IMG/VR virus record: IMGVR_UViG_2711768012_000020 | Reading direction: 5' to 3' (one strand) | DNA length: 36,971 nucleotides | Source: a virus | Taxonomy: Duplodnaviria > Heunggongvirae > Uroviricota > Caudoviricetes | Shown here: positions 1 to 36,971 of the stretch, one piece after another | Position numbering within the stretch: the first letter of the stretch is position 1 | Layout of the letters: the number at the start of each line of letters is the position of its first letter | Position numbers and translations under genes: made by a program | Notes under the pieces: model-generated | The model's input: only the letters and a program-made list of their open reading frames with translations | Told to the model about the DNA's origin: nothing | Database searches by the model: none

Positions 1-573
1 ATGTTTTGCGAAGAAAAAGTAGCTCAAATGGCTGCATACCTACTTCTTAAGCGAGGTGGGCGCATGGCATATCTGAAATTGATGAAGCTGCTCTATCTGT
101 CTAACCGCAAGTCGATTTTGAAGCATGGCAGGATGATCGGCGAAGATAGCCTTTACTCTATGAAATTTGGTCCAGTCATGTCGAATACGCTGAACTTGAT
201 TCGTGGTAAGGCTGAAGGTATTGGTGACTACTGGTACAACCTGATAGAGACGAACGGGCATGATGTGTTGTTGCGTTCAGATCCGAGGGAAATGGATGCA
301 GACGAGGTCTTTGATGAGTTGAGCCGTGCAGATATCCGGATTTTAGATGAAATCTATTCTCTGTATGGGCATATGAACCGATTTGATCTCGCAAACATGA
401 CGCATTTAGAAAGCGTTTGTCCAGAGTGGCACAATCCTGGCAATTCTCGTAAGCCTATAGACCTGAAAGAAATGCTGATCAGTGAGGGTAAAAGCGAGGA
501 TGAGGCTAATCGTATAATTGGCAAAATGGAAGAATCTCAGAAACTTAAGGAATTTTCTTTGCAATTATCATGA
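1..573 (+). CDS. Panacea (DUF4065)-domain protein, putative PanA-like antitoxin; 5' end may be cut by the window edge
   Basis: 190-aa ORF from nt 1; N-terminal pattern AYLLLKRG..MAYLKLMKLLYLSNRKSIL...YSMKFGPVMSNTLNLIRGK matches the conserved core of Panacea/GepA/SocA-like proteins as I recall it; stop overlaps the next ORF start (ATGA at 570-573). Confidence 0.55.
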   Translation: MFCEEKVAQMAAYLLLKRGGRMAYLKLMKLLYLSNRKSILKHGRMIGEDSLYSMKFGPVMSNTLNLIRGKAEGIGDYWYNLIETNGHDVLLRSDPREMDADEVFDELSRADIRILDEIYSLYGHMNRFDLANMTHLESVCPEWHNPGNSRKPIDLKEMLISEGKSEDEANRIIGKMEESQKLKEFSLQLS

Positions 574-989
574 CGGATTATCAGCCATACAGGAAAGGAA
601 CTGTGCTTGCCCCAACTGGGCCATGCAATCATCTTCATGTGATTTGTAATGATCCTGTTTATTACCCCGTTAACGATTGTTATTGTGTTTTAGTTGTTAA
701 TATTTCTAGTATCAAGGATGGTGTCCCCCACGATCCGTCTTGCGTCTTGAATTCTGGTGATCATCGCTTTATCAAGCATCCAAGTTATGTTGTTTACGCT
801 GAAGCTATAATTTGGCGAGTGGATAACATGGTTAGAAAGCAGCGATCGGGTGAGATTTCCGTTCATGATGATATGCCAGAAGCTACATTCAATAGAATTC
901 TGGACGGTTTTGATATATCTGATGAAGTTACGCCAAAGAACCTTAAATTTAAAAATAAATATTGCGTATCATCTATTGATGATGAGTAA
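570..989 (+). CDS. Hypothetical 139-aa protein, candidate toxin/effector partner of the upstream Panacea-like gene
   Basis: ORF with a 4-nt ATGA overlap to the upstream gene (translational coupling); AT-rich relative to neighbours; Cys/His-rich N-terminal half; no family recognised. Confidence 0.45.
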   Translation: MTDYQPYRKGTVLAPTGPCNHLHVICNDPVYYPVNDCYCVLVVNISSIKDGVPHDPSCVLNSGDHRFIKHPSYVVYAEAIIWRVDNMVRKQRSGEISVHDDMPEATFNRILDGFDISDEVTPKNLKFKNKYCVSSIDDE

Positions 990-1028
990 ACAACAGGAAT
1001 TGTTTCGGTATAGCTTCTGGAGTTTTCT

Positions 1029-1202
1029 ATGGAAGATCAAAAAGCAACCAAGCCACAGGTTAAGTTCGACACAATGAAAGCATTCGCAGGTATGGGTGCT
1101 GCTGTTGAAGTTCTGATGAAGGCTGCTCCTAATGCGTTCACTCACGCTACTGTCTCTGGTAAAGAGCAGCAGGGTAAGCTTCGTCGTCGCAAAGCAGCAT
1201 GA
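1029..1202 (+). CDS. Small hypothetical protein (57 aa)
   Basis: ATG at 1029 preceded by GGAG at 1019-1022; ends immediately before an intrinsic terminator; below the 60-aa cutoff of the ORF track; function unknown. Confidence 0.3.
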   Translation: MEDQKATKPQVKFDTMKAFAGMGAAVEVLMKAAPNAFTHATVSGKEQQGKLRRRKAA

Positions 1203-1221
1203 TCATAGCTGGTGCTTTTTG

Positions 1222-1248
1222 AAAACCCGCCTTTAGGCGGGTTTTTTC
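1222..1248. terminator. Bidirectional rho-independent terminator between convergent genes
   Basis: aaaacccgcc-ttta-ggcgggtttttt: GC stem flanked by an A-run and a T-run, between + genes ending at 1202 and a - gene ending at 1250. Confidence 0.6.
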
Positions 1249-1249
1249 T

Positions 1250-1531
1250 TTAGTGATGTTCTTTGCCCTTCTGTTTGCCTGTTCTGACCTGTTCCCACTC
1301 GATACGTCCTTCTTCTCGTCTTTTGTCTATGTATTCCGCAAGATCCTGAATATTGATGCAACGTTTTGCTTTTTGTGATGTACCGATGCGATATGTAGGT
1401 ACAGGCAACTTACAAGCGTTTGCTTTTGCTTCTGCTGTGGCTGGACTCATACCAAAGTATTTTTGACTAACTGCTGAGAGTTCAATGTTTGGGGTATTGA
1501 ATTCAGCCATCAGTAAAAACAAGGTATTCAT
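1250..1531 (-). CDS. Excisionase-like / PrtN-family small DNA-binding protein
   Basis: 93-aa ORF; GGAG 7 nt upstream of the ATG at 1531; the motif IGTSQKAKRCINIQDLAEYIDKRR resembles winged-helix excisionase/pyocin-activator-type regulators; family call from memory. Confidence 0.5.
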   Translation of the reverse strand: MNTLFLLMAEFNTPNIELSAVSQKYFGMSPATAEAKANACKLPVPTYRIGTSQKAKRCINIQDLAEYIDKRREEGRIEWEQVRTGKQKGKEHH

Positions 1532-1567
1532 ATCATTTCTCCATCATAACCGGCTGCACCCGGTGAG

Positions 1568-2362
1568 TTACTTATTCATTTCAATAATATTATTTTCTAT
1601 CATTGATTTATTTAAAACCAAAGAAGGAGCAAGATGGTTGTCTATTTTAAACAATGCATAACTTTTAAACTGTTGGTGATATCCGTAACTAATAAGGATG
1701 CTAGAAAAATCTCTTAATTCATCTTCTTTTAAAAAATTAAAATGAAATGGGTTGTCACCATTTATGAACAATGAAACATCTATTATGCAGTATTTCTCTC
1801 CGTTGTCATTTGCATAGAAAAAAATATAAGACATTCTGTTTGTTAAGACAATGCCATTAAATTTTCTTATGTCTGTAGCTATTTTGTTTTCCATGTTTGG
1901 TGCTACATATTTATTTTCAGAAATACATTTAATTTCATCTCCAGATGTCGTGATTATATAAAAATGAAACTTATCAGAAATATCTAACTTAACTACGCCA
2001 TCATTATTGTAAAGGCTGCTAAATTTTGGTGGTTCAACTTTTAAAGAATCATAGTTCTTTAAAAGAAGAGGGGAGTCAAATTTAATAACTTGTAGTATCC
2101 CTTTACCTTCAACCTCCATATTGATTGAAGATATAGCAATTGCATTATCTCTTTTATTATTCAGGATTATGGTTGATATATGCATGTCATATATTCTACT
2201 TGCATTTGCTGAATACGACACTGTCACCTTTTTTGATATTTTTTGCACGCCAAAATATATAGTGAAGGCAGCGGCAAGAATAGATAAGAATTTAATGTCA
2301 AATAAGGACCATAGCCACATTAGTTGCTCAATTGCTTCAGAGTTAATCATTTGCTTTACCAT
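1568..2362 (-). CDS. AT-rich membrane-anchored protein of unknown function (candidate superinfection-exclusion or abortive-infection moron)
   Basis: Long ORF (track 1568-2401; start choice among ATGs at 2401/2362/2350 uncertain); N-terminal hydrophobic helix LMWLWSLFDIKFLSILAAAFTIYFGV; Asn/Lys/Ile-rich composition, visibly more AT-rich than flanking phage genes. Confidence 0.5.
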   Translation of the reverse strand: MVKQMINSEAIEQLMWLWSLFDIKFLSILAAAFTIYFGVQKISKKVTVSYSANASRIYDMHISTIILNNKRDNAIAISSINMEVEGKGILQVIKFDSPLLLKNYDSLKVEPPKFSSLYNNDGVVKLDISDKFHFYIITTSGDEIKCISENKYVAPNMENKIATDIRKFNGIVLTNRMSYIFFYANDNGEKYCIIDVSLFINGDNPFHFNFLKEDELRDFSSILISYGYHQQFKSYALFKIDNHLAPSLVLNKSMIENNIIEMNK

Positions 2363-2538
2363 TATCGCTGTAATACAACACATGTGTGTATATATACGCA
2401 ATGCAATTATTTTGCAAGTGCTTCATTTACTATCAATAGCTACGTCACGTTATTGTTTAATGGTTCTTTATAGGGGCGGCAATAGTTAAAATTATCGCTT
2501 CCGTAAATGCCCCCGCAGGGGCATTTGCAGTAATGAAA

Positions 2539-3363
2539 TCAGGCGGTGAAAGTACCAATAAAGGTTTCTACTTTGCTGTCTTTGAATTTCTCAACAAGCA
2601 GATCACGAAATTCGTTAGCCATTTCTTCCTGTACCGCTTCCAGCTGAATAATGCGCAGAACCAGTACAGGACGATCGCCAGTGATAATGCTGAGGCGTAA
2701 TTTAAACGGACGTTCTTTCAGACCTTCAAACGGAACGCATTTAAATTCAAATGCCACTGGCATAATGTCTTTGGTCTTCGCTTCGACAGACTCCATCAGG
2801 GAGCGTTTGCCGCTGAAGTCATTATCTTCAAAATCAGCGGTCTGGTTCGCTTCAATTGTGATTTTACGGATCGCCGCAGCCGCTTTGGTTGCCTGAATGG
2901 CGTCACCATTAGCATCAAAGCCCACAAGGTAGTCGGCCCAGTCTTCAATCCATTCTGCCAGTGACTTCTGGGAGTTACGCTCGCCATTAACAGACAACAG
3001 AGCAGAGAACGGAGCTGTCTTTTTCAGTTTGAGAGTGGCGGTGTTATCTGCGTGACCTGGTTCATCAATAGTACCCAGGTTAAGAACACTGACGGCACGC
3101 ATATTATCAGCATCGATAAAGCAGCGGGTGCCTTCATCTGCAAGATCTTTAGAATAACGAGTAAAGTCATCGATGCTGGCAGTGGAAAGCGCACCACGGA
3201 AACGGAAACGATTTAAATTTAATTTTTCCAGATCATGAATGCGGAAATTCTCAGGCAATGCCACAGCATCGGCACCAATCTTACTGATAATTTCATTAAC
3301 ACCCTGAGCAGAAATAAGGGCATGGATTTGATTAATTGCGGTTGCGTCTAAGTTCTGAGACAT
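2539..3363 (-). CDS. Conserved prophage early-left protein (resembles the YfdQ/DUF2303 type), function unknown
   Basis: 274-aa ORF with RBS GTGAGGA 6 nt upstream of the ATG; typical E. coli-like codon usage; family assignment is a recollection, not a computed match. Confidence 0.55.
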
Positions 3364-3428
3364 AATAAGTCCTCACTATATAAAGATATTCAGTGATGAG
3401 ATAAATAATCGGTTAATTAAGAACGATA

Positions 3429-3791
3429 TTAATGACCTGCTGCGCGGAGTTTTCCGTCAGGTTCACCGGCAAGAGTCAGTAATTGTCCCTGGTCTTCCTG
3501 CAGAATAGTCAGGCGACCACCGCGATTGACATACATCGGCGTTTCGGTGGTGTCTTCTTCGGAAATTTTCCCGCGGTTAGTCGGGCGAACATATGAGAGT
3601 TTGTGTTTGATTTTCACACGGTTCTCATCAAATGGTTCGATTTCCAGGTTGAGTGAGACCTTACCTTTGGTTTTCGTGTTCATCACACCGGAAGCGACTT
3701 CACTGAGAACTGCGCCGATTTTGGTTTCAAATACGCCGCCGTCCAGCTCCCCAATAAATGCCTGCACATCAGTACTGCGTTCGCTAGCCAT
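3429..3791 (-). CDS. Hypothetical early-left protein (120 aa)
   Basis: ATG at 3791 preceded by AGGAGC; the track ORF extends to 3977 but that N-terminal extension is Arg/Cys/His-rich junk with no RBS. Confidence 0.5.
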   Translation of the reverse strand: MASERSTDVQAFIGELDGGVFETKIGAVLSEVASGVMNTKTKGKVSLNLEIEPFDENRVKIKHKLSYVRPTNRGKISEEDTTETPMYVNRGGRLTILQEDQGQLLTLAGEPDGKLRAAGH

Positions 3792-4443
3792 TTTGCTGCT
3801 CCTAATCATATCGACCCTGCAAGGTCGGTTGGTTTCTCCACAAAACAGAGAAGAACACCTGCGGTGGCAGCCGCCCGGATGGATTTGGTTATGAGCCCGT
3901 CGTCCGGTGATGCTCTTCTCTGTTTTGTAAAAAGAGCGGTACCAGCCGGAAGCAAGTGTACAAACTGGTACCGCCAAAGCAGTGGCTGTTGTGGTGACCG
4001 GTGCTGATCTCCGGCTTGCGGTTATTTCAGACTCTCACGGGCGTTTAATTGCCCCGCCGAACAGCTCTTTTCCGCATTAGCTGCAATGTCTTTCGCGCAT
4101 CAGCCTGCGCATTCACCACAACGCTGAGAGCACTTAGCCAGTTACGGCACCACACTTTGTCGCGGTTCCATAAATGTCCTCATCGTTGCACCCTGGTCTC
4201 TTCCCAGGCGTCAAACCGAATCGCCACGCTGGTTAGGCGTCTTATCAGCATCATCATTGACTTGCACATTCCGGCTACCTGGTTTGTTTGCCCGAGCAAG
4301 GAGTGGATTGTCCCCTTTAACGTCCCCAGACCGCTAACGACGCATGTGCCATACGCCGTGTTACAACCAAATTTTGTTTAATCTTGCCTGTGCTGTGTTT
4401 CTTTTAGATACATTATGTATCCCAAAGGTACATTGTCAAGTAT

Positions 4444-4466
4444 AAAAAAACCTGCCGAAGCAGGTT
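4444..4466 (-). terminator. Intrinsic terminator downstream of the cI-like repressor gene
   Basis: On the minus strand: cctgcttcggcagg hairpin followed by TTTTTTT, directly after the repressor stop at 4478. Confidence 0.5.
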
Positions 4467-4477
4467 ATAAATATTGA

Positions 4478-5152
4478 TTAGGCCTTTATTATGTATCTTC
4501 TTGGTTTTCCTGAGAAAATCACTGTACCAATTATAGAGCAATTACCGTTAATCTTAATGTAAGGCTCAGGCCAGTTTGGGTTTAATGCTTTGAGATAACG
4601 CTGTGTTCCATCTTCTATCAACCGCTTGAAGGTGGTTTCGCCTGTATCGTGCATCAATGCAATAACGTCGTCACCGTGGCAGGCAGGGACTTCAGGATCA
4701 ACAAAAATCATGTCTCCCGGGCGGTACTCATCAATCATTGAATCACCAATCACCCGCAAGATATAAGTCATTTCGCCACAGGGTACAGGGCAGGGATAAG
4801 TTTCTGCTGTGCTCAAATCAACCTCAGAATAGCCAACTTCTTTCCATGCTCCGGCCTGTACCCATGATATGACAGGGACTAACGTTATTTGTTTGTTAGT
4901 GATTGAAACGTCAGGTTTTTTTGTGATGTTCGTTGTCTGGTGTTCTTGATCAAGCCATCCGACAGGCAGGTCGAAACATTTTTCGATGTGCCGTGCCATG
5001 CTGTCACCGATATTTTTAGTTGCACCATCTCCCATAAACCTGCTGGTCTGGGTTGGCTCGCGATCAATCATGGTGGCAAAGGAAGAATTCCCGCCAACAC
5101 CATCTCTCAGTTTTCTGGCGTTAGACCGCCGGATGTCATGGACTGTTTTCAT
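4478..5152 (-). CDS. cI: CI-type prophage repressor (HTH plus LexA-like S24 peptidase domain)
   Basis: 224 aa; N-terminal HTH region; C-terminal GDSM serine motif and downstream Lys as in LexA/CI autocleaving repressors; divergent from the cro-like gene across an operator region. Confidence 0.85.
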   Translation of the reverse strand: MKTVHDIRRSNARKLRDGVGGNSSFATMIDREPTQTSRFMGDGATKNIGDSMARHIEKCFDLPVGWLDQEHQTTNITKKPDVSITNKQITLVPVISWVQAGAWKEVGYSEVDLSTAETYPCPVPCGEMTYILRVIGDSMIDEYRPGDMIFVDPEVPACHGDDVIALMHDTGETTFKRLIEDGTQRYLKALNPNWPEPYIKINGNCSIIGTVIFSGKPRRYIIKA

Positions 5153-5242
5153 AAAGAAATTAAAACCTTTGTACCGATAAGGTACAAGTATCTTGAAGGT
5201 TCATCTCAATCATGTAATATGTATACCGGAGGTACATATTGT
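5153..5242. promoter_or_regulatory. Divergent immunity-region promoter/operator region (OR-like)
   Basis: Palindrome TTGTACC-gataa-GGTACAA at 5168-5186 and a second GGTAC-containing imperfect palindrome at about 5222-5240, just upstream of the cro-like ATG; lies between divergent cI and cro-like genes. Confidence 0.55.
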
Positions 5243-5443
5243 ATGAAAGCGTATTGGGACTCTTTAACCAAAGAACAGCAGGGTGAGTTGGCCGGAAAAG
5301 TTGGCTCAACACCAGGCTACTTACGGCTGGTTTTCAATGGTTATAAAAAAGCCAGTTTTGTGCTGGCTAAAAAACTTGAGCAATGCACGTCAGGTGCAAT
5401 TACGAAATCTGACTTAAGACCGGATATCTATCCGAAAGATTAA
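5243..5443 (+). CDS. Cro-like small HTH regulator
   Basis: 66 aa; GGAGG RBS upstream of the ATG at 5243; divergent from cI; HTH-like motif TKEQQGELAGKVGSTPGYLRLVFNG. Confidence 0.7.
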   Translation: MKAYWDSLTKEQQGELAGKVGSTPGYLRLVFNGYKKASFVLAKKLEQCTSGAITKSDLRPDIYPKD

Positions 5444-5486
5444 CAGAACACCTTCAATTTTTAACCACAGAACGATGAGGCTAACC

Positions 5487-6038
5487 GTGGGTAAGCATCA
5501 CTGGAAAGTAGAAAAACAGCCTGAGTGGTACGTGAAAGCTGTCAGAAAAACTATCGCGGCGTTGCCGGGGGGTTACGCTGAAGCTGCTGAGTGGCTGGAT
5601 GTAACAGAGAACGCTTTATTCAACCGCCTTCGTGCAGATGGCGATCAGATTTTCCCGCTGGGATGGGCAATGATTTTACAGCGCGCGGCTGGCACTCACT
5701 ACATTGCGGATGCTGTCGCACAGTCTGCTGGTGGGGTGTTTGTATCGCTTCCTGAAATTGAGGAAGTAGAGAACGCCGATATAAACCAGCGCCTGCTGGA
5801 AGTCATCGAACAGATCGGGAGTTACTCAAAGCAGATTCGTTCGGCAATCGAAGATGGGGTAGTGGAGCCACACGAGCAGACAGCAATTAATGATGAGTTG
5901 TATCTGTCAATTTCGAAGCTCCAGGAGCATGCAGCACTGGTCTACAAAATCTTTTGCGCTCCAGAAAAGAGTGACGCCCGCGAGTGTGCAGCTCCGGGCG
6001 TCGTGGCGTTTTGTGTCTGTGGAGAAACTAACGCATGA
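5487..6038 (+). CDS. CII-like early regulatory protein (tentative)
   Basis: ORF directly downstream of cro; probable GTG start at 5487 with GAGG 6 nt upstream (track shows 5475); position is consistent with cII-type genes; family not confirmed. Confidence 0.4.
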   Translation: MGKHHWKVEKQPEWYVKAVRKTIAALPGGYAEAAEWLDVTENALFNRLRADGDQIFPLGWAMILQRAAGTHYIADAVAQSAGGVFVSLPEIEEVENADINQRLLEVIEQIGSYSKQIRSAIEDGVVEPHEQTAINDELYLSISKLQEHAALVYKIFCAPEKSDARECAAPGVVAFCVCGETNA

Positions 6039-6871
6039 ACAGTTTAACGGCAAATAACCGTTTGTCGCAACAGCTGGTGGTCAGCGTCGCTGAACACCTG
6101 TTGTTACGGCATGAATGCAGATTACCAAATCACCTGGCTGTAAGTAACCACAGAGAACTTTACCTGACTGTGGGGGGCGAGTTGTGCAGGAACTTAACCG
6201 CTGGTTTCGTGACGGAAGAGGACTTTATGTTCATGTTATTCGTTGGGAGCCAGAAACACAGCGCGTTATCTATCTTCGCAAAGACTACCCGCATGAGTGC
6301 TTTAGTCCTTTGTGGAAATTCAGGCGTGATTTTGTTGAGTGTGAAGGACCACCAGCACATTGATTCTGCCATTCCGGGACGTTACACTGTTCAGGCACCT
6401 TATAAAGCGGGTGCCGGGATTGGCGTCCTGGAATTGATCAAGGCGATATATGACGCGCCAGCGTCTTTTTTATCGTCCGCATTTGCTCACATCAAAGTTA
6501 TGGTGGGCTGGGCGGGGGCATCGAAAGATGCGCCGGTTTCCTTGATCACCGGTTACGCCAACCCCGTTCAGTTCACCACCAGCGAAATTGGCGTTTCCGG
6601 TGGTGGAAGTATTTCACCGATCAAGGAGGCTGCCATCATGGCTACTGTCCCAGCCCTCACTCGTCTGAATGATGAAGACTTACATAAACTCAGTTATGTA
6701 ACAACTGCACTACGTGCTCTGCGCAAGGTAACTCTTTCGGATCCGCAGGCACATCAGGTTCTGGTAGAAACCCTTCTTAACTTGCAAGCTGAACGTATTC
6801 GTCTGGCGGATAAGGCTAATTTTCATATTCACCGTCTCCTGAATATCAGCGGAGGGCATCGTCATGCTTAA
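6035..6871 (+). CDS. Hypothetical protein, first gene of the coupled replication-region operon
   Basis: 278-aa ORF, the only long open frame on either strand here; start overlaps the upstream stop (ATGA at 6035-6038); no domain recognised. Confidence 0.45.
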   Translation: MNSLTANNRLSQQLVVSVAEHLLLRHECRLPNHLAVSNHRELYLTVGGELCRNLTAGFVTEEDFMFMLFVGSQKHSALSIFAKTTRMSALVLCGNSGVILLSVKDHQHIDSAIPGRYTVQAPYKAGAGIGVLELIKAIYDAPASFLSSAFAHIKVMVGWAGASKDAPVSLITGYANPVQFTTSEIGVSGGGSISPIKEAAIMATVPALTRLNDEDLHKLSYVTTALRALRKVTLSDPQAHQVLVETLLNLQAERIRLADKANFHIHRLLNISGGHRHA

Positions 6872-7100
6872 TCCGTTGATCCTCAATATTTGCCGTTTGC
6901 TTCAGCGTAAAAAAATATCAATTCCTACAGTTGGGCAGTGGTACACCACGCCTGCAGGGCATGTTCTACGTGTTAGCCTGGTTGACCGTGAATGCCAGAA
7001 GGTGATTTGTGAACCGCTGGGCCGTAATTACCGCGTCAGTATGCCGCTTATAGCCTTTCGCTCCGGAAAAAACATGAAGCATCTCGGAGGTGCAGCATGA
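6864..7100 (+). CDS. Small hypothetical protein (78 aa), translationally coupled
   Basis: ATG at 6864 overlaps the upstream stop (6869-6871); its stop overlaps the next gene's ATG at 7097. Confidence 0.4.
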   Translation: MLNPLILNICRLLQRKKISIPTVGQWYTTPAGHVLRVSLVDRECQKVICEPLGRNYRVSMPLIAFRSGKNMKHLGGAA

Positions 7101-7915
7101 GTATGGAGCTGATGGTTAAAGCGATGAAAATTCGAGTGGGTAATCCATTGCGAAAACTGGTTCTGATCAAGCTGGCTGATAATGCCAGCGATCAGGGTGA
7201 GTGCTGGCCCAGCTACCAGCATATTGCTGACCAGTGCGAAATTAGCAAACGTTCTGTGATGAATCATATTGCGGCCCTTTGTGAGTCCGGGCTGGTAAAA
7301 AAAGTCACCCGGAAAGGTGAAAAAGGTAACTCAAGTAATATCTATCTCCTTCATCTGGATGGTGCAGGAGATTCACTAGGGGGTAGTGCAAATAATTCAC
7401 TATCTGGTGCAGCAAATTCACCAGGTAGTGCAGGAGTTGCACCAGGGGGTAGTGCAGGAGATTCACCCAGAACCAGTCACTCTTTTGAACCAGTCAAAGA
7501 ACCAGTCAATGAACCAATAGCTGTTGGTGCATCAGTTGATGAGTCCGTGCGAGTTCGTTCAAACCGACCGGAATACTCTCCGGAGTTTGAGCAGGCATGG
7601 CTGGCATATCCCAAACGTGCTGGTGGCAATTCAAAATCTGCAGCCTTCAAAGCCTGGAAAGCCCGTTTGAATGAGGGAGTAAACCCCGAAACCATGCTGG
7701 AAGGTGTGAAACGCTACGCGGGATGGGTATCTGCGATGGGTAACAGCGGCACACAATTTGTGAAACAGGCTGTCACGTTCTTTGGTCCGGATCGTCATTT
7801 CGAAGAATTCTGGGAAGTTCCTGCGGTATCTGCAGCCAGACGCGAGGACCCGTACTTCAAAGCCAGTTACGACAACGTGGACTACAGCCAGATCCCGGCA
7901 GGATTCAGGGGGTGA
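7097..7915 (+). CDS. Replication initiator (O-like; N-terminal HTH, Gly/Ser linker carrying ori iterons)
   Basis: 272 aa; N-terminal winged-helix-like region (LVLIKLADNASDQGECWPSYQHIADQCEISKRSVMNHIAALCESGLV); direct DNA repeats inside the coding sequence, as for the lambda origin inside O. Confidence 0.6.
   Translation: MSMELMVKAMKIRVGNPLRKLVLIKLADNASDQGECWPSYQHIADQCEISKRSVMNHIAALCESGLVKKVTRKGEKGNSSNIYLLHLDGAGDSLGGSANNSLSGAANSPGSAGVAPGGSAGDSPRTSHSFEPVKEPVNEPIAVGASVDESVRVRSNRPEYSPEFEQAWLAYPKRAGGNSKSAAFKAWKARLNEGVNPETMLEGVKRYAGWVSAMGNSGTQFVKQAVTFFGPDRHFEEFWEVPAVSAARREDPYFKASYDNVDYSQIPAGFRG
7358..7520. repeat. Putative replication origin: iteron arrays inside the initiator gene
   Basis: About five copies of GGT(A)GTGCAGGAGATTCAC-like units at roughly 21-bp spacing (about 7361-7468), followed by three tandem GAACCAGTCA decamers plus a fourth degenerate copy (about 7472-7520). 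Confidence 0.55.
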
Positions 7916-7917
7916 TC

Positions 7918-8406
7918 ATGAGTCTTTTGAATGAAGTTCAGAAATTCATTGAAGCCCATCCGGGGTGTACTTCCGGAGACATTGCGGATGCTTTTGCAGG
8001 TTACTCACGGCAGCGCGTTCTGCAGTCAGCAAGCAAGTTACGTCAGAGTGGGCGTGTGGCTCACCGTTATGAAGGAGATACACGCAGACATTTCCCACGC
8101 CTGACTGAGAGAGCGCAGGAGCCGGAACCACAACCAGTTCGTGAAACCAGACCTGTGCGCAATTTCTATGTCGGCACTAACGATCCCCGGGTGATTTTGT
8201 GCCTGACCCGCCAGGCGGAAGAACTGGAGTCCAGGGGCTTATACCGTCGTGCTGCAACGGTGTGGATGGCGGCATTCCGTGAAAGCCACTCCCAGCCAGA
8301 ACGAAACAATTTTCTGGCGCGTCGTGAGCGGTGCTTACGGAAAAGCAGCAAGCGCGCTGCATCGGGTGAAGAGTGGTATCTGTCAGGGAATTACGTGGGG
8401 GCTTAA
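7918..8406 (+). CDS. Winged-helix DNA-binding protein, possibly PerC-like regulator
   Basis: 163 aa; ATG at 7918 three nt after the upstream stop; N-terminal winged-helix-like region, basic C-terminus; family tentative. Confidence 0.5.
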   Translation: MSLLNEVQKFIEAHPGCTSGDIADAFAGYSRQRVLQSASKLRQSGRVAHRYEGDTRRHFPRLTERAQEPEPQPVRETRPVRNFYVGTNDPRVILCLTRQAEELESRGLYRRAATVWMAAFRESHSQPERNNFLARRERCLRKSSKRAASGEEWYLSGNYVGA

Positions 8407-17209: not shown

Positions 17210-17704
17210 ATGGATCGAGAGTTAAAAAATCTGACGCTGAATATCAGTCAACTGGCGGCACTGTCAGGTGTACATCGCCAGACTGCTGCGGCAAGGCTGC
17301 AAAATCTACCCGTTGCAGGGGGGCATGAAAGCAACCTCAAGCTTTATCGGGTGGTTGATATTGTGTCGGCATTTCTGGCATTGCCACCGCCGGTTGCAGA
17401 AGGCGAAATGGACGCGCATGAGCGCAAAGCCTGGTATCAGTCTGAACGTGAGCGTCTTAAGTTCGAACAGGAAACGGCACAACTCATTCCGGCCAGTGAT
17501 GTCAGACGGGAGTTTGCCATCTGGGCAAAAGCGGTCGTGCAGGTGCTGGAGACATTACCGGATATTCTGGAACGTGACTGCGGTCTGCAGCCTGCCGCTG
17601 TGAGCCGTGTTCAGTCCATTATTGATGATCTGCGCGATCAGATAGCCCTGCGGGTGACTGAAGCAGGTGCGGATGATGAGGAGGAATTACAGCAGGAGGA
17701 GTAA
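17210..17704 (+). CDS. Terminase small subunit (Nu1-like)
   Basis: 164 aa; N-terminal HTH-like region, acidic C-terminus; immediately upstream of and overlapping the large terminase start. Confidence 0.7.
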   Translation: MDRELKNLTLNISQLAALSGVHRQTAAARLQNLPVAGGHESNLKLYRVVDIVSAFLALPPPVAEGEMDAHERKAWYQSERERLKFEQETAQLIPASDVRREFAIWAKAVVQVLETLPDILERDCGLQPAAVSRVQSIIDDLRDQIALRVTEAGADDEEELQQEE

Positions 17705-19806
17705 TGCTGAATCAGGAAACCGCAAAGGCAGCACGAACCGATTCAGGTTATATCCTTCGCGCACCGAGACGAATGCGGGTTGCTGATGCCGTTGCTCAGT
17801 ATATGCGGGTGCCCATGGGGGCAGGGAACTCAGTCCCGTGGGATCCGCTGGTGGCACCGTATGTTATTGAGCCGATGAACTGCCTGGCCTCGCGTGAATA
17901 CGACGCAGTGATATTTGTTGGCCCGGCACGAACCGGCAAGACTATCGGCCTGATTGACGGCTGGGTGATTTACAACGTGATTTGCGATCCTGCTGATATG
18001 CTGATCATTCAGATGACGGAGGAAAAAGCCCGCGAACACTCCAAAAAACGACTCGCCAGAACGTTTCGCGTCAGCCCGGAAGTGGTCAGTCGCCTGAGTC
18101 CGAACAAAAATGACAACAACGTTTATGACAGAACATTCCTTGCTGGTAACTACCTGAAAATCGGCTGGCCGTCAGTCAATATCATGTCCTCATCAGATTA
18201 TAAATGCGTCGCGCTGACGGATTATGACCGTTTTCCGGAAGATATTGATGGCGAGGGGGATGCTTTCTCTCTTGCCTCAAAACGTACCACAACATTTATG
18301 TCCAGTGGTATGACGCTTGTGGAGAGTTCCCCCGGCAGGGATGTGAAGGATGTGAAATGGCGACGGACTTCACCGCATGAGGCTCCACCAACCACGGGGA
18401 TACTGTCGCTCTATAACCGTGGCGATCGCCGTCGCTGGTACTGGCCCTGTCCACACTGTGGTGAGTATTTTCAGCCCTGCGGCGATGTGGTTGCTGGTTT
18501 CCGTGATATTGCCGATCCCGTGCTGGCAAGTGAGGCGGCTTATATTCAGTGTCCTTCCTGTTCAGGACGGATTATGCCTGAACACAAACGTGAGCTGAAC
18601 GGACGTGGGGTCTGGTTGCGGGATGGTGAATCCATCAATGCGGATGGCAGTCGTTATGGTGATCCCCGACGCTCACGTATTGCGTCATTCTGGATGGAGG
18701 GTCCGGCAGCTGCTTACCAGACACTCTCGCAACTCGTTTACAAACTGCTTACTGCAGAACAGGAATACGAGACAACCGGAAGTGAAGAAACACTCAAGAC
18801 GGTTATCAATACCGACTGGGGATTACCTTATCTTCCCCGCGCCAGCATGGAGCAACGAAAAAGTGAACTGCTTGAGCAGCGGGCAGAGCCAGTTCCTTCC
18901 CGCAGTGTGCCGGATGGCGTTAATTTCCTTGTGGCGACAGTGGATGTGCAGGCGGGACGTCATCGCCGTTTTGTGGTTCAGGTAACGGGCTATGGCAGCC
19001 GTGGCGAACGCTGGATTATTGATCGTTACAACATCACGCAGTCATTGCGCGGTGACAGCGACGGGGAGAGCCAGCGAATTGATCCGGCCAGCTATCCGGA
19101 AGACTGGGATGTCCTGCTGACGGATGTTTTTCATAAAAGCTGGCCGCTGGCCTCCGATCCTTCTCAACAAATGCGACTGATGGCAATGGCGGTGGACTCC
19201 GGCGGTGAAGACGGGGTCACTGATAATGCCTATAAATTCTGGCGTCGTTGCCGTCGTGATGGCCTTGGTAAACGTATTTACCTGTTTAAGGGCGACAGCA
19301 TCCGGCGCGCAAAACTGATCACCCGTACATTCCCTGATAACACCGGACGAACGGGCCGACGGGCGCAGGCCGCAGGTGATGTGCCGCTCTGGCTTCTTCA
19401 GACGGATGCACTGAAAGACCGGGTGAATAACGCGTTATGGCGTGACTCGCCAGGTCCCGGCTATGTGCATTTCCCTGACTGGCTGGGGAGCTGGTTTTAC
19501 GACGAACTGACGTATGAAGAGCGGAGCAGTGACGGGAAATGGAGTAAGCCGGGTCGCGGTGCCAACGAAGCTTTTGACCTGATGGTGTATGCCGAGGCTC
19601 TGGTCATTCTGCATGGATACGAAAAGATCCGCTGGCCGGATGCACCGGAGTGGGCGAGCCGGGAAACCTGGCTGGAGTGTGTCCCGGACAGTACCGAACC
19701 GTCACCCTCACCGGAACCGGTATCCACGCCTGTTAAAAAACAAAAACGGAAGAAAACAGTAACTGACGATGTTAACCCCTGGCTGACTTCCGGAGGATGG
19801 TTATGA
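17704..19806 (+). CDS. Terminase large subunit (lambda gpA family)
   Basis: 700 aa; Walker A-like VGPARTGKT; CPHCGEYFQ motif paralleling the lambda gpA CPHCGEEQY region. Confidence 0.9.
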   Translation: MLNQETAKAARTDSGYILRAPRRMRVADAVAQYMRVPMGAGNSVPWDPLVAPYVIEPMNCLASREYDAVIFVGPARTGKTIGLIDGWVIYNVICDPADMLIIQMTEEKAREHSKKRLARTFRVSPEVVSRLSPNKNDNNVYDRTFLAGNYLKIGWPSVNIMSSSDYKCVALTDYDRFPEDIDGEGDAFSLASKRTTTFMSSGMTLVESSPGRDVKDVKWRRTSPHEAPPTTGILSLYNRGDRRRWYWPCPHCGEYFQPCGDVVAGFRDIADPVLASEAAYIQCPSCSGRIMPEHKRELNGRGVWLRDGESINADGSRYGDPRRSRIASFWMEGPAAAYQTLSQLVYKLLTAEQEYETTGSEETLKTVINTDWGLPYLPRASMEQRKSELLEQRAEPVPSRSVPDGVNFLVATVDVQAGRHRRFVVQVTGYGSRGERWIIDRYNITQSLRGDSDGESQRIDPASYPEDWDVLLTDVFHKSWPLASDPSQQMRLMAMAVDSGGEDGVTDNAYKFWRRCRRDGLGKRIYLFKGDSIRRAKLITRTFPDNTGRTGRRAQAAGDVPLWLLQTDALKDRVNNALWRDSPGPGYVHFPDWLGSWFYDELTYEERSSDGKWSKPGRGANEAFDLMVYAEALVILHGYEKIRWPDAPEWASRETWLECVPDSTEPSPSPEPVSTPVKKQKRKKTVTDDVNPWLTSGGWL

Positions 19807-20015
19807 ACCAGAATGATATTGAAGCCATGATTCAGCGTTATACGGAAGCTGAAATGGCGGTGCTGGACGGAAAATCCGTCACCTTTAATGGTCAGCAGAT
19901 GACCATGGAAAACTTATCTGAGATCCGGCAGGGACGGCAGGAGTGGGAGCGCCGCCTTGCGGCTCTGATTACACGACGACGGGGGCATCCCGGGTACCGG
20001 CTGGCGAGGTTCTGA
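19803..20015 (+). CDS. gpW-like head-tail joining protein
   Basis: 70 aa; position between terminase and portal; C-terminal RRRGHPGY resembles the lambda W C-terminus (RRRGPAGF, recalled); ATGA overlap with terminase. Confidence 0.65.
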   Translation: MNQNDIEAMIQRYTEAEMAVLDGKSVTFNGQQMTMENLSEIRQGRQEWERRLAALITRRRGHPGYRLARF

Positions 20016-21523
20016 TGGCAATTCTTGATGATGTGATTGGCGTTTTTTCACCAGGATGGAAAGCGGCAAGGCTGCGTTCCCGTGCGGTGATCCAGGCTTA
20101 TGAGGCCGTAAAAACGACGCGGACACACAAAGGCCGGCGGGAAAACCGAACTGCCGACCAGTTAAGCCAGTACGGGGCCGTGTCGTTACGTGAGCAGGCC
20201 CGTTACCTTGATAACAACCACGATCTGGTTATTGGTGTATTTGACAAGCTGGAAGAACGGGTGGTGGGGAAAAACGGGATTATTGTCGAGCCACATCCGG
20301 TATTACGCAATGGGGCCATTGCCCGTGACCTGGCTGCGGAGATTCGCACCCGATGGAGTGAATGGTCTGTCAGCCCGGAAGTCACCGGGCAGTTTACCCG
20401 TCCGATGCTGGAACGTCTGATGCTGCGTACCTGGCTGCGCGATGGTGAGGTGTTTGCCCAGATGGTTTCCGGGCGCATAAACAGCCTGACGCCTTCTGCC
20501 GGTGTTCATTTCTGGCTGGAGGCGCTCGAGCCGGACTTTATTCCCATGACCAGTGATGAGAGCAACAGGCTGAATCAGGGCGTGTTTGTTGATGACTGGG
20601 GGCGTCCCGAAAAATATCTGGTGTATAAAAGCCGTCCCGTATCCGGACGGCAGATGGAAACCAAAGAAGTGGATGCAGAGCGAATGCTGCATCTTAAATT
20701 TGTTCGCCGTCTGCACCAGATGCGCGGGACGTCTTTGTTGTCCGGTGTGCTGATCCGCCTCAGTGCCCTGAAAGATTATGAAGATTATGAGCTGACTGCA
20801 GCAAGGATCGCCGCTGCTCTGGGGATGTACATCCGCAAAGGCGACGGGCAGAGCTATGAACCGGATGGTAATGGCAGCAAGGATAAGGAACGCGAGCTTA
20901 CCATTCAGCCAGGCATTATTTACGACGATCTGAAACCCGGCGAAGAAATCGGAATGGTGAAGTCGGATCGCCCCAATCCTAACCTTGAAACTTTTCGTAA
21001 TGGTCAGTTGCGTGCCGTGGCGGCGGGCAGTCGTCTGAGTTTTTCCAGTACAGCGCGCAACTATAACGGCACTTACAGCGCCCAGCGTCAGGAGCTGGTT
21101 GAATCTACTGATGGCTACCTGATCCTGCAGGACTGGTTTATTGGTGCCGTCACCCGCCCGATGTATCGTGCATGGCTGAAACAGGCTGTGGCATCCGGTG
21201 TTATCAGGCTACCCCGCGATCTTGACCGTTCTTCACTGTATACCGCGGTGTATTCCGGACCGGTGATGCCGTGGATTGACCCTGTTAAGGAGGCTGAGGC
21301 CTGGAAAATCCAGATTCGTGGTGGAGCGGCGACAGAATCAGACTGGGTACGTGCAGGTGGTCGTAATCCGGATGATGTCAAACGTCGGCGCAAGGCCGAA
21401 ATTGATGAAAACCGCAAGCTGGATCTGGTATTTGATACCGATCCGGCCAGTGATAAAGGAGGCAGCAGTGCCGCAACGAAACGACAGGAGCCGCAGCACA
21501 CCGACGACCAGTCCGAAGAATAA
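20015..21523 (+). CDS. Portal protein (lambda gpB type)
   Basis: 502 aa from the ATG at 20015 (overlaps the W stop); size and position fit a lambda-family portal. Confidence 0.85.
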   Translation: MAILDDVIGVFSPGWKAARLRSRAVIQAYEAVKTTRTHKGRRENRTADQLSQYGAVSLREQARYLDNNHDLVIGVFDKLEERVVGKNGIIVEPHPVLRNGAIARDLAAEIRTRWSEWSVSPEVTGQFTRPMLERLMLRTWLRDGEVFAQMVSGRINSLTPSAGVHFWLEALEPDFIPMTSDESNRLNQGVFVDDWGRPEKYLVYKSRPVSGRQMETKEVDAERMLHLKFVRRLHQMRGTSLLSGVLIRLSALKDYEDYELTAARIAAALGMYIRKGDGQSYEPDGNGSKDKERELTIQPGIIYDDLKPGEEIGMVKSDRPNPNLETFRNGQLRAVAAGSRLSFSSTARNYNGTYSAQRQELVESTDGYLILQDWFIGAVTRPMYRAWLKQAVASGVIRLPRDLDRSSLYTAVYSGPVMPWIDPVKEAEAWKIQIRGGAATESDWVRAGGRNPDDVKRRRKAEIDENRKLDLVFDTDPASDKGGSSAATKRQEPQHTDDQSEE

Positions 21524-23495
21524 TTCCTGGTTCAGGATGCAGGCTGGTCACCAGAGTGACGCGGATATTTATATTTATGACGAGATTGGTTTCTGGGGTG
21601 TTACAGCGAAGCAGTTTATCAGTGATCTGAATGCACTGGGCGATATCACCCACATTAATCTCCATATTAATTCACCGGGTGGCGATGTCTTTGAAGGCAT
21701 CGCCATTTTTAATGCGCTGAAAACACATGGTGCGTCCATTACCGTTTATGTCGACGGTGTGGCGGCGTCAATGGCGTCGGTCATTGCGATGGTGGGAAAC
21801 CCGGTCATTATGCCGGAAAACACCTTCATGATGATTCATAAACCATTTGGCTTTACGGGCGGTGATGCGGAGGACATGCGCACCTATGCCGACCTGCTCG
21901 ATAAGGTTGAGGCGGTTCTGTTACCCGCTTATGCACAGAAAACCGGGAAAACCACCGATGAAATTGCTGCCATGCTGGCGGATGAGACCTGGATGTCCGG
22001 TGCCGAATGTCTGGCACAGGGATTTGCTGATCAGGTGACGCCAGCCGTTAAGGCAATGGCATGTATTCAGTCAAAACGTACAGAGGAATTTAAAAAGATG
22101 CCGGAATCCATTCGAAACATGATTACTCCGCCACGCAACAGTGCTCCACGCGTACAGGATGATGAACCTGCAGCCTCCCGGACGCCAGTGCAGGCAGCAG
22201 CACCCGTGGTGGATGAAAACAGTATCCGTGCGCAGGTACTGGCAGAGCAAAAAGCGCGTGTAAACGGTATTAATGATCTGTTTGCCATGTTTGGCGGGCG
22301 TTATCAGACGCTGCAGGCTCAGTGTCTTGCCGATCCTGAATGTTCGCTGGAGCAGGCCCGCGAAAAGCTGTTGAACGAGATGGGGCGCGAGTCCACGCCA
22401 TCCAATAAAAATACCCCGGCTCATATTTATGCCGGAAACGGTAATTTTGTGGGGGACGGGATCCGCCAGGCGCTGATGGCGCGTGCCGGATTTGAAAAAA
22501 CCGAACGTGATAATGTCTACAACGGGATGACCCTGCGTGAATATGCCCGTATGTCACTGACTGAACGGGGTATTGGGGTTTCCAGTTATAACCCGATGCA
22601 GATGGTCGGTGCGGCGTTCACACACAGTACGTCTGACTTCGGTAATATTCTGCTGGATGTTGCGAACAAAGCCATTCTGCAGGGCTGGGAAGATGCCCCT
22701 GAAACCTATGAACAGTGGACGCGGAAAGGTCAGTTGTCTGATTTTAAAATTGCCCATCGTGTGGGTATGGGGGGCTTCAGTGCTCTGCGTCAGGTGCGTG
22801 AAGGGGCGGAATATAAATACGTCACCACCGGAGATAAACAGGCCACTATTGCACTGGCGACCTATGGCGAGCTGTTCAGTATCACCCGTCAGGCCATTAT
22901 CAATGATGATCTGAATATGCTGACCGATGTCCCGATGAAACTGGGCCGTGCGGCGAAATCCACTATTGCCGATCTGGTTTATGCCATTCTGACGTCTAAC
23001 CCGAAAATCTCCACAGATAATGTAAGTCTGTTCGATAAAGCGAAACATGCAAACGTACTGGATAGCGCTGCAATGGACGTGGCATCGCTGGATAAAGCCC
23101 GCCAGTTGATGCGCGTTCAGAAAGAGGGGGAGCGTCATCTGAATATTCGTCCTGCGTTCGTACTGGTACCGACGGCGATGGAGTCTGTTGCTAACCAGGT
23201 CATTCGCTCCTCAAGTGTCAAGGGGGCCGACATTAACGCCGGTATTATTAACCCGGTGAAAGATTTTGCGACCGTTATTGCAGAGCCTCGTCTTGATGAT
23301 AACAGCCAGACCACCTTCTACCTGGCTGCGTCAAAAGGCTCCGATACGATTGAAGTGGCTTATCTCAACGGTGTGGATACGCCATATATTGATCAGATGG
23401 AGGGCTTCAGTGTGGATGGCGTGACAACGAAAGTGCGTATTGACGCCGGTGTCGCGCCAGTTGATCACCGCGGTCTGGTGAAATGTACGGCGTAA
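21468..23495 (+). CDS. Prohead protease (ClpP-like S14) - scaffold - major capsid protein fusion
   Basis: N-terminal ClpP-like region (INSPGGDVFEGIAIFNAL...ASMASVIAMVG...MIHKP), Ala/Gln-rich middle, C-terminal major-capsid-like region; probable GTG start at 21468 with AAGGAGG 6 nt upstream inside the portal 3' end (alternative ATG at 21537). Confidence 0.8.
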   Translation: MPQRNDRSRSTPTTSPKNNSWFRMQAGHQSDADIYIYDEIGFWGVTAKQFISDLNALGDITHINLHINSPGGDVFEGIAIFNALKTHGASITVYVDGVAASMASVIAMVGNPVIMPENTFMMIHKPFGFTGGDAEDMRTYADLLDKVEAVLLPAYAQKTGKTTDEIAAMLADETWMSGAECLAQGFADQVTPAVKAMACIQSKRTEEFKKMPESIRNMITPPRNSAPRVQDDEPAASRTPVQAAAPVVDENSIRAQVLAEQKARVNGINDLFAMFGGRYQTLQAQCLADPECSLEQAREKLLNEMGRESTPSNKNTPAHIYAGNGNFVGDGIRQALMARAGFEKTERDNVYNGMTLREYARMSLTERGIGVSSYNPMQMVGAAFTHSTSDFGNILLDVANKAILQGWEDAPETYEQWTRKGQLSDFKIAHRVGMGGFSALRQVREGAEYKYVTTGDKQATIALATYGELFSITRQAIINDDLNMLTDVPMKLGRAAKSTIADLVYAILTSNPKISTDNVSLFDKAKHANVLDSAAMDVASLDKARQLMRVQKEGERHLNIRPAFVLVPTAMESVANQVIRSSSVKGADINAGIINPVKDFATVIAEPRLDDNSQTTFYLAASKGSDTIEVAYLNGVDTPYIDQMEGFSVDGVTTKVRIDAGVAPVDHRGLVKCTA

Positions 23496-23518
23496 ACGTC
23501 GCAGACAACAACTCTGAT

Positions 23519-23538
23519 GGCCCGTAAGGGCTTTTTTT
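23519..23538 (+). terminator. Short hairpin plus T7 run after the capsid gene (possible attenuator)
   Basis: ggcccgtaagggc followed by TTTTTTT. Confidence 0.35.
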
Positions 23539-23581
23539 GTACCTGAAATCAGCCCCTGAACGGGGCTGTGCGGAGACAGTT

Positions 23582-23905
23582 ATGGCAAAGAATTTTGTAG
23601 AAGAAGGAAAAACGGTGGCGATTGTTGCCAGTGCAGCCATCAGCAGCGGAGATCTGGTGCAGGTGGGTGATGTTTTTGCGGTGGCACTGACCGATATTCC
23701 ACAGGGTGAAACAGGCGACGGCCTGACCGAAGGTGTGTTTATGCTGCCTAAGCTGAAAACGGATGACATGAAAACGGGTAAGAAGGTTTATCTGAAGTCC
23801 GGAAAAGTTCAGCTGACTAACAGCGGCTCTGATCCGCTGGTCGGGGTTGTCTGGGCAGATGCCGGAACCAGTGCAGAAGAAGTGCCGGTAAAACTCAATG
23901 TCTGA
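23582..23905 (+). CDS. Small head protein (head completion/decoration-type)
   Basis: 107-aa ORF directly after the capsid gene with an RBS; position analogous to head completion genes. Confidence 0.5.
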   Translation: MAKNFVEEGKTVAIVASAAISSGDLVQVGDVFAVALTDIPQGETGDGLTEGVFMLPKLKTDDMKTGKKVYLKSGKVQLTNSGSDPLVGVVWADAGTSAEEVPVKLNV

Positions 23906-24173
23906 TCCCTTTTCCCGGCTGGCAGCGCGTATGGATGCGATCACGGTCAGAAAGATGGGAAAGACAGCCTCGATTAATGATGTCGATATGACTGTGATCC
24001 CGGGAGAAACACTGGCAGAGCTGAATGCTCTGTCCGGACCTGCGGTCTCTCTGGTGGTGTTTTCTTCGGGATACCGCCCACGGCGCGGGGATCGCGTTGT
24101 TTATGACGGACAACAATGGACGGTCACACGGCATGAACGCTTTAACGGTAAGCCAATGATCTTTATTGAGTAA
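23898..24173 (+). CDS. Head-tail adaptor/connector-type small protein
   Basis: 91-aa ORF overlapping the previous gene by 8 nt; position between head genes and Z. Confidence 0.5.
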   Translation: MSDPFSRLAARMDAITVRKMGKTASINDVDMTVIPGETLAELNALSGPAVSLVVFSSGYRPRRGDRVVYDGQQWTVTRHERFNGKPMIFIE

Positions 24174-24184
24174 AGAGGTGTGGG

Positions 24185-24763
24185 ATGAAGGGGCTTGAGA
24201 ATGCCATCCGCAATCTGAACAGCCTTGATACCCGTATGGTGCCACAGGCCAGCGCATGGGCGATAAACCGTGTGGCACAGAAAGCGGTCTCGGTTGCCAC
24301 CCGGCAGGTTGCCGGGAATACCGTTGCGGGAGATAACCAGGTGAAAGGGATCCCCCTGAAACTGGTACGTCAGCGTGTCCGGGTGTTTAAAGCCAGTCCG
24401 TCAGGAAAAATGACGGCCAGGATCCGCGTTAACCGGGGCAATCTGCCCGCCATTAAGCTGGGGACAGCCCGGGTCAGACTGGCCCGGCGTGGTGGAAAAC
24501 TGCAGTACCGTGGCAGTGTGCTGAAGGTGGGTAAATATCTTTTCCGGGATGCGTTTATTCAGCAACTGGCGAATGGTCGCTGGCATGTGATGCGGCGTAT
24601 TGATGGCAAAAATCGTTACCCCATTGATGTGGTGAAAATCCCGCTGTCCGGACCGCTGACACAGGCATTTGAAGATGCCCGCGACCGCATCATTGCTGCG
24701 GAAATGCCGAAACAGCTGGGGTATGCACTGAAACAACAACTGAGGTTATGGCTGACCCGATGA
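24185..24763 (+). CDS. Z: Minor tail protein Z (tail completion)
   Basis: 192 aa, the same length as lambda gpZ; MKGLE start and KNRYPIDVVKIPL motif match lambda Z as recalled. Confidence 0.75.
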   Translation: MKGLENAIRNLNSLDTRMVPQASAWAINRVAQKAVSVATRQVAGNTVAGDNQVKGIPLKLVRQRVRVFKASPSGKMTARIRVNRGNLPAIKLGTARVRLARRGGKLQYRGSVLKVGKYLFRDAFIQQLANGRWHVMRRIDGKNRYPIDVVKIPLSGPLTQAFEDARDRIIAAEMPKQLGYALKQQLRLWLTR

Positions 24764-25161
24764 ACCGACATACACAAATCCGCCAGGTCGTACTGGCACG
24801 CCTTCGGGAACAGTGTGGAGACAGCGCCACGTTTTTTGACGGGCTTCCGGCATTTGTTGATGCGCAGGAACTGCCTGCCGTGGCGGTGTGGCTGAGTGAT
24901 GCTCAGTACACCGGAAAAATGACGGATGAAGATGACTGGCAGGCTGTTCTGCATATTGCTGTCTTCATCCGGGCACAGGCACCGGATTCAGAGCTGGATA
25001 TGTGGATGGAGAGCACCATTTTCCCGGCCTTGAATGATGTACCAGCACTTTCCGGACTCATCGACACCCTGATCCCACTCGGTTTTAACTATCAACGTGA
25101 TAATGAGATGGCCACCTGGGCGATGGCGGAAATCACGTACCAGATCACGTACACGAATTAA
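24760..25161 (+). CDS. U: Tail terminator protein U
   Basis: ATFFDGLPAFVDAQELPAVAVWLSDAQYTGK...DSELDMWMES closely parallels lambda gpU (ATFFDGRPAVFDEADFPAVAVYLTGAEYTGE...DSELDAWMES). Confidence 0.85.
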   Translation: MNRHTQIRQVVLARLREQCGDSATFFDGLPAFVDAQELPAVAVWLSDAQYTGKMTDEDDWQAVLHIAVFIRAQAPDSELDMWMESTIFPALNDVPALSGLIDTLIPLGFNYQRDNEMATWAMAEITYQITYTN

Positions 25162-25171
25162 GGAGGTGGTA

Positions 25172-25915
25172 ATGACCACACCAAATCCACTGGCAAAAAC
25201 GAAAGGTGCGGGAACGACGTTCTGGATGTATACCGGCAAGGGCGATGCGTTTGCGAACCCTTTATCGGACACTGACTGGCTGCGTCTTGCGATGGTGAAG
25301 GATCTGCAACCTGGCGAAATGACCGCTGATGCAGAAGATGACACTTATCTCGATGATGAAGATGCAGACTGGAAAACGACAACCCAGGGGCAGAAATCCG
25401 TTGGTGATACTTCGGCGACGCTGGCCTGGCGTCCGGGTGACAGCGGGCAGAAAAAACTGGTTCAGTTGTTCGACTCCGGTGAAGTCTGCGCGTTTCGTAT
25501 CAAATATCCCAACGGTACTGTTGATGTTTTCCGTGGCTGGCTGAGTTCACTGGGTAAAACCATTGCCTCAAAAGACGTGATGACCCGCACAGTGAAAATC
25601 AGCGGTGTGGGGCGTCCGTATCTGGCAGAGGAAGGCACTGAAACAGTGAGCGTTACCGGGCTGACGGTGGCACCGGCATCTGCCAGTGTAAAAGTGGGAG
25701 CAACCACCACGCTGACCTTTACAGTAAAACCTGACGGAGCCAGTGACAAAGCGATCAGTGTGCATTCGACAGATCCACAGACTGCCACGGTGACCCTGAA
25801 CGGGCTTGTGGCCACGGTGAAAGGCGTGAAGCAGGGCAGTGTCAGCATTGTGGGCATGACCGCTGACGGGAATTTTGTGGCAGTGGCTACGGTGACTGTC
25901 AGCGCAGCAGGTTAA
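25172..25915 (+). CDS. V: Major tail protein V (with C-terminal Ig-like domain)
   Basis: 247 aa; AGGAGG RBS; C-terminal Thr/Val-rich Ig-like region (TVAPASASVKVGATTTLTFTV); position and size as lambda gpV. Confidence 0.85.
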   Translation: MTTPNPLAKTKGAGTTFWMYTGKGDAFANPLSDTDWLRLAMVKDLQPGEMTADAEDDTYLDDEDADWKTTTQGQKSVGDTSATLAWRPGDSGQKKLVQLFDSGEVCAFRIKYPNGTVDVFRGWLSSLGKTIASKDVMTRTVKISGVGRPYLAEEGTETVSVTGLTVAPASASVKVGATTTLTFTVKPDGASDKAISVHSTDPQTATVTLNGLVATVKGVKQGSVSIVGMTADGNFVAVATVTVSAAG

Positions 25916-25935
25916 CAGGACGATACTCATCATTT

Positions 25936-25959
25936 GCCCCGGTTATTCGGGGCTTTTTT
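25936..25959 (+). terminator. Intrinsic terminator after V
   Basis: gccccg-gttatt-cggggc followed by TTTTTT. Confidence 0.55.
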
Positions 25960-25972
25960 ACAGGTGGAGAAC

Positions 25973-26362
25973 ATGATGTTTCTGAAACAGGACACGTTTA
26001 ATTATGAAAAACAGTCCGTGGTGCTCAGTGAGCTGTCCGGGCTGCAGAGAATTGAATATCTGACGTTTGTTCAGCAGCGAACGGCAAAGTTTGATGCCGG
26101 GGAGGGAGAACTGCCGGAGGCTGAACGACAGATTGCTTTTCTGCGGATGGGGATGGATATCAATGCCTGGCTGGTTTCCCGCTCACTGTGGAATGCGGAA
26201 CAGTCTCAGGATGTTGAGACGCTTTACGCATCCGTTATTACAACATGGTCGTATGATGCCCTGGGTGCGGGGGCGGAGATGGTTCTGTCGCTGAGCGGTA
26301 TGGGGGCCATTGATAATGCCGGGGATTTGGAGCATGAGGGGCTGACGCCGGAAAAGTCCTGA
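25973..26362 (+). CDS. G: Tail assembly chaperone G
   Basis: 129 aa; position before T and the tape measure gene; ends beside a GAAAAG slip-prone site. Confidence 0.8.
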   Translation: MMFLKQDTFNYEKQSVVLSELSGLQRIEYLTFVQQRTAKFDAGEGELPEAERQIAFLRMGMDINAWLVSRSLWNAEQSQDVETLYASVITTWSYDALGAGAEMVLSLSGMGAIDNAGDLEHEGLTPEKS

Positions 26363-26370
26363 CGCGGGAA

Positions 26371-26700
26371 ATGCAGTTTGTCATGCGGCTTGCCCGGGAG
26401 TTCCGGCGGGCAGACTGGCGGCGGATGCTGTCGGAAATGTCGGCCACTGAGCTTGGTCAGTGGGGCGATTATTTCCGGATGCAGAGCTTCAGTGATGTGT
26501 GGATGGATGCGCAGTTTGCCTCGCTGAAGGCATTGATCGTGAGAATGGTGTCCGGCAGCAGTGATGCTGCGGTGGCTGATTTCAGCCTTTTACCGGAAGA
26601 GAACGGGATACCGGAGCGAACGGACGAAGAACTGATGCATCTTGGGGAAGGTATTTCCGGAGGTGTGCGTTATGGACCAGATAGCCAACCTGGTCATTGA
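26371..26700 (+). CDS. T: Tail assembly protein T frame (probably made as a G-T fusion by -1 programmed frameshift)
   Basis: Open frame in the -1 register relative to G, running without a stop from the G 3' end through 26700; candidate slip heptamer GGAAAAG at 26350-26356; the ATG at 26371 may not be used. Confidence 0.6.
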   Translation: MQFVMRLAREFRRADWRRMLSEMSATELGQWGDYFRMQSFSDVWMDAQFASLKALIVRMVSGSSDAAVADFSLLPEENGIPERTDEELMHLGEGISGGVRYGPDSQPGH

Positions 26701-29700
26701 TTTGGGGATTGATGCGGCAGAGTTTAAAAATGAAATTCCCCGTATCAAAAACCTTCTGAATGGTGCAGCCAGCGATGCAGAACGGTCTTCTGCCCGTATG
26801 CAGCGTTTTATGGAGCGTCAGACTCAGGCCGCCCGGCAGACAACGCAGGCGGCTTCTTCGGCTGCAACAGCCGCATCCGTCCATGCGCAGACGGTGGAGA
26901 AGAACGCACAGGCTCATGAACGCATGTCCCGCGAGGTGGAGAAAACCCGCCAGCGCATGGAGGCACTGAGCCAGAAAATGCGCGAGGAACAGGCGCAGGC
27001 CATGGCTCTGGCGGAGGCTCAGGATAAAGCGGCTGCTGCGTTTTATCGTCAGATTGACAGTGTGAAACAGGCCAGTGCGGGGCTGCAGGAATTACAGCGT
27101 ATTCAGCAGCAGATCCGACAGGCCAGAAACAGTGGCGGGATTGGTCAGCAGGATTATCTGGCGCTGATTTCTGAGGTTACGGCGAAAACCCGTGTTCTTA
27201 CACAGGCTGAGGAAGAGGCTACCCGACAGAAAGTGGCGTTTATCCGTCAGCTTAAAGAGCAGGCAACCCGCCAGAATCTTTCATCTTCTGAGTTGCTTCG
27301 TGCTAAGGCTGCCCAGCTGGGGGTAAGCAGTGCTGCAGAAGTGTATATCCGCAAAATGGAGCAGGCAGGAAAAGCCACGCATTCGCTGGGTCTGAAAAGT
27401 GCAGCAGCCCGCCAGGAGATAGGCGTTCTGATAGGTGAACTGGCCCGCGGCAATTTAGGGGCGCTGAGGGGGTCCGGAATAACGCTGGCTAACCGTGCCG
27501 GATGGATAGACACACTGATGTCACCGAAAGGCATGATGCTGGGCGGGGTTATTGGCGGTATTGCCGCGGCTGTCTATGGTCTGGGTAAAGCCTGGTATGA
27601 CGGTCAGAAGGAGGGGGAAGAATTTAACCGCCAGTTGTCGCTGACGGGGCATTATGCCGGAGTCACTGCCGGGCAGCTGTGGACGCTCAGTCGTGCTATT
27701 TCCGGGAATGGTATTACGCAACATGCTGCAGCCGGTGCGCTGGCTCAGGTGGTGGGGAGTGGTGCATTTCGTGGAAACGATATCGGTATGGTGGCGAGAG
27801 CTGCCGCACAGATGGAGCGATCGGTTGGCCAGTCGGTCAGCGATACCATAAATCAGTTTAAGCGGCTGAAGGATGATCCTGTAAATGCCGCGAAGGCTCT
27901 GGACAATGAGCTGCATTTTCTTACTGCCACTCAGCTTGAGCAGATACGCGTCCTTGGGGAACAGGGGCGGTCCAGTGATGCGGCACGGATAGCCATGTCT
28001 GCACTGGCAGAGGAAACCGGTCGGCGTACTGCGGATATTGATAATAACCTCAATGCGCTGGGCAGTACGCTGAAGTATCTGTCTGATTTATGGAGTCGTT
28101 TCTGGGATGCGGCCATGAATATTGGTCGTGAAGACTCGCTGGATGAACAGATTTCCGCTTTACAGGAGAAAGTGTCGCGGGCGAAAAGACTCCCCTGGAC
28201 GGCATCATCTTCTCAGGTTGAGTACGATCAGCAGCGTCTTAACGAGCTTCAGGAGAAAAAACGCCAGAAGGATTTGCAGGATGCAAAAGAGCAGGCAGAG
28301 CGGAATTATCAGGAGCAACAGAAACGCCGTAATGCTGAAAATGCTGCACTGAACCGGATGAATGAAACGGAAGCAGCACGACATCAGCGTGAAATTGCGC
28401 GTATTAATTCCATGCAGTACGCCGATCAGGCTGTCAGGGATGCGGCGATACAACGTGAAAATGAACGTTACGAGAAAGCCCTGGCATCCGGTAAGAAAAA
28501 AACACGCGAACCCCGTAATGATGAGGCCACCCGGTTATTGCTGCAGTACAGTCAGCAACAGGCACAGGTGGAAGGACAGATTGCTGCTGCCAGACAGTCA
28601 GCAGGCATTGCCACGGAAAGGATGACAGAAGCGCATAAACAGCTTCTGGCTCTGCAGCAGCGCATCAGCGACCTGGACGGGAAAAAACTGACGGCAGATG
28701 AAAAGAGTGTGCTGGCCCGTAAAGATGAACTGATTCAGGCACTGACGCTGCTGGATGTAAAACAGCAGGAGCTTCAGAAACAGACGGCACTCAACGAGCT
28801 GAAGAAAAAAACAATTCAGCTGACCAGTCAACTGGCTGAAGAAGAGCGCGCTCAGCGTCAGCAACATGACCTGGATATCGCCACGGTGGGTATGGGTGAT
28901 CAGCAGCGGCAGCGATATCAGGTACAACTGAGTCTTCGCCAGAAATACCAGCAACAGCTGGAGCAGTTGAGGCGGGATAGTGAGCAGAAAGGAACATATA
29001 ACACGGATGACTACAGAAAGGCCGAGCAGGCGCTGACGGAGAGCCTGAACCGACAACTGAATGAGAATCGCCGTTACTGGCAACAGCTTGAAGTTGTGCA
29101 GGGTAACTGGAAAAACGGAGTCCTGCGTGCATTTCAGGATTTTACCGTGGATGCAGATAATACGGCAGGAACAGCAGAACAGGTGTTCTCGTCAGCCTTC
29201 AGCAACATGGGAAATGGCCTGGCAACTTTTGTCACTACCGGCAAACTCAATTTCAAATCCTTCACCTCTTCTGTGCTGTCAGATATGGCGAAAATCCTGG
29301 CGCAGGCAACCATGATGAAATCGATAAAAGGGATTGGCAGTGTACTGGGATTTGATCTCAGCAGCCTTTCCCTGAATGCCAATGGGGGGATTTATCAGTC
29401 TGCTGATTTGAGTCGTTACAGTGGCACGGTGGTTAACCGTCCGACGTTTTTTGCTTTTGCAAAAGGCGCGGGTGTGATGGGGGAAGCGGGACCTGAAGCC
29501 ATTCTGCCACTGCGTCGTGGTGCTGACGGTAAGCTGGGGGTTGTGGCGGATATTGGTGGTTCAGGTATGGCGATGTTTGCCCCGCAGTACAACATCGAGA
29601 TCAATAACGATGGCACGAACGGGCAGATAGGTCCGGCTGCCCTGAAGGTGGTTTATGACCTTGGGAAAAAAGCGGCAGCGGACTTTATGCAACAGCAGGC

Positions 29701-29737
29701 CCGTGATGGTGGTCGGTTAAGTGGAGCATATCGGTAA
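26672..29737 (+). CDS. H: Tail tape measure protein (gpH-like)
   Basis: 1021 aa; long Ala/Gln/Arg-rich coiled-coil-like stretches; GGAGG RBS upstream of the ATG at 26672. Confidence 0.85.
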   Translation: MDQIANLVIDLGIDAAEFKNEIPRIKNLLNGAASDAERSSARMQRFMERQTQAARQTTQAASSAATAASVHAQTVEKNAQAHERMSREVEKTRQRMEALSQKMREEQAQAMALAEAQDKAAAAFYRQIDSVKQASAGLQELQRIQQQIRQARNSGGIGQQDYLALISEVTAKTRVLTQAEEEATRQKVAFIRQLKEQATRQNLSSSELLRAKAAQLGVSSAAEVYIRKMEQAGKATHSLGLKSAAARQEIGVLIGELARGNLGALRGSGITLANRAGWIDTLMSPKGMMLGGVIGGIAAAVYGLGKAWYDGQKEGEEFNRQLSLTGHYAGVTAGQLWTLSRAISGNGITQHAAAGALAQVVGSGAFRGNDIGMVARAAAQMERSVGQSVSDTINQFKRLKDDPVNAAKALDNELHFLTATQLEQIRVLGEQGRSSDAARIAMSALAEETGRRTADIDNNLNALGSTLKYLSDLWSRFWDAAMNIGREDSLDEQISALQEKVSRAKRLPWTASSSQVEYDQQRLNELQEKKRQKDLQDAKEQAERNYQEQQKRRNAENAALNRMNETEAARHQREIARINSMQYADQAVRDAAIQRENERYEKALASGKKKTREPRNDEATRLLLQYSQQQAQVEGQIAAARQSAGIATERMTEAHKQLLALQQRISDLDGKKLTADEKSVLARKDELIQALTLLDVKQQELQKQTALNELKKKTIQLTSQLAEEERAQRQQHDLDIATVGMGDQQRQRYQVQLSLRQKYQQQLEQLRRDSEQKGTYNTDDYRKAEQALTESLNRQLNENRRYWQQLEVVQGNWKNGVLRAFQDFTVDADNTAGTAEQVFSSAFSNMGNGLATFVTTGKLNFKSFTSSVLSDMAKILAQATMMKSIKGIGSVLGFDLSSLSLNANGGIYQSADLSRYSGTVVNRPTFFAFAKGAGVMGEAGPEAILPLRRGADGKLGVVADIGGSGMAMFAPQYNIEINNDGTNGQIGPAALKVVYDLGKKAAADFMQQQARDGGRLSGAYR

Positions 29738-30066
29738 TGGAGACGTTTCACTGGAAAGTGCGCCCGGATATGAATGTGGTATCAGAGCCGAAAGTGGTGA
29801 CAGTGAAGCTGGGCGATGGTTATGAACAGCGTCGTGCGGCGGGACTGAATAACCAGTTGTCGACTTACAGCGTGACGATACGTGTTCGTAAATGTGAACA
29901 CCCATCTTTAAAAGCCTTTCTGGAACGGCACGGTGGCGTCCGCGCATTTCAGTGGACGCCACCTTATGACTGGAAGCCGATCAGGGTGGTTTGTCGTAAA
30001 TGGTCGGCAAGCGTGGGGGCGTTGTGGGTAACCATAACGGCAGATTTTGAACAGGTCGTGGCATAG
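29737..30066 (+). CDS. M: Minor tail protein M
   Basis: 109 aa; FHWKVRPDMNVVSEPKV...TYSVTIRVRK...FEQVVA matches lambda gpM closely. Confidence 0.85.
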   Translation: METFHWKVRPDMNVVSEPKVVTVKLGDGYEQRRAAGLNNQLSTYSVTIRVRKCEHPSLKAFLERHGGVRAFQWTPPYDWKPIRVVCRKWSASVGALWVTITADFEQVVA

Positions 30067-30075
30067 GAGTCTCTG

Positions 30076-30855
30076 ATGCAGGATATTCCACAGGAAACAC
30101 ATCATGAGACGACACGCCTCACTCAGTCAGCCCAGGTGGTGCTCTGGGAAATCGATCTGACAGAGGTCGGTGGAGAACGTTATTTTTTCTGTAATGAGCA
30201 GAACGAAAAAGGTGAGCCGGTCACCTGGCAGGGGCGACAGTATCAGGCGTATCCCATTCAGGGGACGGGATTTGAACTGAACGGCAAGGGCAGTGCTGCC
30301 CGNNNNNNNNNNNNNNNNNNNNNNNNNNNNNNNNNNNNNNNNNNNNNNNNNNNNNNNNNNNNNNNNNNNNNNNNNNNNNNNNNNNNNNNNNNNNNNNNNN
30401 NNNNNNNNNNNNNNNNNNNNNNNNNNNNNNNNNNNNNNNNNNNNNNNNNNNNNNNNNNNNNNNNNNNNNNNNNNNNNNNNNNNNNNNNNNNNNNNNNNNN
30501 NNNNNNNNNNNNNNNNNNNNNNNNNNNNNNNNNNNNNNNNNNNNNNNNNNNNNNNNNNNNNNNNNNNNNNNNNNNNNNNNNNNNNNNNNNNNNNNNNNNN
30601 NNNNNNNNNNNNNNNNNNNNNNNNNNNNNNNNNNNNNNNGTTTTTCCGGGGCGCATCATGCTGGCCAACACCTGCACCTGGACCTATCGCGGTGACGAGT
30701 GCGGTTATAGCGGTCCGGCTGTCGCGGATGAATATGATCAGCCGACGTCCGATATCACGAAGGATAAATGCAGCAAATGCCTGAGCGGCTGTAAGTTTCG
30801 CAATAACGTCGGCAACTTTGGCGGCTTCCTTTCCATTAACAAACTTTCGCAGTAA
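30076..30855 (+). CDS. L: Minor tail protein L (interrupted by an N-run)
   Basis: N-terminal (MQDIPQET...WEIDLTEVGGERYFFCNEQNEKGEPVTWQGRQYQ) and C-terminal (CTWTYRGDECGYSG...CSKCLSGCKFRNNVGNFGGFLSINKLSQ) parts match lambda gpL; the middle is masked by Ns (30303-30639), so frame continuity is unverified. Confidence 0.75.
   Translation: MQDIPQETHHETTRLTQSAQVVLWEIDLTEVGGERYFFCNEQNEKGEPVTWQGRQYQAYPIQGTGFELNGKGSAAXXXXXXXXXXXXXXXXXXXXXXXXXXXXXXXXXXXXXXXXXXXXXXXXXXXXXXXXXXXXXXXXXXXXXXXXXXXXXXXXXXXXXXXXXXXXXXXXXXXXXXXXXXXXXXXXXVFPGRIMLANTCTWTYRGDECGYSGPAVADEYDQPTSDITKDKCSKCLSGCKFRNNVGNFGGFLSINKLSQ
30303..30639. other. Run of 337 N (assembly gap or masked sequence) inside gene L
   Basis: Uninterrupted n characters in the sequence. 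Confidence 0.99.
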
Positions 30856-31603
30856 ATCCCATACAGAGACAGAATCAGCGATTCTGGCGCACGCCCGGCG
30901 ATGTGCGCCAGCGGAGTCGTGCGGCTTCGTGGTGAGAACACCGGAGGGGGAAAGATATTTTCCCTGCGTGAATATCTCCGGTGAGCCGGAGGAGTATTTC
31001 CGGATGTCGCCGGAGGACTGGCTGCGGGCAGAGATGCAGGGTGAGATTGTGGCGCTGGTCCACAGCCACCCCGGTGGTCTGCCCTGGCTGAGTGAGGCCG
31101 ACCGGCGGCTGCAGGTGCAGAGTGATTTGCCGTGGTGGCTGGTCTGCCGGGGGGCGATTCACAAGTTCCGCTGTGTGCCACATCTTACCGGGCGGCGCTT
31201 TGAGCACGGGGTGACGGACTGTTACACGCTGTTCCGGGATGCTTACCATCTGGCGGGGATTGAGATGCCGGATTTTCATCGCGGGGATGACTGGTGGCGT
31301 CACGGTCAGAATCTCTATCTGGATAATCTGGAGGCTACAGGGCTGTATCAGGTGCCGTTGTCAGCGGCGCAGCCGGGCGATGTGCTGCTGTGCTGTTTTG
31401 GTTCATCGGTGCCGAATCATGCCGCCATTTACTGTGGTGACGGCGAGCTGCTGCACCATATTCCTGAACAACTGAGCAAACGAGAGAGGTATACCGACAA
31501 ATGGCAGCGACGCACACACTCCCTCTGGCGTCACCGGGCATGGCACGCATCTGCCTTTACGGGGATTTACAACGATTTGGCCGCCGCATCGACCTTCGAG
31601 TGA
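30818..31603 (+). CDS. K: Tail assembly protein K (JAB/MPN plus NlpC/P60-like)
   Basis: Matches lambda gpK (AILAHARRCAPAESCGFVV...ALVHSHPGG...); start codon uncertain because no ATG is present near the expected start (track uses TTG at 30818, inside the L 3' end). Confidence 0.75.
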   Translation: MAASFPLTNFRSKSHTETESAILAHARRCAPAESCGFVVRTPEGERYFPCVNISGEPEEYFRMSPEDWLRAEMQGEIVALVHSHPGGLPWLSEADRRLQVQSDLPWWLVCRGAIHKFRCVPHLTGRRFEHGVTDCYTLFRDAYHLAGIEMPDFHRGDDWWRHGQNLYLDNLEATGLYQVPLSAAQPGDVLLCCFGSSVPNHAAIYCGDGELLHHIPEQLSKRERYTDKWQRRTHSLWRHRAWHASAFTGIYNDLAAASTFE

Positions 31604-32466
31604 AAACGGGGTCCGAAGCCATCCGGGCGCTGGCCATGCAGATCCCGGCGTTTCGTCAGAAACTGAATGAGGGCTGGTATCAGGTGCGCATTGCCGGGCG
31701 TGATGCAGGCGAAAATGAATTATCTGCCCGTCTTAATGAGCCGCTGGCAAATGGTGCCGTGATCCACATCGTGCCGCGTCTGGCGGGTGCCAAAAGTGGC
31801 GGTGTGTTTCAGGTGGTGNNNNNNNNNNNNNNNNNNNNNNNNNNNNNNNNNNNNNNNNNNNNNNNNNNNNNNNNNNNNNNNNNNNNNNNNNNNNNNNNNN
31901 NNNNNNNNNNNNNNNNNNNNNNNNNNNNNNNNNNNNNNNNNNNNNNNNNNNNNNNNNNNNNNNNNNNNNNNNNNNNNNNNNNNNNNNNNNNNNNNNNNNN
32001 NNNNNNNNNNNNNNNNNNNNNNNNNNNNNNNNNNNNNNNNNNNNNNNNNNNNNNNNNNNNNNNNNNNNNNNNNNNNNNNNNNNNNNNNNNNNNNNNNNNN
32101 NNNNNNNNNNNNNNNNNNNNNNNNNNNNNNNNNNNNNNNNNNNNNNNNGCCGGAGCCACCCTTGCAGCATGGGGGGCAGCCATTGGGGCCGGTGGTATGA
32201 CCGGCATCCTGTTTTCTCTCGGTGCCAGTATGGTGCTCGGTGGTGTGGCGCAGATGCTGGCACCGAAAGCCAGGACGCCCACGGCAGCCAGTACAGATAA
32301 CGGCAAACAGAACACCTATTTCTCCTCACTGGATAACATGGTTGCCCAGGGCAATGTTCTGCCTGTTCTGTACGGTGAAATGCGCGTGGGGTCACGTGTG
32401 GTTTCTCAGGAGATCAGCACGGCAGACGAAGGGGATGGTGGTCAGGTTGTGGTGATTGGTCGCTGA
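31501..32466 (+). CDS. I: Tail assembly protein I (interrupted by an N-run)
   Basis: MAATHTLPLASPGMARICLYGDLQRFGRRIDLRVKTG... and the C-terminus match lambda gpI; overlaps the K 3' end by about 100 nt as in lambda; the middle is masked (31819-32148). Confidence 0.8.
   Translation: MAATHTLPLASPGMARICLYGDLQRFGRRIDLRVKTGSEAIRALAMQIPAFRQKLNEGWYQVRIAGRDAGENELSARLNEPLANGAVIHIVPRLAGAKSGGVFQVVXXXXXXXXXXXXXXXXXXXXXXXXXXXXXXXXXXXXXXXXXXXXXXXXXXXXXXXXXXXXXXXXXXXXXXXXXXXXXXXXXXXXXXXXXXXXXXXXXXXXXXXXXXXXXXAGATLAAWGAAIGAGGMTGILFSLGASMVLGGVAQMLAPKARTPTAASTDNGKQNTYFSSLDNMVAQGNVLPVLYGEMRVGSRVVSQEISTADEGDGGQVVVIGR
31819..32148. other. Run of 330 N (assembly gap or masked sequence) inside gene I
   Basis: Uninterrupted n characters in the sequence. 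Confidence 0.99.
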
Positions 32467-32484
32467 TGCAAAATGTTTTATGTG

Positions 32485-32505
32485 AAACCGCCTCCGGGCG
32501 GTTTT
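32485..32505 (+). terminator. Hairpin plus T-rich tract between I and J
   Basis: accgcc-tccg-ggcggt followed by TTTGTCGTTT; weak U-tract. Confidence 0.3.
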
Positions 32506-32526
32506 GTCGTTTATGGAGCGTGAGGA

Positions 32527-35500
32527 ATGGGTAAAGGCAGCAGTAAGGGGCATACCCCGCGCGAAGCAAAGGACAACCTGAAGTCCACGCAGTTGCTGAG
32601 TGTGATCGATACCATCAGCGAAGGGCCGGTTGAAGGTCCGGTGGATGGATTAAAAAGCGTGCTGCTGAACAGTACACCGGTGCTGGACAGTGAGGGGAAT
32701 ACCAACATCTCTGGTGTCACGGTGGTGTTCCGGGCAGGTGAGCAGGAACAGACACCGCCGGAGGGATTTGAATCATCAGGTTCCGAGACGGTACTGGGTA
32801 CGGAAGTGAAATACGACACGCCGATCACCCGGACCATCACGTCGGCAAACATTGACCGTCTGCGCTTTACCTTCGGTGTGCAGGCACTGGTGGAAACCAC
32901 CTCAAAGGGGGACAGGAATCCGTCGGAAGTCCGCCTGCTGGTTCAGATACAACGTAATGGTGGCTGGGTGACGGAAAAAGACATCACCATTAAGGGCAAA
33001 ACCACCTCGCAGTATCTGGCCTCGGTGGTGGTGGGTAACCTGCCGCCGCGCCCGTTCAATATACGGATGCGCAGGATGACGCCGGACAGCACCACAGACC
33101 AGCTGCAGAACAAAACGCTCTGGTCGTCATACACCGAAATCATCGATGTGAAACAGTGCTACCCGAACACGGCACTGGTCGGCGTGCAGGTGGATTCGGA
33201 GCAGTTCGGCAGCCAGCAGGTGAGCCGTAATTATCATCTGCGCGGGCGCATTCTGCAGGTGCCGTCGAGCTATAACCCGCAGACGCGGCAATACAGCGGT
33301 ATCTGGGACGGAACGTTTAAGCCAGCATACAGCAACAACATGGCCTGGTGTCTGTGGGATATGCTGACCCATCCGCGCTACGGCATGGGGAAACGTCTTG
33401 GTGCGGCGGATGTGGACAAATGGGCGCTGTATGTCATCGGCCAGCATTGCGATCAGTCGGTGCCGGACGGTTTTGGCGGCACGGAGCCGCGCATCACCTG
33501 TAATGCGTACCTGACCACACAGCGCAAGGCGTGGGATGTGCTCAGTGATTTCTGCTCGGCGATGCGCTGTATGCCGGTATGGAACGGGCAGACGCTGACG
33601 TTCGTGCAGGACCGACCATCAGATAAGGTGTGGACCTATAACCGCAGTAATGTGGTGATGCCGGATGATGGCGCGCCGTTCCGCTACAGCTTCAGCGCCC
33701 TGAAGGACCGCCATAATGCCGTTGAGGTGAACTGGATTGACCCGAATAACGGCTGGGAGACGGCGACAGAGCTTGTGGAGGACACGCAGGCCATTGCCCG
33801 TTACGGTCGTAACGTCACGAAGATGGATGCTTTTGGCTGTACCAGCCGGGGGCAGGCACACCGCGCCGGGCTGTGGCTGATTAAAACAGAACTGCTGGAA
33901 ACGCAGACCGTGGACTTCAGCGTGGGTGCTGAAGGGCTTCGCCATGTACCGGGCGATGTCATTGAAATCTGCGATGATGACTATGCCGGTATCCGCACCG
34001 GCGGGCGCGTGCTGGCGGTAAACAGCCAGACCCGGACGCTGACGCTCGACCGTGAAATCACGCTGCCATCTTCCGGCACCACGCTGATAAGCCTGGTTGA
34101 CGGGCAGGGGAGTCCGGTCAGCGTGGAGGTCCAGTCCGTCACCGACGGCGTGAAGGTGAAAGTGAGCCGTGTTCCTGACGGCGTTGCTGAATACAGCGTA
34201 TGGGGGCTGAAGCTGCCGACGCTGCGCCAGCGCCTGTTCCGCTGCGTGAGTATCCGTGAGAACGACGACGGCACGTATGCCATCACTGCCGTGCAGCATG
34301 TACCGGAAAAAGAGGCCATCGTGGATAACGGGGCGCACTTTGACGGCGACCAGAGCGGCACGGTAAATGGTGTCACGCCGCCAGCGGTGCAGCACCTGAC
34401 CGCAGAAGTCACCGCAGACAGCGGGGAATACCAGGTGCTGGCCCGCTGGGACACGCCGAAGGTGGTGAAGGGCGTGAGCTTCCTGCTTCGCCTGACCGTG
34501 GCAGCGGATGACGGCCGTGAGCGGCTGGTCAGCACGGCCCGGACGACGGAAACCACTTACCGCTTCACACAACTGGCTCTGGGGAACTACAGGCTGACAG
34601 TCCGGGCAGTAAATGCGTGGGGGCAGCAGGGCGATCCGGCGTCGGTATCGTTCCGGATTGCCGCACCGGCAGCGCCGTCGCGGATTGAGCTGACGCCGGG
34701 CTATTTTCAGATAACCGCCACGCCGCATCTTGCGGTTTATGACCCGACGGTACAGTTTGAGTTCTGGTTCTCGGAAAAACGGATTGCGGATATCAGGCAG
34801 GTTGAAACCACAGCCCGCTACCTTGGCACGGGGCTGTACTGGATAGCCGCCAGTATCAATATTAAGCCGGGCCATGATTATTACTTTTATATCCGCAGTG
34901 TGAACACCGTCGGCAAATCAGCATTCGTGGAGGCTGTCGGTCGGGCGAGCGATGATGCGGAAGGTTACCTGGATTTTTTCAAAGGCCAGATAACCGAATC
35001 CCATCTCGGCCAGGAGCTGCTGGAAAAAGTCGACCTGACGGAGGATAACGCCAGCAGACTGGAGGAGTTTTCGAAAGAGTGGAAGGACGCCAACGATAAG
35101 TGGAATGCCATGTGGGGCGTCAAAATTGAGCAGACCAAAGACGGCAAACATTATGTCGCGGGTATTGGCCTCAGCATGGAGGACACGGAGGAAGGCAAAC
35201 TGAGCCAGTTTCTGGTTGCCGCTAACCGTATCGCGTTTATTGACCCGGCAAACGGGAATGAAACGCCGATGTTTGTGGCGCAGGGCAACCAGATATTCAT
35301 GAATGACGTGTTCCTGAAACGCCTGACGGCTCCCACCATTACCAGCGGTGGAAATCCGCCGGCATTTTCCCTGACACCAGACGGAAAGCTGACCGCTAAA
35401 AATGCGGATATCAGCGGTAATGTGAATGCAAATTCAGGGACGCTCAACAATGTCACGATTAACCAGAACTGTACGATTAAGGGCATGCTGGAGGCGACCC

Positions 35501-35940
35501 AGGTCAGAGGAGATTTCGTTAAAGCTGTATCAAAAGCCTTCCCGAAAAAAGTCGGTACGTGGGGTAACACGGAAACACCAGACGGTACGGTTACAGTCAC
35601 CATCAGCGATGATCATAACTTTGACCGCCAGATTATTATTCCGCCCATTATTTTTAACGGTATAGCGTATGACGATCCGGGGAGCGGAAATAACCCAGGA
35701 GGCACGCGATACACGGGTTATGGTTTTGAAGTTCGCAAAAACGGCGTATTAATCGCATCCAGAGAAACTAAAGGGGCCATTCCCGGTAGTTACAGTGCAG
35801 TTATTGATATGCCGAGTGGCAGGGGAAGCGTCACTCTGGAGTTTAAGATTTTCCAGAAAGGCAATCAGGGGGCAGGCAATATCACCGACTGTACGGTGAT
35901 TGTGACCAAAAAAGCCGCTTCCGGCATCAGTATTCGTTGA
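32527..35940 (+). CDS. J: Central tail fibre / host specificity protein J
   Basis: 1137 aa; the N-terminus ([45 protein letters not shown]) matches lambda gpJ; size as lambda J. Confidence 0.9.
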
Positions 35941-35962
35941 AATATTTATAACCCCAATAAAG

Positions 35963-35986
35963 GGCGTCAGGAATGACGCCTTTTTT
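35963..35986 (+). terminator. Intrinsic terminator after J
   Basis: ggcgtca-ggaa-tgacgcc followed by TTTTTT. Confidence 0.6.
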
Positions 35987-36010
35987 ATTGCAGAAAAGCG
36001 AGAGGTAATT

Positions 36011-36610
36011 ATGCGTAAAGTTTGTGCCGCCATTTTGTCCGCAGCCATTTGTCTGGCCGTATCCGGTGCGCCTGCATGGGCGTCTGAACATCAGTCCACG
36101 CTGAGCGCGGGGTATCTTCATGCCCGGACGAACGTTCCCGGCAGTGATGATCTGAACGGGATTAACGTGAAATACCGTTATGAGTTTACGGACACACTGG
36201 GGCTGGTGACGTCATTCAGCTATGCAGGAGACAAGAATCGCCAGCTGACCCGTTACAGCGATACCCGCTGGTATGAAGATTCCGTGCGTAACCGCTGGTT
36301 CAGCGTGATGGCGGGGCCGTCTGTGCGCGTGAATGAATGGTTCAGCGCGTATGCGATGGCGGGTGTGGCTTACAGCCGTGTGTCGACTTTTTCCGGGGAT
36401 TATATCCGCGTAACTGACAATAAGGGGAAAACGCACGATGTGCTGACCGGAAGTGATGACGGTCGCCACAGCAACACGTCTCTGGCGTGGGGGGCTGGCG
36501 TGCAGTTTAACCCGACCGAGTCCGTGGCCATTGATGTCGCTTATGAAGGTTCCGGCAGTGGTGACTGGCGCACTGACGGTTTCATCGTGGGTGTCGGTTA
36601 TAAATTCTGA
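36011..36610 (+). CDS. lom: Lom outer-membrane protein (Ail/Lom/PagC family beta-barrel)
   Basis: 199 aa; signal peptide (AICLAVSGAPAWA); alternating beta-strand pattern ending in a C-terminal aromatic (GYKF); position after J as in lambda. Confidence 0.85.
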   Translation: MRKVCAAILSAAICLAVSGAPAWASEHQSTLSAGYLHARTNVPGSDDLNGINVKYRYEFTDTLGLVTSFSYAGDKNRQLTRYSDTRWYEDSVRNRWFSVMAGPSVRVNEWFSAYAMAGVAYSRVSTFSGDYIRVTDNKGKTHDVLTGSDDGRHSNTSLAWGAGVQFNPTESVAIDVAYEGSGSGDWRTDGFIVGVGYKF

Positions 36611-36636
36611 TTAGCCAGGTAACACAGTATTATGAC

Positions 36637-36664
36637 AGCCCGCCGGTTCAGGCGGGCTTTTTTG
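36637..36664 (+). terminator. Intrinsic terminator after lom
   Basis: agcccgcc-ggttca-ggcgggc followed by TTTTTT. Confidence 0.55.
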
Positions 36665-36674
36665 TGGGGTGAAT

Positions 36675-36971: not shown

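Follow-up and report, generated by a model that had tools for sequence, protein, structure and literature searches.

A predicted Panacea antitoxin–toxin pair of the PanAT T6 type at the attachment-site end of an Escherichia coli lambdoid prophage

The window, that is, the whole stretch of DNA analysed here (36,971 nucleotides, IMG/VR record IMGVR_UViG_2711768012_000020), is a lambdoid E. coli prophage with a yfdP/Q/R-type early region, a PrtN-like excisionase and lambda-like tail genes. Positions 1–1248 are its att-proximal end, and the following features lie at this end and just beyond it.

1–573, plus strand: panA (ORF1), a complete antitoxin gene of 190 residues, as predicted from the Pfam match, the RefSeq name, the GPV motif and purifying selection.
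570–573, plus strand: ATGA, the start/stop overlap between panA and panT, read from the sequence; the overlap is conserved in most gammaproteobacterial relatives.
570–989, plus strand: panT (ORF2), a predicted toxin gene of 139 residues, whose product is modelled as a β-barrel of the MazF/Kid/CcdB type followed by C-terminal helices and is assigned to PanT cluster T6.
1029–1202, plus strand: ORF3, a gene for a basic protein of 57 residues, with its own GGAG Shine–Dalgarno sequence and a match to phrog_2741 (8.4e-36).
1221–1246, plus strand: an intrinsic terminator between ORF3 and the convergent xis gene, closing the rightward transcript.
1250–1531, minus strand: xis, the convergent gene beyond the terminator.

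The Panacea domain (DUF4065) of ORF1, the core of which had been recognised by eye in the earlier note, is readily detected by the Pfam profile PF13274 (SocA_Panacea), with an E value of 1.8e-18 and a score of 67.9 bits against the cut-off of 25.7. The domain occupies residues 27–137, covering profile positions 1–109 of 113, and is followed by a charged C-terminal tail of approximately 50 residues. An N-terminal accessory domain is absent, and the N-terminus leads directly into this standalone Panacea domain (the 'noNTD' type). The GPV motif, a Panacea signature reported to be critical for neutralisation (Kurata et al., PMC8832971), corresponds to Gly57-Pro58-Val59; Gly57 and Pro58 are invariant and Val59 is at least 90% conserved among 24 homologues. 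The RefSeq counterpart is WP_000458583.1, a 'Panacea domain-containing protein' of 190 residues, though some sources give PanA the name 'SocA family protein'. The position of the start codon should be noted, since ORF1 begins at the first letter of the window and the completeness of the gene had been flagged for checking. The annotated start of WP_000458583.1 in E. coli AR_0085 is the same ATG, a GAGG Shine–Dalgarno sequence lies 7 nt 5′ of this ATG in the AR_0085 genome, and the N-terminus MF(S/C)E(E/Q)KVAQ is common to the homologues. These three observations indicate that ORF1 is complete. The calculated pI values of PanA and PanT are 5.8 and 5.6, respectively; thus the antitoxin is not markedly acidic and the toxin is not basic, which is atypical of classical toxin–antitoxin (TA) pairs, yet not disqualifying.

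ORF2 is as it had been described from the letters: AT-rich (38.6% GC, compared with 50.3% across the window), rich in Cys and His (6 residues each, 8.6% of the total), beginning in the ATGA overlap, and without a recognised family, no significant match being found in Pfam, NCBIfam, PADLOC or, with phmmer, the PDB sequences. PHROGs assigns it to phrog_19071, of unknown function. The RefSeq version, WP_014640052.1, has only 128 residues, with a GTG start at 603. This start would remove the N-terminal MTxYxPYRKGT sequence that is conserved in the homologues. Moreover, the ATG overlapping the panA stop codon is conserved in relatives, including those that do not have the GTG. Comparison of the homologous sequences thus shows that the ATG at 570, the start given in the earlier note, is the right one and that the GTG at 603 is probably wrong. 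No Shine–Dalgarno sequence was found for panT, and this observation, together with the ATGA overlap, implies translational coupling to panA.

Homologues of ORF2 form 62 clusters at 90% identity in Enterobacterales, Vibrio and Shewanella, and a profile search with the family collected 2704 representatives at 50% identity (E ≤0.001), indicating that the family is large. Across this wider family, His21, Cys58 and His65 are invariant, and Asp55, Gly63, Phe67, Ser72 and Tyr76 are nearly so. A four-ligand Cys/His zinc site that would include His23 and Cys26 was also considered, and was rejected because neither residue is conserved in the wider family.

The two genes are found together wherever the surroundings could be read. 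We fetched 116 loci of ORF2 homologues, corresponding to 55 distinct DNA sequences. A panA homologue is located directly upstream on the same strand in all 91 loci with enough upstream DNA, while the other loci end at the edge of a contig or of a predicted prophage. The gap between the genes ranges from −4 to +27 nt over many genera; ATGA is found in most gammaproteobacterial relatives, and gaps from −1 to +27 elsewhere. In terms of the FlaGs criterion of Kurata et al., the pair is a conserved two-gene locus with the partner at most 100 nt away in at least two species. Strong purifying selection acts on both genes (pN of 0.08–0.10 against a saturated pS of 0.73–0.82, in comparison with relatives of 83–87% identity), and the identities of PanA and PanT fall together across the relatives, as expected for cognate partners. 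The proposal of the earlier note that ORF1 and ORF2 form a coupled and conserved pair of the TA type is thus borne out by the adjacency in 91 of 91 loci, the co-divergence and the purifying selection. The two findings that would have told against that proposal, lack of a Panacea match in ORF1 and a partner never adjacent to Panacea genes, did not occur: the match is present, and the adjacency is found in every one of these loci.

The structure of PanT was predicted with AlphaFold2 using an alignment of 34 sequences. The model is confident (pLDDT 88.9, pTM 0.82) and consists of a β-barrel followed by helices. In a Foldseek search of the PDB with this model, MazF accounts for 49 of the top 50 matches, and in the BFVD library of viral proteins, entries named 'PemK-like protein' rank first. 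The predicted fold of PanT is therefore MazF-like, an SH3-like barrel with a C-terminal helix. The resemblance to the SH3-barrel pattern of MazF/CcdB, offered as speculation in the earlier note, proves correct at the fold level, judging from the structure prediction and both Foldseek searches, whereas its suggestion that the partner may have a new toxin fold, or belong to no recognised family, does not hold, since the modelled fold is MazF-like and the family has already been catalogued as PanT cluster T6, as described below.

Contrarily, sequence comparison does not recover this relationship. A search of the PDB sequences with the family profile did not find MazF. The Pfam PemK_toxin HMM gave no match to ORF2 and, among 55 family members, matched only one (E 0.11). 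Alignment of the family with a three-sequence MazF/Kid alignment by hhalign gave an E value of 0.16 and covered the C-terminal helix only, and the result in global mode was meaningless. The link to MazF is thus seen by structure and was not recovered by these sequence comparisons, indicating that the family is a remote, sequence-divergent clade of the MazF fold.

Like PanT, the MazF/PemK/Kid toxins (PF02452) are small and encoded second in a coupled bicistron, but the antitoxin in MazEF-type systems is a MazE/AbrB/RHH protein, whereas that in the window is a Panacea-domain protein and not MazE or PemI. The PanT model also differs from MazF in having two extra C-terminal helices and a short β1–β2 loop. 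In an alignment made by eye, the stretches KGTVLAP...HLHVICNDP...VNISS in ORF2 parallel RGDVYFADL...RPVLVIQND...AAIT in Bacillus subtilis MazF. This alignment would place His21 at the position of the MazF catalytic Arg, and Ser46 or Ser47 at that of the catalytic Thr. The catalytic Arg is apparently replaced by an invariant His, and Cys58 and His65 are additional invariant residues. Because the MazF catalytic Arg is not conserved and the invariant His, Cys and His are present instead, PanT can be called only a putative RNase.

The catalogue of Panacea-associated toxins drawn up by Kurata et al. (2022, PNAS, PMC8832971) comprises 88 clusters. Their cluster T6 has the HHpred annotation 'EndoA/PemK/MazF-family RNAses', the antitoxin-first order and overlaps of −4 or −1, and the T6 entries of Dataset S1 include Pantoea septica LMG 5345 (A|T, overlap −4) as well as Yersiniaceae bacterium 2016Iso4 (A|T, −1) (PMC8832971). 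We searched species-representative genomes for ORF2 homologues and found one of 56% identity in P. septica LMG 5345 (locus L016) and one of 55% identity in strain 2016-Iso4 (Chimaeribacter, locus L015). Both genes lie directly 3′ of panA, with overlaps of −4 and −1, respectively, in exact agreement with the table entries. By these sequence matches, ORF2 is assigned to PanT cluster T6. The organisation is also the same: T6 pairs, like that in the window, have a standalone Panacea antitoxin encoded first and a toxin of 132–139 residues directly after it with an overlap of −4 or −1, and the T6 toxin, like ORF2, is MazF-like in fold without matching any CDD or Pfam domain. The window's pair is itself absent from the table of Kurata et al., in which the E. 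coli entries belong to clusters T1 and T3, and its RefSeq accessions were not found in their supplements (PMC8832971). The pair in the window is an ordinary new member of the described PanAT T6 type, not a new system.

A T6 pair from Pseudomonas moraviensis is the one with biochemical data. A second search, seeded with an unannotated homologue in Pseudomonas phage Sirocco, reached the P. moraviensis protein SDU72800.1, which is 43% identical to ORF2 (E 6e-34). Kurata et al. restored ten residues, MIFSEQKVAQ, to the PanA of P. moraviensis (PMC8832971), and the Sirocco PanA begins with precisely these. The 90%-identity cluster representative of SDU72800.1 is part of a bare chromosomal panA–panT pair with a −1 overlap in fluorescent pseudomonads. 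Both the overlap and the chromosomal non-phage setting of this Pseudomonas clade agree with the table entry for P. moraviensis, 'A|T, −1, NotPhage' (PMC8832971). Judging from the species and strain, SDU72800.1 is probably the tested toxin WP_083201923.1. It should be noted that the validated pair is chromosomal, whereas that in the window occupies the att edge of a lambdoid prophage of E. coli.

The P. moraviensis T6 toxin arrests the growth of E. coli, and its PanA neutralises it. Toxin and antitoxin are recovered by pull-down as a stable complex, and the toxin specifically inhibits incorporation of 35S-Met but not of thymidine or uridine (PMC8832971). MazF, used as a control, inhibits translation in a like manner. 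These labelling data bear on the reading that PanT is a gyrase poison of the CcdB type, a toxin with the same superfold, rather than a translation inhibitor or RNase. Such an activity is very improbable, because a T6 representative acts on 35S-Met incorporation and because the ten structural matches that are better than CcdB are all MazF or Kid RNases.

The complex formation bears in turn on how PanA would act. SocAB of Caulobacter, a type VI system, resembles the window's pair in that its antitoxin carries the Panacea/DUF4065 domain. SocA is an adaptor of ClpXP, and the toxin SocB, an unrelated protein, is directed against the replication clamp. The shared domain, and the name 'SocA family protein' used for PanA in some sources, would be consistent with a PanA that hands the toxin over to ClpXP to be degraded, rather than one that binds and inhibits it. 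However, ORF1 scores only 13.5 bits with the NCBIfam SocA_antitoxin equivalog, far below its cut-off of 190, and the partner is not SocB-like. In addition, neutralisation by the tested PanAs is independent of both ClpXP and Lon, and the T6 pair forms a stable complex (PMC8832971). We consider the adaptor mechanism hardly credible for this pair.

A further alternative is that the pair is not a functional TA module in E. coli, PanT being non-toxic or having another role with PanA as its partner or chaperone. This is conceivable because 8 of the 25 predicted PanTs tested, about a third, were not toxic in E. coli (Kurata et al., PMC8832971), and because the invariant His, Cys and His differ from the catalytic residues of MazF. 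Nevertheless, the T6 homologue from P. moraviensis does show toxicity in E. coli (PMC8832971), and the strict co-occurrence, the co-divergence and the strong purifying selection on both genes are all at odds with the absence of a TA function, which is unlikely on this evidence. Positions 1–989 are, in our assessment, very probably a type II TA module of the PanAT class.

The following mechanism is proposed for this module. The panA and panT genes would be co-transcribed from inside the prophage end, and in the lysogen the pair may be expressed constitutively from a promoter just inside that end. Translation of panT would be coupled to termination of panA translation through the ATGA overlap. 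By analogy with the binding known from the P. moraviensis pair, PanA would bind and inhibit PanT, as in type II systems. Free PanT would inhibit translation, probably by cutting mRNA, tRNA or rRNA as an endoribonuclease; our confidence in this chemistry is lower than that in the TA assignment. When PanA is lost or triggered, the phage might benefit through stabilisation of the prophage, defence by abortive infection, or both. As for transcriptional control, a search for inverted-repeat operators in the DNA preceding panA in locus L001 yielded none, and a σ70-like site, which lies beyond the window at 127 nt 5′ of panA, is no stronger than would be expected by chance.

The position of the pair in the prophage is related to its possible role. 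In E. coli AR_0085, the same DNA is part of a prophage that is integrated in dusA, and begins approximately 250 bp from the end of that prophage. The integrase gene of phage Lys8385Vzw is located just upstream of the pair on the opposite strand; in the phage genome, it lies beyond the attachment site. Of 5426 complete E. coli genomes, 205 (about 4%) carry the pair.

Comparison with phage mEp460 defines the limits of the insertion. The homology of mEp460 to the window starts at 1016; the phage has ORF3 (gp24) next to xis but no panAT, and an unrelated gene encoding 177 residues occupies the panAT place. This arrangement indicates that ORF3 belongs to the phage backbone, and that panAT is a cargo ('moron') insertion just upstream of ORF3 and xis, in an att-proximal site where genes are swapped. 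ORF3 had been counted as part of the unit, and was accordingly considered as a third component of the module. This candidate was rejected because mEp460 carries ORF3 without the pair, and the pair occurs without ORF3 beside it in the Shewanella, Vibrio, Pantoea, Pseudomonas and Klebsiella-phage contexts. ORF3 is nevertheless probably on the same transcript as panAT. The terminator that closes the transcript has a hairpin with an 11-bp stem containing 6 GC pairs, followed by a T run, and its minimum free energy of folding is −19.6 kcal/mol (z = −3.5). It had been described as bidirectional; the hairpin is canonical on the plus strand, but the terminator scan called nothing on the minus strand, so that this description is borne out only in part.

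Beyond the att edge of this lambdoid group, the pair is found between cI and N in Pantoea lambdoid prophages, beside the repressor gene in a Vibrio P2-like prophage, in a Shewanella integrative island, in the tail region of a Klebsiella phage, and as a plain chromosomal insertion in Pseudomonas, so that it occupies at least six kinds of genomic context. Several of these are cargo positions expressed in the lysogen, namely the att-proximal edge in the window prophage, the site between cI and N in the Pantoea copies, which is the position of rexAB, and the site next to the repressor in the Vibrio copy. Such lysogen-expressed positions favour a role in defence or exclusion. They are consistent with the pair being primarily an anti-phage abortive-infection system, in which Panacea senses a phage and releases or activates the toxin, protecting the lysogen population. 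Panacea has also been proposed to be a sensor domain, and TA has been linked to phage defence (Ernits et al. 2023). However, neither ORF1, ORF2 nor ORF3 matched a PADLOC v2 model at E values up to 0.1, our literature search turned up no report of a defence phenotype for any PanAT pair of cluster T6, and the pair of the fluorescent pseudomonads is a bare chromosomal insertion without phage context. We regard defence as the primary role as quite possible, but hold this view tentatively. It should be added that this reading concerns the role of the pair and is compatible with the TA mechanism described above.

The same positions can be read in terms of stabilisation. The pair is situated right at the prophage end, adjacent to att and xis, and travels with many kinds of integrative elements. 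An addiction module, in which loss or excision of the prophage would be penalised because unstable PanA decays while stable PanT remains, would be the classical role of type II TA on mobile elements, as discussed by Kurata et al. (PMC8832971). The lability of PanA that this role demands finds no support. The tested PanAs neutralise independently of Lon and ClpXP (PMC8832971), and the module persists also as an isolated chromosomal pair in the fluorescent pseudomonads. Addiction as the role of the pair is possible, and we consider it with some reserve.

A similar arrangement has been reported in another temperate phage. In Serratia phage vB_SspS_OS31, a DUF4065/GepA-like gene is followed, with a one-base overlap, by a gene whose product matched MazF in HHpred, and the two were proposed to be a new TA pair (PMC7556043). 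That pair and the window's pair thus share a phage-borne DUF4065 gene and an overlapping MazF-like gene directly after it (PMC7556043). The vB_SspS_OS31 toxin was not detected as an ORF2 homologue by tblastn of phage records, and it is possibly a member of another MazF-like cluster of PanT, for example T5.

The present analysis offers a function and a mechanistic hypothesis for a gene that is labelled 'hypothetical protein' in RefSeq and in phage records, corrects the start codon of panT probably misplaced in RefSeq, and points to the att-proximal slot of this lambdoid prophage group as a swap site for cargo genes. It also points to a tractable PanAT T6 member, native to E. coli, whose MazF scaffold bears the invariant His, Cys and His. 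What novelty there may be beyond the described T6 type would lie in the catalytic constellation of T6 and in the role of the E. coli prophage copy. The T6 PanTs might form a branch of the MazF fold with a distinct catalysis, and the E. coli prophage copy at the same time an abortive-infection defence in which Panacea senses incoming phage; this combined proposal is speculative, and we think it rather doubtful. If it is true, the canonical Arg has been lost and the invariant His21, Cys58 and His65 and the nearly invariant Asp55 are carried instead. A different chemistry, such as His acid–base catalysis, a metal site or a Cys-His centre, could follow, perhaps with a different RNA target.

The slot between the integrase/att region and ORF3 (a 57-aa phage backbone gene) with its neighbor xis carries different cargo among related phages. 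In phage mEp460, positions 2284-2817 are occupied by gp23, a 177-aa hypothetical gene unrelated to panAT, whereas the cargo is panAT in the same slot of the window (positions 1-1016). This difference in contents indicates that the slot is a hot spot for cargo exchange.

An AT-rich ORF directly follows xis, at a place where exonuclease and DUF551 genes are found in the related prophage of E. coli strain AR_0085 and in phages mEp460 and Lys8385Vzw.

1568-2401, minus strand: 277-aa ORF, matching phrog_14996

Its GC content is 29%, compared with 50% for the window, and its N-terminal segment is hydrophobic. The true start is probably Met18, giving a protein of 260 aa. The ORF matches phrog_14996, a family of unknown function, at 2.9e-178 in PHROGs, while no match was obtained in Pfam, NCBIfam, or PADLOC. 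It is found in 99 of the 5426 complete E. coli genomes, and is annotated as "hypothetical protein" in all of them. The prophage thereby seems to carry a second cargo gene of foreign origin, a candidate for a role in exclusion or abortive infection.

Two adjacent RNA genes were detected with Rfam, both above the gathering score.

6395-6471, plus strand: isrK Hfq-binding sRNA (64 bits)
6496-6583, plus strand: C4 antisense RNA (82 bits)

The C4 antisense RNA directly follows isrK, and positions 6395-6583 constitute a P1/P7-type c4-like immunity RNA cassette within the lambdoid prophage.

In two loci, the panT homologue seems to be degraded, while the panA beside it is intact. In Acerihabitans sp. 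(L017), the ATGA junction is kept, but the panT reading frame opens only 33 nt further on. In the Bathymodiolus symbiont (L036), panT is reduced to a short fragment. Both may represent toxin decay with an orphan antitoxin left behind.

Wrong start calls and omissions seem to be systematic in annotations of the PanT family. The PGAP entry WP_014640052.1 begins panT at GTG 603 (128 aa) instead of ATG 570, which cuts off the conserved N-terminal strand of PanT including the invariant Gly10. In the Pseudomonas clade, many RefSeq PanT entries are 108 aa long, as opposed to the full-length forms of 132 aa, and the panT homologue of Pseudomonas phage Sirocco is wholly unannotated. In a protein collection, PanA (190 aa) and PanT (139 aa) are both assigned to one 541-member cluster at 90% identity, which also holds an N-terminally extended 232-aa "DUF4065 domain-containing protein". 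Since PanA and PanT are unrelated, their shared membership suggests either a bridging fused or read-through gene call or a clustering artefact.

Among IMG/VR loci L037-L101, many predicted viral contigs have the first base of either panA or panT as their own first position, so that the pair is split. These starts seem to be artefacts that arise when a prophage boundary is called at the edge of a gene, and they would conceal the antitoxin from context analyses.

Follow-up and report, generated by a model that had tools for sequence, protein, structure and literature searches.

A swapped single-gene module in the leftward early arm of a lambdoid Escherichia coli prophage encodes a predicted membrane protein and candidate anti-phage factor

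The locus is part of a lambdoid E. coli prophage and lies in its leftward early arm, within the 36,971-nucleotide stretch of DNA that was analysed as a whole (the window). It consists of one gene for a 260-aa protein, with an excisionase-like gene on one side and yfdQ on the other (Table 1). The gene shares its strand with yfdP-yfdQ and xis in a leftward operon. No intrinsic terminator was found between the gene and xis, nor one that would isolate the gene from the pL-type operon, and in the terminator scan the first terminator downstream of the gene is the strong bidirectional one behind xis. The excisionase-like neighbour named in the original prediction was borne out by its profile matches, and this flank gene is kept in many E. 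coli phages. A hairpin stands at each junction of the gene with its surroundings. The left one starts 4 nt past the stop codon and folds no better than shuffled sequences, and the right one is also kept in phage PhiR47_1. An Rfam scan of positions 1-6000 returned zero RNA families. A Panacea-domain antitoxin pair is also present in the window, ~600 bp from the gene.

Table 1 Features of the locus and of the encoded protein.
Feature	Position	Strand	Basis
260-aa CDS, phrog_14996 member	1568..2350	-	ORF, RefSeq, PHROG coverage, homologue N-termini
In-frame extension up to TTG, probably untranslated	2351..2401	-	Homologue starts; PHROG alignment starts at residue 18 of the 277-aa form
AT-rich leader that moves together with the gene	2351..2494	-	Homology break against PhiR47_1 at ~2495
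N-terminal hydrophobic helix, residues ~12-35, WLWSLFDIKFLSILAAAFTIYFGV, predicted membrane anchor	2246..2317	-	Kyte-Doolittle, AF2
Ig-like beta-sandwich domain, residues ~43-141	1928..2224	-	Model
C-terminal alpha/beta domain, residues ~156-260	1571..1885	-	Model
Short weak hairpin (ACCGG...CCGGU), left junction, upstream of xis	1549..1564	-	z = -0.7
GC-rich 9-bp hairpin without U-tract, just 3' of yfdQ, right junction	2505..2526	-	-19.5 kcal/mol, z = -2.8
Excisionase-like (PrtN family) gene, conserved left flank	1250..1531	-	PF11112, 3.1e-23; phrog_1300 'excisionase'
yfdQ (DUF2303), conserved right flank	2539..3363	-	PF10065, 7.9e-93; RefSeq 'YfdQ family protein'
Strong bidirectional intrinsic terminator, ends the leftward operon after xis	1221..1246	.	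-18.1 kcal/mol, z = -5.3

The open reading frame of the original prediction is a real minus-strand gene, but its product has 260 aa rather than the 265-277 aa given there; a reading from the upstream TTG yields 277 aa (1568..2401). We place the start at the ATG at 2350-2348, with the stop codon at 1568-1570, because the RefSeq call, the profile coverage and the homologue N-termini all agree on it. The RefSeq entry WP_047654657.1 ('hypothetical protein') has 260 aa and its CDS is 100 % identical at the DNA level in E. coli O25b:H4; the phrog_14996 alignment covers residues 18-277 of the 277-aa form; and 10 of 11 homologues begin at or beside the Met of position 2350 (MINxK), with a truncated sequence among the homologues and extra residues in two of them. 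The 17-codon stretch between the TTG and the ATG is therefore probably untranslated, as judged from these comparisons. The leader upstream of the ATG contains sigma-70-like hexamers, TTGATA (2436-2431) and CAAAAT (2414-2409), separated by 16 nt; promoter-like sites in the leader number 5 against 6.4 expected from shuffles and are thus not above chance.

The predicted strong AT-richness was confirmed by the windowed profiles, in which the CDS is the GC minimum of the whole window: GC is 0.290 over its 783 nt, compared with a window mean of 0.503 (sd 0.065 over 783-nt windows, z = -3.3). The protein is rich in Asn, Lys and Ile as had been noted, with I at 12.7, S at 9.6, N at 9.2, L at 8.5 and K at 8.5 %. 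Its reading frame is intact in all E. coli copies and relatives examined, except for one copy interrupted by IS1 (see below), and the E. coli alleles, which are stop-free and differ with a dN/dS of 0.24-0.46, are by this measure under purifying selection.

Comparison with related phages showed that the gene and its ~145-nt leader form a module of ~930 bp (~1564-2494). The flanks of this module are near-identical in phages PhiR47_1 and mEp460, where the module itself is missing, and the junctions are sharp; on the left side, homology with both phages restarts exactly at the hairpin. The same junctions in related phages hold exoVIII-ea22-eaE-HD hydrolase genes instead. In E. coli, the gene was found in 99 of 5426 complete genomes (1.8 %), in a single copy each, while 2756 of the 5426 match some part of a 1.2-kb query made up of the gene and its flanks. 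Carriers include ST131-type O25b:H4 and APEC O78 genomes, and the copy interrupted by IS1 is one of the 99 (H41). A tblastn search against 50,697 deposited phage genomes gave zero matches to the gene. All enterobacterial relatives have a GC of 0.29-0.35 within surroundings of 0.45-0.60. The discrete module, its sharp junctions, its presence in 99 of 5426 genomes and the low GC of the enterobacterial relatives support the recent horizontal acquisition that had been suggested for the gene, and two marks of a moron, an autonomous unit of prophage cargo, are found here: deviant composition (GC 0.29 against 0.50, z = -3.3) and presence or absence among related phages. For the promoter and terminator of its own that a moron also has, the candidates at this locus are the chance-level hexamers of the leader and the terminator at 1221-1246, beyond xis. 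By these sequence comparisons, the locus is single-gene accessory cargo swapped into the variable xis-yfdQ slot of a lambdoid prophage.

We then consider what the gene encodes. The protein has a full-length match to phrog_14996 (PHROGs v4, unknown function), with E-values of ~2.3e-178 to 2.9e-178 over profile positions 1-260 (260/260), and the same profile is matched by all 72 aligned relatives. At E<=1e-3, a profile search retrieved 221 representatives of the family; of the 150 that were listed, most are full-length proteins of about 230-280 aa. The family spans several gammaproteobacterial orders with constant architecture, and one cluster at >90 % identity takes in Vibrio, Providencia and Marinomonas. 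A genome scan with the close-homologue alignment returned a single locus.

Other resources added little to this assignment. With the protein as query, Pfam, NCBIfam and PADLOC returned no relative, only a sub-threshold match to the Ig-like PF24498 (E 0.013). With the 72 relatives, Pfam gave two marginal DUF matches and PHROGs two marginal extra matches (phrog_30420 and phrog_937 'hemolysin'), each in a single member. PADLOC v2.0.0 gave no credible match for the protein and the 72 relatives, its two single-member matches having E-values of 0.0016-0.0099. Sequence searches of the PDB with both the protein and the family profile found nothing meaningful, and Foldseek found no match among the BFVD viral structures at E <= 1e-3. 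The original statement that no known family could be recognised thus stands after remote-homology searches of Pfam, NCBIfam, PADLOC and the PDB, with phrog_14996 as the one match. WP_047654657.1 is uncited in the papers searched and absent from the DefensePredictor supplements searched. HepS (PMC13043305) was considered as a relative and rejected, being an unrelated HEPN protein.

The single N-terminal transmembrane helix of the original prediction is supported by three lines of evidence. Residues ~12-35 form the only such hydrophobic segment of the protein, with a 19-residue Kyte-Doolittle maximum of 1.68; AF2 models residues 4-38 as one long helix; and nearly all of the 72 family members have their hydrophobic maximum at the N-terminus. 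The helix is of moderate hydrophobicity and contains the conserved D18 and K20. Conservation in the family peaks in the juxtamembrane segment (2.2 bits per column); close homologues show no variation at F29, T30, Y32, F33 and K37, and K37 and Y32 also belong to the best-conserved columns when all 72 members are aligned. The beta-sandwich that follows holds the most conserved polar positions (N65, K/R67, D68, P94, K98, D/E101 and S111) and resembles binding modules of many kinds. AF2 modelled the entire protein with a pLDDT of 80 and the C-terminal domain with 93, and in the fold comparison this alpha/beta domain had no solved relative and gave no informative match. No conserved catalytic motif was found in the family.

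Lys and Arg are more frequent on the C-side than on the N-side of the helix in 61 of the 72 members, with a C-side mean of 2.5 and an N-side count of at most 2, usually 0-1, and the N-flank is acidic in most members. From the positive-inside rule alone, we predict a bitopic inner-membrane protein with a short acidic periplasmic N-terminus and a cytoplasmic globular part. Cysteines vary from 0 to 7 per member; C142 is kept in 64 of 72, and the top conserved columns of the alignment include no cysteine besides it, which fits a cytoplasmic location. A cleaved signal peptide or a lipoprotein of the Cor/Llp type was rejected because the n-region is acidic and there is no lipobox Cys: the N-terminus, MINSEAIEQLMWLWSLFDIKFLSILAAAFTIYFGVQK, has neither a Cys, a basic n-region nor a lipobox.

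The relatives were found in diverse mobile contexts, as seen in a qualitative survey of ~10 contexts rather than a statistical enrichment. Those of Pseudomonas adjoin the portal gene gpQ in P2-like prophages, and the Providencia relative sits between gpQ/ogr and gpA. Rousset et al. 2022 (PMC9122126) define this gpQ-gpA interval of P2 as the old/tin defence hotspot; the cargo of such hotspots is not all defensive and extends to genes for virulence, partitioning and anti-defence. Citrobacter relatives are integrase-adjacent cargo in P4-like and CP4-like islands, relatives in further prophages lie directly 5' of xis-int, those of Klebsiella and Raoultella occupy lambdoid nin-type early regions, and those of Acinetobacter are on small plasmids. 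The Vibrio relative is a one-gene cassette in a chromosomal integron. In Vibrio L039, the gene (8024-8782) lies between 124-nt attC-like repeats (7885-8008 and 8779-8902) that are 95 % identical and belong to an array of similar repeats; this arrangement was seen for the Vibrio relative only.

The neighbours of the relatives change from context to context, and many are defence or toxin-antitoxin genes. Matches include RosmerTA RmrA (6e-107), a dGTPase (2e-66), PDC-S31, PDC-S15, a STAND NTPase, RnlAB and ParE/Phd. The relatives recur both in the P2 gpQ-gpA hotspot and beside defence genes, a kind of location that is one operational mark of an anti-phage defence system. A conserved partner gene was rejected because the ~430-480-aa upstream genes of the Pseudomonas, Acinetobacter and Citrobacter relatives share no similarity with each other. 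Taken from these arrangements, the family appears to work alone and to move as a single gene.

The original prediction compared the locus with the positions at which lambdoid phages carry rexB, sieA and sieB. The early region beside an excisionase-like gene stands, but the analogy is imprecise. On the lambda map, the interval from xis to the recombination genes or yfdQ corresponds to the 'ea' gene slot rather than to the rex or sieB position, and in this interval the related phages have ea22/eaE. Kinship to RexB, SieA, SieB or similar proteins received no support, with no match in Pfam, PHROGs or PADLOC and no informative fold match. RexB is a polytopic (4-TM) membrane protein with an adjacent gene for the RexA sensor. 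A RexAB-type system was rejected at this locus, which has no Rex match in the same three collections, a single hydrophobic segment, xis and yfdQ as neighbours and no RexA-like partner. Membership in the SieA, SieB, Imm or gp15 groups was likewise rejected, since PHROGs gives only a family of unknown function and Pfam gives nothing for the protein. What the protein has in common with lambda RexB, lambda/P22 SieB, P22 SieA, HK97 gp15 and T4 Imm is more general: all are small accessory inner-membrane proteins of non-essential early regions, acquired as cargo, and the proposed action on incoming phages would be shared. Those proteins are polytopic or very small, whereas this one has one TM helix and ~220 globular residues, and it occupies the ea slot beside xis instead of the cI-proximal rex and sieB sites.

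The working analogy for the mechanism is a membrane-anchored effector of a signalling defence system, Cap15 of CBASS, in which N-terminal TM helices are followed by a cytoplasmic beta-barrel and which oligomerises and disrupts the membrane. Effectors of this type resemble our protein in the N-terminal TM anchor, the predicted cytoplasmic all-beta binding module that follows, the conserved juxtamembrane region and the lack of a catalytic motif. In contrast to Cap15, the protein comes without a cyclase or signal-generating partner in a family that moves as a single gene, and it combines an Ig-like sandwich with an extra alpha/beta domain where Cap15 has a minimal beta-barrel. PADLOC gave no match to CBASS effectors for the protein and the 72 relatives. 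The family also shares two sites, the P2 gpQ-gpA hotspot and Vibrio integron cassettes, with single-gene defence cargo; P4 hotspots hold such cargo too (Rousset et al. 2022, PMC9122126). Anti-phage integron cassettes whose sole recognisable feature is a TM segment have been reported, namely 'Brigantia' and LDILCD_22380, the latter from V. vulnificus, active against T4 and described as 'small' (Darracq et al. 2024, 10.1101/2024.07.02.601686; Trigo da Roza et al. 2026, 10.64898/2026.03.17.712381). We set both beside the family by description only, and a 'small' LDILCD_22380 may not fit 250 aa.

From these contexts, we give even chances to the protein being a standalone membrane-anchored anti-phage protein of the abortive-infection or exclusion type, the two kinds of gene that the original prediction named for such a position. 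The context of the relatives (hotspots, defence and toxin-antitoxin neighbours) speaks for such a role, and it is from this context that we infer the function itself; homology to a validated defence protein was not found in Pfam, PHROGs or PADLOC. Counted against this reading are the non-defence cargo of the same hotspots, the leader hexamers at chance level, the lack of an intrinsic terminator that would set the gene apart from the pL-type operon, a topology predicted from the positive-inside rule, the moderate hydrophobicity of the helix with its D18 and K20, and the absence of the gene from the 50,697 deposited phage genomes. The protein would then shield the lysogen, or the mobile element, from other phages as a standalone system. 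At the inner membrane face, the membrane-tethered cytoplasmic domains may sense either a component of the phage or a change brought about by infection. Self-association of the conserved TM and juxtamembrane segment would follow and compromise the membrane, leading to abortive infection. Alternatively, the protein could obstruct the inner-membrane stage of genome entry, resulting in exclusion. Somewhat more tentatively, at a little less than even chances, phrog_14996 as a whole may be a previously unrecognised standalone single-gene anti-phage family, enzyme-free and composed of a conserved TM helix, a cytoplasmic Ig-like sandwich close to the membrane and an alpha/beta domain, that shuttles across Gammaproteobacteria among lambdoid prophages, the P2 old/tin hotspot, satellite and island cargo, plasmids and Vibrio integrons.

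The position of the gene invites another explanation. Inside the leftward operon, on the strand of yfdP-yfdQ and xis, without an intrinsic terminator on either side and in place of the exoVIII-ea22-eaE-HD hydrolase block, it could be an accessory gene of the early-left 'ea-type' with a part in the lytic programme of the phage itself. With pL-type expression upon induction or infection, the product would alter some membrane process of the host (for instance division, transport or energy state) or counter a host defence, and the lysogen would not be protected. The Klebsiella and Raoultella relatives in nin-type early regions agree with this, as does an Acb2/Tad1-type anti-defence gene carried by the same Klebsiella prophages. 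However, relatives also occur where there is no phage lytic programme at all, in Vibrio integron cassettes, on small Acinetobacter plasmids and as cargo of CP4-like islands. To our knowledge, most anti-defence proteins characterised to date are small soluble proteins, which also counts against it, and we consider such a lytic role unlikely. A role in lysogenic conversion or host fitness unrelated to phages, for example a membrane protein that alters the envelope, stress tolerance or host interaction, seems a little less probable still. Much prophage and integron cargo is non-defensive, the virulence and partition genes of the P2 hotspot among it (PMC9122126). The window also contains lom (PF06316), a classic conversion gene, and the beta-sandwich resembles many binding modules, but globular domains that are predicted to lie in the cytoplasm are ill-suited to a surface function, the distribution is rare and patchy (1.8 % of E. 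coli genomes) and defence or toxin-antitoxin genes repeatedly adjoin the relatives.

The relatives in two P2-like prophages of Pseudomonas have a gene for a 455-aa AAA_16/NB-ARC NTPase, with a weak PADLOC PDC-S59 match, 41-49 nt upstream on the same strand. This raises the idea of a two-gene system in which the protein would serve as membrane effector and whose sensor, a STAND-type NTPase, has been lost here, which would leave the E. coli copy inert or reliant on a partner elsewhere. We regard this as improbable: the NTPase is absent from the window and from most other contexts, the upstream genes in Pseudomonas, Acinetobacter and Citrobacter are mutually dissimilar, the Vibrio copy is a one-gene cassette and the E. 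coli alleles are under purifying selection. With the adjacent STAND NTPase present in just these two loci, a STAND/Avs-like two-gene system was rejected for the family. A decaying or functionless remnant carried by the prophage, to which the single IS1 insertion (H41) and the relaxed constraint (dN/dS up to 0.46) might point, is very improbable given that the examined frames are intact in every other E. coli copy and relative, that the AF2 models are confident and that several gammaproteobacterial orders share one architecture.

If the protein is indeed anti-phage, it would add a compact (783-bp), enzyme-free, membrane-tethered family to the known defences and matter for host-range prediction in ~2 % of E. 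coli strains, ST131-type O25b:H4 and APEC O78 genomes among them. The family also brings a confidently modelled domain without a solved relative. The exchange of one gene among lambdoid early regions, the P2 gpQ-gpA hotspot, integrase-adjacent island cargo and integron cassettes would make these four cargo sites one gene pool. Should the protein not be defensive, the locus is still a clean case in which one module has replaced another in the 'ea' slot next to xis in lambdoid phages.

The AT-rich gene is a real, constrained and horizontally mobile single-gene module. As the original prediction held, an open reading frame lies there on the minus strand (1568..2401), read from a TTG as 277 aa in our ORF scan of the window. 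The ATG at 2350, giving 260 aa, is the best-supported start because the RefSeq CDS, the PHROG profile span and the homologue N-termini agree: WP_047654657.1 ('hypothetical protein', E. coli O25b:H4) is exactly the 260-aa CDS, the profile match spans residues 18-277 in the 277-aa form, and 10 of 11 homologues start at or beside the Met of 2350 (one is truncated and two have extra residues). The GC check confirmed the claimed strong AT-richness: the CDS has a GC content of 0.290 against a mean of 0.503 (sd 0.065; 783-nt windows across the window; z = -3.3), the gene is the global minimum of the 783-nt sliding profile, and GC is low at each codon position (0.34, 0.26 and 0.26). The protein is indeed rich in Ile (12.7 %), Asn (9.2 %) and Lys (8.5 %), with Ser at 9.6 % and Leu at 8.5 %.

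We also found that the predicted horizontal acquisition takes the form of a discrete swapped module with sharp junctions. A megablast of window 1400-2600 against phage records produced matches in the flanks alone (query 1-164 and 1090-1201), and the alignments place the breaks in homology at ~1563/1564, where a small hairpin lies 4 nt past the stop codon, and at ~2494/2495, just beyond a conserved 9-bp hairpin 3' of yfdQ. The ~930 bp comprising the gene and a 145-nt AT-rich leader are one alternative filling of a variable slot, because two related phages hold other genes at the same junctions, exoVIII-ea22-eaE-HD hydrolase in PhiR47_1 and a related block with an exonuclease and ea22-like genes in mEp460. 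Of the complete E. coli genomes searched (5426), 2756 align with part of the 1.2-kb query, but the gene itself is present in only 99, where it is always chromosomal, in single copy and in an identical flank context. Only one of the 99 copies is disrupted, by an IS1X2 insertion in E. coli E89 (H41, NZ_CP121157.1 4392685-4394243), and a search of 50,697 phage genomes on deposit found no relative of the protein.

The window corresponds to an E. coli prophage of the lambda-like siphovirus type. Leftward of the repressor, the order is yfdP-like, yfdQ/DUF2303, the AT-rich gene, the PrtN/excisionase-like gene and the terminator, in agreement with the predicted leftward early location and excisionase-like neighbor. 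The terminator separates the xis operon from convergent PanA-side genes, where the Panacea gene and the overlapping ORF probably form a toxin-antitoxin pair of the PanA-PanT type at the end of the prophage; PhiR47_1 has an annotated PanA/PanT in the equivalent place with a toxin of different size (182 aa), and this end adjoins zur in E. coli O25b:H4. The suggestion that the gene occupies a rex- or sieB-type site is imprecise: on the lambda map, the xis-adjacent slot matches the 'ea' region rather than the rex/sieB positions, and PhiR47_1 carries ea22 and eaE there.

Features of the window, of the modeled protein and of loci carrying relatives
Feature	Position	Strand or direction	Details
Panacea/SocA-domain antitoxin gene	1-573	+	PF13274, 1.8e-18
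139-aa ORF	570-989	+	no family; phrog_19071 (function unknown); 4-nt overlap with Panacea gene
Conserved 57-aa ORF	1029-1202		RefSeq WP_000390072.1, = mEp460 gp24; just before terminator
Bidirectional intrinsic terminator	1221-1246		strong; 10-11-bp stem, -18.1 kcal/mol, z = -5.3
PrtN/excisionase-like gene	1250-1531	leftward from repressor	
yfdQ/DUF2303 gene	2539-3363	leftward from repressor	
LexA/S24-type repressor	4478-5152	-	family search
cII-like protein, Ash, antiterminator Q, DNA methylase			encoded in window
Lambda-type tail proteins L, K, I and Lom			encoded in window
Long helix of the protein	residues 4-38		AlphaFold2 model
Beta-sandwich of the protein	residues 43-141		AlphaFold2 model
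Alpha/beta domain of the protein	residues 156-260		AlphaFold2 model
STAND-type NTPase, Pseudomonas	L034 8589-9959; L035 8584-9951		gpQ-proximal hotspot; weak PADLOC PDC-S59
RosmerTA-like pair	L029 6067-7801; L030 6067-7801		216-aa unknown ORF overlapping RmrA

A single hydrophobic segment (residues ~12-35; Kyte-Doolittle maximum 1.68) and the long modeled helix bear out the N-terminal transmembrane helix. The full-length AlphaFold2 model (mean pLDDT 80) has three parts and depicts a predicted bitopic membrane protein with two globular domains that lack a recognized enzyme signature. It has no significant match among BFVD structures, and no catalytic signature (nuclease, protease, NTPase or other) was recognized among the positions most conserved in the 72 aligned members (N65, K37, P94, G194, S111, Y179, N205, D68, C142, K/R67 and D/E101). 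The juxtamembrane residues 36-47 are the best conserved region (2.2 bits per column) and F29, T30, Y32 and F33 of the helix are invariant among close relatives, which suggests that the helix has a role beyond anchoring. Lys and Arg are more frequent in the 15 residues after the helix than before it in 61 of the 72 members (C-side mean 2.5), and an acidic N-flank is usual; by the positive-inside rule, the N-terminus is predicted to lie outside and the globular part in the cytoplasm. The cysteine count varies from 0 to 7 per member and C142, kept in 64/72, is the only cysteine among the top conserved columns; both observations fit a reducing compartment. The N-terminus has neither a lipobox nor a basic n-region. 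Residue 194 (window ~1769-1771), a near-invariant Gly kept in 68/72 members, is Leu in the E. coli protein, and a turn of the C-terminal domain may differ locally in the enterobacterial subgroup.

The family is wider than an indexed search indicated, which returned just 11 clusters (E. coli, Citrobacter and Klebsiella; 40-100 % identity). A profile search over 1.84 billion protein representatives gave 221 matches at E <= 1e-3 and 141 at E <= 1e-10. Most among the 150 matches listed are full-length (~230-280 aa, aligned over most of their length) and the others are shorter fragments. Members with a named source are from Providencia, Marinomonas, Acinetobacter, Pseudomonas, Raoultella, Buttiauxella and Vibrio (parahaemolyticus, vulnificus, diabolicus and owensii). 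One >90 %-identity cluster unites Vibrio, Providencia and Marinomonas, indicating recent transfer. Every one of the 72 aligned members hits phrog_14996 (function unknown), so the family is already catalogued but uncharacterized. The expectation of no known family otherwise stood, as Pfam, NCBIfam, PADLOC and PDB sequences gave no credible match to the protein; PDB sequences gave none to the family profile either, and the 72 relatives had only isolated marginal matches in Pfam and PADLOC.

The relatives recurrently reside in cargo sites documented as anti-phage gene reservoirs. The Pseudomonas relatives (25-26 % identity) directly adjoin the portal gene of P2-like prophages, with RnlAB nearby in one locus, and the Providencia relative sits between portal/ogr and gpA of a P2-like prophage; the gpQ-gpA interval has been defined as the old/tin anti-phage hotspot (Rousset et al., PMC9122126). 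The Citrobacter relative lies ~200 nt upstream of an integrase, separated by one 68-aa ORF, in an integrase-proximal segment that a P4-like satellite, CP4-like islands (with CbtA/CbeA) and a further island have in common. In other enterobacterial prophages, the relative lies at the prophage end with xis-int directly downstream, an arrangement shared with the window. Klebsiella and Raoultella relatives occupy nin-type early-right regions. In another prophage (L029, L030), where the relative is also in a nin-type region, a RosmerTA-like pair, whose RmrA is an HTH-peptidase M78 gene (PADLOC 6e-107), lies 200 nt upstream. Acinetobacter relatives are on small plasmids, one with MazEF. The Vibrio relative is a one-gene chromosomal integron cassette between 124-nt attC-like repeats that are 95 % identical. 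Its locus (L039 5000-12000) has at least 10 attC-like repeats (61-124 nt, TAACAA...GCGTTA ends, spacing 467-2682 nt) delimiting single-gene cassettes, among them those for a lambda Ea47-like protein and a PIN_12 protein; nearby cassettes carry dGTPase (2e-66), PDC-S31, PDC-S15 and ParE/Phd. Enterobacterial copies all have GC 0.29-0.35 within surroundings of 0.45-0.60.

Two further cargo genes were noticed in these loci. A 477-aa protein encoded ~550 nt upstream of the Citrobacter member (L006-L009 6015-7448) is conserved in four different islands sharing the integrase-proximal segment and, having no Pfam or PADLOC match, is another uncharacterized cargo gene. Klebsiella prophages with a family member carry, among the head genes, an 86-aa Acb2/Tad1 hairpin-domain gene (PF24729; L002/L003/L005 14352-14612) of the anti-CBASS/anti-Thoeris sponge family.

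In comparison with known systems, the kinship to RexB, SieA and SieB could not be sustained, as there is no sequence or fold relationship and the analogies are functional only. RexB is polytopic and has RexA as a partner, whereas the family protein has one hydrophobic segment. The nearest mechanistic analogy would be a TM-anchored, non-enzymatic effector such as CBASS Cap15, although the family protein lacks a signaling partner. A TM segment is also the sole recognizable feature of two integron cassettes reported to be anti-phage, 'Brigantia' of V. cholerae (10.1101/2024.07.02.601686) and LDILCD_22380 of V. vulnificus, which is active against T4 (10.64898/2026.03.17.712381); either may belong to this family. 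The kind is already known, a prophage or mobile-element accessory membrane protein that is a candidate for defense. Many such candidates exist, and this family is distinctive for its clean standalone cassette, its confidently modeled domain without solved relatives and its unusually broad range of recognized hotspots.

From this context, the chances that the protein defends against phages appear evenly balanced; horizontal cargo, the other part of the original interpretation, stands. Against defense count the lack of homology to any validated defense system and the presence of non-defense cargo in hotspots. The sequence also gives no sign of expression in the lysogen: the leader's promoter-like hexamers are no commoner than expected by chance, and no terminator was found that would insulate the gene. 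A phage-intrinsic early function or counter-defense is a minor possibility, for which the ea genes at the same junctions speak and against which the range of non-phage carriers speaks. A conversion or fitness factor is a quite unlikely reading.

The Pseudomonas relatives have a 455-aa STAND-type NTPase (AAA_16, AAA_22, NB-ARC) 41-49 nt upstream, and the two could be a two-gene system or just adjacent cargo. That the protein is an orphaned effector of such a pair is improbable; no similarity was found among the genes that immediately precede the family member in Pseudomonas, Acinetobacter and Citrobacter, which, together with the integron cassette holding the gene alone, shows that the family moves and functions as a single gene. 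A decaying remnant is very improbable: the E. coli alleles, 4-36 nt apart, have dN/dS of 0.24-0.46 and no stops, which points to purifying but relaxed selection. If the protein is defensive, its cytoplasmic domains would act as a membrane-tethered sensor and the conserved helix would damage the membrane, causing abortive infection; alternatively, the helix would interfere with genome entry at the inner membrane, causing exclusion. We favor the abortive version, given the predicted location of the globular part in the cytoplasm.

The window has two other GC dips (0.41). The dip at 12001-12800 covers the 3' part of the gene for antiterminator Q together with a 141-aa ORF (12640-13065, +) with no Pfam match, and the dip at 30401-31200 falls within tail genes L and K (JAB/NlpC-P60).

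Follow-up and report, generated by a model that had tools for sequence, protein, structure and literature searches.

Conserved folded RNAs make up the leftward early leader of a lambdoid prophage that lacks N

The ~600 nt that separate the leftward early promoter from the first early-left gene of this prophage, which is of the mEp460/cdtI/SfV/LLS type, are neither junk nor a decayed gene. They form a series of conserved folded RNAs, whose functions we infer. As judged from its sequence, the leftward early (PL) transcript of this N-less lambdoid prophage begins with an untranslated 5′ leader that spans 3792 to ~4405 (positions refer to the window, the whole 36,971-nt stretch of DNA that was analysed). 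On the minus strand the elements follow in the order module A, helix H6, a tRNA-shaped RNA termed BC, terminator T, an inverted-repeat RNA, a ribosome-binding site and the first gene. By analogy, the best explanation for this arrangement would be the leader of a mixed stable-RNA/mRNA operon, built like E. coli metY-rimP-nusA-infB, a proposal that we consider evenly poised between right and wrong.

Results

A non-coding leader behind a leftward promoter

The gene-free interval is bounded by the cI stop codon (4478) and cI terminator (4442–4466) on one side and by the ATG (3791) of a yfdP-like gene on the other. Directly adjoining the cI terminator is a PL-like leftward early promoter (4412–4439, minus strand; −35 TTGACA at 4434–4439, 16-nt spacer, −10 CATAAT at 4412–4417) with 11 of 12 consensus matches. 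From the position of these boxes, leftward transcription is predicted to start at ~4405. Homology to phages of other immunity types stops at 4378, and in mEp460, which has a different repressor, it ends right at the promoter. The other end of the leader (3783–3829, minus strand) contains a small hairpin (3810–3829) and the Shine-Dalgarno sequence AGGAG (3799–3803) in front of the ATG. The first early-left gene belongs to PHROG 204 and has homology to K-12 YfdP, while PHROG and Pfam place the neighbouring small proteins in families of unknown function only. The first-pass annotation had regarded the interval as a leader downstream of the leftward promoter, and the sequence agrees with its being transcribed as such. 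It had also noted that Q is present and an N-like protein is missing, and both statements hold: Q (Pfam Antiterm) lies at 11566–12360. The SfII/SfV/SfIV group (PMC3851460) and phage LLS (PMC12315714) likewise lack an N-like protein.

No conserved ORF was found on either strand of 3792–4443, as had been claimed, and the longest minus-strand ORF in the gene-free interval encodes 49 aa. The plus-strand ORF at 4049–4381 is indeed non-coding: it is frameshifted in the 98%-identical copy of Ayreon, its substitutions fall about equally on the three codon positions (15/8/14, 12/14/8 and 22/23/15), its indel lengths are not multiples of three, and it has no Pfam match. We give next to no credence to the idea that the region has no function as RNA, whether as decayed coding sequence or as a DNA-level or selfish element (a MITE/PATE-like insertion or a recombination site). 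Annotators did call short ORFs here, but close relatives differ by frameshifts in them, and changes favour no codon position. Decayed coding sequence, one of the options first offered, was therefore rejected, since substitutions, indels and compensatory base pairs all fit RNA.

A search of Rfam 15 (4227 models; gathering score or E ≤ 10) returned nothing in the leader (3792–4400) beyond a chance-level match to CC0196 (E = 4.1). Sub-threshold matches to STnc370 and STnc50 at 4403–4476 coincide with the promoter-operator region and the cI terminator.

The inverted repeat is a three-way-junction RNA with an initiator-tRNA arm

The inverted repeat reported earlier is real, with 25-nt arms at 3840–3864 and 3904–3928 that are 84% complementary. 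Covariance analysis of 26 diverse homologues defines it as part of a three-way-junction RNA (3832–3935, minus strand). Its long stem P1 (arms at ~3909–3935 and 3832–3859) comprises 22 pairs with three single-base interruptions, is paired in 97.7% of alignment cells, and takes in both the terminator U-run and the conserved GGAGAAAC (3832–3839). P4 is a variable hairpin (3861–3874), and P3 is formed by CCGG...CCGG around GGGCUCAUAACCA (3886–3898; consensus GGGCUCAUAACCC). In the whole alignment 97% of cells are paired, and double-sided changes occur in 43 cells compared with 13.9 after shuffling (reached in none of 500 shuffles); sliding the partners lowers pairing to 40–53%. The proposal of a structured leader RNA is borne out by folding and covariance: structures are conserved among related prophages with compensatory base changes, which support the inverted-repeat hairpin across the 26 diverse phages. 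The covariance model scores the window copy at 108.9 bits on the minus and 40.8 bits on the plus strand and gives at most 12 bits elsewhere in the 37 kb, making this a single copy. This difference, together with many U·G and G·U pairs, identifies the minus strand as the functional one.

The apical consensus GGGCUCAUAACCC, a 13-nt loop-stem, is exactly the anticodon arm of E. coli initiator tRNA (metY) and is invariant in 25 of the 26 diverse sequences. The window copy has CCA in place of CCC, which leaves a weaker 3-bp stem. An RNase III processing hairpin is expected to offer at least 20 bp (~two turns) of mostly regular dsRNA in a leader and to be cleaved in an rnc-dependent way; P1 is a candidate for such a hairpin. 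A mere RNase III site does not explain why the apical motif and GGAGAAAC are invariant.

An intrinsic terminator precedes every early-left gene

The stretch 3975–3927 (minus strand) has the features of an intrinsic terminator, T, as predicted from its sequence: a 10-bp GC-rich stem (GCGGUACCAG/CUGGUACCGC), a 19-nt loop and then UCUUUUUAC. The stem arms (3936–3945/3965–3974) form a conserved element. A simple terminator scan missed T because the loop is 13–19 nt long. Of the 55 distinct sequence contexts that precede the inverted repeat, 53 have the U-run and 48 a hairpin of ≤ −10 kcal/mol. The stem sequence varies (22 different arms), while the hairpin and CYUUUUUAC are kept. In SfV, the equivalent was annotated by its authors as a rho-independent terminator. 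The unit of slot RNA, T and inverted repeat is retained while the first downstream gene varies, encoding among others yfdP-type MASER.., MSNDR.., MKLPKF.. and MHNPFF.. proteins. Another terminator-like hairpin follows yfdQ.

BC has the shape and the genomic slot of a tRNA

BC (3987–4122, minus strand) is supported by covariation and by the tRNA that occupies its slot in a relative. Its closing, acceptor-like helix pairs GUUGUGGUGA (4113–4122) with UCACCACAAC (3988–3997), and the long-range repeat 3988–3997/4113–4122 is thereby a conserved element of BC. Within it lie a D-like hairpin (GCGCA-GGCUGA-UGCGC, 4095–4110), a variable insert of 79 nt (4016–4094) and a T-like hairpin (GCCGG-AGAUCAGCA-CCGGU, 3997–4015). 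The two loops are mutually complementary, and the flanking hairpins can kiss. Across 61 distinct scaffolds 93.9% of cells are paired, with 9 double-change pairs compared with 3.5 after shuffling (none of 500). Its 7-bp acceptor-like helix stacks on a T-like stem of 5 bp, as in a canonical tRNA: in the alignment, pairs 4–10/49–55 adjoin pairs 30–34/44–48, and 30/48 covaries (GC 51, AU 3, GU 2).

The surroundings of BC point the same way. TL-2011b has the identical 5′ leader and, in place of BC, a genuine tRNA-Arg that begins at the very base where BC would start; the trailers resemble each other. The 21 tRNAs found no more than 600 nt from a BC copy all share its strand, and near-canonical tRNA-like variants occupy the slot in other phages. 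ARAGORN found no tRNA in the window, Rfam gave BC no match to its tRNA or Yrl models, and the canonical D and T loops (GG, UUCRANY) are absent, being replaced by GGCUGA and AGAUCAGCA. N-CCA is encoded after the acceptor in 16 of 152 BC copies and is missing from the window copy; an encoded CCA was accordingly rejected as a general feature. BC resembles mascRNA, the tRNA-like domain of YrlA and engineered tRNA scaffolds in its coaxial acceptor/T stack with the anticodon domain replaced, and in all of them tRNA-processing enzymes are expected to act. Unlike them, BC has non-canonical loops, usually no encoded CCA, and a phage location.

These properties argue against the DNA-level element introduced above. 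BC does have terminal inverted repeats (TGTGGTG/CACCACA), inverted subterminal GCTGA/TCAGC and a variable centre, and its distribution is very wide and patchy. Against this, both BC hairpins contain strand-specific G·U pairs and compensatory changes, BC is always co-directional with neighbouring tRNAs and operons, it exactly replaces a tRNA, and neither a transposase nor a target duplication was seen.

The insert is hypervariable: 157 copies contain 94 different inserts in 63 sequence clusters, from 12 to ~190 nt long, and these share no common anticodon arm. One type carries GGACUUUUAAUCC, which corresponds to the anticodon loop and closing pairs of E. coli tRNA-Lys(UUU). Complementarity of the inserts to the 1.5 kb downstream is at chance (5% at p ≤ 0.05), as is that of the window insert to the whole window; no antisense target, neighbouring or in the own genome, is therefore known. 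C4 of P1/P7 and CI of P4 (Rfam C4, RF01695) are regulatory RNAs that RNase P processes out of the leaders of phage operons. BC is similar to them in being small and structured, in having a long closing helix and an early-leader origin, and in combining a conserved scaffold with variable parts. It differs in that its flanking hairpins are invariant and the middle varies, with no complementary target found nearby or in the genome. Identity with C4/CI (RF01695, clan CL00128) was rejected on the grounds that the leader has no match at E ≤ 10 and insert complementarity is at chance; the sole C4 match in the window is a genuine C4 at 6496–6583.

Stand-alone copies of BC have a −10 box 6–7 nt upstream and an intrinsic terminator 20–100 nt downstream. 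A small-RNA reading, also among the options first offered, fits BC in view of this promoter and terminator in other phages. Besides the PL leader, BC occurs in the leader upstream of lysis genes, and in N-encoding relatives it lies downstream of a normal boxA-boxB, within a long closing stem and before the N start codon. The family spans phages and prophages of Proteobacteria, P1, Ackermannviridae, Swiduovirus and epsilon15-like phages. An invariant 25-nt motif is present in >120 viral contigs and in genomes of 51 species, and its exact form extends from Enterobacterales to Janthinobacterium, Aeromonas, Martelella and a Geobacteraceae MAG; such retention across distant Proteobacteria suggests a universally conserved partner.

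It is possible, though on the unlikely side, that these RNAs act in trans as tRNA mimics after infection or induction, either as RNA counter-defence decoys against tRNA-targeting factors or by manipulating translation. The scaffold would then stabilise a variable cargo, and the fMet hairpin would decoy anticodon nucleases or VapC-type initiator-tRNA nucleases of the host or a competitor. The tRNA architecture and slot of BC speak for this, as do the range of inserts (a pattern typical of arms-race determinants), the insert type with GGACUUUUAAUCC, the exact initiator-tRNA arm on the inverted repeat, the promoter and terminator that some BC copies own, and the immediate-early expression predicted from the PL sequence. 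Conversely, an obvious anticodon-arm mimic occurs in just 1 of the 63 insert clusters and not in the window insert, and no defence system is linked at the loci. Moreover, decoy activity is compatible with the mixed operon leader and not exclusive of it.

Module A and H6 are conserved structures outside the put and boxA families

Module A (4188–4362, minus strand) is a conserved structured RNA with 16 diverse homologues, among which its 26 pairs are 99.3% paired, with 42 double-change cells compared with 15.2 after shuffling (none of 500). It contains hairpin H1 (4338–4358), H4 (4214–4234) and hairpin H5 with a GAAGAGA loop (4192–4208), and long-range helices surround the invariant AAUGUGCAAG (4261–4270). 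Module A also occurs in short morons, ahead of tRNA-Arg in epsilon15-like phages and, in phage P1, between trnI and ban. The motifs of module A and BC occur only once in the window.

Helix H6 (4126–4181, minus strand) is formed by GAGGACAUU (4173–4181) and AGUGCUCUC (4126–4134), which enclose a variable loop; its boxA-like 3′ strand ends 4 nt upstream of the tRNA slot. All nine pairs can form in 124 of 136 distinct contexts, compared with 1 of 136 when the upstream sequence is shuffled. Compensatory variants include AAGAGCAUU/AGUGCUCUU and GAGAACAYU/AGUGUUCUC, and the window copy has a single A·C mismatch.

This pairing bears on the very improbable scenario in which AGUGCUCUY upstream of the tRNA slot acts as a boxA that recruits NusB/NusE and shields the leader from Rho. 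The rrn boxA core consensus is UGCUCUUUAACAA, of which GUGCUCUUU matches 8 nt, and 600 nt of untranslated RNA is a natural Rho target. However, boxA must be single-stranded, whereas the motif is the 3′ strand of H6, fully paired with upstream RAGAGCAYU in those 124 contexts and with compensatory changes. The AACAA portion of boxA is absent, and N-encoding relatives have genuine nut sites with a perfect UGCUCUUUAACAA elsewhere. In terms of a nut/rrn boxA (single-stranded GCUCUUUAACAA plus boxB), AGUGCUCUC is paired in H6 and the leader has no boxB hairpin; the idea was dropped once H6 pairing had been quantified. The leader thus shares its genomic position with the lambda N leader (nutL and an RNase III-sensitive hairpin upstream of N), but has T and the inverted repeat instead of N, boxB and a single-stranded boxA.

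The first-pass annotation had further suggested an antitermination RNA of the HK022 put type. The put RNA, ~70 nt with two stems, binds the β′ zinc-binding domain of RNA polymerase and suppresses terminators in cis. Using putL and putR from HK022 (put core ...AGGAUGA...CAAUG..UGC), local alignment with the leader and the PR side gave scores within the shuffled range, module A homologues gave z = −0.4 to 2.0, and SfV and ST64B, compared over their PL-proximal segments, were negative too. Neither strand of the window contains the core motif, and the PR operon has no second copy of any leader segment. Membership in the put family is therefore not upheld, given no similarity to putL/putR above shuffles, no second copy and another anatomy. 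The two systems are alike in that the early leader of an N-less lambdoid phage contains a structured, non-coding RNA, promoter-proximal in the case of putL and module A, ahead of a downstream terminator that must be passed. They are unlike in that put is ~70 nt with two stems at +1 and has a second copy, putR, whereas the modules here are 105–235 nt with a three-way junction, and leader modules are also carried by morons and P1 or form stand-alone genes with terminators.

A put-like mechanism without homology, with module A or BC binding the RNA polymerase that made it, passing T and later terminators and so replacing N, is in our view improbable. Some read-through device is needed, because T precedes every early-left gene and a terminator-like hairpin follows yfdQ. 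The phage has Q and no N, and for phages of this type the authors describing LLS speculate about a mechanism resembling that of put (PMC12315714). Like putL, module A lies close to the promoter, its H1 base (ACGGCG...AUGCGUCG) approaches putL stem I (z = 2.0; reached by 31 of 1000 shuffles), and BC occurs in the leaders of both antiterminated lambdoid operons (PL and upstream of lysis genes). However, putR and all other module A homologues remain within the shuffle range, the put core and a second copy in the PR operon are missing, and module A is also carried by short morons and by P1 between trnI and ban. For BC, N-encoding phages carry it downstream of a normal boxA-boxB nut site, and stand-alone genes are followed by their own intrinsic terminator, which would be self-defeating for an antiterminator. 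The inverted repeat itself cannot act on T because it lies after it.

The leader is widespread and largely unannotated

Matches to the leader were found in 178 phage records, and its conservation does not depend on immunity type. Part of it is present in 2663 of 5426 complete E. coli genomes, and at least 80% of it in 759. Places in E. coli that cover at least ~70% of the leader are all unannotated among the matches listed, and partial matches over 3792–3977 lie under 'hypothetical protein' calls. E. coli strain 6409 has a 100% match. Leader regions are routinely mis-annotated as small hypothetical proteins, for instance in mEp460 (mEp460_036/037) and Ayreon (0036/0037), and plp of phage P1 is possibly the same mis-annotation. 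K-12 gave no help with annotation because its CPS-53 has lost the leader. A literature search by sequence string and keyword returned no description of these leader RNAs. A preprint on Pas sRNA concerns late-region sRNAs at a different locus.

Discussion

If the leader works like that of metY, derepression would let PL produce the structured RNAs first. BC may then be excised by tRNA-processing enzymes, with RNase P cutting at the 5′ end of the acceptor-like helix and T setting the 3′ end, and a leaky T would determine how much short RNA is made relative to full-length early-left mRNA. Upon read-through, the ~22-bp inverted-repeat stem would divide the stable RNAs from the mRNA, its probable role being that of a target for RNase III and a stabiliser of the 5′ end. 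The fMet-arm mimic could bind a host factor that recognises initiator tRNA, such as the 30S P site/IF3, MetRS or a tRNA-fMet-directed nuclease. We infer RNase P and RNase III cleavage of the leader from the shape of its RNAs only. The metY-like organisation assigns module A no role, and does not cover the N-less passage of T and of the terminator-like hairpin after yfdQ.

In the metY operon, according to Regnier and Grunberg-Manago (1989), the metY tRNA is reportedly followed by leaky terminators, an RNase III hairpin and the first ORF. Terminators and hairpins are present in the K-12 metY-rimP spacer. metY-rimP-nusA-infB (tRNA-fMet2) and the phage leader share the order of tRNA or tRNA-like RNA, intrinsic terminator, long hairpin and first cistron, and both involve the anticodon arm sequence of initiator tRNA. 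In contrast to metY, the phage slot RNA is not a decoding tRNA and the fMet arm is located in the hairpin. Homology is limited to the 13-mer, and the RNase III hairpin, known for metY, is predicted for the phage.

For early-left expression in N-less lambdoid phages (SfV, SfII/SfIV, ST64B, LLS, cdtI, Stx2c phages and mEp460), the guess in the literature has been a put RNA. The present analysis removes put homology and defines testable parts instead: a terminator before all early-left genes, flanked by conserved RNAs. The leader contains at least three structured-RNA families that are missing from Rfam 15, supported by compensatory changes and extremely common; roughly every second complete E. 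coli genome contains part of the leader. Rather unlikely, and put forward tentatively, is the broader notion that they represent an undescribed class of phage tRNA mimics, with a near-invariant scaffold, hypervariable cargo and a separate fMet-arm hairpin, which would be among the first transcripts made and engage a universal host machine. The acceptor helix and the D-like and T-like hairpins of the scaffold hardly vary between Enterobacterales and Beta- and Alphaproteobacteria. If the notion is true, that machine would be RNase P, the ribosome/IF3, an aminoacyl-tRNA synthetase or RNA polymerase, and the RNAs would neutralise tRNA-directed defences or substitute for N-type antitermination.

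A non-coding leader downstream of PL

The window is an E. coli lambdoid prophage, and its leader, the untranslated minus-strand RNA between the leftward early promoter PL and the first gene, is 100% identical to that of E. coli strain 6409. On the minus strand, cI (Peptidase_S24, 4478-5152) is flanked on its left by its terminator (4442-4466) and by a near-consensus PL-like promoter (TTGACA 4434-4439, 16 nt, CATAAT 4412-4417); a yfdP-like ORF (PHROG 204, ATG at 3791) is the first gene left of this promoter, and yfdQ (DUF2303) is next. Beyond cI follow a Cro-like HTH protein, then CII (CP76); Q (Antiterm, 11566-12360) precedes the lysozyme gene. The window encodes no N-like protein, in line with the first-pass annotation, which saw Q but no arginine-rich N-like protein left of cI. 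Its view that the leader holds no convincing ORF was also borne out: the longest minus-strand ORF in 3792-4443 has 49 aa, and the closest relative has a frameshift in the plus-strand ORF 4049-4381, which shows substitutions spread evenly across codon positions, indels that are not multiples of three and no Pfam match.

Several features were observed elsewhere in the prophage. Directly 3' of the yfdQ stop lies a GC-rich hairpin, AAAUGCCCC-UGC-GGGGGCAUUU (2499-2522, minus strand), whose Ayreon equivalent is an annotated terminator and which would add a second barrier to the early-left operon. The ORF that follows (1568-2401) resembles a moron and is equipped with a promoter-like site of its own. 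A PrtN/pyocin-activator-like small protein (PF11112; 1250-1531, minus strand) is probably an excisionase-type regulator, and the left end (1-989, plus strand) carries two overlapping ORFs of 190 and 139 aa and of unknown type. The right operon encodes a LexA-DNA-binding-domain protein (9056-9382) and a KilA-N protein (9740-10597). Rfam matches at the gathering score to isrK (6395-6471, 64 bits) and C4 antisense RNA (6496-6583, 82 bits), on the plus strand of the PR operon, fall within a 278-aa ORF (6035-6871; 'immunity region' in the Ayreon annotation) that is probably spurious, wholly or partly. The early-right operon, too, carries processed regulatory RNAs of the P1 immI / Gifsy isrK-anrP type.

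Matches to the leader occur in 178 phage records, 28 of them with at least 80% coverage, and among 5426 complete E. coli genomes 2663 contain part of it and 759 most of it. Among the matches listed, all places with at least ~70% of the leader carry no annotation, and partial matches over 3792-3977 in E. coli genomes are annotated 'hypothetical protein'. Homology to mEp460, which has a different repressor, ends at 4378, the promoter edge. Sub-segments reappear in unrelated genomes: 4372-4195 in phage P1, between trnI and ban and in the same orientation as both; 4359-4116 in the terminase-portal gap of epsilon15-like TL-2011b, O157 typing phage 9 and Tyrion, adjoining tRNA-Arg; and the short blocks 4134-4095 and 4020-3987 upstream of tRNA-Met in Ackermannviridae (Magnus), Swiduovirus swi2, Salmonella phage STGO-35-1 and others. 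Conservation of the leader is independent of immunity, and the leader is a mosaic. In the cryptic CPS-53 prophage of E. coli K-12, cI, PL and all leader RNA modules are lost; of the leader, the yfdO-yfdP spacer retains just the final 31 nt, with the ribosome-binding site and yfdP start, and contains repeats of GAYGSRTCAGATTTTGA-like units instead.

Conserved RNA structures in fixed order

Whole-leader folding is stronger than in shuffles on either strand (z = -2.7 and -3.0), scores that by themselves say little; the weight rests on comparative evidence. The leader consists of conserved RNA structures in fixed order, and compensatory changes in the alignments of a tRNA-shaped RNA (BC), of module A with helix H6 and of the inverted-repeat element support the first-pass suggestion of a structured RNA and show that it is kept in related prophages.

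The two recurring short blocks proved to be halves of a single element, BC (4122-3987, minus strand), in which a closing helix (GUUGUGGUGA/UCACCACAAC) encloses a 5' D-like hairpin (GCGCA-GGCUGA-UGCGC) and a 3' T-like hairpin (GCCGG-AGAUCAGCA-CCGGY). Either half occurs in at least 120 viral contigs by exact-pattern scans, and exact copies of the 25-nt 5' motif are present in the genomes of 51 species, including Enterobacterales, Aeromonas, Janthinobacterium, Massilia, Undibacterium, Marinobacterium, Lysobacterales, Martelella and one Geobacteraceae MAG. Across 61 distinct scaffolds aligned with the insert removed, 93.9% of cells are paired, vs 26-51% in slid-partner controls. Both sides change at 9 pairs vs 3.5 in shuffles (0/500 reach this), a control that, here and in the other alignments, overstates significance because the aligned sequences are related. 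Seeding the alignments by exact motifs lowered the variation visible within those motifs. More weight lies with the slid-partner controls and with the several independent kinds of compensatory change. The D-like stem exchanges GC to AU, CG to UA/AU and AU to GC; the 5-bp T-like stem (pair 30/48: GC 51, AU 3, GU 2) abuts a 7-bp acceptor-like helix. The complementary loop sequences GCUGA and UCAGC are 99% paired, a contact we treat as a candidate because they hardly vary.

In TL-2011b an identical upstream leader, ...CUAAGUGCUCUCAGCGUU, runs up to a genuine tRNA-Arg, which has its G1 at the BC start position and a 3' trailer like that of BC. Other related leaders fill this slot with elements that keep the GUUGUGG/CCACAAC helix, among them subfamily BC2 (GUUGUGGUAAUGCGGCUNUGCGCA...GGUGGAGGCACCACCGCCACAAC), upstream of the terminator in ST64B (L197), LLS (L198), SfV (L010) and Klebsiella phage Kp4866-6 (L199), and some elements with canonical D and T arms. 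Further variants at this position are an Ayreon type (GUUGUGGUAAUCCGCGAAAUGGCGCGG...) and near-canonical tRNA-like forms with GUAGCUCAAUUGGUUAGAGC and GGGUUCGAGUCCCGG arms (loci L266 and L284). Each of the 21 tRNAs located no more than 600 nt from a BC copy has the orientation of that copy. From the TL-2011b tRNA-Arg, the co-oriented tRNAs and the tRNA-like variants we infer that BC is tRNA-derived. A true tRNA is ruled out, as ARAGORN and Rfam are both negative on BC, BC copies share no common anticodon arm, and N-CCA is encoded in only 16 of 152. The middle part, 12 to ~190 nt long, is hypervariable (94 versions, 63 clusters), and inserts show no complementarity above chance to nearby or own-genome sequence.

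BC also lies downstream of cI/PL at ~38 loci and upstream of holin-endolysin-spanin genes at 29. In a further group of copies, a -10 box stands 6-7 nt 5' of the helix and an intrinsic terminator 20-100 nt 3' of it; these copies are thus discrete small-RNA genes. N-encoding phages show the order PL, boxA, boxB, BC, N; in three of them (L027, L041, L068) BC, its closing stem lengthened to ~17 bp, is flanked by a textbook nutL (UGCUCUUUAACAA, or boxB GCGCUGAAGAAGCGC) and the Arg-rich N start (MNAQERRRESRSAKQAEWKAAN...), the site that the RNase III hairpin occupies in lambda. The phage P1 copy (AF234172, L003; 3351-3470, minus strand) lies ~300 nt downstream of tRNA-Asn/tRNA-Thr, has compensatory stems GCACA/UGUGC and UCGG/CCGA, and overlaps the annotated 'plp' (putative lipoprotein) ORF on the opposite strand.

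Upstream of BC lie module A (4362-4188, minus strand), which phage P1 carries as well, in its trnI-ban interval, and H6; together they span 4362-4123. Across 16 aligned diverse homologues there are 26 pairs in six helices, with 99.3% of cells paired and 42 double-change cells vs 15.2 in shuffles (0/500 reach this). Invariant single-stranded motifs of module A include AAUGUGCAAG and a GAAGAGA loop. The conserved, boxA-like AGUGCUCUY 5' of the slot is the 3' strand of H6, all of whose pairs form in 124 of 136 contexts vs 1 of 136 shuffled, with compensatory variants; since the motif is a paired strand, we dropped a Nus/boxA reading.

The first-pass annotation had considered an antiterminator RNA of the HK022 put type. 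Against putL and putR recovered from HK022, neither the leader nor the PR side shows resemblance beyond shuffles, the put core motif is absent and no part of the leader recurs in the PR operon; the leader is therefore not a member of this family. The first hairpin of module A is partly like putL stem I, but not significantly so (z up to 2.0). A put-like function of module A or BC is possible, with arguments standing against it. A promoter-proximal motif, CCACCGNGCCUGAWGUGGURAAAAG(A)CAGGC, is conserved in the leaders of LLS (L198, ~105-140), SfV and Kp4866-6, with 41 matches among the loci examined and none in the window; it could fold as an H-type pseudoknot (CCAC/GUGG and GCCUG/CAGGC) and is a further candidate regulatory RNA of N-less leaders.

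Terminator and inverted-repeat element

Terminator T (3975-3927, minus strand) has a 10-bp GC stem followed by UCUUUUUAC. Among 55 distinct contexts, a U-run precedes the inverted-repeat element in 53 and a stable hairpin in 48, with 22 different stem arms; hairpin and U-run kept despite varied arms are the signature of a terminator maintained for function. The SfV equivalent was annotated as a terminator by the SfV authors. The loop of T (3946-3964, minus strand, and homologues) is of unusual size (13-19 nt) and rich in pyrimidines, and a CCCUU/UUCC motif recurs in it.

The long inverted repeat reported earlier is real (arms 3840-3864/3904-3928, 25 nt, 84%). Aligning 26 diverse sequences from E. 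coli, Salmonella ST64B, Klebsiella and LLS revealed a three-way junction (3935-3832), whose conserved apex occurs in at least 120 viral contigs by pattern scan. Its stem P1 (unrelated to phage P1) has 22 pairs, compensatory changes at five, and reaches into the U-run of T and the conserved GGAGAAAC directly 3' of the repeat, which pair with each other in the consensus fold. Arm P3 is CCGG...CCGG around an invariant GGG-CUCAUAA-CCC; in arm P4, a variable hairpin, two pairs covary. Many U.G pairs and the covariance score (108.9 bits on the minus strand vs 40.8 on the plus strand) show that the minus strand is functional. The inverted-repeat element has a slot element within 450 nt upstream in 110 of 124 contexts; because the first genes 3' of it differ, the inverted-repeat element is tied to the operon start, not to yfdP. 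GGGCUCAUAACCC equals the anticodon stem-loop of E. coli initiator tRNA (metY), with CCA in the window copy in place of CCC; this invariant mimic of the fMet arm suggests that a further, specific partner exists.

A model for the operon start

The tRNA mimics may alternatively serve in counter-defence or translation manipulation, which is compatible with the operon-start model that we favour. In E. coli metY-rimP-nusA-infB, a tRNA comes first, then leaky terminators, then an RNase III hairpin that frees the tRNA from the mRNA; terminators were seen in the metY-rimP spacer. By analogy, we infer that the leader acts as a mixed stable-RNA/mRNA operon start, in which BC would be freed by tRNA-processing enzymes and T, T would attenuate early-left expression, and the long stem of the inverted repeat would be a processing and stabilising element on the read-through mRNA.
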